Part shown: positions 1-64,000 of the stretch, in pieces
Layout of the letters: the number at the start of each line of letters is the position of its first letter
How positions within the stretch are numbered: the first letter of the stretch is position 1
Notes under the pieces: generated by a model
What the model saw: the letters and a program-made list of their open reading frames with translations, nothing else
Told to the model about the DNA's origin: nothing
Databases searched by the model: none
Position numbers and translations under genes: made by a program
Assembly: GCF_963921235.1 (NCBI RefSeq)
Contig: NC_086097.1
Coordinates: 117,058,001 to 117,122,000 of the forward strand
Source: Mobula hypostoma
Lineage: Eukaryota
Direction: 5' to 3'
DNA: 64,000 nucleotides

Positions 1-109
1 TTTAAATGATGTCTAATATATATTAAAAATTATTGTTCATCTTTGCTATTTTCTTTAAGGCAATGCATTCTAAATCGTTATAGCACACTTTGTAATAAAA
101 ATAAAACCA

Positions 110-262
110 TCTGTAATCCCTCTGGTGCTTCTCCCTTGCTGGCCTGCTAAGTTTATCCTTATTTACTGTATTAAAACATTGTATGGCTCTGAACAACTTG
201 ATTACATCATCCATTAATATTCCCTTCTCCATGGAGAAGACTCCCAGCTTTTCTCGCTGATA
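110..262 (-). mobile_element. Ancient CR1 LINE ORF2 C-terminal fragment
   Basis: Minus frame reads REKLGVFSMEKGILMDDVIKLFRAIQCFNTVNKDKL, resembling CR1 'LGLYSLERRRLRGDLIEVFKIMRGIDRVD' seen in other copies here. Confidence 0.55.
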
Positions 263-469
263 TTTATACAGTGATAGCCTGGAGAAATTTACTGTTTCTT
301 AATGCAAAGGTGTTGACTTATAAAGATACTAATTCACAGGGCTTCCAGTTTTCTCTTGGAGCTGAGCAACCCACACACATGATGACCTAATCAACAGCAG
401 TGATCTCACTTCTGAAGATATCCTTGTGCGAATTCCTTGCAAAGTTCTTCTCCAATCGTCAGTGGTAAG

Positions 470-639
470 TTTGTGTTGGACTAGAGATTTCTGTATCTCA
501 GACTTTGTGTTAGAGTGGAGATCTCCGCATCGCAGACTTTCTGTTGGGGTGGCGGTCTCTGCATCTCAGACTTTGTGTTGGACTAGAGATCTCTGCATCT
601 CAGATTTTGCGTTGGACTGGAGGTCTCTGCATCTCAGAT
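470..639. repeat. 34-bp minisatellite, 5 copies
   Basis: Unit TTTGTGTTGGACTAGAGATCTCTGCATCTCAGAC repeated head-to-tail with substitutions and no spacers. Confidence 0.9.
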
Positions 640-1619
640 ATCCAGATGGATACACAAATCAATGAAACAACATTTTAAAACATTAGAAGTCTGAGAAAAG
701 CAAAAGCTTAAAAACAATTATAAAACCAAACTATTGAAGGATTAAATGCAATTAATTCAAAAGCTGGAAATATCCTGTTCTTTCGCAAGTTTAATGAAGA
801 GTGAATCTACTTCTTCAACAGCTCTGATCTGGTTCAAATATTTCAGCTAGGTTCACTACCTTAATGTCTGTTGCAAGCTTCACTCAGATAAATACAGGCA
901 AAGAGCATTCAGGAAGTACAAGCCTGCCCTTTTGTGTGCAATGTGCAAAAATTTCAGATATATACAACATTGGAATAATTCTACATCCATTCATTCAATC
1001 ATTTAAATTACATCAAGTTTAAAGAAAAAAAAATTGCCGTTGTATGATTTCACTTATAGCCTGGAAGGCAGCCATGAACTGCAAATCCATGTCTCCACTG
1101 ACATGCAAATATCAAAGATTGCTGATATTAACAGATCGAATGGTATGACATTGACAAAAACATTAACTTTCCATGGACACTGTCTAACCTCCTGAGTATT
1201 TTCAGCAACTTATGTGTTTATTTTAATATTAATAATTCTTGTTTCTTGGATATTCTATAAATAAGATGATCACATTATCATCCAATATGAACATCTGGTC
1301 GAACACAGTTCTAATAAGCAAGTATCAGCTGTGAATTCTGTATGTAAACCAGGACATTTTGAGTTTCTAGTGCTGGATGCAGAATTTCCAAGCCTATACA
1401 TGTTTCTATGGTTACAGGTAGAACATCTACAGTTCAGTAAATGAGTGATGAAGGATTGAATCTACAAGGACTTAATGCTTTATTTCTAGTCTGTGTTAGA
1501 ATTAGGTAATCTCAGTGGGGAGAGACAGAACTGAAATTTTACTCAGTCACCTTTAGAAAGCATTAGCTAAAGTTCCAGTACTTGGGTGTTTGATCACTTA
1601 AAAGAGTTTGAAAAGAGAT

Positions 1620-1915
1620 AGATTTTCTTTGTCACATGTACATCAAAACTTCGGAACATCACTGAAACGCATCATTCGTGCCAATGATCAACATAGTCCG
1701 AGGACTGTGCTTGGCAGCTCGCAAATGTTGCCAAGCTGCTGGTGCCAACATAGCATGCCCACAGTTCACTAACCTAACTTTAACTGTATATCTTTGGAAT
1801 GTGGGAGGAAACTGGAGCATCTGAGGAAAGTTAAACAAACTCAGGGAGAGTGTACAAACTTCTTACAGGCAGTGGTGGGAATCGGACTCTCACAGATGAT
1901 CATTGGCACTGTAAA
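1620..1915 (-). mobile_element. V-SINE-like element
   Basis: Reverse complement contains the V-domain-like GAAGTTTGTACACTCTCCCTG...TTTCCTCCCACATTCCAAAGA; related to 13950-14225. Confidence 0.6.
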
Positions 1916-2248
1916 GCACTTGAAGGATGAATCCAAGTCTTCTCGTTAGACTAGACGACAGCTATTAGACAGCTAGTGTTGGCCTGCTGCCTATGTTCAT
2001 ACTATATAACTGAGTGTATAATGGATGAGGGATTGGAGAGAACCCAGCTGTCACAGAACTATCTCTTAACAGTATCAAACTTTCTGTCTAAGTGAAGGAC
2101 AATATGAAATTTAGAGAAATAAATGAAAAGAAACTTAAATTCTCTTGCTCGACTGTCTGAGTTCCTTCTACTCTGATAGATAGAGGCCTACAAAACAAAT
2201 ACATCATAAAATTGTATCCAGGACATCTCTCGATATATAGGTTTCAGT

Positions 2249-2562
2249 AAGTTTCAAAGGTACATTTAACGTCAGAGAATCATATACAATATACATCCTG
2301 AATTCTTTTTCTTCGCAAACATCCATGAAAACAGAGGAGTTCCCGAAATAATGAATGACAGTTAAGTGTTATAACCCCAAAGCACCCCCCCAGCTTCCCA
2401 CTCCCACGCGTAAGCAGTAGCAAAGCAGCCACCACCCCCTCACCAGAAAAAAAGCATCAGCACCCCCCACCAATCACTCAAGCACGCAGCAAAGCATGAA
2501 TTAAGACACAGACTTGCAGTAACCCAAAGACTATTTGTTCACCCGGTATTCGACATACCACT

Positions 2563-2594
<32 letters not shown>

Positions 2595-3067
2595 AACAAG
2601 GGAAAAAGAGATGTCTCCGTTTCACAGTGAAAGGGGAGACATAACAAACAACTCACTGATTTACAGTGTTAAAGTCTATTGTGTTGCTTTTTACGAGCTC
2701 TGTGCCCAAAGAAGTTGGGTCTCTAGGCACACAGCCAGCAGCCAGCTCAGTGCTCATGACCTTCCGTCTCCCACAATGCATCAGGTGGCAGCTCTGGCCC
2801 TGAATCCGCCCGCCTCCAGAGCCATGAAAACTTGGCACCCTGAAGGCATGGGAGTCTTCCAGGCCGCAGCCTTGGCATATCGAAAAGTGGCTGGTTGTGA
2901 AGCCCTGAGAGTGGGTCCCATTTCCGCAAAGAACTGAAGTCAGTGTGTAACTCCAGGTCAGGGTCTTCAATAGAACCTTGAAAGAGAAAAAAGAGATATT
3001 AAATATAGAAATAAAGCTGTTTTGGAAGATGCAAGCAAACGAGTCGCTGTCAGGTGCCACCATCTTC
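2249..3067 (-). mobile_element. Non-coding LINE-derived retroposon (~0.8 kb) with internal (CT)n
   Basis: Minus strand starts AAGATGGTGGC and ends in a TTTGAA-type tail; homologous to 12408-13145. Confidence 0.6.
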
Positions 3068-3825
3068 CTAAGCTCCTCCCATATAATGAGAATATCACTG
3101 GGAGAAGGCAGAAGAATGGGATTAAGAGGAATAATAAATCAGCCATGACGGAATGGTGGATTCGAAGGGCTGGATGGCTTCATCCTCCTCCCGTGTCAAA
3201 TGGTCTTATTGTCTTAAAAACTGAGAATCACTTAAGTTTAATCAATAAGTTGGAATGTAGCAAGTTCACTTTCAACTTCCAAGTTCAGTATCAGTATCTC
3301 AAATTGCCCTAGCATATTAGAATACCCAACTAAAATCCCACTATTCTCCACAACACAAACATAATTATTCTGACTACTGAACGACAACTCTCTGGGGTAG
3401 AGAAATGTGAGGAAGAAACCCTCCCAGTCATGGGGAGAATGTACAAATTCCTTATAGCTGTGGCAGGAAAGGAATCCTAAATTATGATCACCAGCACAGT
3501 AAAGGAATTGGTTTATCACTCTGCTACCATGGTACCTCTACCACAGAGTTGTAACGTCGTTCACTAAACTACTAGTCCAATGAATTTGAAATAATTGTCA
3601 AGTCTAGACAGTATGAAGGACCTTTGACCCCAAATATTAAGTCTCTTTCTCTTTCCATAGATGCTGCTTGACTTGGAAAATGTTTCCAACATTTTGGTTC
3701 TTGTTTGAAAATAAGTTGGGTTTGAGATAGAGTAGATTTAGTTGCTTCATTGTGCACATGGAAATTAAGTCTGCGTGTGTTGTGTATTTAATATTTATGT
3801 AATGTTTGAGTAATTATATGAATAA

Positions 3826-3830
<5 letters not shown>

Positions 3831-3889
<59 letters not shown>

Positions 3890-3900
3890 AGAGAGAGAGA
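3831..3900. repeat. (TA)n(GA)n compound microsatellite
   Basis: Seen directly. Confidence 0.95.
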
Positions 3901-3904
3901 GGCA

Positions 3905-4582
3905 GTTCTTGATGAATGGCTGCACAAGAGCAATAGAAGCAGGGGTCTATCACACCAGGTAGGACCCAAAGTGCAGACTGTGGAAGGAATCTACTGAAAC
4001 CATCCAGCACAGAGTAGCTGGGTGCGAAATGTTGGCAGGGACAGCACACACTGAATGGCACAACCAAGTTGCAGGAATTGTGTGCAGGAACATCTGTGCT
4101 GAGTATGGATTGGACACTCCCAAGTTCAAATGGGAAACACCCAAGAAGGAGAATGACAGACTTCCTGTGGGGCTTCCAAATACAAACTGATAAGCAGGCA
4201 CTGGTCAACAGACCAGGGAAAGTAATACTGGACAAGGAACAGAAGAAAGCAATAGTAATAGTTGTGGCAATCACGAAAGTCAGTAACATCAGGAAGAAAG
4301 AATATGAGAAGTTGGAGAAATACCAGGGCTTGAAAGAGCAGATAGAAAGGATGTGGAAGGTTAAAGCCAGAGTAATCCCAGTGGTGATAAGGGCACTTAG
4401 ATTTGTGAGACCTGGACTGAGAGAGTGGCTCCAACAAATCCGGGGAAAAACATCTGAGATCTCAGTCCAGAGGGTACAGCAAGGATACTGTGCAGAACTC
4501 TCAGGCTCCCAGGTCTCTGTAGAGGACCCGAGATTGAGGGAAAAATACATATACACACCACCCATAAGGGGTGAGAAAAAAT
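3905..4582 (+). mobile_element. Dong/R4 (Rex6-like) non-LTR retrotransposon 3' fragment: zinc knuckle plus restriction-like endonuclease
   Basis: Frameshifted DPKCRLWKESTETIQHRVAGC...HNQVAGIV...LWGFQIQTDKQALVNRP...EYEKLEKYQGLKEQIERMW...VIPVVI matches the R4-clade REL region. Confidence 0.8.
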
Positions 4583-4619
4583 ATATGTTGATTAAGTATT
4601 CTTGTTCTTATAAAGAATT

Positions 4620-4782
4620 TGTTATGAATTATATGTATAAATACATGAATTGCATACATCATCATGCTTTCACATAATATCTGCATGCCTCACTTAAAGT
4701 AAACTCGAAGTTAGAACCGCATTTCAGACTTCTGTATCTTCCTTTTAATTAGTTTAATGTTTTGAAGTTACAAAATGTAACA
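4620..4782. mobile_element. Possible short solo LTR
   Basis: TGTTA...TAACA termini; flanks GAATT/GAGTG match at only 3 of 5 positions. Confidence 0.35.
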
Positions 4783-6736
4783 GAGTGTTTTTGGCTGAAT
4801 TTCCTGGGAGGTATCTGAGAAATGGAAAAGAGCCAAGATTAGATACTGGGTGGGATAAGCGAGATGCAGGTTGTTATGTACTTTTGTATGGAATGATGTG
4901 CCCAGATGACCCACAAAACAAAGTGCTTCACTGTATCCCCATACATGTGACCAGAATAAAATAAATGCCAATTGACAATTATCGGAGGTAATTGTAAGGA
5001 CATGGAAAGAAAAGATTTAAGATTTCTTTCTGTCTGCAACTGGATAGTTAAGAATGAGGAAAGTGCAAACCAACACAGCTCGACATTGCCAAACGTTAGA
5101 TGAGGATAAAATGGTCAGCCGTGGCCGCACATAGCTTGAAATCCAATTTACAGGATGTTATTGGATATCCCCAGCCCATATTCCTTTTAGCAGGCCGGAT
5201 GTAAGGAGGACATTTCCCTTAACTAAGTGTCTAGAACAAGCTACCTCAGGTCTGGGGGTAAGATGACACAAACAAAATGCTGAAGGAGCTCAACACGTCA
5301 GTCAGCATCTATGGAAATGAATAGAAAGTTGAGGTTTTGGGATGAGAACCTTCTTCAAGATTCCATTTAGAACTGAGATCAGAAGAAACTTATTCAGAAA
5401 TTGGACAACCTGTGGAGTTTGCTAACATTAACCACACGCTGCTGAATATATTTGAGGAGGACATTGATACGTTTCTAGATGTAAGATGTATCAAAGAGTA
5501 CGGAGAGAGATAGGAAACATGACATTGATGTAGGTGATTACCCATGACCATGTTAAATGGTGAAACAAGATCAAAGGGTTAAGCAACCTACATCTGCTTC
5601 TCATAAACTCAATAGATTTTGCAGATGTTGGAAACCCAGAGTAACACACACAAAGTCTGTGGAATTTGTTGCCATAGATAGCTGTGGAGGCCAAGTCCTT
5701 GGGCATATTGAGTCATTAAGATTGGTAGATTCTTGATTAGTCAGGATGTGAAGGGATACGGGGAGATGGCAGGAGACTGGGGCTGAGAGGGAATTGGATT
5801 AACCATGATGAAATCGTGAAGCAGACTCAATGGGCCAAATGGACTAATTCTTCTCCTATATCTTAGGGTCTTATAATGCTGGAGGAACTCAAAATGTCAG
5901 GTGGAACCTATGGAGGGAATTAACAATGGATGATTTGGGCCATAACCCTTCATCAGGTAAACCTCCTTTTCCATTTTTCCATGTTTTTGATGCAATGTCT
6001 ACCTTTCCAGTTCTTTCCTCTTGTTGGCAAAGATCAAGTGCCTGGAGTTTTCTTCCTAAATTATCCCCTTTGAGCTATTCATTAAAATATCCTCTTTTGA
6101 CTAAGCTTATGGTGATCTGTATCTTTAATTCTTTACCTAACTTGCTGTCAAAATTTGATTGATAATTCAGTGATTGTGTTTGTGGTTTAAGTTAAAGATG
6201 CCAAGCACCGGGAATTTCCTTTTTGTAAAGAGTGCAATCTAGAAGTGATTAAAAATAATACTGAAGAGACTTATAACAGTTTCTATTAGCTGCTGAGGGC
6301 AATTTCAGCAAATGATCAACATCTTGTGATTTCATATTGTATGGATCCGGTATTGAATAATATAGAGAGTGTTAACAGAGTTACAGAACTAGCTTACATG
6401 ACCAAACAAAAGTGGTAGTTCTGCATTTCATTAAAAAATCATGAGGACCTGATTGGCCTGTTCCATTCAGTATGAAATTTAATCTCAGCGAGGAAAGCAG
6501 TCACCTGCTGGGATTGTCCATATGTCTAAGCAGCATGCCAGTCATTTGTCTGGTAGTCAGCTCTTCCAACCTTTACCTCTAAATATTGATTCAGATACCT
6601 GTTGCAGAATTTGCCAACTGGTGCCACACTGAGATGAGGATGTTTTGATACACCTGCCACGGATAGTGTTAAAACTTTAAGAAAACATTAGCTTGAAAAG
6701 AACTAGCAGCTGGCTGTCATCTAGTGTTGCAGCTTG

Positions 6737-6822
6737 ATCAGCCATGATCATAATAAATGGCGGTGCAGGCTCGAAGGGCCGAATGGCCTACTCCTGCACC
6801 TATTTTCTATGTTTCTATGTTT
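6737..6822 (+). mobile_element. Young CR1 3' tail (extreme 5' truncation)
   Basis: Nearly identical to 37851-37940, including the (TTTCTATG)n tail. Confidence 0.85.
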
Positions 6823-6955
6823 ATAGAACATAGAAAATTACAGCACAATACAGGCCATTCTGTTCACAGTGTTGTATTGATCTTTTAATCTACTCTAAAA
6901 TCAATTTCGTCCTTCCTTCCTGCATGGCCTTCCATTTTTCTATTATCCATATACC

Positions 6956-7147
6956 GAGGTGTATGGGATGTCAGAAAGGGGTTGCACCTCTGGTGGGGGA
7001 ACATGTTGCATCCTTTTCAAAGATTAGTCCACCTTTGTTCCCCACCTGGCACTCAGCTCTTACCTGTGGCTCCTCGTAGCTGTTTGCATGCGACAGCGGC
7101 CACACCATGGGCAACGGCTTCAACAAGCCGGCTAAACCAGGTGAGGG
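6956..7147 (+). ncRNA. Candidate HDV-like self-cleaving ribozyme
   Basis: P1 GAGGTGT/ACACCAT, P2 CTCTTACCTG/CAGGTGAGGG, P3 GGC/GCC, L3 TCCTCGT, P1.1 CC/GG, P4 CGGCTT/AAGCCG, J4/2 GCTAA. Confidence 0.5.
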
Positions 7148-7509
7148 TAGACGACAGGTCTCAAACCCTTGGTGAGATAGGGAGTTGTCTATCCCAGCAT
7201 GTGAAGACAGACTCCGGTGGATTGAGCGGATGAGCCCAATGGAAGGTCCAACAGTCAAGAAGGCGGTCTTTGCAATCATCGTGGAATGTGTAGAGCACGA
7301 CAAGACACAGAAGACATCCTGGTCATCCTCTGCACCTAGTCCTATCTCCAGCTGTCTCGACTCTGTCTTGCTACTGGATCCAGATTGGGAAGAGAGAATG
7401 AGGCTGACGCTGCGCAACTCTCCCTCACTTAAATCCAAATCATGTGCTAGTTTCGACACCGTCACTGGTGTCAAGGTCCTCATCGACAACGACGATGGAC
7501 GAACATGAC
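6956..7509 (+). mobile_element. Non-autonomous RTE-type short retroelement with 9-bp TSD
   Basis: CCATATACC at 6947-6955 and 7510-7518; GAC/GAT-like triplet tail; it interrupts a CR1 3' end. The RTE assignment is inferred. Confidence 0.7.
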
Positions 7510-9232
7510 CCATATACCCGTCTGAGAGTTTCCCTAAATATCCTTCATGTATCTGCCTCCACCACTGACCCTGGCAGCTGGCTCCATGCATCCAACACTC
7601 TGTGTAAAAAACTCATTTCTGATACCCCCTTATACTTTCTTCCAATCACCTTAAAATTATGTCCCTCGTGTTAAGTGGAGACATTTTCCACAAGAAAAAA
7701 ATATCTGGCTGTCCACTTGATCGATGCCTCTTATTATCTTGTTTTCCTCTATCAAGTTACATCTCATCCTCCTCTCTCCAAAGAGAAAGGCCCCAACTCA
7801 TCTAATCTATTCTCATAAAACAGGTTCTCTAATCCAGGCATCATCCTGGTATATCTCCTCTGCATCCTCTCTAAAGCTTCCACATCCTGTAATGAGTCAA
7901 CCAGAATGGAACAAAATTTTCTAAGAGTGGTCTAACAAGGTATTTATAGAGCTGCAACATTACTTTACGGTTCTTGATCTTAACCTCCCGACTAATGAAG
8001 GCCAAAACACCGTACACCTCTTAAATAACCCTATCAATTGCAACTTTGAGGATCCATAGCTCCACCAACTTTCACGTCATCTGAAAGTTCACTAACCCAC
8101 TCTTCCACTTCCTTATCCAAGTCATTTATGAAAATCACCAACAACAGATTCCTGCAGAACACCACTGGTCACCAACCTCCTATATCAGTTTATGCTTCTC
8201 TGGATTGAACTCTGTCTGTGAAACTCAGCTCAACTCAGCATTCTACCAACATCTGGTTGTAACCTACGACAACCTTCTACGGTGTCTACAACACCACTAA
8301 TCTTCCACAAACTTAGTAATCCACCCTTCCACATCCTCATCCAAGTAATTGATAAAAATCACAAAGAGTGGAGGTCCCAGATGAGATTCCTGCAGAATGT
8401 TACTGGTGACTGACCTCCATGCAGAACACTTTTCATCTACTACCATGCTCTGCCTTCAGAAGGCAATCAATTTTTGAATCCACGCATCCACACAAGTTTC
8501 CTTGGATCCCCTGCCTCATGACTTTCTGAATGAGCCTATCATAAGGAACCTTATCAAACACCTTACTACAGACCATGTACACCATATCAATTGTTCTACC
8601 TTCATCAATGAGCTTTGTCACATCCTCAAGAATTCATTCAGGCTTGTGAGACATGACCTGCCATGTTAACTATTCTTGATTGGACTATGATTCTCCAAAT
8701 GCCCGTAAATCCTGTCTCTACGAATCTTGTCCAATAATTTGCCCACAACTGAAGTAAGATTCACTGGTTTACAATTCCCTGCGTTAACCCTATTCATTTT
8801 CTTGGTCAAAGGAATAACATTTGTCACTCTCCACTCATCTGGTACTCCTCCTGTGAGAGTAAAAACACTAAGATCATGGCTAAAGACACAGCAGTTTCTT
8901 CTCAAATTCCCATAATAAACTGGGGTATATCCCATTCTGCCCAGGAACACCCCTATTCTAACATTTTTCAAAACTGCCAACACATCCTGTTTCTTAAAGT
9001 CATCGCATTTTAGCTTATCAGCCTGTCTTATGCTATCCCACGAACATCAAAGTCTGTCTGACTGATAAATACTGAAGCAAAGCATTCATTAAGGACCTCC
9101 TCTACTTTCTTCAACTCCAGGCGCATGTTTTCTCTTCTATCCCTGATTGATCCTACCCTCACTCGAATCATCCTCCTGTTCTTCACATACATGTAAAATG
9201 TCTTGAAGTTTGCCTTGATCCTACTCACCAAA

Positions 9233-9515
9233 GCCGGACAGTAACGTAGTGGTTAACACAACACTTTACAGTACTAGCAACCCAGGTTCATTTTCTGCTG
9301 CTGTCTGTAAGGAGTTTGTACGTTTTCCCTGTGACCACGTGGGTTTTTCCAGGTGTTTTGTTTCCTCCCACAGTCCAAGGCCATATCAGTTGGTAGGTTA
9401 ATTGGTCTTTGTAAATTGTCCCTTGATTAGGCTATGATTAAATCAGGAGTTGCTGGGCAGCAAGCTCAAAAGGCCAGAAGGGCCTACTCTACAGTGTATC
9501 TCAAGAAATAAATTA
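9233..9515 (+). mobile_element. tRNA-derived V-SINE (HE1-like)
   Basis: A-box-like TAGTGG and B-box-like GGTTCA head, V-domain GGAGTTTGTACGTT...TTTCCTCCCACAGTCCAA, LINE-like tail with AATAAA. Confidence 0.8.
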
Positions 9516-9521
9516 ATAAGA

Positions 9522-11375
9522 ATTTCCTCTGAACTCTCTGTAAAGCTCTTACATTGTTCTTACATTGCAGTGATCAGAACTGAACACAATTCTCTAAGTG
9601 TGGTCTAACCAGAATTTTATAGAGCTTCAATATTACCTCTTGGCTCTTGACCCAGTCCCCTGACTAATGAATGCCAACACATTGTACAGCTTCTTAGGCA
9701 CCCTTTAACTGCAACTTTTGCAGGATGCATAGTCATAGACCTCAAGATCCCTCTGTTCCTACACGGCTAAGAATCCTGCCACTTATCCTGTACTCTGCCT
9801 TCGAGTTCGAGCTTCCAAAGTATATCAGTTCACATTTTTCAGGATTGAACTCTATCTGCCACTTCTCAGCCCAGCTCTTCACCCGATCATCGTCACGTTG
9901 TAACCTAAGACAACATTGTACAGTATCCACACCAGCACCAATCTTCATGCCACCTACAAGCTTACTAATCTATCCTTCCACTTCCTCATCTGCGTCATTG
10001 ATAAAAATCACAAAGAGCAGGGGTCCCAGAACAGATCCTTGTGAAACACCACTGGTCACTGACCTCCAGGCAGAATATGCTCCAACAACTACCTCTCTCT
10101 GTCTTCAGTGGGCAAGCCAAATCTGAATCCAAACAGCCAAGTTTCCATAGATTCCATGCCTCTTGGCTTTCTGAATGAGTCTACCATGGGTATCCTTTTG
10201 AAATGCCTTACTAGGTCTTACATCACAAGCACTGCACTCCCTTCATCAATGTGCTTTGTCACTTCCCCAAATAACTCAATCAGACTCATGAGGCACGAAC
10301 TGCCTCTCACAAAGTGATGCTGACTATCAGTAATCAGACTATCCCTCTCCAGATGCTTGTAAATCCAATCTTTAAGAATCCTCTACAATAGTTTGCCCAC
10401 CACTGATGTAAGGCTCACCGGTCTTCTATTTGCAGAATGATCTCTACTACCTTTCTTGAACAAAGGAATACCATTTTCCACACTCTGCCTTCTGGTACTA
10501 CCAGAAGTAGCCAGTGTGGATGCAAAGATTATTGCCAAAGGTGTAGCAATCTCTTCCTTGGCTTCCCATGCTAACATTGGGTACATCCACTCTGGCTCCA
10601 GGGACTTATCTATTCTAATGCATTTGAACATCTCCAGCACATCCTCTTTTTTTTGTTAGTAAACGTGTTTCAGCATATTAGCCTGTTCTATGCTGTGCTC
10701 GCGTTCATCAAGGTCCCTCCTCCTGGTGACCAATAAAGCAAAGTATTTACTAAGGAACTTCCCTACCCTTTGATTCCAGGCATAAGTTTCATCTTTTACT
10801 GCTGTTCAGTCCTACTCTCACTCTAGTCATTTTTCTGTTCTTCGTGTACGTGTAGAGCAACTTGAGATTTTCATTAATTTGCTCCCTATATTTACACTTC
10901 AGGACCTCAAACTTTTCTTATCTATATCATCGGTACCAAGGTGTACCATGATTTCTGGCTGTCACCCTCCCTTGAGAACAGACCTGATTGGAGATGTCCT
11001 TGATCCTGACACCTGGGAGGCAACATACTATCTGTGTCTCCTTCAGTTCCATAGAATCTCCTGTCTGCTCCTATAATTATTGAATCCCCTATAATCTCCA
11101 TTCACTTATTCAACCTCCTTCCCTTTTGAGCAACAGAGCAGAGATCTGGTCGTTGTGACCTTCCCCTGGTAGGTCACTACCTCCCCACACAACAGCTTTC
11201 AAAACTGTATACGTGTTATTGAGGGAAATGACCACGGGGGGGGGGGTGGTTGGTACTCTACACTGTCTGCCTATTCCCTTTCCCTCTCTTGACAGTCACA
11301 CAGCTGCCTGGTTCCTGCAATTTAGGTTTGACAGCTTCCCTGCAGCTGCTATCTTTCAAATCCTCGTTCTCCCAT
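9522..11375 (-). mobile_element. Degenerate CR1 LINE (ORF1 remnant plus ORF2)
   Basis: SWAEKWQIEFNPEKCE and RRPVSLTSVVGKLL; 10935-11375 is homologous to the ORF1 at 19750-20300. Confidence 0.85.
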
Positions 11376-12407
11376 ATGACCCATTTTTTAATAAGATATG
11401 CCCAGAGGCGGGAAAGTCTAGAACCAGGGATCAGAACCTAAGGATATGATGTATGCCATCCAAGAACGAAGTGAGGAGACAATTTTTTTCATCTAAAATT
11501 TTGTGAACCTGACAAATTTGGATGATCACCAATGATTACATTGAATACGAAGTAGAGAGGATTCAAATGGTAATTCTGCCTACTCCAACTCATATTTTCA
11601 TGTTTCTTTATTAATGTTTGTTCCACATTTTTTACTCCCTCAGTATCAAAGCCTCCTTGAGCGACACAAGGAACATTTGGGCTTCTGTTCACTGAGGAGG
11701 CAATGGGGTATATTTAATAGATGCAGTCTCCCAATGTGCCTGTTAGGAACAAAAATTTGTGATTCATGCACACCCTCTGCAATTGATCACGTATTGTGGG
11801 GGAAGAACAGACATGCAAAATGCTTGCTTGACAGCTCAAGTGGATCCTCTGGTGCGGTCTTCTGGCTCTGACTGCATACTTACGATCCTTCCACATTCCT
11901 CTGGTCCTCCTGTCTTTCCTCTTTTCCCCTCAGAGCCATGTCCTAAGTTGCCCCTGACTTCCTGACATTTCACTATATTTGCCTTTATATTTCACCCCTC
12001 TCTCAATATGCAAATTTGTGGTTATTTTCACAACTTTAGTTTGCTTTCTATCAGAGATATACTCTTTCTGTTACCTTCGCTTCTCTCCATTTTTGCAGTT
12101 GAAAATTCAGTCATTTCCAGTTCTGGAGAAGGTTATTGATGAGAAATGCTGACACTGTTTCTCCCTACATGGACGCTGCATGATCAGCTGAGTGATTCTG
12201 GCATTTACTGCCTTTGTGTCTGTAGAAGAGAAGAACATGAGTTTGTAAGCTTGCAAAATCGTGGTGAAACAAATAAACATTCCTCAAAGCTAAAATCATA
12301 TCTGCTCACACTGACGTGATGCATGATTAACAGCATGGGAGAACTGATATGCAAGAAATGTAGAAAATATGATGATAATGCTTACTTGGACATTTTTTCC
12401 CCAATAC

Positions 12408-13145
12408 AAATGGTTTCAAATGGTTCTGTTTATTGTCAGAGAATGTATACAGTATATGACCTGAAATACTTGTCTACACAGAGATTCACAAAAAACAGAA
12501 GAATCCCGAAAGTCTGAATGACAGAAAAACATTCGAACCCCAAAACCCCTCTCCCCCTCTCCCACATAGGCAGCAGCAAGCATCAATGTATTTATCTCCC
12601 TGTTCTCCCTGCCCTTTCCAGCAAAAAGCATCAGTGCCCAACACCCACTCAGCAATAACAAGGTACTCAAAGAGAGATCGTGATCTGCAGTCAACAAAAA
12701 TTATTTATTAGCCAACAGTTCGACAGTCACAGGCTCTCCCTCTCTCTCTCTCGCTAAAAGATTGAGAGATATCACCAATTTTTACAGCGAAAGGGGAGAC
12801 TGACAGTCACTGTTACAATACTACAGTCTCCCGCATCACTTTTCCATACATCCGCCACAGTGAAATCCTGATGTTCCACCTGCTGCGACACCTCAATCGG
12901 CAACGCTGGCCTGGAATTAGTCGTACTCAGGGCTGCGCCTGGAGAATGTCGAAAAACGGTTGGCCGGAGAGTTTCAGGCATGAGAACTTATCTGTTGTTC
13001 AAAAAAAAAACACAGTTTGAGTGCCACTGGAGATCAAGACCTCACTAGAACCCTAACCACCTCGAAAGAAAAGAAATATTAAAGGGAGGAATTTCAGCTG
13101 TTTCTGCAGATGAGCTCGGCGAGCCAGCCACTTGGCACCATCTTA
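12408..13145 (-). mobile_element. Second copy of the non-coding retroposon at 2249-3067
   Basis: Shared blocks (AAAGGGGAGAC, GCAGCAGCAAAGCA-like, (CT)n); AAGATGG start on the minus strand. Confidence 0.6.
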
Positions 13146-13204
13146 ACTCCGTTATTATACAAATAACATTGTAGGGGTTATAGCTGACAAGGCTGAGGTT
13201 TCAC

Positions 13205-26744: not shown

Positions 26745-27000
26745 CATGGTAGTATGGATAGCACATTGCTTTACAGTACAGGCGACCCAGGTTCAATTCC
26801 CACCACTGCCTGTAAGGAGTTTGTGTCTTCTCCCTGTGACCGCATGGCTTTCCTCTTTCAGGCCAAAGACGCACCAGTTGGTGGGTTAATTGGTCTTTGT
26901 AAATTGTCCCATGATTAGGCTAGGACTAAATTGAGGGATTGCCAGGTGGCATGGCTTGAAGAGACAGATGGGCCTATTTTGCATTGTATCTCAATAAAAT
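26740..27000 (+). mobile_element. V-SINE (HE1-like)
   Basis: B box GGTTCAATTCC, V-domain, same tail as 9233-9515. Confidence 0.8.
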
Positions 27001-27849
27001 GAAATTATAAACTTCAGGCATCTTTGTTCGATCCAGGTTTGCTCATTCTCACAGTGACTGCATGGGGTTCTTCCCAAATCCTAATGGTGCATCTTACTGT
27101 TAATAGTAAAGGCAGATTTGAAGGGCATGTATGAGGGAGAATATGTTCTAGGTGTACAACAGAAAGAGAAGAGCAACAGGACTGATGAGACTGATACTGT
27201 GTGAACTGAGATATATCCAATAGGATGAATTGCCTTCCTCTGAATTTTCATAATTATAAGCTACAAATTAGTAGAACTGTTTTTCCTACATTGTTTCTAT
27301 TGAACCCTTTCATAATCACTGATCAGCCTCAAGAGAATTGAGCCCAAGACTACTCAACTGAAGATATATAACTTCAAGTTTCTGATGATGATAGACTTGA
27401 ATATTTATCCTGTACTTTCACCGGTGTCTCCATACACTTTCGTTTATAAAACCAAAGATGCAGTATTAGATTCTCAGTTGATATTCTTCAGAAGGGAACT
27501 TAATCAAAAAGAGAGGTTTGTAAGCTTGAGACCACTCTTATTGAAATAGAAAAGGTAATAAAGATATTTAATAAAGTTTTTAAAATTGTAAAAGCGTTTT
27601 ATAGTGATAAATGTAATGGAGAGGGGCAACTGTCTGTCTGAACATTTGGAAAAATAATAACATGCAGAAAGTTAATATAGCTTGTAGTTTATGCAGCAAC
27701 TAATGCATTGCCTAATACAAGTCACTTAAATCAAAGGAAGGTACTGTATATGACCATGGACGGAACAGATTCATGAAATTAGTCTGGATATGCTCACTAA
27801 TGCAAATTTCTACATTTCTGCATTCTATATTTTTATCCATTTCACAACA

Positions 27850-29037
27850 AAGATGCATACATCAGTATGCTCGTTATCTGTTACAGCTCAGCATTTAACA
27901 TCGCCATTCCTCAAAACTAATCAGTAAACTCCAAGACCTGGGCTTCAATACCCCCTTGTGCAATTGAATCCTGGATTTCCTCACTTGTAGACCCCAGTCA
28001 GTTTGGATTGGCAAAAACTTCTCCTCCACAATATCCATCAGCACAGGAGTACCTCAAGGGTGTGTACTCAGCCCCCTGCTCTACCCGCTTTACATCTATG
28101 ACTTTGTGGCCAAGTACAGCTCCAACAGCATATTCAAGTTTGCTGATCACACCATTGTTGTGAACCATATCAAAGATGGTGATGAATCAGCATACAAAGA
28201 GGAGACTGAAAACTTGGCTGAGTGGTGTCATAAGAAGAACCTTTCATTCAATGTCAATAAGTCCAAGGAACTGACCGTAGACTTCAGGAGAGTGAAGCCA
28301 GAGGCTCAGGAGCCAATAATCATGGGAGGATCAGAGGTGGAGAGGGTTACATTTAAATTCCTGAGTGTCACTGTCTCAGAGGAACTGTCCTGGACCCATC
28401 ATATAAATATTATTGTGAAGAAAGCACGACAGTATCTCTATTTCCTCAGGAGTTTGCAGAGGCTCAGCATGCCATCAAAAACCTTGGCAAATATCTATAG
28501 ATGTGTGGTGGAAAGTGTGTTGACTGGCTGCATTATAGTCTGAAATGGGAATATCAATGCCTTTGAGTAGAAAATCCTACAAACGGTAGTGGGTTCAGCC
28601 CAATACATCACGGGTAAAACCCTCCCAATCGTTGAGGAGATCTATATGAAATATTGCAGTAGAAAAGCAGCATCCATCACCAGGGATCCTCACCACCCAG
28701 GCCATGCTCTTTTCTCATTGTTGCCATCAGGTAGAAGGCACAGGTGTCTCAGGACTCATACCATCAGGTTCAAGAACAGTTACTACCCCTCAATTGTCAG
28801 TCTGTTGAACAAAAGGGGATAGCTACACTCATTTAAGGACTCTGTTATATTGTTATTTCTTGTTATTTATTGCTATTTATTTATATCTGCATTTGCACAA
28901 TTTGTTTAGAGTTTACGGTTCCTGATGTTCACAGTTTACAGACATTGTTCTACAGACTTGCTAAGTATGCCAGCAGGAAAAGAATCTCAGAGTTGTATGT
29001 GGTGACATATATGCACTCTGACAATAAATTTTACTTT
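27850..29037 (+). mobile_element. Rex1/Babar LINE, 5'-truncated RT and 3' UTR
   Basis: [64 protein letters not shown]. Confidence 0.85.
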
Positions 29038-30286
29038 GAACTGTTAACAAATTAAAATTTCAGGGATCACTTATTACAAAGAAAAACTTTGCTACTTTTG
29101 ATGTTTAAATAAATAAAATAAAACCAAGTTATAAATTTATTAAGTGAAGAGCAAAAAAGACTGCAGATTCTGAAAATAAAAATAAAATCTCTGGGATTAC
29201 TCAGTAAGTCAGGCCACACTTGTAGCAAGAAAATCCGAATTAATATTCTGACAAGGTTTTCAACCTGAAATGTTAACTTTGTTTCACTTCCCACAGAAAC
29301 TTGCTGAATATTTCAAACCATTTTTTTGTTCTTAGTTATCAAAAATGTATTGATTTGTCTTCCAGTCTATAGCTGGTGCAGCAATTTGACTGAGTACGGA
29401 TTAGATTTACTGACATGGATTAAGTGAACTTAAAAGCAAAGTCCCGAACACAACTTTGATTTAGGAGCTGAATCATATGCTCTGTATTGCTGAATATTCC
29501 TCTTTGACACCAATCGCCTATCATTCCACCGGCATATCTATGTAACCATCTATGCCTCAAACTCTCTATCAATTTATCAAATTGTTTTGGTGTGTTTATG
29601 AAGAATTCCGGTACGTATGAATTGGGAGTTTATTCATAGCATGGCTGATTCAATTGCTGCCCATACATCATGATAAATTCATGTTGATTGCCTTGTCAGA
29701 GATGATATGAACATCCTTGTTTTGTTTCTGGGTGACTCTTCCACACTAGGAGGATTGGCATACGCTTCCCCCTACTGTTGAGTGGTCTCAAGCTCACAAA
29801 AGGGCATATAGCATCAAACGTCAAATCACTGAAGAAGTAGGGTTAGTTGTGATTGGCCTGTGGCACATTTTACCTTAAGAGCTAGCTGTGCTGCAGTCAG
29901 GCATGCAGAGTACCTATACTGCAAATGCCACATCTATTTACACTGACAACATGAAGCATACTGCAATTGTCATTCACAAATCATTGACCTCCTGCTACAT
30001 GCTCAGACCCTTTGGCATTGTTTTATGAGGTAAGAGTTTAGGACATGCTTGTCTGTCACTTATATTTGCAAATAACTATCGGAGTGGAATGAAGACATAA
30101 CTTCCCAGTGCCTTGAAAGTACTGCAATTTTGGTTCCAGAATATAACTTTGAACCTTAAAGTTTTATTTCTGTTTGACATGGTATATAGTATGCTTAGCA
30201 TCTACTCAAGTGAAGATCTGCATTCTAGTCTTTTGCTTTAAGACAAATCTAAAGATTGCCAGGATTGCAGCATCTATGATCTAAGG

Positions 30287-30524
30287 CAGTGGTCCCCAAC
30301 CACCTGGCCGCAGACCGGTACTGGGCCGCAAAGCATGTGCTATCGGGCTGCGAGGAAACGATATGATTTGACTATATGAAACAATATGAGTCAGCTGCAC
30401 CTTTCCTCATTCCCTGTCATGCACCGTTGAACTTGAACACCGCCCCCCCACCCCATCGGCCAGTTCGCGAGAATATTGTCAATATTAAACCAGTCCGCTG
30501 TGCAAAAAAGGTTGGAGACCCCTG
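30287..30524. mobile_element. hAT (Charlie-type) MITE, 238 bp
   Basis: TIRs CAGTGGTCCCCAACC / GGTTGGAGACCCCTG (13/15); perfect 8-bp TSD ATCTAAGG at 30279-30286 and 30525-30532. Confidence 0.9.
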
Positions 30525-30579
30525 ATCTAAGGAATATAAGGAGATAATGTGAGTGAGAGAACTGGGAAAGGGAAAGCAT

Positions 30580-31068
30580 GACCTCATCAAGTTGGAGGAG
30601 CCGCACTTTATATTCCGTCTGAGTAACGTCCAACCTGATAGCATGAACATCGATTTGTCAAACTTCTGGTAATTGCCCCCTCTTCACCATACCCCATTCC
30701 GTTTTCCATCTCTCACCTTATCTCCTTACCTGCCCATCACCTCCCTTTGGTGCTCCTTCCCCTCCCCCTCTTTTATCTTTCTTCCATGGCCTTCTGACCT
30801 CTCCTATCAGATTCCCACTTCTCCTACCCTTCATCGCTTTCATCAAATCAGCTTCCCAGCTCTGTACGTCACTCCCTCCCCCTCTCCCAGATTCACCTGT
30901 CACCTACTGCCTTATACTCCCTCCTCCCCTCCTCTCATCCTCTTACTCTGCCTCCTCATCCTTTTCTCTCCATTCCTGATGAAGGGTCTCAGCCAGAAAC
31001 GTCGACTGTTTACTCTTTTCCATGGATGCTGCCTGGCCTGCTGAGTTCTTCAGCATTTAGTGTGTGTC
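30580..31068 (+). mobile_element. Penelope-like element 3' end (GIY-YIG C-terminus, pyrimidine-rich UTR, hammerhead)
   Basis: KLEEPHFIFRLSNVQPDSMNIDLSNF* followed by CTGATGA...GAAACGTC. Confidence 0.8.
30971..31008 (+). ncRNA. Minimal type I hammerhead ribozyme motif
   Basis: CATTC-CTGATGA-AGGGTCTCAGCCA-GAAA-CGTC-GACTG: core intact, palindromic ACGT stem III. Confidence 0.7.
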
Positions 31069-31474
31069 ACCTCCTCATTAGTCCTCTTGTACTATTTTGC
31101 TTATTTTGTAGCTTACAGGTTTTTAAAACAATTTTCACTGCACTGCTGCCACAAAGCAACAAATTTCACAAGAGATGTCTCTAACAAAAAACATGATTCA
31201 GATTCTGGCTTCACTCTGCCTCATTGTCTATATCTTAATGATTTTGCATACTGCTTCATTGAAATGACCCCCTTTCTTTAATCTTCTACCCTCTCCGTCA
31301 AGAGACAATCACAAACTCACAGAATGACTGCAACAAAAAAATGAGGCCAGACAGCCCATTTCATTCATACTGTTTTATATCCATCCTACACCATCCTTCG
31401 AATGCCATGCAGTCAAGAAGTTTTAATATCTTCTGAGTGCACAGGACACACATCAACATTCAACAAGTTATATA

Positions 31475-32030
31475 CACCTTCTGGCCACTTTATTAAGTCC
31501 TTCTTGTATCTAACGAAGTGGCCACTGAGTATATGTTCGTTGTCTTCTGCTGTTGTAGCCCATCCATCCAAGATTCAATGTGCTGTGCACTCAGAAATGG
31601 TCTTCTGCACACCACTGTTGTAGCACATAGTTATTCGAGTTACTGTCACCTTCCAGTCAGCTTGAACCAGTTTGTCATTCTCCTCACAGCCCCCTCATTA
31701 ACATGGTGTTTTTGCCCACAGATCTACTGCTTGCTAGATGTTTTTTTTTCTTGCACTATTCTCTGTAAATGCTAGAGATGGTTGTGCATGAAAATACCAG
31801 GAGATCAGCAGTTTCTGAGAGACACAAACCTCCCCATATGGCACCATCCATCACTCCATGGTTAGCTACTTTGGTGACATTCCATCCTCATTCTGATGTA
31901 TAGTCTGAAAAACAAATGAACTTCTTGACTATGTCTGCATGCTTTTATGCTTTGAGTTGCTGCTACATGACTGGCTGATTAGATATTTGCATTAATGAGC
32001 AGGTATACAGGTGCTCCTAATAAAGTGGCA
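31475..32030 (-). mobile_element. Internally deleted Tc1-like transposon
   Basis: Reverse-complement homologue of 25661-26209. Confidence 0.8.
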
Positions 32031-32204
32031 AATCATTCTAAGGTAGATAAATATTTGGATGGGTAAAGTAATCAACTGCTGTTGAAAACCCAATTTGTGT
32101 TGCTTCTTGTTGACATCACAAGACTAGTGGAATGCTTAAGTTGTCAACAAACTATAAAAATTCAATAAACTAGTAGAGGAAGGCCAAGTAAAAGAGCCTG
32201 AAGG

Positions 32205-32490
32205 ATCATTGGGAACCCCAGTTACCCCATCCTGCTACTGTCCGGGAAACGGTACCGCAGCATAAAAACCAGGACCAACAGACTCTGGGACAGCTTCTTC
32301 CACCAGGCCATCAGACTGACTCAATCATGCTGATACAATTGTATTTCTATATTATATTGACTATCCTGTTGTATATACTATTTATTATAAATTACTATAA
32401 AGCGCACTTTGCACATTTAGATGAAGACGTAACATAAGGATTTTTACTCCTTTTGTATATGAAGGATGTAAGTAAAAAAGTCAATTCAAG
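32205..32490 (+). mobile_element. Rex1/Babar 3' end
   Basis: LLLSGKRYRSIKTRTNRLWDSFFHQAIRL. Confidence 0.7.
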
Positions 32491-35176
32491 TGAGTTCAGT
32501 TCAAGATCTGGCAAATGGAGTATTTATAATGCAAGAAAATGTGAAATGGTCAACCTTGTTGCAAAACGAAACCCATTAAAGAGGCATATTTTTTTGTGGT
32601 GTAGAGGAACTGGGACATCCCAGTATATAAGTCAAAATGTCTGTAATGCAGGTAGATTAATTAATTAGGATTAATTCATTAATTAAGAAAGTAATCAGAA
32701 TTTGATTGATTGTTGTGGTGATATGACATGTAAGAACGTGATTAGAGAGAGTTCTGAGCATGCGCAGGGATGATAGACAGATCGAGAAACATGGCATTGT
32801 AAAAACTTTGTGGTTGTAGTAAAATAAAAGTTTTATTTCTTCCAGAAGATGGTTCTTTATTAGTAACCCATGGTACGTATGAATATAAAGGACACAACAT
32901 GATGTCAGAGGTCTGTCTGGAAAAATAATACGTTTCCTAACACAGGAGAATCGAAGATAATTTTCTGAAAAAAGATTTCAAACTGTTTGGGTGTTTGCTA
33001 ACAGTTTTACAAATGGAAAGTTTGTAGCCTCCACCGACACTTCAACTGTCTAGGAACGTAGCTGAGAAATGGAGAAAATTTAAGCAACATTTTGAATTGT
33101 ATGTATCGGCGATCGATGGGGATCGAAAACCAGAGAAAACAGAAGCTGCACTTTTACTTCACATAATAAGTAACTATGCAATTGCGGTATATAATAATTT
33201 TATTTTTGAAAATGGAGATAATTTAGAGTTAAAATCGATAATGGACAAATTTAAAGCATTTTGTATACCGAAGCATAATGTGACGTATGAGCAGCATAGA
33301 TTTTTTACATGTACGCAGAGAGCTGGTGAAACTGTTGATCAATATGTTGATATGTACCTTTAACACTCCTTTTGCTAGACACTGTTTTCTTTGGCTTCCA
33401 TTTGGAATTGCATCAGCTCCTGAAGTGTACCGTAAAACCATTCACACGCTATATGAGCACATTCATGGACGATATTATTGTTTGGGGATCATCTAAACAA
33501 GAGCATGAAGCCAGACTCAGACAAGTCTTTGAGGCAACACGCAAGGCAAACCTGAAGTTGAATAAAGACAACTGTCAGCTAGGAGTGACTGAACTTACTT
33601 TTGTGGGTGATATCAGCAATGAAGATGTGTGTCCTGATCCATTGAAGGTTTCTGCTATTGAGAACATGCCAGGACTGCATGTAAAAAGGATGTTCAAAGA
33701 TTCCTGGGAATGGTCAACTACATGGGAAAATTCATACCCAATATTTCAGAACAGCTTGCTGCATTGAGGCAGCTACCAGAAAAGAGAAACGAATGGAGCT
33801 GGAATCATGAGCAGGAGAAGGCAAGGCAAAATCTCAAGAAAGTGCTCACTAAAGAACCTGCGTTGAAATTCTGTGATAGTGAGAGACCCATCAAAATCTC
33901 ATGTGCATCGGAATCAGGCTTAGGGACAGTATTACTCCAGAAACATGATAAGGAATGGCATCTCGCTCATTGTCCGATCCAGAAACAAGGTATGTCCAAA
34001 TTGAAAAAGAATTGCTCAGCATCATGTTTGCTTGCGAGAGATTTCATCAGTTTGTGTCAGGGCAATCTACTGATGTTCAAACTGATCGTAAGCCTCTGAT
34101 TGTGTTGTTTCACAAACCTTTAAGTGACAGTCCTTTGCGAATTCAGCGAATGATGATCAAATTGCAAAGGTATGCATTGAATGTGTCATACACACCTGGA
34201 AAATTCATGTACACGGCTGACATACTTTCCAGAGCTGTGGATCCAACAACAAAAAAACAGTCACAGGAATGCTGTTGATATTCAGGCATTTGTCGATATG
34301 CTCATAGAGACTGCACCTGTTGCTCTCGAAAAGTTGGAACTGCTGCGTCTTGAGACAGAGAAGGATAAAATTCTCAGTCAAGTAATACAAGTGGTGATGT
34401 GTGGATGGATAGCCAGATAATAAGCATGAGTGTACCTCAGAAGTACAATAATAATGGAACCACAGATCAGAACTCTCTGTTGTGGATGGGATATTGTACA
34501 AAGTTAGTAGAATTGTGATTCCTAAAATTCTCCGAAGAGAAATGTTTGGGAAAATTCATGAAGGCAACCTAAGTGTTGCAAAATGTAAGGGAAGGGCACA
34601 GGAAGTGCTGTTTTGGCCCAGGATGAATCAAGAAATTGCAGAATTTGTGTTGTGTTGTCAAATATGCCTTAAATACCAACCTAGCAACCCTAAAGAGCTA
34701 CAGCTTCCACATCCTAGTCCTCAGAGACCTTATCAGAAGGAAGGTGTTGATCTTTTTGTAACTGACAACAAAGATTATCTATTAATAACAGATTACTACT
34801 CATTGTATCCTGAAGTTTGTGGTCTGAGCAGAACAACAACAGAGAATATAATTACATGCACGAAATCAGTTTTTTCCAGACATAGTGTGTCACGTGTCCA
34901 GCAACAATGAATATATAATTGAATCAGGTTTTATAAACAAACATAAACATTTATTAAACTCCGCTCAACAATAGTGAAAAGTATTCAAATGAATAACTTA
35001 ACCGGAAGTTAACTGCTATATGGCAACTCTGGAACAGTTCTTAAAGTGGTAAATTCGAACACAGTCTTAAAGTGGTAAATTCGAAAGTCCAAGCGATTTA
35101 TACAGTCAGTAAGGAGAGACTTCTCTGAAATTGATTTCTTTGAAGACTTGAAGTTACTGCTGATCCCAGCCGAGAG

Positions 35177-37843
35177 ATGCCATCCAAAGAATTCACGATG
35201 AAGGAAATAAAATGGCTTAAAGGAATGAACTTTTTCCTGGATGGTGAACACTGCACTGCAATAGAAAGGAAAGACATAAGCCGGGAAGATGTGGAATCGA
35301 TATGGGTAGAACTGCGTAACACTAAGGGGCAGAAGACGCTGGTGGGAGTTGTGTACAGGCCACCTAACAGTAGTAGTGAGGTCGAAGATGGTATTAAACA
35401 GGAAATTAGAAATGTGTGCAATAAAGGAACAGCAGTTATAATGGGTGACTTCAATCTACATGAAGACTGGGTGAACCAAATTGGTAAAGGTACTGAGGAA
35501 GAGGATTTCTTGGAAAGTATGCGGGATGGTTTTTTGAACCAACATGTTGAGGAACCAACTAGAGAGCAGGCTATTCTGGACTGGGTTTTGAGCAATGAGG
35601 AAGGGTTAATTAGCGATCTTGTCGTGAGAGGCCCCTTGGGTAAGAGTGACCATAATATGGTGGAATTCTTCATTAAGACGGAGAGTGACATAGTTAATTC
35701 AGAAACAAAGGTTCTGAACTTAAAGAGGGGTAACTTTGAAGGAATGAGACGTGAATTAGCTAAGATAGACTGGCAAATGACACTTAAAGGATTGACGGTG
35801 GATATGCAATGGCAAGCATTTAAAGGTTGCATGGATGAACTACAACAATTGTTCATCCCAGTTTGGCAAATGAATAAATCAAGGAAGGTAGTGCACCCGT
35901 GGCTGACAAGAGAAATTAGAGATAGTATCAATTCCAAAGAAGAAGCATACAAATTAGCCAGAGAAAGTGGCTCACCTGAGGACTGGGAGAAATTCAGAGT
36001 TCAGCAGAGGAGGACAAAGGGCTTAATTAGGAAGGGGAAAAAAGATTATGAGAGAAAACTGGCAGGGAACATAAAAACGGACTGTAAAAGCTTTTATAGA
36101 TATGTAAAAAGGAAAAGACTGGTAAAGACACATGTAGGTCCCCTGCAGACAGAAACAGGTGAATTGATTATGGGGAGCAAGGACATGGCAGACCAATTGA
36201 ATAATTACTTTGATTCTGTCTTCATTAAGGAGGACATAAATAATCTTCCAGATATAGTAAGGGACAGAGGGTCCAGTGAGATGGAGGAACTGAGCGAAAT
36301 ACATGTTAGTAGGGAAGTGGTGTTAGGTAAATTGAAGGGATTGAAGGCAGATAAATCCCCAGGGCCAGATGGTCTGCATCCTAGAGTGCTTAAGGAAGTA
36401 GCCCAAGAAATAGTGGATGCATTAGTGATAATTTTTCAAAACTCGTTAGATTCTGGACTAGTTCCTGAGGATTGGAGGGTGGCTAATGTAACGCCACTTT
36501 TTAAAAAAGGAGGGAGAGAGAAACCAGGGAATTATAGACCGGTTAGCCTAACGTCGGTGGTGGGGAAACTGCTGGAGTCAGTTATCAAGGATGTGATAAC
36601 AGCACATTTGGAAAGCGGTGAAATGATCGGACAAAGTCAGCATGGATTTGTGAAAGGAAAATCATGTCTGACGAATCTCATAGAATTTTTTGAGGATGTA
36701 ACTAGTAGAGTGGATAGGGGAGAATCAGTGGATGTGGTATATTTGGATTTTCAAAAGGCTTTTGACAAGGTCCCACACAGGAGATTAGTGTGCAAACTTA
36801 AAGCACACGGTATTGGGGGTAAGGTATTGGTGTGGGTGGAGAATTGGTTAGCAGACAGGAAGCAAAGCGTGGGAATAAACGGGACCTTTTCAGAATGGCA
36901 GGCGGTGACTAGTGGGGTACCGCAAGGCTCAGTGCTGGGACCCCAGTTGTTTACAATATATATTAATGACTTGGATGAGGGAATTAAATGCAGCATCTCC
37001 AAGTTTGCGGATGACACGAAGCTGGGTGGCAGTGTTAGCAGTGAGGAGGATGCTAAGAGGATGCAGGGTGACTTGGATAGGTTGGGTGAGTGGGCAAACT
37101 CATGGCAGATGCAATTTAATGTGGATAAATGTGAAGTTATCCACTTTGGTGGCAAAAATAGGAAAACAGATTATTATCTGAATGGTGGCCGATTAGGAAA
37201 AGGGGAGGTGCAACGAGACCTGGGTGTCATTATACACCAGTCATTGAAAGTGGGCATGCAGGTACAGCAGGCGGTGAAAAAGGCGAACGGTATGCTGGCA
37301 TTTATAGCGAGAGGATTCGAGTACAGGAGCAGGGAGGTACTACTGCAGTTGTACAAGGCCTTGGTGAGACCACACCTGGAGTATTGTGTGCAGTTTTGGT
37401 GCCCTAATCTGAGGAAAGACATCTTTTCCATAGAGGGAGTACAGGGAAGGTTCACCAGATTGATTCCTGGGATGGCAGGACTTTCATATGAAGAAAGACT
37501 GGATGAACTGGGCTTGTACTCGTTGGAATTTAGAAGATTGAGGGGGGATCTGATTGAAACGTATAAGATCCTAAAGGGATTGGACAGGCTAGATGCAGGA
37601 AGATTGTTCCCGATGTTGGGGAAGTCCAGAACGAGGGGTCACAGTTTGAGGATAGAGGGGAAGCCTTTTAGGACCGAGATTAGGAAAAACTTCTTCACAC
37701 AGAGAGTGGTGAATCTGTGGAATTCTCTGCCACAGGAAACTGTTGAGGCCAGTTCATTGGCTATATTTAAGAGGGAGTTAGATATGGCCCTTGTGGCTAC
37801 GGGGGTCAGGGGGTATGGAGGGAAGGCTGGGGCGGGGTTCTGA
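35177..37843 (+). CDS. 888-aa open frame: ~27 LTR-derived residues fused to CR1 ORF2 (partial APE plus intact RT)
   Basis: ORF track; GDFN, SDH, PQGSVLGP, KFADD with no stops; endonuclease N-terminus missing. Confidence 0.8.
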   Translation: MPSKEFTMKEIKWLKGMNFFLDGEHCTAIERKDISREDVESIWVELRNTKGQKTLVGVVYRPPNSSSEVEDGIKQEIRNVCNKGTAVIMGDFNLHEDWVNQIGKGTEEEDFLESMRDGFLNQHVEEPTREQAILDWVLSNEEGLISDLVVRGPLGKSDHNMVEFFIKTESDIVNSETKVLNLKRGNFEGMRRELAKIDWQMTLKGLTVDMQWQAFKGCMDELQQLFIPVWQMNKSRKVVHPWLTREIRDSINSKEEAYKLARESGSPEDWEKFRVQQRRTKGLIRKGKKDYERKLAGNIKTDCKSFYRYVKRKRLVKTHVGPLQTETGELIMGSKDMADQLNNYFDSVFIKEDINNLPDIVRDRGSSEMEELSEIHVSREVVLGKLKGLKADKSPGPDGLHPRVLKEVAQEIVDALVIIFQNSLDSGLVPEDWRVANVTPLFKKGGREKPGNYRPVSLTSVVGKLLESVIKDVITAHLESGEMIGQSQHGFVKGKSCLTNLIEFFEDVTSRVDRGESVDVVYLDFQKAFDKVPHRRLVCKLKAHGIGGKVLVWVENWLADRKQSVGINGTFSEWQAVTSGVPQGSVLGPQLFTIYINDLDEGIKCSISKFADDTKLGGSVSSEEDAKRMQGDLDRLGEWANSWQMQFNVDKCEVIHFGGKNRKTDYYLNGGRLGKGEVQRDLGVIIHQSLKVGMQVQQAVKKANGMLAFIARGFEYRSREVLLQLYKALVRPHLEYCVQFWCPNLRKDIFSIEGVQGRFTRLIPGMAGLSYEERLDELGLYSLEFRRLRGDLIETYKILKGLDRLDAGRLFPMLGKSRTRGHSLRIEGKPFRTEIRKNFFTQRVVNLWNSLPQETVEASSLAIFKRELDMALVATGVRGYGGKAGAGF

Positions 37844-37940
37844 GTTGGATGATCAGCCATGATCATAATAAATGGCGGTGCAGGCTCGAAGGGCCAAATG
37901 GCCTACTTCTGCACCTATTTTCTATGTTTCTATGTTTCTA
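35257..37940 (+). mobile_element. Young 5'-truncated CR1 LINE inserted in the Gmr1-like LTR
   Basis: LTR sequence resumes at 37941 in register with the intact LTR; (TTTCTATG)n tail. Confidence 0.95.
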
Positions 37941-40900
37941 AACCTTCTTGATTTTGCAGCGGTTATCTCAGATGCAGGCCACTATTCCTGAACGAAGATT
38001 CAATAAGGTCGATCCTTTATGAAACTGCCAAATGACACCAACTCTACTCAATTCTTCGGGTTCCCATACTTTAGTAAGGTCTTCACTCTCCAATATTAGA
38101 CTGTAAAGGTAGGTCAAAGGTGCAATACACAAAAACTGGCAGCAATTGGCAAATCTGCCGGCACAACAATTTTACCTTACAATAGAAAGTAAAACTCCAC
38201 TTTAAAATAAAACTGCGTCATGAGATGAATAGGCAGAATAACGATGTAACTGATGAACTAACCTGCGTGACAACAGGGGTTTCCTCTTTATACACCGGTA
38301 GGGAACATATCATCACGTGACCCCACACTGGCGGGAAAATTACATCACCCCACCATCACAAGACCATTACATCATGCTCACAAAATACTCCATTACATCA
38401 TGGTCATAAGACACTCACAATATACTCACGAGGTATGTAACACCTCCCTCCAAAAAGGGAAAATTTTGATCTGTTATGAACAAAATTTTAACAACTAATT
38501 ACTTACACAAAAAACTACAAATGTATAAAATCTACAACATTCACAATATACACAGCATTATCATACAGCACCTTATAAACCAATATACAGTAGGAGTGTT
38601 ACACATGTTAAAATACCACTCTATAAAAAATTACATTGTACATTCAACATCTAGATAGACAGTCAACAATCACATTATCTTTACATTTAATATGAATTAT
38701 CAAAATATATTAACATCAAACTCCAATTCAGTAACCTTCTATTTTTGTTTTTCATCTTACTTAAAAACACTAAGTAAAAACACCATGATTGGTATAAACT
38801 ATGAGTGGTTTCTGAATTGTGCCAACATACACATCAAAATGTTGTCAAGCCAAAACAGGAGATAATAATTTTTTTTCCATGATTGAATAATTTCTTTGAT
38901 GCTCATTAAATTTCTTAGAAAGGTAAGCTACTGGACGATCAACCTCATCACCATCATCCCTTTGAATTAACACTGCTCCTGCAGCCTCATCACTAGCATC
39001 TACAGCTAATGAAAATAGTTTTTCAAAGTCAGGTGACCTGAGCACAGGTTTGTGACATAGCATAGTTTTCAATTTATCAAATGCCTCCTGACAAGGCTCT
39101 GTCCAAACAAACCTTTCACTTTTCTTCAAGAAATTAGTTAATGTAAGGGCAATATTTGCAAAATTCTTACAAAATTTACGGTAATATCCTACCATACCCA
39201 AGAATCTTCTGAGAGTTTTCTTACCAGTTGGAGTGGGTATCTCTAAAATTGCCCGAACTTTTGCCTGAACAGGAGCTAAGTTACCTTGACCCACAACATA
39301 GCCAAGGTAAGTCACAGTGGCATGACCAAATTCACTTTTAGATAAGTTAATAGTTAAGTGAGCTTTTGAAAGCCTTTCAAATAGTTTCTCCACCGCAGTA
39401 ATATGTGCTTCCCAAGTATAATTTCCTGTAAGTAAATCATCAATATAGGCATCTGTATCTTTTAACTCATGAATCACAGAATTAATCATCCGCTGGAAAG
39501 TACTTGGTGCATTCTTCATCTCAAAGGGAAGAACATTATATTCATATAACCCAGATGGGGTTACAAATGCAGAAATCTCTCTACCGCTATCTGTCAATGG
39601 AACACACCAACAACCTTTTAACAAATCAATCTTTGTAAGGAACTTTGCTTTCCCAACTTTATCCACGCAATCATCCGCCCTAGAGATTGGATACGCATCA
39701 GTTTTTGTCACAGCATTTTCCTTCCTGTAATCAGTACAAAACCGTATACTATTGTCTGGTTTAGGCACCATAACACAAGGTGAAATCCAATTTGAATTAG
39801 AAGGTCATATATTTAATTTCTTGTTCAGCAAGCTCACATTTCTCCATGTTCATCCAATATGGATGTTGCTTTATGGGTTTGGCATTGTCAATATCTACAT
39901 CATGTGAAGCTACTGTGGTTCTTTTAGGAACGTTTGGAAATAAATCCCTATATTTAAAAATTAACTGCTTCATCTGCTGCCTCTGCTCTGGCTGTAAATG
40001 AGCTAATTTCTCATTATTATTTTCCAGAATTGTTGAATTTGGTAATCTGGCAGAAACAATGTTGGGTTTAAAATGAATTTCAGATGAATTATCCATTAAG
40101 TTCCTAGTGGGATCAGACTCATTATTATTGACCACAACAGTCACAGTAGCAGACTGCTTCTCATAATATGGATTTATCATATTTATATGAAAAAGCTGTG
40201 TTGGCCTTCTTCGATCTGGTATTTTTATCACATAAACCACATCATTAACTTTAGATATAATCTCAGAAGGACCATGAAATTTAGCTTGTAAAGGGTTTGT
40301 TTGCACTGGGAAAACACCTTATCTGCAGGCTTAAATAACCTCATTCTAGCTTCTTTATCATACCAAGTTTTCATTTTCTCCTGAGATGATTTTAAATTTA
40401 CCCTGGCTATAGCTACAAGCTTTATGCAATCTTTCCTTAAATTCCAAAACATAAACCAGCAAATTAGTATGTACCTCTTTATTAATCCACTGTTCTTTTA
40501 ACAAGGCCAAATGTCCTCTAACTCTATGCCCAAACACAAGTTCAAAAGGACTAAAACCTAGGGATTCCTGCTCTGACTCCCATTCTGCAAAAAGAAGTAA
40601 ATGAACACCCTCATCCTAATCCTTTTCATTTTCCACACAATACATCCTAATCATGGTTTTGAGGGTAGAATGGAACCTTTCCAAGGCTCCATGTGATTCT
40701 AGATGGTATGCAGACAAGGTAATCTGTTTGGCTCCCAGCTTATAAACTATCTGCTGGAACAATCCAGACATAAAATTACTACCTTGATCAGATTGAATCT
40801 CCTTAGGTAATCGAAAATAAGTAAAGAGTTTTATAAGAGCTTTTATTACAGTTTTGACCATTATATTCCTGAGTGGTACTGTCTCTGGAAACCTAGGCGC

Positions 40901-41415
40901 TGTGCACATGATGGTCAGTAAATATTGATGGACAGTTTTGCTTTTTGCAATGGGCCTCCACAATCTACAATAATTTTAGAAAACAGTTCATCAAATGTGG
41001 GAATAGGTTGTAGTGGGACCACTGGAGTAACTTGATTAGGTTTACCCACATTTTGACAAGTATGACACATTCGGCAAAATATCACCACATCTTTTCTTAA
41101 ACTAGGCCAGGACAAATGTTTAAAAACCTTATTCGCAGTTTTCTTCACACCTTGATGGCTATCCAAGGGCATACTATGAGACAAAGTTAAAATCTCATTC
41201 CGATAAACTTTAGGAACTACTACCTGGTGATTAACTTCCCATTCTTCACTTGCAGAACTTGTAGGTGATCTCCACTTTCTCATTAATACTCCCTTCTTAA
41301 AGTAATATCCTACGGGCACCTTCTCAATTTCACTATCTGGAAGAGCTTGTTCTTTTAATTTGATAATCTCAGGGTCTCTACTTTGCTCTACTATCATCTC
41401 CTTCTGAGATAGAGA

Positions 41416-42130
41416 TGTAAGGGGGTTTCGTCTTTTATGTTACTGCGTAGTCTAACTAAAATGTCTTCTTTGTTATGTTATACTTGGGAATGCTTTTTGT
41501 TATGGTAAATGCTGAGAAAGTCCTCCCGCTAGCAGTTTGTTGAATCGCATTACTGATAAGAAGATGTTATGAACCAATTGGGATAGTTGTTATGTTTTTG
41601 GTGTATTTGAAGATACTGTATGTGCAGGGTTTTGCGGCAGAAGGTGGGAGAGAGAGACAGAGGATGGACCAGGTGCTGTGATGTCTGCTAATGGGGTCGG
41701 ACCCCGAGGAGGGGTTTGGCGAGGAGGCGGAGACGGACTCGTGTGGAGCGTCTGGTCGACCACCGTTGTTGGTCCCAGGTGGCTGGTTGAGGTGGTCCGG
41801 GGGCAGGGGGGTGGTGGTTGCAGGGTGAAGAAGAAGGGTCCTGAGCTCCAACTGTTTGTGCACGAAGAGATTGAACTTTGATAAGTGTGGCGCCTTTTAT
41901 TTTCCTTTTATATTTTATTCTCTATTAATTATATAGTTCCAGTGATATCTATAAACTGTAAATCATTTAATTGTATCTGGCGCATTGCCTGTTATTTGGG
42001 CAGGGTGGGGTACATCACACAGCATCCACACAAACTAATTACCCATTTTGGCGGGGTCAAGGGCTGTTTCCCTAGACGACAGTGAGCCGAGCAACTCTGA
42101 GGGTGGCCGGGGTGGGGTGGGGCCGCCATA
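41416..42130. mobile_element. Solo LTR, 715 bp, inside the Gmr1-like pol
   Basis: TSD GAGA at 41412-41415 and 42131-42134; TG...TA termini; removal restores EYLSLSQKEMIVEQ. Confidence 0.85.
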
Positions 42131-45100
42131 GAGACAAATATTCACGGTCAGACTTACTGCAAGAATCTTGGTCAAACAATGAAGGTAAGAAAGTTTCTGA
42201 CACGTCCTCAATATTCGAATCCTGAGTTCTACGGTTATGGGTAACAGCCTCATCCTGCACATCAATCTTTTTGGCCATAGCTCGGGTTACAACAGAGGAG
42301 GAATCCATGTTATAATTCATCTTTGGTTCATTAGAGTTGGGATTTATTGTCAAATGCACTTCAGGAAAAACTTGTCCATCTGCTAAGTCATTCCCTAACA
42401 ATAGAGAAACATCATTCTTGGGTAAACTAGGTTGTAGTCCTACTTTAACAGGTCCTGTAACTATTCCTGACGTTAAATTTGCTCTATGCAAATATACAGG
42501 CATAAGGGCACTTCCAACACCTTGTATATAGTTTACCTTACCAATGTCAGACTCATCACTAAACTTTAGAACACTGTCTAACATAAGTGACTGAGAAGCT
42601 CCAGTATCCCTAAGGATTTTTATTGGTACCAGAGTGGATCCCTCTTTCAAGGATACAAATCCTTTTGTTATAAAATGATCATATCCCCTCTTAACTCGAT
42701 CAGACTCTAACAAAGCTTCATTTGTATTTTTTGAACCCTGTGGATTTACAGGTGCTTCAATATGTTGCACATAAGCATCTGGGACTGCCTCCTTCTCCTT
42801 CTTCTTCAATCGGAAACAGTTAGCTATTACGTGACCAGGTTTCTTACAATAATTACGAATAGGACCAAAATTTCTTTCCTTCACATGTTTCCCTTCATCC
42901 TTACCTTTCTCACTAACTTCTGATTTAATTTCCAGTTTACTTTGACTGTCTGTGCCAGTTTTGCTTTTAAAAGTTCTACCCGGAGGAAATTTACTCTTAT
43001 GGATTAAAGCATACTCATCTGCTAATTTCGCAGACTCCTGCAATGTAGCAGTGTCCCTCTCATTTAAGTATGTCCTTACTTCAACAAGGATGGTCCTTTT
43101 AAATTCCTCCATTAAAATCAATTCTTTTAAGTTATTATACTCCCCATTCACATTTTTAGAGGAAACCCATCTCTCAAAAACACACAGATTTATCAGAGGC
43201 AAATTCCACATGTTTTTTCCACAGATTTCATCAAATTTCTGTATCTTTCTCCATAAGCTTCTAGAACCAGTTCCTATGCTTTCAGTCTATGCTGCTTCAC
43301 AATATCATAATCAAGCGCTTGCTCAGCAGTTAAAGCTGTATAAACTTGTTGTGCCTTGCCTTTAATTACACTTTGTAACATCACTGGCCATTTTTCTTTC
43401 AGCTACTCTGAAATCAGAGCAACAATTTCAAAATGTTGAAAATATTTGTCCACTTCTGTCTCATTAAATGGAGGAGCCAATATAACTTCTCGACTAGCAA
43501 AAACGGTTTCCTACAACCAGAAGCCTGAGTCTCAGACCTTAACTGCTTTATCGCTAGCTCAAATTCCCTCTGTTTATTTGAGGCTTCTAACCGACTTCGT
43601 TCCAAGTCAGCTTCTAATTGTTTCTGTTTTAAGTCAGCTTCTACTCTAAGCTTTTCTAATGCTACCAGTTCTAAGTGTAACTGGATCACTGCTTTACTTA
43701 CAGGGAACCTATCTAACTCCGCTTCATCAAAAACTCCCCAATCTATATAGTGTTCCGCGATTTTCCCCTGAATTACTGCCTTAGTTGTAACCGTCAATAT
43801 TCCTTTAAGGTCTAACCTTCTAGCAATCTCTAATACATCACCCTTTTTTTGCTTTCACGAATCCCACCGGGTCAGGCAATGCCAGAAATTCATCAATATT
43901 CATTGATGCCGAATACCACCCACAGACCAATCAAACAAAAGAATCAGGTATTTCCCTTTTCCAAATCAGATTGATAATTAAACAAGCACTTGAGCTCAAA
44001 ATTGGAACATATCGCAGATGAGCCACCAATTTTGTCACGTGTCCAGCAACAATGAATATAATTCAGTCAAGTTTTATAACAAACATAAACATTTATTAAA
44101 CTCTGCTCAACAATAGTGAAAAGTATTCAAATGACTAACTTAACCGGAAGTTAACTGCTATATGGCAACTCTGGAACAGTTCTTAAAGTGGTAAATTTGA
44201 GCACAGTCTTAAAGTGGTAAATTCGAAAGTCCAAGTGATTTATACAGCCAGTAAGGAGAGACTTCTCTGAAACTGATTTCATCGAAGATTTGACATTACT
44301 GCTGATCCCAGCCGAGAGATGCCTTCCAAAGAATTCACGACGAAGGAAATAAAATGGCTTAAAGGAACTGACCTTTTTCCTGGATGGTGAACACTGCACG
44401 AACCTTCCTGATCTCGCAGGGGTTATCTCAGATGCAGGCCACTATTCCTGAACAAAGATTCAATAAGGTCGATCCTTTATGAAACCACCGAATGTCACCA
44501 AATCTACTCAGTACTTCGGGTTCCCATTCTTTAGTAAGGTCTTCAGTCTCCAATACGAGACTGCAAAGTTAAATCAAAGGTGCAACACACAAAAACTGGC
44601 AGTGATTGGCGAAACTGCCGGCACAACGATTTTACCTTACAATAGAAAGTAAAACTCCATTTTAAAACGAAACTGCGTCATGAGACCAATACGCAGCATA
44701 ATGACGTAACTGACGAACTAAACTGCGCGACAACAGGGGTTTCCCCTTTATATACCTGTAGGGAACATGTCATCACATGACCTCACACTGGTGGGATAAT
44801 TACATCACCCCACCATCACAAGACTGTTACATCATGCTCACAAGATACTCAATTACAACATGGTCATAAGACAGTCACAAGATACCCAAGAGGTATGTAA
44901 AAGGTGTACCTGATGAAGTTTTCACAGACAATGTCCACAATTCAATAGTGAATGCATGAGACATTTTGCTCATGAATGGGACTTTGTTCTTACAACATCT
45001 AGTCCATTTTTCCCTCAGTCCAATGAATTAGTTGCGAAGTCAGTAGGAATTATCAAGAAACTGATGCACAAAGCAAAAGATAGTGGTGGTGATTTTTATA

Positions 45101-45974
45101 AAGCTTAGTTAGCCCATCGCAGTACTCCACTTGTATGTGGATCTTCACGTGCTCAGCTCTTGATGGGATGCCGTTTGAGATCCAATCTGCCAATAGATGA
45201 GAGCCTTCTGAGAACAGGGGGAGGTGAACAAGTGAAAAGATGGTAAGATGAACACAAAGCAAAGCTGAAAATATACTTTGACAGATGTTCTCGTCCATTA
45301 CCTGAACTACACCAAGGAGATGAAGTAAGGATACAAGACAGAATGAACACATGGACACAGGAAGCTACAGTACTTGAAGAAGTACAACCCAGATCATACA
45401 TGGACCAAACAGAAGAAGGAACCGTGTTAAGAAGAAATCGCGAAGACCTCAAGAAGGAGCCAACTTCAGATTTTCAGTTAACTGATGCAGACCAGACAAA
45501 ATATGGAAATAACAATGAAACACAAGAATTGTGTGAACCACTTAGAAGGTCTACTCGTGTTCATAAACCGCCAGGGAGACTGATAGAGACATGCTAAATT
45601 ATGCATTTGCTCTGGTTAATTGTTAATTGTTTTTCTTTTTAAGGAAAGGAAGATGTGGTGATATGATGTGTAAGAACGTGATTGGAGACAGTTCTGAGCA
45701 TGTGCAGGGTTGATAGAAAGATTGAGAAACATGGCATTGTAAAAACGTTGTGGTTGTTGTTAAATAAAAGTTATATTTCTTCCAGAAGTTGATTCTTTAT
45801 TAGTAACCCATGGTATGTATGAATATAAAGAACACAACAGTTGTTGCTTGGGACAGATATAAAAAGATTATGTTTTAGCTCTGTGGGATGTTGATGAGAT
45901 CATATCTGAAGTGCAGAACACAATATTGCCTCCTTATTCAAAGAATGTGAATGTGTTGGAAATGATTCAAGTTT

Positions 45975-46218
45975 ATTGAAATAAAGTGCAGGATAGGTCC
46001 TTCCCATCCTTCAAGCCGTGTCTCCCAGCAACCACCTGATTTACCCTAGCTTAACCTCAGGACAATTTACCAACTGGTGTGTCTTTAGAGCACCCGGAGG
46101 AAACACACATGGTCAGAGGGAAAACGTACAACCTTTTTACAGGCAATGGCAGGAATTGAACCCGGGTCGTCTATACTGTAACATGTTGTGCTAACCACTA
46201 CACTACCGTGTTGCCCCA
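45975..46218 (-). mobile_element. V-SINE (HE1-like) inside an old CR1 3' fragment (~45860-46580)
   Basis: Reverse complement GGGGCAACACGGTAGTGTAGTGG...GGTTCAATTCC head and V-domain. Confidence 0.8.
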
Positions 46219-47949
46219 AGTTGTTTCATGGGGAACTATTGGACAGTCCAGGCTTGTGTCAACTGGAGTTTAATAAAAGGAAATTAGGTGGGGACTTGAC
46301 CTAAGCATGCAATATTTTGAGAGAACTTGATAGGGTGGATATAGAGGAGAAGTTATTGTTTAAAAATAACCAGTCACTCATTTGAGATTTGGTAAAATGT
46401 TGTTCTTCTCTCAGAAAATCATGGGTATTTAGAAATCTTTTCCTCAAATGACAGTGGAGGCAGTCTTTGAATATTTTTAAGGCAGAAATAGATAGATAAG
46501 CTAGGAGTTGAACAGTTAGAGTTAGAGTAGATAGCCAAGAATGTGGAGGGATTGTGTGATTACCCGAGCTTGTTCTTAATTCATGTACACATATGGCTTC
46601 TGTCTCTTCTGAATTTACAGATATTAACAACTTTGTACCAAAGTCTCATGCAAAATGTTAAGCAGGAGAACACTATCTTTGATTCCTTTCTGAATCTAAA
46701 GGTCAAACTAAGTTTATTATTACCATCTTGCAATTTATTTTCCAGCAGGCATTTATAGGAAAATAAAGGAACACAATAGAATTCATGAAAAATCTATACA
46801 TTAATAAAGACTGACAAACAATCAATGTGTATAAAAGACAAATTGTGCAAATAGCAAAAATAACTAAATAATACTGAGAACATGGGTTTTAGAGTGCCTG
46901 AACGTGAGTGTGTTGTTGTGGAAGCATAAGGTTTGTGGTGAGTAAAGTCATGTATGTCGGTTCAGGAGTCCAATTCTCCAGCAACTGCACTGGTAAAGTC
47001 AAGTGTTCTTCACTGCTATTGGCTCACAAGTTGATTATAATTGTTGAGTTCAGTTTCCCTGTCATATTCTTGAAAAGTTACTACAAATATGGAATTAGCA
47101 GCAACAGTGACAAGCCTGTCACCGCACTATTCGCTCATGCTCCAGCAGAAGGCACATTGAACACCAAGACATCACGAAAAATACATAAGGAGCTTTGAAC
47201 TGGGAATTACAGTAGCAATAATATGCAGATGCACAATTTTCTGTGCACCATTTTCACAGCAGGAGAACATAAACATCAAAAAATTCTTCCTCAGCCCTCA
47301 GCTATGCTTAAACCAATTAGTATATATATTTCAGATTTCTGTGCCTATAATATAATTTTTGACATAATGTTTCAATCAGGATTATTTATAACCTCAGCGC
47401 AAGTCAAACATAGATGTTGATCTCTCAGCAAGACTACTTCAAGCAATCAAATCATTAGCATTCTTGTTAACAATGCATCTTTAATTTCTTTGATCAGCTG
47501 TGTCTTGGCTTCAAATTTTACTTTATAAATCTTTCTATTGAAATGTCTCTGGCATTAAGTGCAAATAGATGGTGCACAACTGGCAAACCTTCCTACGTGT
47601 TGTGCAATTGTATACCTCAGATTAAAAATATCATACATATCCTGCTTTGATACAAGACTGACGTTAGTGCTGTTTACTGAAAGTAACATTAACTGAATTT
47701 CAAAAATTGATGGGCTGAATTAGAAATATCTTTTTTTTACCTGATTTCCTATTGTAAGATTCCGACAAAAAAATATTATCATTAAAATAAGTGACAATTT
47801 GACAAAATATCTTTTTTTTGGCTAAATCTCTAACTGAAGGTGGGAAGCTTATAGAAAATTAGTGTTAAGTTAAATGCTTTGAATTAGGTCAAAGTAGTTT
47901 GCTTTAAGAAATATTAGCCAAGTTTCGATTTTTTAAGAACCTGAACTTA

Positions 47950-49082
47950 CACTCAGTGGCCACTTTATTACATACACCTGTTCACCTGCTTGTTAATGCA
48001 AACATCTAATCAGACAATCATGTGGTAGCAACTCGATGCATAAAAACATGCAGACGTGGTCAAGAGGTTCAGTAGTTGATCAGAATGGGGAGAAATGTAA
48101 TCTAAACGACTTTGACTGTTGGTGCCAGACAGGATGGTTTGAGAATCTCAGAAGCTGCTGTCCTCCTGGGATTTGCATGCATGACCATCTAGAGTTTATA
48201 GAGAATGGTGCAATAAATGAGAAAAACAACTGCGAGTGGCCGTTCTATGGACAAAACGCCTTGTTAATGAGAGTAATCTCTCCGAGAGGACCAAAAACTT
48301 GTCGTGGTTTGGAGGCTTGCGTGCCTCAATAACCCGGAGGGTTATATTGGCTGGAGCCAGGATCTTATGCTGTGGTTCTTGGTAGGGTCACCCATGCCAA
48401 ACAGGTCAAAGGTTAGAAGCCAGCCTAAGAGTGGTCCACTGATCCTCGAGGTTCGGGGGTTCAGCTCAGGGCTAACAACACTGGCACGTCAAACAAAACT
48501 GTTATAGAAACAACAATGAAGAATCCTTCTACACTTGTGTGTGATGGTATTCCTGAGTGTCTCTCTGGGACACAAGACAAACAGTAAACCGAGAGGAAGC
48601 TGCTGACATGATGTAGGAAACCAAGAACGATGCCAGAGATGGATGACCATCATTGCTGCCCTAGATGCCAGCAGCATAAGGGGTAATAGAAACAAGAATG
48701 AGAAAGATCAGAGTAGAGACTGGTAGGTTCTTGATTGGACATGACATCAAAGGTTACAGGAGAAGGCCGGGAACTGGGGTTGAGGAGGAGAAAAAAAATG
48801 ATCAGCCATGATTGAATGGTGGAGCAGACTCCATGGACCAGATGGCCTAATTCTGCTCCTATGTCTTATGTCTCAGAATCACCAGATTGGTTCAAGCTGA
48901 CAGGAAGGTGACAGTAACTCAAATAATCATGTGTTACAACAGTGGTGTGCAGAAGAATGGCTCTGAATGCACACCATGTTGAACCTTAAAGTGGGTGGGC
49001 TACAGCAGCAGAAGACTGCAGATATCACTCAGTGGCCACATTATTAGGTACAGCAGGTACCAAATAAAGAGGCTACTGAATG
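47950..49082 (+). mobile_element. Tc1-like deleted transposon with nested RTE-type insert and CR1 tail
   Basis: TA-CACTCAGTGGCCACTTTATT...AATAAAGAGGCTACTGAATG-TA. Confidence 0.8.
48273..48696 (+). mobile_element. Bipartite RTE (Expander/Rex3-like) non-autonomous element
   Basis: TSD AATGAGA at 48266-48272 and 48697-48703; GGTAGGGTCACCCATGCCAAACAGGTC resembles RTE 5' UTRs. Confidence 0.65.
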
Positions 49083-49688
49083 TAGCTTTGGTACTTTAAC
49101 AGAAAAGAACAATACTATTTCTAAGTTACCAGTGTTTTTGAAGATTATAATTCCAGAAGCTAACAGTTTGAATTTAGATGAATAATTCTGCAGCCACTAT
49201 AAAAGGTCATTTGATATAAAGCACAGCTATGTGATTGCAATTTGCTAATGAGGCATCGTCTCATCATTTTACAGCATATGGGTCAGTGCGCTCTGGGACA
49301 TGCTCAGAGAATCCTTTGTGAATCAGGAGGCTTGTTTTGCCAATGTGCTGCCTTGCAATCCAGATGCCCCCTGTACATATGATTGATGGAACAACTAACA
49401 CGTCATCCAGAAATCTTACTCTGTGGGAAATCTAGGATTTATGACAGCTGTACATGTTATTCTAATTGCCAAACTAATGAGAATTGTGAGTGTTACACGG
49501 CATGAAGGATTCTGGCATTGGATAAGCATCTGACTCATTAATAAACATCTCCTTGGAATACATTCATAGTGTTGAAAGTAGAAAGCTGTGGAAATTCCAG
49601 TTTTATTAGGATTAGCTGCAGCTCAGTTATAACCTCCAAATCAAAAAATAGTGGGTTCAGAGACTAGACCAACAAACCTCTACTGAAG

Positions 49689-49886
49689 CAACACACATAA
49701 AAGTTGCTGGTGAACGCAGCAGGTCAGGCAGCATCTTCTCTTCTTCTTTCAGTTAGTCCTGACAAAGGGTCTCAGCCCGAAACGTCGACTGTATCTCTTC
49801 TTGTAGATGCTGCCTGGCCTGCTGCGTTCACCAGCAACTTTTATGTGTGTTGCTTGAAATTCTAGCATCTGCAGATTTCCTCATGT
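49689..49886 (+). mobile_element. Minimal Penelope-like insertion with inverted arm and hammerhead motif
   Basis: 15-bp direct repeat AAACCTCTACTGAAG at 49674-49688 and 49887-49901; 51-bp inverted arms; TAGTC-CTGACAA...GAAACGTC-GACTG. Confidence 0.85.
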
Positions 49887-50563
49887 AAACCTCTACTGAA
49901 GTTTCTTTGGGTGTTGCATTGCCACAATTGTGTCTTTCAGACGGAATGCCAAATCTTTAAGTTCAAATTTTATTGTCATTTAATATACACATGTATACAG
50001 GTAAATAAAACAGCGTTCCTCTGGGGCCAAGGCGCAAAACATACATCACAAAGCACATATAGTTACGACAGCACATACAGTCACAAAAAGTTATATTCGC
50101 ACAAATCCCCACGTGACGTGTTCTTAAGATATATGGTAAATGGTCTGTTTTCCTGGAGATCTTCTCATCTCCAGTAGGCATAAAGTAACTAGTAGTATTA
50201 TTTTGAAGTAAAGAAGAATTCTAGGTCAATAAGTACATCAAAATCAAACATCACTAAAACAGATAATCTTTTCATTACTTAACTCATCTTTGAAGTAAAT
50301 GTAAGTAATCAAGAAATAAGTATAAACCTGGCCAATCCCTCGAGCTTAGTCAGTCATTCAATGAGGTTATGGCTAATCGTTAACATTAGATCCATAAAAC
50401 CACCAAACCCTCAGATCACAAGATCGCTTTAATGTTCAAGAACCTATAGATTTTTGAATCTGTACAACAACTGAGCTTCATACTACAATGGGGAAGGGCA
50501 TTCTGCAGATTCCTAACCCTGTGGGAAGAATCTTTTCCCTGTTTAAGTTCAAAGTGATTGAAA

Positions 50564-50901
50564 TGTCATGATGTGCGCTGGCAACATCAGAACCCAAGTG
50601 CGGAGGAAAGACAGAGGGGCGAAGAGAGTTTATTCATAATAATTCCGAAAGAACATTTTCAAAACTAGGACCCCATGATTAGTGGTAATAGGGCATCTGC
50701 TTAACTAATGTAAGTGACACGGAATCCCCAAGCCTATCAAAATAAACTTAATAAGCTTAAACAGAGAGCACCATGATACTGTATTATAAAGAGCAAGTCG
50801 CTCAAGAAAAATCACAAGGAATTCTAAACAATTAAGAACTGTTGTTAAACAACAATAAACTAATTCAGGTGCTCCAAAAGCCTTGGAGCCCAACAGTCAC
50901 A
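50564..50901 (-). mobile_element. Solo LTR (same family as 16798-17117)
   Basis: TGTCA...TCACA termini, flanks GAAA/GAAT, shared internal motifs. Confidence 0.55.
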
Positions 50902-51224
50902 GAATCTAATACATTTCAATAAAATTATCTCATTTTCCAAATCCGTAGGATTGATCAACCCAGTCTACACAATATTTCCTCTAAGGGAAAAAAAACTTCT
51001 CTGAAGAATGAATTTAAACCTTTAGATATGCTTTCCTTAATTCCTGTAAATTTGTGACTATACGTCCTTATGATTTCCATCTAACACTTCTATAATAAAG
51101 ATCTGGCGTTCTAATGACTTGGCAACCGGAACATCAGCTGCTTATGTTTTGTGCAATATAGTAAGATCAGATAAATTTGTACATCAACATGTAACAATCT
51201 CTTACCAACGTAAATAATGTCATA

Positions 51225-51817
51225 TATAGAAACATAGAAAACCTACAGCACAACACAGGCCATTCGGCCCACAATGCTGTGCCAAATATGTCCTTACCTT
51301 AGAAATTACCTAAGCTTACACATAGCCTTCTATTTTTCTGAGCTCCATATACCTGTGCCGGAGTCTCTTAAAAGACCCTATCGTATCCGCCTCCACCACC
51401 GTCACCAGCAGCCCATTCCATGCACTCAGTACCCTCTGTGAAAAAAACTTACCCCTGACATCTCTGTACCTACTTCCAAGCACCCTAAAACTGTGGCCTC
51501 TCCTGCTAACCATTTCAGCCCTGGGAAAAAGCCTCTGATTATCCACACAATCAGTGCCTCTCATCATCTTGTACACCTCTATCAGGTCACCTCATCCTCC
51601 GTCGCTCCAAGGAGAAAAGGCCGAGTTCACTCAACCTATTCTCATAAGGCATGCTCCCCAATCCAGGCAACATCCTTGTAAATCTCCACTGCATCCTTTC
51701 TAAGGTTTCCACGTCCTTCCTGTAGTGAGTGACCAGAACTGAGCACAGTACTCCAAGTGGGGTCTGACCAGGGTCCTATATAGCTGCAACATTACCTCAC
51801 AGTACTCCAAGTGGGGT
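51225..51817 (-). mobile_element. CR1 3' fragment
   Basis: YKMMRGTDCVDNQRLFPR...FFSQRVLSAWNGL; TTTCTATG-type tail. Confidence 0.9.
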
Positions 51818-51899
51818 ATTTTCCCACATATTACTTCATCTGCTCACATTCGTAACCAGTCTGCTTATGACCACTTATGTCAAAGATCATTTTCCTGTC

Positions 51900-52319
51900 A
51901 AACTTAATATTGGCATTGGATGAGGGTATGGAATTGATTTTTTTCTTGATTTCTCTTGTAGTTTAACTTTCCTATACTTGCTTGTATTTTTACATAATCA
52001 CCTACATATGTATAATTGTTTGGTGATTTCTCTAGTAATTGTGATACAGCTTCATTTGTATTCTCCTAGAAGCTTCTTAGCTTCTCACAGCAGGTGTCAA
52101 ACAACTTGAATCTGGCTATTTTATAAGTTAATTCTTATCACTGAAATGTTTTTTTTGTTGGAGCTAATTTTGTAGAAGATGAACATGATTTTATTGTTCT
52201 TTTTTGTTCATGTTTTGTTCTTATAATACTTAATCAAACAACTGTAATCAACAAGTTTTATGTCTCATTCTGGACTTCTGATGAGCCTGTGTGGATTGCA
52301 AAAACACTAGGATCCAACA
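51900..52319 (+). repeat. ERV 5' LTR (start approximate)
   Basis: 51916-52190 aligns by eye with 59681-59958; ends ...CCAACA just before the PBS. Confidence 0.75.
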
Positions 52320-52322
52320 ATT

Positions 52323-52340
52323 TGGCATCGTCAACAGGAT
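52323..52340 (+). promoter_or_regulatory. Primer-binding site, tRNA-Ser-like
   Basis: TGGCATCGTCAACAGGAT matches TGGCGTAGTCGGCAGGAT (tRNA-Ser 3' complement, recalled) at 14/18; 3 nt after the LTR CA. Confidence 0.65.
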
Positions 52341-52486
52341 GGTTGCAAAACCTTGAGGATGTGGAAGAATCCCAGATGAAGGGGAGGTCCTAGCATGATT
52401 GTAGCATAAGTTGATAGGAAGGAATACCTTTCTCCAGATTTTCCTAATCATCAGAGAAACACCTAGTTCTTGCTTCAAGACACCAT

Positions 52487-52566
52487 CAGGGGTTCCCTAC
52501 CTGGGATCCCAGGATCCCTTGCATAATGGCATTGGTCCATGGCAAAAAGAAGGTTGTAAACTCCCG
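52487..52566. mobile_element. Short decayed hAT-like MITE
   Basis: CAGGGGTTCCCTACC...GGTTGTAAACTCCCG imperfect TIRs; no clear TSD. Confidence 0.5.
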
Positions 52567-52764
52567 ATCAAAATGAAGTACAGGAGCAAAAGAAAACACT
52601 ATTCTGTTTTATTTTGCTCTGTTTTAGTGAAGTGAAACATGCACTAGGATTATAATTGTTTCATTGCACAAGTCAACTGAGTACCATTTGTGTGGTGCTT
52701 GGGTATATGTATTTAAAATATAGAACATATATACAGGACAGGACAGGCCCTTTGGCCCATAATA

Positions 52765-53630
52765 TAGAAACATAGAAACATAGAAAATAGGTGCAGGAGT
52801 AGGCCATTCGGTCCTTCGAGCCTGCACCGCCATTTATTATGATCATGGCTGATCATCCAACTCAGAACCCAGCCTTCCCTCCATACCCCCTGACCCCTGT
52901 AGCCACAAGGGCCATATCTAACTTCCTTTTAAACATAGCTAATGAACTGGCCTCAACAGTTTGCTGTGGCAGAGAATTCCACAGATTCACCACTCTCTGT
53001 GTGAAGAAGTTTTTCCTAATCTCGGTCCTAAAAGGCTTCCCCTCTATCCGCAAACTGTGACCCCTCGTTCTGGACCTCCCCAACATCGGGAACAATCTTC
53101 CCGCATCCAGCCTGTCCAATCCCTTTAGGATCTTATACGTTTCAATCAGATCCCCCCTCAATCTTCTAAATTCCAACGAGTACAAGCCCAGTTCATCCAG
53201 TCTTTCTTCATATGAAAGACCTGCCATCCCAGGAATCAATCTGGTGAACCTTCTTTGTACTCCCTCTATGGCAAAGATGTCTTTCCTCAGATTAGGGGAC
53301 CAAAACTGCACACAATACTCCAGGTGTGGTCTCACCAAGGCCTTGTACAACTGCAGTAGTACCTCCCTGCTCCTGTACTCGAATCCTCTCGCTATAAATG
53401 CCAGCATACCGTTCGCCTTTTTCACCGCCTGCTGTACCTGCATGCCCACTTTCAATGACTGGTGTATAATGACACCCAGGTCTCGTTGCACCTCCCCTTT
53501 TCCTAATCGGTCACCATTCAGATAATAATCTGTTTTCCTATTTTTGCCACCAAAGTGGATAACTTCACATTTATCCACATTAAATTGCATCTGCCATGAG
53601 TTTGCCCACTCACCCAACCTATCCAAGTCA
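52765..53630 (-). mobile_element. Young CR1 3' fragment, near-identical to 37070-37940, nested in an older CR1 tail (52718-53905)
   Basis: 254-aa open frame almost identical to the C-terminus of the 888-aa ORF. Confidence 0.95.
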
Positions 53631-53905
53631 AATCTACTCTAAGATAAATCCCTTTTACACAGGTCTCCACTTCTCTATCATCCATGTGCCTAGCTAAGGG
53701 TTTCTTAAATGCTCCTAGTCTACCTGCCTCTACCACCAGCCCTGGCAGGGTGTTCCATTCACTCACCACTCTGTATAAAAAAAAATCACCTCTGACATTC
53801 CCCTCTCTACATTTCTCCAGTCAACTTAAAATTGTGCCCTCCGCTATTAGCCATTTCTGGCCTGGGAAAAGGTCTCTGGTATCCACTCAACCTAAGCCCC
53901 TTTAA

Positions 53906-54790
53906 TCATATAACCATATAACAATTACAGCACGGAAACAGACCATCTCGGCCCTTCTAGTCCGTGCCGATCTCCTACTCTCACCTAGTCCCACCGACCT
54001 GCACTTGGTCCATAAACCTCTATTCCCTTCCTGTCCATATATCTACCCAATTTAGCTTTAAACTACAACATCGAACCTGCCTCAACCACTTCTGCTGGGA
54101 GCTCGTTCCACCCAGCTACCACTCCCTGAGTAAAGAAGTTCCCCCTCATGTTACCCCTAAACTTTTGCCCTTTAACTCTCAACTCATGTCCTCTTGTTTG
54201 AATCTCCCCCACTCTCAATGGAAAAAGCCTATCCACGTCAACTCTATCAATCCCCCTCATAATTTTAAACACCTCTATCAAGTCCCCTCTCAACCTTCTA
54301 CGCTCCAAAGAATAAAGACCTAACTTGTTCAACCTTTCTCTGTAACTTAGGAGATGAAACCCAGGCAACATTTTAGTAAACCTCCTCTGTACTCTCAATT
54401 TTATTGACACCTTTCCTATAATTTGGTGACCAGAACTGTACACAATACTCCAAATTTGGCCTTACCAATGCCTTATACAATTTCAACATTACATCCCAAC
54501 TGCTATACTCAATGCTCTCAATAAAGGCCAGCATACCAAAAGCTTTCTTCACCACCCTATCCACATGAGATTCCACCTTCAGGGAACTATGCACCATTAT
54601 TCCTAGATCCCTCTGTTCTACAGCATTCTTCAATGCCCTACCATTTACCATGTATGTCCTATTTTGATTAGTCCTACCAAAATGTAGCACCTCACATTTT
54701 TCAGCATTCAGCATCTGCCGTCTTTCAGCCCACTCTTCTAACTGGCCTAAATCTCTCTGCAAGCTTTGAAAACCTACTTCATTATCCACA
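53906..54790 (-). mobile_element. CR1 3' fragment
   Basis: GFQSLQRDLGQLEEWAE...LVRPNLEYCVQFWSP...LYSLERRRLRGDLIE. Confidence 0.9.
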
Positions 54791-54929
54791 CCACATATCT
54801 TGGTATCTTTAGTTATTCTATGATTTGAGAGTCTTGTTTGTAATTTAGTGATACGAGCAAATGCAAGTTAAGAGTTCTGCATAGGGAGTTTAAAGGAGAT
54901 TTGACACCAAATTAGAAAAACCTACCACA

Positions 54930-56460
54930 ATGAAAGAGGGAATTGAACCTCCAGTTGTTACAGTTGAATAGGTTCCAATGAAGAATTAGAATGAAATGCA
55001 TCATTAACGTTGAGTCTAAGAAATTTGAATTTTAGATGATATTAAAAAGGCATGGAGTAAGATCCAGAGAATGCCCAAGGGAAAGGGAAAACTAGGTGGA
55101 CATTACCAGTTGTATTACAGTTTGAGAAAACAGGAATGTTCTGAGTCAGAAAATTAAATATGTGGGTTGACTGAGCAAGTGCAAAATTTGACTGAACAAG
55201 TGAAAAGATAAAGGAAAACTGTGATAAATTATGAAATCAGTAAGACAGAGACAGTAAAAAGTCTGAAGAACACACCTGTGCATTAACTGAGCAAGTGAGA
55301 GAACAACAGAGGAAGAGTAATCTAATCAAAGCACGTTGCAGAGAGTGCCAGGGTAAGCTGAAGCAATATCAGAAAACACAGTAAGAACCTCAAGAGGGTG
55401 GACTTGCCAGTGACCATCCTCCGCAGGACACAACCCTTATGTCCGACAGTCCTCCAAAGCAGTGCCGCCATCTGAACTGAGAGGAATTCCAGGATGTACA
55501 TAACACAGACTCTACAACAACCTCTAGCAACTCAAGAGAGGATGGCAATGATGGCTAGCAGCCGTGTCATGACCCCAATAATGACCCAGCAAGTGAAGGC
55601 ACACGGAAATGATGATGAAAATTATGAAAGGAGACAAGTGGTATCTTATCAGCCACTTGAACAAGAAAGCAATTAGCCAATGATCCAAAGAGGTTTCACA
55701 TCATTAAAAAAATAAGAGGTTTAAAGACTTGGGCTGCACTTCAACATATTAAGACATATATTTCAGCATATACAGCCTACACAACATGCAACCTCTGGCT
55801 ATTTTGTTGTTTCCTTGGCAACTCAAACAGTTGACTCATGAAATTGTTACTGACATAGGATATGGTAAGCAAAATCTTCAAAGTGGTTGGAAGAACAAAC
55901 ACCAATACAGGCTGATTGGAGAAAAGTGGTTGATTGCAAGCAAAAGACCTTTGAAGATGTTTCTGAATATGAGGAATACTACGGAACAGTATGGTTGAGT
56001 TACTCAAGAGTTCTGGGAGTAAATGAAGACAACATGGAGGAATCTGGCTATAGTCTACTGAAGTCAACTTTTATGGATGGTTTGAAAACAGATGTTGCCA
56101 AAGTGATTAAGCTGATAGAGACAAATTGGAGTGGAGATACCATTCCATATAGTGAGTTACTGCAAATCAGTAAACAAGTGGAATAAGACATCAGAATCCA
56201 AATAAAATTGTTACAGTTAAGACTGCCATCTGTTGATCAACAATCAATGCCTGATGGTCAACAGGTAACACCCCTTCACCAAGAGGAAAAGCAAGATTAG
56301 GGTCTAACATCCTCACCACAGCAATCCTGGTTCAAATCTGAGCCATATCTCTGAGGCCAACCCCGGAAAGGAATATCTCATTATTGTGGTAAAAGAAGGC
56401 ATTGTACTAAAAACGTGTTGGGTTCAAAGACAAAATGGACAAGAGGGACAAGCTGAGTAA
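54930..56460 (+). pseudogene. gag: ERV gag remnant
   Basis: MHR-like DWRKVVDCKQKTFEDVSEYEE...FMDGLKTDV; decayed knuckle SHYCGKRRHCTKN (~56376-56414). Confidence 0.7.
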
Positions 56461-56654
56461 TGAGTTCAACTGTTTGCCCCATTAATGCCCAGAGATCCTG
56501 ACCTGACAACATGGTTTCAACAAGCATTTTTGGATGTGATGAATGTCTTTTTGCTATCCAGAAATGACTAAGCCCTTCCCTGCAGCTCTTGCCTGCCTGA
56601 AAAGAGCAAAAACCAGGTGGATAATGTGTTAACTCACTGTTTGGAAATGACTGT

Positions 56655-58650
56655 GCTGAATTCTTATTGGATATTGGATTGACAATAGATTACAGGATTG
56701 TTAATCAATGTTCCAACAAGTTAACTACTCTAGTGGCTGATGCACTGCAGCCATCACACAAATGGTTTACCATTACTGATATTAAGAATAAATTCTGATC
56801 TGTACCACTCATGCCTGAATGTCATTGGTGGTTAGCTTTTACAGTTAATGGACAACAATACCAGCGGATGAGGCTACCACAAGGGCTCCACTACAGTTCC
56901 ACTGTCTACCACAAGGTTCCATGACAACACCTAAGGGGATATAGCAGCTATTGATTCAACTATCATCCAGCATATAGATGGTGCCTTGATTGCATCTGAC
57001 ACTGCAGACCAACACGAACAAGATATGCTTTATTTTCTTGATTATTCATCCTCAAAGAATCACAAAGCAAATTTGGGCAGAGTGGCAACAAGAAGAAGTG
57101 ATTTAATTGGGACTGTAAATTCCCTCAGGCAAACTGTAAATCACGGAGGATCGCGCAAAGACTGTCAAATCAGTACAACCACCCGCAACAGTTCAGCATC
57201 TCCAAGCATTTTGCCAGTCTGTGTTGCTACAACAGAGCATGGGTCAACTCATATACTGAAACCGCACAACCACACAAAACTCTACTGAAGGGCAGCAAGT
57301 ACTCTGATGACACTATGATTCTTAATAAAGAATAGTCGGAAATGATTCAGACTCTAAAAACAACATTATGCACCGCACCTGCATTAGGAATGCCAGACAC
57401 AGGTGGGTCAATAAAGAAGATAGCTATATAATAGCACTCCTGACTGAAGAACATGGAGACCAACAACATTCGGACTGGCTGTTACTCAACCAAATTGGCT
57501 AATGTAACACTAGGATCGAATGGGCTTCCCATTGTCGACACCGTGCAGAACCATCAGGACAAGTGGAACAAATGAATGGGATCATCAAATAACAGCTGAC
57601 CAAGTATCATAAAGAGAGTGTACCATGGCCAGTGGCGCTTCCAATGGTCTTACGCACCATCAGAAAAACCAAAAAGAAGAAAACTAAATTAAGTCCATTC
57701 GGGGTGGTAACAGGGCGAACCCATGCCATGACCTGAAGACATTGATATCAGAAAACCAAAGGATGAATGTCTGTGGAGTAAAATGACAACTTAACTCTTT
57801 CTGAAGTCCAAGCATCTGGGTCTATATACTTGCTAGTGGGTAGTATTTATTAATGACTAAATATCTGTCGGTCACTTTGAGAGTATTTTTTTCATAGTGT
57901 CTGCATTCAAGCTTATTGCTGATGTATGTGACATTAACGTTCTTTTGTAAGTCCAAAGGAATGTTGTTTGCTATGAGATAATGGGGAGTGACCATTAGAG
58001 CATCTAATTAATTTATGAGCACAGGAGGCATTTGAAAAAAGACAGGCTATGTGAGACAAAAGACGAAAAAGTGCATTTGTTTCTGGGTCTCTCTGCATTT
58101 GTGAAACTCATATTTATTGGGCTGCTTTTCCCAGTTTTATCGGACTCCAACCAAGGACTGGAAATAACAATCAGTGCCAAGGTTTCATGAGTGAGAACAG
58201 CAAAATTCAAGTGGTGATTAAGCATCATGAGCCCTAAAATCTTTGTGATTTGATATGTAGTATTTTGTGTCATTTCTTTCTGCTTTCATCTTTATGATAA
58301 TAAGTTAGACTTGAGTTGCTTTGTTGTTCTTGTACACCTATTACCACATTTTCTGGACACTCCAATGGTTTGGGTCTGATCAACCCAGCCTTTACAGGCT
58401 GAAAAACTTATTTTGGCAGAGTTTGGTTAACTATCGTGTGGAACTATCCCAAGCTGTTCAGTCTGCTTCTCAATAGGTTTCTGCAGCTTGGAGTGATTCA
58501 TCAGAAGGGTGGTTCCTGGTGAGTGGGTCCGGATCCAGAAACCACATTCGGAGCCACTAGGAGCTTGGTTGGAAGGACGTTGTCAAGTGTCGTTGGTTAC
58601 CAACTCATCAGTAAAAGTAGAAGGCAAAAGCAAGTGGATGCTTTCTAGCT
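56655..58650 (+). pseudogene. pol: ERV pro-pol remnant (PR/RT/IN with large deletions)
   Basis: FLLDIG|LTIDYR; WFTITDIKNKF*SVPL; AFTVNGQQYQRMRLPQGLHYS; IQHIDG; LCTAPALGMPD; SGQVEQMNGIIK; WPVALPMVL; LSPFGVVTGR; PGEWVRI...LEGRCQVSLVTNSSVKVEGKSKW. Confidence 0.9.
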
Positions 58651-59079
58651 ACTAGAAGTAAGCTAAGGTGGTGGCTGATGAAAGCAAGCTCTGAGATTAA
58701 TGCATTAGTAATCTCTGACTCAGTGTCTACACTGCTGGGCGATAGTGAGCAAATCATAACCAGCCAGAAGACGTTAAACAAACTCATAACTACGGGACAC
58801 AAAGTTCAAGATCAAAGGTCAAAGTGCATATTTCAAAGTATGTATACTATATACATATATATGTATACTTATCTCCTTAGAGGCAGCCACAAAACAAAGA
58901 AACCCAATTGAAGCCATTTTTTAAAAAGACCATTAAACACTCAATGTGTAGAGAAAAAGAAAGCAAACTGTCCAAACAGTAAAAGTAAGCAACTAGCTTT
59001 CAAAACTGAAGTTCATGAGTCCACAGACACCGACACAGAATTCATTCAAATGTTGCTTGTTGTTGTATTTCTTCTGGTC

Positions 59080-59468
59080 TCGTCTCATTACAAATGTTGC
59101 TGCGGCTTTAGGAAGGCTAAACAAAGACACTACTACTGCCTTACAAAAAGTAACAATGGAGATAATTGCAATGTATAAGATGGTTCTCCAAAATTATATG
59201 ACAGTAACCTCTCTTAGCAGTTAAGGGGGGCATCATGTGCAGTTAAAGAGTGTTGTACTTGATATCTGATGAATTGGATTATAGACTGATCATATTCAGA
59301 AAGGGACAGCTAAGATACAACAATCTGATGGATGAAATGTCTTTGATTGAATCAGATCAAAGCCTGGAAGAGCTGGGCTTACTTGTTGTTATGAGTTATA
59401 CTATTTGCCTTGATGTGCCTTATCATAATTTGCATCTTAATTATTTATATAACAGCTATCATCAGTAG
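59080..59468 (+). pseudogene. env: ERV env transmembrane subunit remnant (gamma-type)
   Basis: Heptad LGRLNKDTTTALQKVTMEII, ISD-like MVLQNYM, then GG..CAVKECCT, and a hydrophobic span VILFALMCLIIICILIIYI. Confidence 0.8.
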
Positions 59469-59571
59469 CCCTTGCACCTACACATAGTGTACCTATTCCT
59501 AAGAACAAGCAGTCTGATTATGACATCATTCTATTAATATCCTATGATGTTTTTTTCTAAGTCGGGGTGAA

Positions 59572-59960
59572 TTTTTGTGTTTGTTTTTTAGGTATTGCAG
59601 GTACCACAATTTTGCCTGATTCTGAATTTTCAGATGTAATAATTCTAAATGTGTGATTTAGAATTAATGAAGAGTGGATATTGGATTATGGTGTTGAATT
59701 GTTACTTTTCTTGTAGATTAACTTTCCTATATCTGCTTGTATTTTTATATAATCACACATATACGTGTATTTTTTTCAGTGAATTTTACAGTTATTGTTG
59801 TAGAGCTGCTTCCATATTTTTCTTAAAACATGTTCATGTTTCTGCAGCAAGTGTCACACCACTTGAATTTGGCTAGTTTATATATTAATTCTGATCATTG
59901 AAATATTGTAATTTTTTTGTTAGTCGGAGCAAGTTTTTGAAGAAGATGACTGTGATTTCT
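59572..59960 (+). repeat. ERV 3' LTR (partial)
   Basis: Follows PPT-like AAGTCGGGGTGAA (~59559-59571); homologous to the 5' LTR. Confidence 0.7.
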
Positions 59961-60834
59961 TGGTCTCTGATGTTACGCTCAATCCAATGATGCCACAATT
60001 TATGTACCAATCTTGTGTATGGTATATTATCAAATGCTTTTCAAAAATCTGAATACATTGCTTCTACCAGTTCTGCCTTTTCCACCAGTTGTCTTTATTT
60101 ACCATGAACTCTATTAGCTGAGACAAGCACTTAATATTTACAATTATATTCAAATCGTGATTTTCTATCTCATATTAGCATATCTATTTGAAAGGTTATA
60201 ACATACACCTAAATGATCCAAATGATGTGTGATTCCCTAAATTGAAAATTATTTCCCTATTTGAATATTAATTTTACATTAGCTGCTTTCCAAACCATTG
60301 AAAATGTTCAAGACCCTAAAGACTTTGGGAGGATCACTACTATGCTACATCTGTATTTGAAGCCAACTTCTTAGGAAGCTGAGGATTAGCCATCAGGTCC
60401 GAGGAATTTATCAGCCTTTCATTCCTCTGATTTTTCCATTACCCAAGTAGACTATTTTATCTGCCTCACTCTTATTGGATCCATAGTTCTTCAGAATATT
60501 CAGCACGTTCTTTATGAGTGATTTATTATAAAGAATGGTTTATTTCTTATTCCTTGTCCTGCCTCCAAAGGCTTGCATTATTTTTACAGATCCATAGAAC
60601 CTCAACTGCTTTACCCTTTGTATTTCTTGCTACTTCATTTACACTTCTATCTTACCTGCTCCCTATTTCTAAAAGATCAACATGGATTATTTAGAGCAAC
60701 TGAATTGACTGTGTTGTGTCTTCTGTTGTTTGCCAGTCTTTGTTTATGTACAGTTTTTTGGTGAAATTCTATGGCATTTTTTCATGTAAATGCCTAAAAG
60801 AAAATAACTTCAAGGCAGTAGATGGTAACATATA

Positions 60835-61462
60835 CCCTCAGTGGCCGCCTTATCAGTTACAAGAGTGGAACCTGATGTGGCCTTCTGCTCTGTAGGTTCA
60901 ATGTGTTCAGCATTCAGAGATGTTCTTTTGCACACCACGTTGTAACGTGTGGTTGTTTGAGTTACAGTCTACTTCCTGTTAGTTTGAACCAGTCTGGCCA
61001 TTTTCCTCTGACTTCTGTCATTCTGAGTCCTGAAGAAAGTTCTCAGCCTGAAACGTCAACTGTTTACTCTTTTCCATAGATGTTGCCTGACCTTCTGAGT
61101 TCCTCCAGCATTTTGTGTGTGCCTTTCAGTAACAAGGTGTTTTCACCCACAGAACTGCTGCTCACTGGATGCTTTTTTTTTGATTTTCACACCACTCTCT
61201 GTAAACTCTAGAGACTGTTGTGTGTAAAAATCCCAGCAGATCAGCAGTTTCTGAGATACTCAGACACAATGATCATTCCACAGTCAAAGACAATTAGATC
61301 ACATTTCTTGCCCATTCTGATTCTTGGTCTGAACAACAACTGAACCTCTTCACCATGTCTGCATGCTTTTATGCTTTGAGCTGCAGCCACATGATTAGCT
61401 GATTAGGTATTTGCATCAACGAGCAGGTGTACATGTGTCACTAATAAAGTGGCCACAGAGTG
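60835..61462 (-). mobile_element. Tc1-like deleted transposon with inserted Penelope tail (61021-61122)
   Basis: TA-flanked CAGTGGCC/GGCCACAGAGTG TIRs; GAGTC-CTGAAGA...GAAACGTC hammerhead-like motif inside. Confidence 0.8.
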
Positions 61463-62229
61463 TATGTATGTTGAACATGAGCTTTAAACTTGATGTAAAT
61501 ATAACTTCTTACAAAGTGATTCAGGTTGTTTGGGACTGAACCTATCGGGACATAAGACCATAGGACATAGGAACAGAATTAAGCCATTCAGCCCATCGAA
61601 TCTGCTCTGTCATTTTATCATGACTGTTATATTATCACCCACCCCCCCCCAAAACCTATTCTCCTTTGATTCCTGCTCTGGACTGATCTTACTCTCTTCT
61701 CTCTTGTCACTTCAAAGTATTGAGTAACGCACACCGAATAGTTTAGGAATGGTGACTTTCCCTCAGCCAAGAGAATCCTGAAGAGTCCAAGAACCTATAA
61801 ACACTACCTCATTGTTGGTCTTTTGTATTACTTACTTATTTTGTAACTTACAGTATTTGTTTCATGGCTTGCACTCCACTGCTGCCACTAGGGATCAAAT
61901 TTCATGACAAATATCAGCGATAGTAAACCTGGTTCTGATTCTGATAAAGAGGCAACTGTAAGTACGCAATATGGAAACTATGCAGTTTGGAGAGATGACC
62001 CTTGTTATTTTATGAAATTATAAACTAAATATAGAGTATAGTACTATTCATTTGTAGTATTTTAATCTGTTGTTTAGTGAATAGATCCATTTTGCAAATC
62101 AACTTTTCCTTTAAATATACACAGATTGCATTAATAATCATTTGGAATATGTGTGAGAAGTAAGAATTGCTTCACTGTGACTTTTAAAGACTTGCTATTA
62201 TAATAATTTTAGTTGCTCTGCATCAAATT

Positions 62230-63745
62230 TGATTAAAGGTATCTTTCTGAATTGAGGAACTGAACTTATCAATCCCCATCATGGTGTTGTATGATAGGCC
62301 TCCCGATAACCAATGTCAGATGGAGGATGCAAGAACAGATACGTGGGTTGATCATAGAAACATGTAAGAGCAACAGGGCTGATGCAGTGGGTGACTTTGA
62401 TTTCCCCAATACTAGACCTCGTATTACAATCTGAGCTTCGCAAAGTGATTGGAGTTTCCAGATAGTAATGGATAAGGATAAGCCTGGATCTTTGGAAAAG
62501 ATTGGAAGTGGCTGCTTTTGGTTAAGTCCACATCTGGCATTTGGGGATTGCTTAAAGACTGCAGGACTAACGTGCTCCTGTTAGGAAGAGAGACAAGGTC
62601 AACAAGGTTTAGTAACATTGGATGACGAAAAAGGTTATATCTCTAGTCGTAATGAAAAAGTAAACATAGTTAAGGCTTTTGGAAGTGGAAATCAGGCAGA
62701 TAAGAATATATAAAGGAAGCAGGTAAGATCACGAACTACTATCACCTTAAGCAACAAGAAAGTTTCCAGAAGATTGCAGTATCTTCCTTTCTTTAAGGGT
62801 GATAGGACAAATGAAGCAAATTGTGGGTTGGTGAGCTTTACATCAATGAAGGGAAATTATTGGAGAAGATTCTTATAGGTAGGATTCGCTCACATTTGGT
62901 AAAGGGTGGGTTCATTACAGATAGTCAGCATGGCTTTATGCACAAGGGGTCATGAATAATGAACTCGATTCAGTTTATAGAGAAAATGAAGAAAATGATT
63001 GATGAGATTAGGGAAGTAGAAGTTACCTACATGAACTTCAGTAAAGCAGTTAACAAGGTAGTCTAATTGAAACGATGGAATCCACGATGACTGTAGATTG
63101 AGTTCAAAATTGGCTTTGCCATAGTAGACAGAGCATAATGGTGGAGGGATATTATTTCTTTTTATTTATATAAACAGCATGGTAATAGGCCCTTCTTGCC
63201 TATGCTGCCTAATTACACCCACATGATCAATTAACCCACTAACCTGTATATCTTTGGAGGAAACCCATGCCACCACAGGGAGAATGTACAAACTCCTTCC
63301 AGACAGAGGCTGGAATTGAACCCAGGTCGCTGACACTGTTACGCTACATTGCTACCTCTTGTTATTGTGACTGGAGTTCTGTGACCAGTGGTTCTCCACA
63401 ACGAATCGGCGCTGGCATCTCTGCTGTTTGTCATTTATATAGATATGACTTGGATAAAAATGTAGGTCAACTGATTTGTAAGCTTGCCGACAGTGCAAAG
63501 TATATCAGATCTTAGAACAGCGAGAGCCGTTGTGAAAGGAATCAGCAGGGGATAGATCGTTTGGAAAGATGGTGGAGTAATTGCAGACAGAGTTTAATCT
63601 GAAACAAGTGTGAGTTGTTGCACTTCAGGAGATCAAAATTAATTAGTAAATGGCAGAGCCCTCAGGAGCATTGATGTGGAGAGAACTTGAGGGAACCATA
63701 GTGTCCTGGAAGCAGCAGCTCAAGTTTACAGGGTGGTGTAGAAGC
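62230..63745 (+). mobile_element. Old CR1 ORF2 remnant with a V-SINE insert (~63160-63350, minus strand)
   Basis: VGDFDFP, DSQHGFM, YMNFSKAVNK, VTSGSPQ, KLADSAK remnants. Confidence 0.75.
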
Positions 63746-64000
63746 CAGCCATCTGTTCTCTCTCTACCATGCACTGTGTGTTGCGATTTTATTATGTTTA
63801 TCATAGTAACTAGTCACATGAGTGGGGGCGTGTTCAACGAAAAGTGAATAAGTCACATGTTCATGCTTATTAATCACAATTTGTAGCTTGGGACTGGCAG
63901 ATATTGTATCTTTTGCTGGCCATTCAATAATGTTCAATTGCACTTAGCTTACTCTTGGGTAAACTTCAGCTTCATTGCTTCAAGCTTGTATGTTTGCTAA

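Follow-up and report, generated by a model that had tools for sequence, protein, structure and literature searches.

The described elements closest to the provirus reported here are endogenous retroviruses (ERVs) of bony fish. They include le_oc_ERV2 (gar), cy_ca_ERV4 (carp) and ga_mo_ERV4 (cod) in the data set of Xu 2018, where tip order places them in Clade Huo, and Mamb.ERVi.1, Oste.ERVi.1a and Eluc.ERVi.2, which are currently invading genomes (Wang & Han 2023). We call the group that they represent clade A; the link to these published names is based on shared reverse transcriptase (RT) motifs, compared by eye. The published members examined come from ray-finned fish and some are intact and polymorphic, whereas the ray family described below is old and decayed. 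Jumps between bony and cartilaginous fish have already been described as a general pattern (Xu 2018).

Among cartilaginous fish, CmiERV lineage I of the elephant shark (Han 2015, PMC4422223) resembles our family in its tRNA-Ser primer binding site (PBS), its RT motifs (LTIDYR, NGFWS and LPQGFHNSPT) and the LQNRMALD segment and CX6CC motif of its transmembrane protein (TM). The mixture of DYR/NGFW, Ser-PBS and CX6CC, which an earlier sequence-only reading of the locus had highlighted, is thus already in print. CmiERV lineage I differs in its unrelated 830-bp LTR, in motifs of the thumb and of RNase H as judged by eye, and in the divergence of its LTRs (0.033 compared with 0.27 for our provirus); it is not included in our trees. 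Snakehead retrovirus (SnRV) also carries LTIDYR, DISNGFWS and YVDD.

The locus analysed here lies in a window of 64,000 nucleotides (the whole stretch of Mobula hypostoma DNA that was examined). Its anatomy, its family membership, the deletions it shares with other copies and its occurrence in other organisms are established directly. It is probably a dead, fixed and multiply deleted provirus of a published fish lineage, whose family is likely to have multiplied long ago, mostly as defective copies using helper proteins.

Anatomy of the provirus

The LTR, PBS, gag, protease (PR), RT, integrase (IN), TM, polypurine tract (PPT) and second LTR all lie on the forward strand, in the order originally proposed (Table 1). 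Of 20 sibling loci of ten kb each, 4 also show LTR, RT, IN, TM and PPT in co-linear order. Since the LTR-pol-env set recurs in sibling copies, the provirus is one element and its env and LTRs are not separate insertions.

Table 1. Features of the provirus and of the later insertions within it (positions in the window)
Feature	Position	Strand	Remarks
5' LTR, ~406 bp	51914..52319	+	ends CCAACA; high-copy family, many solo LTRs
PBS for tRNA-Ser(AGA), decayed	52323..52340	+	14/18 match; same site after LTR in siblings L038, L045
Leader	52341..52712	+	matches post-PBS sequence of L045, L082
CR1-type LINE 3' fragments, later insertions	52765..54807	-	not part of provirus
gag remnant: N-terminal region, capsid including an MHR-like segment, one decayed zinc knuckle	54900..56430	+	tblastn; siblings
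PR active-site stub FLLDIG, in frame with RT	56661..56678	+	~520 nt of fuller copies missing
RT from LTIDYR, and tether start; pseudogene	56679..57515	+	6 frameshifts, several stops
IN core, C-terminal part, adjoining tether	57515..57755	+	P0003 residues 939-1018, 53%
~640-bp dispersed repeat, later insertion	57753..58398	.	829 candidates, 40 of them scored
IN C-terminal domain	58420..58640	+	P0003 1027-1103, 53%
SINE-like repeat, very high-copy, later insertion	58803..59018	.	at SU deletion site
env TM remnant: heptad region, ISD-like, cysteines, hydrophobic anchor	59041..59470	+	siblings
PPT, decayed	59669..59678	+	sequence; region matches siblings
3' LTR, truncated at 3' end	59679..59974	+	matches 5' LTR

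The predicted tRNA-Ser PBS is borne out: at 14 of 18 bases it agrees with the tRNA-Ser(AGA) of this genome, read at its 3' end with CCA added. Only two such 18-mers occur across both strands of the window, and one of these is the site 3 nt past the end of the 5' LTR. In gag, the MHR-like segment starts at 55914 and the zinc knuckle lies near 56379. This region matches a zebrafish (Danio) Gag-Pol (P0186; tblastn, E 1.8e-7), and knuckles are also present in L050, L118 and L131.

The PR was recognised correctly from its FLLDIG motif, but the fuller protein is absent. FLLDIG adjoins LTIDYR directly, so most of PR and the N-terminus of RT have been lost. The remaining RT matches RVT_1 (E 5.7e-8), the only Pfam domain to pass the cut-off in the window. 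It is 52% identical to clade A members of the database (for an intact fish Pol, over 283 columns), and the RTs of the siblings are 52-60% identical. Similarly, the C-terminal part of the IN core and the C-terminal domain are present as proposed but most of IN is not: this copy has lost RNase H together with the first half of IN, while siblings retain the RNase H region. The IN C-terminal domain has a weak MLVIN_C match (E 0.018). Pfam gave no match for the IN core, gag, the LINE ORFs or the TM piece (read in the wrong frame), and ESM Atlas returned generic RT clusters only.

The PR-to-RT junction is bridged by contigs of two other organisms (B and C) and was found in none of 60 paralogs, and the tether-to-IN join is out of frame. 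Both deletions may therefore postdate the insertion.

The TM has the proposed gamma-type arrangement, with an ISD-like VLQN at 59183 followed by the cysteine motif CAVKECC (59236-59256). However, four residues separate its cysteines (CX4CC); the expected CX6CC is found in siblings, L053, L041 and L036 among them. ISD followed by CX6CC is the gamma-type Env layout, and the family has it; the best PDB match of the TM of L053 is syncytin-1 (E 0.0012). About 700 nt, most of the surface protein (SU), are gone from the window copy; CWxC-like remnants, which recall the CXXC motif of gamma-type SU, occur in L036, L041 and L045.

The second LTR exists but is cut off at its 3' end, and a search of the next 24 kb did not find the remainder. 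The target-site duplication of this copy is therefore unreadable. For the family it is likely to be 4 bp: the 4-mers on either side of nine LTRs of the family match at 22 of 36 bases, compared with 30-33% for 3, 5 and 6 bp.

Age of the insertion

The two LTRs are identical at 219 of 282 positions (22% apart; K2P about 0.27), and contigs of four other organisms (B, C, E and J) bridge the junction between the 3' LTR and its flank. The insertion is thus common to these organisms and the provirus is ancient, as had been claimed. A K2P of 0.267 corresponds to 61 Myr at the mammalian rate. Absolute dating nevertheless fails, since the rate that Han 2015 took for sharks leads to an impossible 607 Myr; the epaulette-shark rate is one measured per generation. 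An insertion common to several species does provide a minimum age for a clade whose bony-fish members still invade genomes.

Phylogenetic placement

In the RT tree the copies of the family form a clade (100/99) nested within clade A (98/98 on the RT core; 100/99 on RT plus tether). Clade A also holds in trees of its intact relatives, both for RNase H (93/91) and for IN (100/100). The family provides a further likely case of a host jump linking bony fish with cartilaginous fish. The free trees place clade A as sister to the gamma- and epsilonretroviruses (class I; 86/89, 97/93 and 93/83), closer to these than to the ERV-L/S-like rows. Class I rows form their own clade (100/99) with no copies of the family in it, and the RT was not seen inside any described epsilon or gamma clade. 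The class I motif in our survey is xQDLR or xHDLR, which is absent from the family's RT (LTIDYR). If clade A is truly sister to class I, the family will help to date the change from DYR to DLR. DYR and the Ser PBS are not diagnostic features: Gypsy rows can carry DYR too, and this genome contains an epsilon-like HDLR family with the same PBS.

Grouping with WEHV-2 was rejected (p-AU 0.03), as was grouping with ERV-L/S-like RTs (p-AU 0.004; proxies from birds and turtles, assigned by motif, HERV-S not among them). The label 'ERV-S-like' given from the sequence is therefore not supported. Trees were built under LG+G4 without a mixture model, and P0020 (mis-sliced) and eight redundant rows were removed before the AU tests. 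WEHV-2 is the sole named virus in the trees; SnRV, foamy viruses, lokiretroviruses and HERV-S are absent and the other groups are labelled by motif and host. A protein search for named reference viruses gave 12 matches, none of them a named virus, and scans of viral contigs for these were also empty.

Nor is the lineage undescribed, as had been suggested: le_oc_ERV2, cy_ca_ERV4, ga_mo_ERV4, Mamb.ERVi.1 and Eluc.ERVi.2 are already in published data sets. What is new here is probably the presence of a clade A family in cartilaginous fish, together with the manner of its spread. We found no publication on this family in a literature search that did not extend to Repbase and most subscription journals. 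A skate or shark member may already be in print, as le_er_ERV1, 2 and 4 and rh_ty_ERV1 and 4 (Xu 2018, file 7) were covered only at the start of each entry.

It is quite possible, although we lean slightly the other way, that clade A truly belongs within the SnRV-like group (Clade Huo) and that our element is an SnRV-related shark or ray ERV like CmiERV lineage I, which has the same PBS, RT motifs and TM layout. Uniting clade A with group B, a motif-based proxy for the SnRV-like group in a tree with no SnRV row, is not rejected (p-AU 0.22), and Xu 2018 lists the clade A tips within the Huo block (an order taken from the text, where branches are not visible). However, the free trees prefer clade A with class I, the thumb motifs of SnRV are of the group B type by eye, and the identity between its RT and that of the clade A member Eluc.ERVi.2 is only about 45% (an approximate hand count on a trimmed alignment).

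Shared deletions and spread of the family

A gag-to-RT deletion junction is present in 32 of 60 sampled copies, 17 of one type (G1) and 15 of another (G2); the 5' side of RT is kept in 16 and 12 were unclassified. At the G1 junction both parents carry a 6-nt match, GGAGAC. Splicing was considered as a cause of the recurrent RT breakpoint and rejected: a pyrimidine tract is lacking, and short matches in the sequence suffice to account for G1. SU deletions are also shared (by the window copy and L055; by L036, L041 and L045; and by L043 and L048), affecting 6 of the 13 siblings with an env match.

The DNA tree of the copies, from which eight short ones were left out, is star-like, with a median end branch of 0.13 and pairwise identities of 77-80%, consistent with the K2P of the LTRs. 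L040 and L044, and L098 and L110, look like segmental duplicates. G1 and G2 copies are not resolved as clades, and the identity of the junctions is our sole basis for proposing a single origin for each deletion.

Copies without capsid, PR and part of RT, or without SU, are not self-replicating; that so many of them inserted independently implies that they were complemented in trans. With about half of the copies sharing an internal deletion, the family is likely to have spread mostly as deleted copies that borrowed the proteins of complete helpers. The ancestral virus would have primed on tRNA-Ser, made Pol by readthrough of the gag stop (in the relatives L057 and L059, gag and pol share a reading frame and one stop separates them) and carried a tether, RNase H and IN. 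Its insertions would have produced target duplications of 4 bp, and a gamma-type Env would have served for cell entry. During reverse transcription, jumps between templates at short matches would have generated deleted genomes retaining LTRs, PBS and PPT. These could then have multiplied by trans complementation and by recombination between co-packaged RNAs.

We suggest, tentatively and with rather more doubt than belief, that in-frame deletions were selected because translation of a Gag-Pol fusion aids packaging of the deleted RNA, as in mouse IAP IΔ1. G1 is in frame in all four copies read and G2 in 7 of 10 tested, four distinct copies have an in-frame fusion of the tether to RNase H, and the PR-to-RT join of the window copy also keeps frame. 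In addition, L056, a relative of bony-fish type, has an open 1049-aa fusion from Gag to the RT thumb with an intact env, and its contig coverage is 45 compared with 2.8 for the fuller L057 in the same sample. L056 has a longer TM cysteine spacing than the family and a PBS that we take to be tRNA-Phe-like, unlike the family's tRNA-Ser; it may be an assembly artefact. The idea remains a candidate based on frame counts from only four or five junctions spotted by eye, with patterns that depended on frame, so that out-of-frame junctions are under-counted; the tether-to-IN join of the window copy is itself out of frame. IAP IΔ1 likewise has an internal gag-pol deletion that creates an in-frame fusion, and is non-autonomous yet abundant (PMC6466679). 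It is a functional analogue only, since IAP is a class II element and active, and the mechanism in the ray family is deduced from fossils. The shared in-frame deletions make cis-preference of this type testable by counts in fish genomes.

A bolder reading appears unlikely to us as a whole. Clade A would be an unnamed sister of all gamma- and epsilonretroviruses with ancestral RT motifs, and the family its oldest dated fossil and the first cartilaginous-fish member among bony-fish viruses, following a cross-class jump at least ~60 Myr ago. In-frame Gag-Pol deletion forms would out-replicate helpers throughout the clade, a strategy like that of IΔ1 but of separate origin in fish.

Less probable origins

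That the element is a chimera, with a class III RT joined to a class I RNase H, IN or Env, is improbable. The RT core in the window does match foamy PR-RT first (E 3e-7 compared with 4e-4 for MLV) while intact Pol matches MLV first (444 bits compared with 210 for foamy), and replacements of RNase H and IN are known (PMC7947760). However, DYR and NGFW look like retained ancestral states and clade A is monophyletic in the RT, RNase H and IN trees, so that any swap must be older than the whole clade. Foamy viruses lack a Gag zinc knuckle and have a foamy Env. A foamy virus (Clade Tu) was rejected because a knuckle is present, the TM is gamma-type and intact Pol is far nearer MLV; the trees contain no foamy row.

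A Gypsy element, a lokiretrovirus or unrelated adjoining insertions can be dismissed as very improbable in spite of the DYR motif and of RVT_1 standing alone above the Pfam cut-off, since Gypsy rows fall outside the retroviral RT clade, siblings are co-linear and the TM is gamma-type rather than of the paramyxovirus-F-like kind that marks lokiretroviruses. PF00523 (Mononegavirales F) had no match in the sibling TM or the L056 Env, and the latter matches TLV_coat (E 4e-12). The intact relatives have a tether, a second RNase H and MLVIN_C, and are thus retroviral rather than Gypsy.

Later insertions

The LINE pieces, which we take to be CR1 from their motifs, share 42-51% identity with the CR1-like RT portions of P0114; further copies lie elsewhere in the window. 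The 640-bp repeat is likely to be a solo LTR of another element. L147 has two copies of it on one strand, at a distance of 7 kb, with no retroviral or Gypsy Pol match between the two among the best 15. For the SINE-like repeat, summed contig depth in its bin is 7,000-32,000.

Structure of the provirus

The provirus is real, old and dead. In 4 of 20 sibling loci (10-kb loci) the LTR, RT, IN, TM and PPT lie in the same order, so that these parts, including LTRs and env that might have come from separate insertions, belong to one element. The anatomy given by the sequence-only reading holds, except that its ISD + CX6CC layout applies to siblings (six residues between the TM cysteines; top PDB match of one sibling TM syncytin-1, E 0.0012) and not to the window, where the TM has an ISD-like VLQN plus CX4CC. 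A zebrafish Gag-Pol aligns with the MHR and knuckle of gag (E 1.8e-7). This copy lacks RNase H, the RT N-terminus, half of IN, the end of the 3' LTR and the greater part of both PR and SU; three repeats are later insertions.

The LTR is a high-copy repeat, with 2060 candidates in the 3.48 Gb genome and 71-81% identity among 40 scored. Comparison of flanking bases (agreement at 22/36, 9 loci) makes a 4-bp target duplication likely for this LTR family. The tRNA-Ser PBS claimed from sequence is confirmed: an 18-mer lying 3 nt past the 5' LTR agrees at 14/18 bases with the 3' terminus of this genome's tRNA-Ser(AGA) + CCA.

Coordinates of provirus remnants, nearby repeats and related loci (P0003, an intact fish Pol from the protein database; L056 and L058, other contigs with sequence of clade A, the bony-fish lineage described under placement)
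Feature	Sequence	Coordinates	Observation
5' LTR	window	51914-52319	406 bp
Second LTR	window	near 59680	294 bp, repeats start of 5' LTR; 219/282 identical, K2P 0.27
RT region	P0003	residues 176-472	52% identity to window, 6 frameshifts
Integrase pieces	P0003	residues 939-1018 and 1027-1103	53% identity each to window
Insert within integrase	window	57753-58398	~640-bp repeat, likely the LTR of a different element; same-strand pair 7 kb apart at another locus (L147)
Inverted repeat	window	49686-49855	51 nt, arms 98% complementary, spaced 68 nt; likely two opposed SINE ends
Opposed repeat either side of provirus region	window	48000-48986 and 60894-61412	~12-13 kb apart, arms 77-86% complementary
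Tandem array	contig C138, same genome	76795-77741	~40-bp units, small contig; holds 19 of the 99 hits that the tRNA-Ser PBS pattern has across the genome
Gag-to-RT-thumb-RH-IN fusion	L056, bony-fish-type metagenome contig	2690-7676	open, 1049 aa, plus intact 427-aa Env
Host-like coiled-coil ORF in frame with clade A RNase H-integrase	L058	539-3100	857 aa; a captured gene, a chimeric transcript or a chimera of assembly

Age of the insertion

Parts of the window stretch were present in 20 runs under ten organism labels. Divergence from the window was 2.1, 6.5, 9.1 and 8.8% in the four runs compared (eight pieces listed per run). The window's PR-RT junction is bridged in organisms B and C, its tether-IN junction in B and E, and the junction of the 3' LTR with the flank in all four compared (B, C, E and J). 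Since paralogs in the window's genome are only 68-75% identical to it and these window-specific junctions are bridged, the four organisms carry orthologs. The two LTRs have diverged roughly three times as far as the window and its most divergent ortholog among these four. Provided that the host rate does not exceed the mammalian 2.2e-9 quoted in part of Han 2015 (PMC4422223), the insertion is at least 61 Myr old. The size of the genome and its kinds of repeats make a cartilaginous fish the probable host.

Phylogenetic placement

The nearest proteins are Pols of ERVs from bony fish (carp, Coilia, Alosa, cod, Astyanax and Danio clusters), here called clade A. In an RT-core tree (55 rows, 197 columns), six copies from the window's genome group together (100/99) within clade A (98/98). 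They fall outside class I (100/99, WEHV-2 included), and not inside an epsilon/gamma clade. Support for clade A plus class I is 86/89, and 97/93 in an RT+tether tree (42 rows, 324 columns; clade A 100/99). Trees of RNase H and of IN from the intact relatives recover clade A as well.

Trees and AU tests (33 rows) were run without SnRV, foamy, loki and HERV-S sequences. Grouping with group B, rows SnRV-like by eye with SnRV itself absent, gave p 0.22. Grouping with WEHV-2 was rejected (p 0.03), as was grouping with ERV-L/S-like rows (p 0.004, HERV-S itself absent), which counts against the proposed ERV-S-like RT. The DYR motif, taken initially as the mark of a class III-like lineage, also occurs in Gypsy rows. 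In addition, a separate and less decayed epsilon-like family of the same genome (HDLR RT; L137-L142 on C62, C9, C1, C52, C66 and C12; 31-40% identity to P0003) has a tRNA-Ser PBS in 6/6 loci fetched, HDLR being read in 4. Neither DYR nor a Ser PBS is therefore diagnostic.

One clade A Pol cluster (P0018) has 3937 member sequences, a size that suggests extensive recent multiplication in one or more fish genomes. The L056 fusion may be an assembly artefact; coverage in one sample is 45, versus 2.8 for a fuller form (L057). In the TM of L056 the cysteines are spaced further apart and the usual LQNR is missing.

Published relatives

CmiERV lineage I of elephant shark (Han 2015, PMC4422223, Dataset 1) has the same PBS, LTIDYR, NGFWS and LQNRMALD + CX6CC, and is grouped with SnRV in that paper. 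Xu 2018 includes le_oc_ERV2, cy_ca_ERV4 and ga_mo_ERV4, which carry clade A motifs; going by tip order in the text of S2 Fig, these follow SnRV and Ca_mi_ERV1 within the Clade Huo block, in a run whose tips are ray-finned fish. Clade A RTs also occur among the intact, polymorphic ERVs of Wang & Han 2023, the majority of such elements being placed there outside ICTV genera. According to excerpts of Blanco-Melo 2024, ERV RTs of cartilaginous fish are mostly clade III. Other sources, cited in part, are PMC8922424, PMC4977317, PMC7947760, PMC10587355, PMC10699275, PMC12287698 and PMC3747384. No description of the window's family was found in the literature searched. With clade A members in published ERV sets, the lineage is published, though unnamed, and the suggestion of an undescribed lineage is mostly not borne out: the provirus is a new family within a known fish lineage.

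Shared deletions and spread of the family

Junctions were surveyed in 60 RT-bearing copies picked from genome match lists. The gag N-terminal region is joined directly to RT, at or just beyond LTVDYR, in 32 of these, with two classes of junction (17 G1, 15 G2); 16 retain the RT 5' side and 12 are not callable. The window's own PR-RT join was found in 0/60. G1 shows a 6-nt match on both parents, which a template jump is expected to leave. Where read, the G1 and G2 junctions stay in frame, as does a shared join of tether to RNase H. SU deletions form three shared classes, and the window shares one with the sibling locus L055, with which it forms a subfamily (100/99) in the DNA tree. Apart from this pair the tree has a star-like shape, with a median end branch of 0.13, and resolves no G1 or G2 clades.

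Template jumps during copying could have produced deleted genomes of the G1 type. Copies lacking capsid and protease are unable to replicate alone, making trans-complementation the likely route of their multiplication. Deletions also occur in mixed combinations, the tether-RNase H join being present in G1 as well as G2 copies, for instance, which suggests recombination. The in-frame deletions have a parallel, by analogy only, in mouse IAP IΔ1 (PMC6466679, in part), and selection for frame-keeping might apply here. Taken jointly, an unnamed sister group of class I, a dated cross-class jump and IΔ1-like spread make up a possible but rather doubtful account.

Besides G1, the window (56678/56679) and up to three more copies (L100, L109 and L043) show a sequence change at almost this RT position, so that breakpoints may recur preferentially immediately ahead of LTVDYR.
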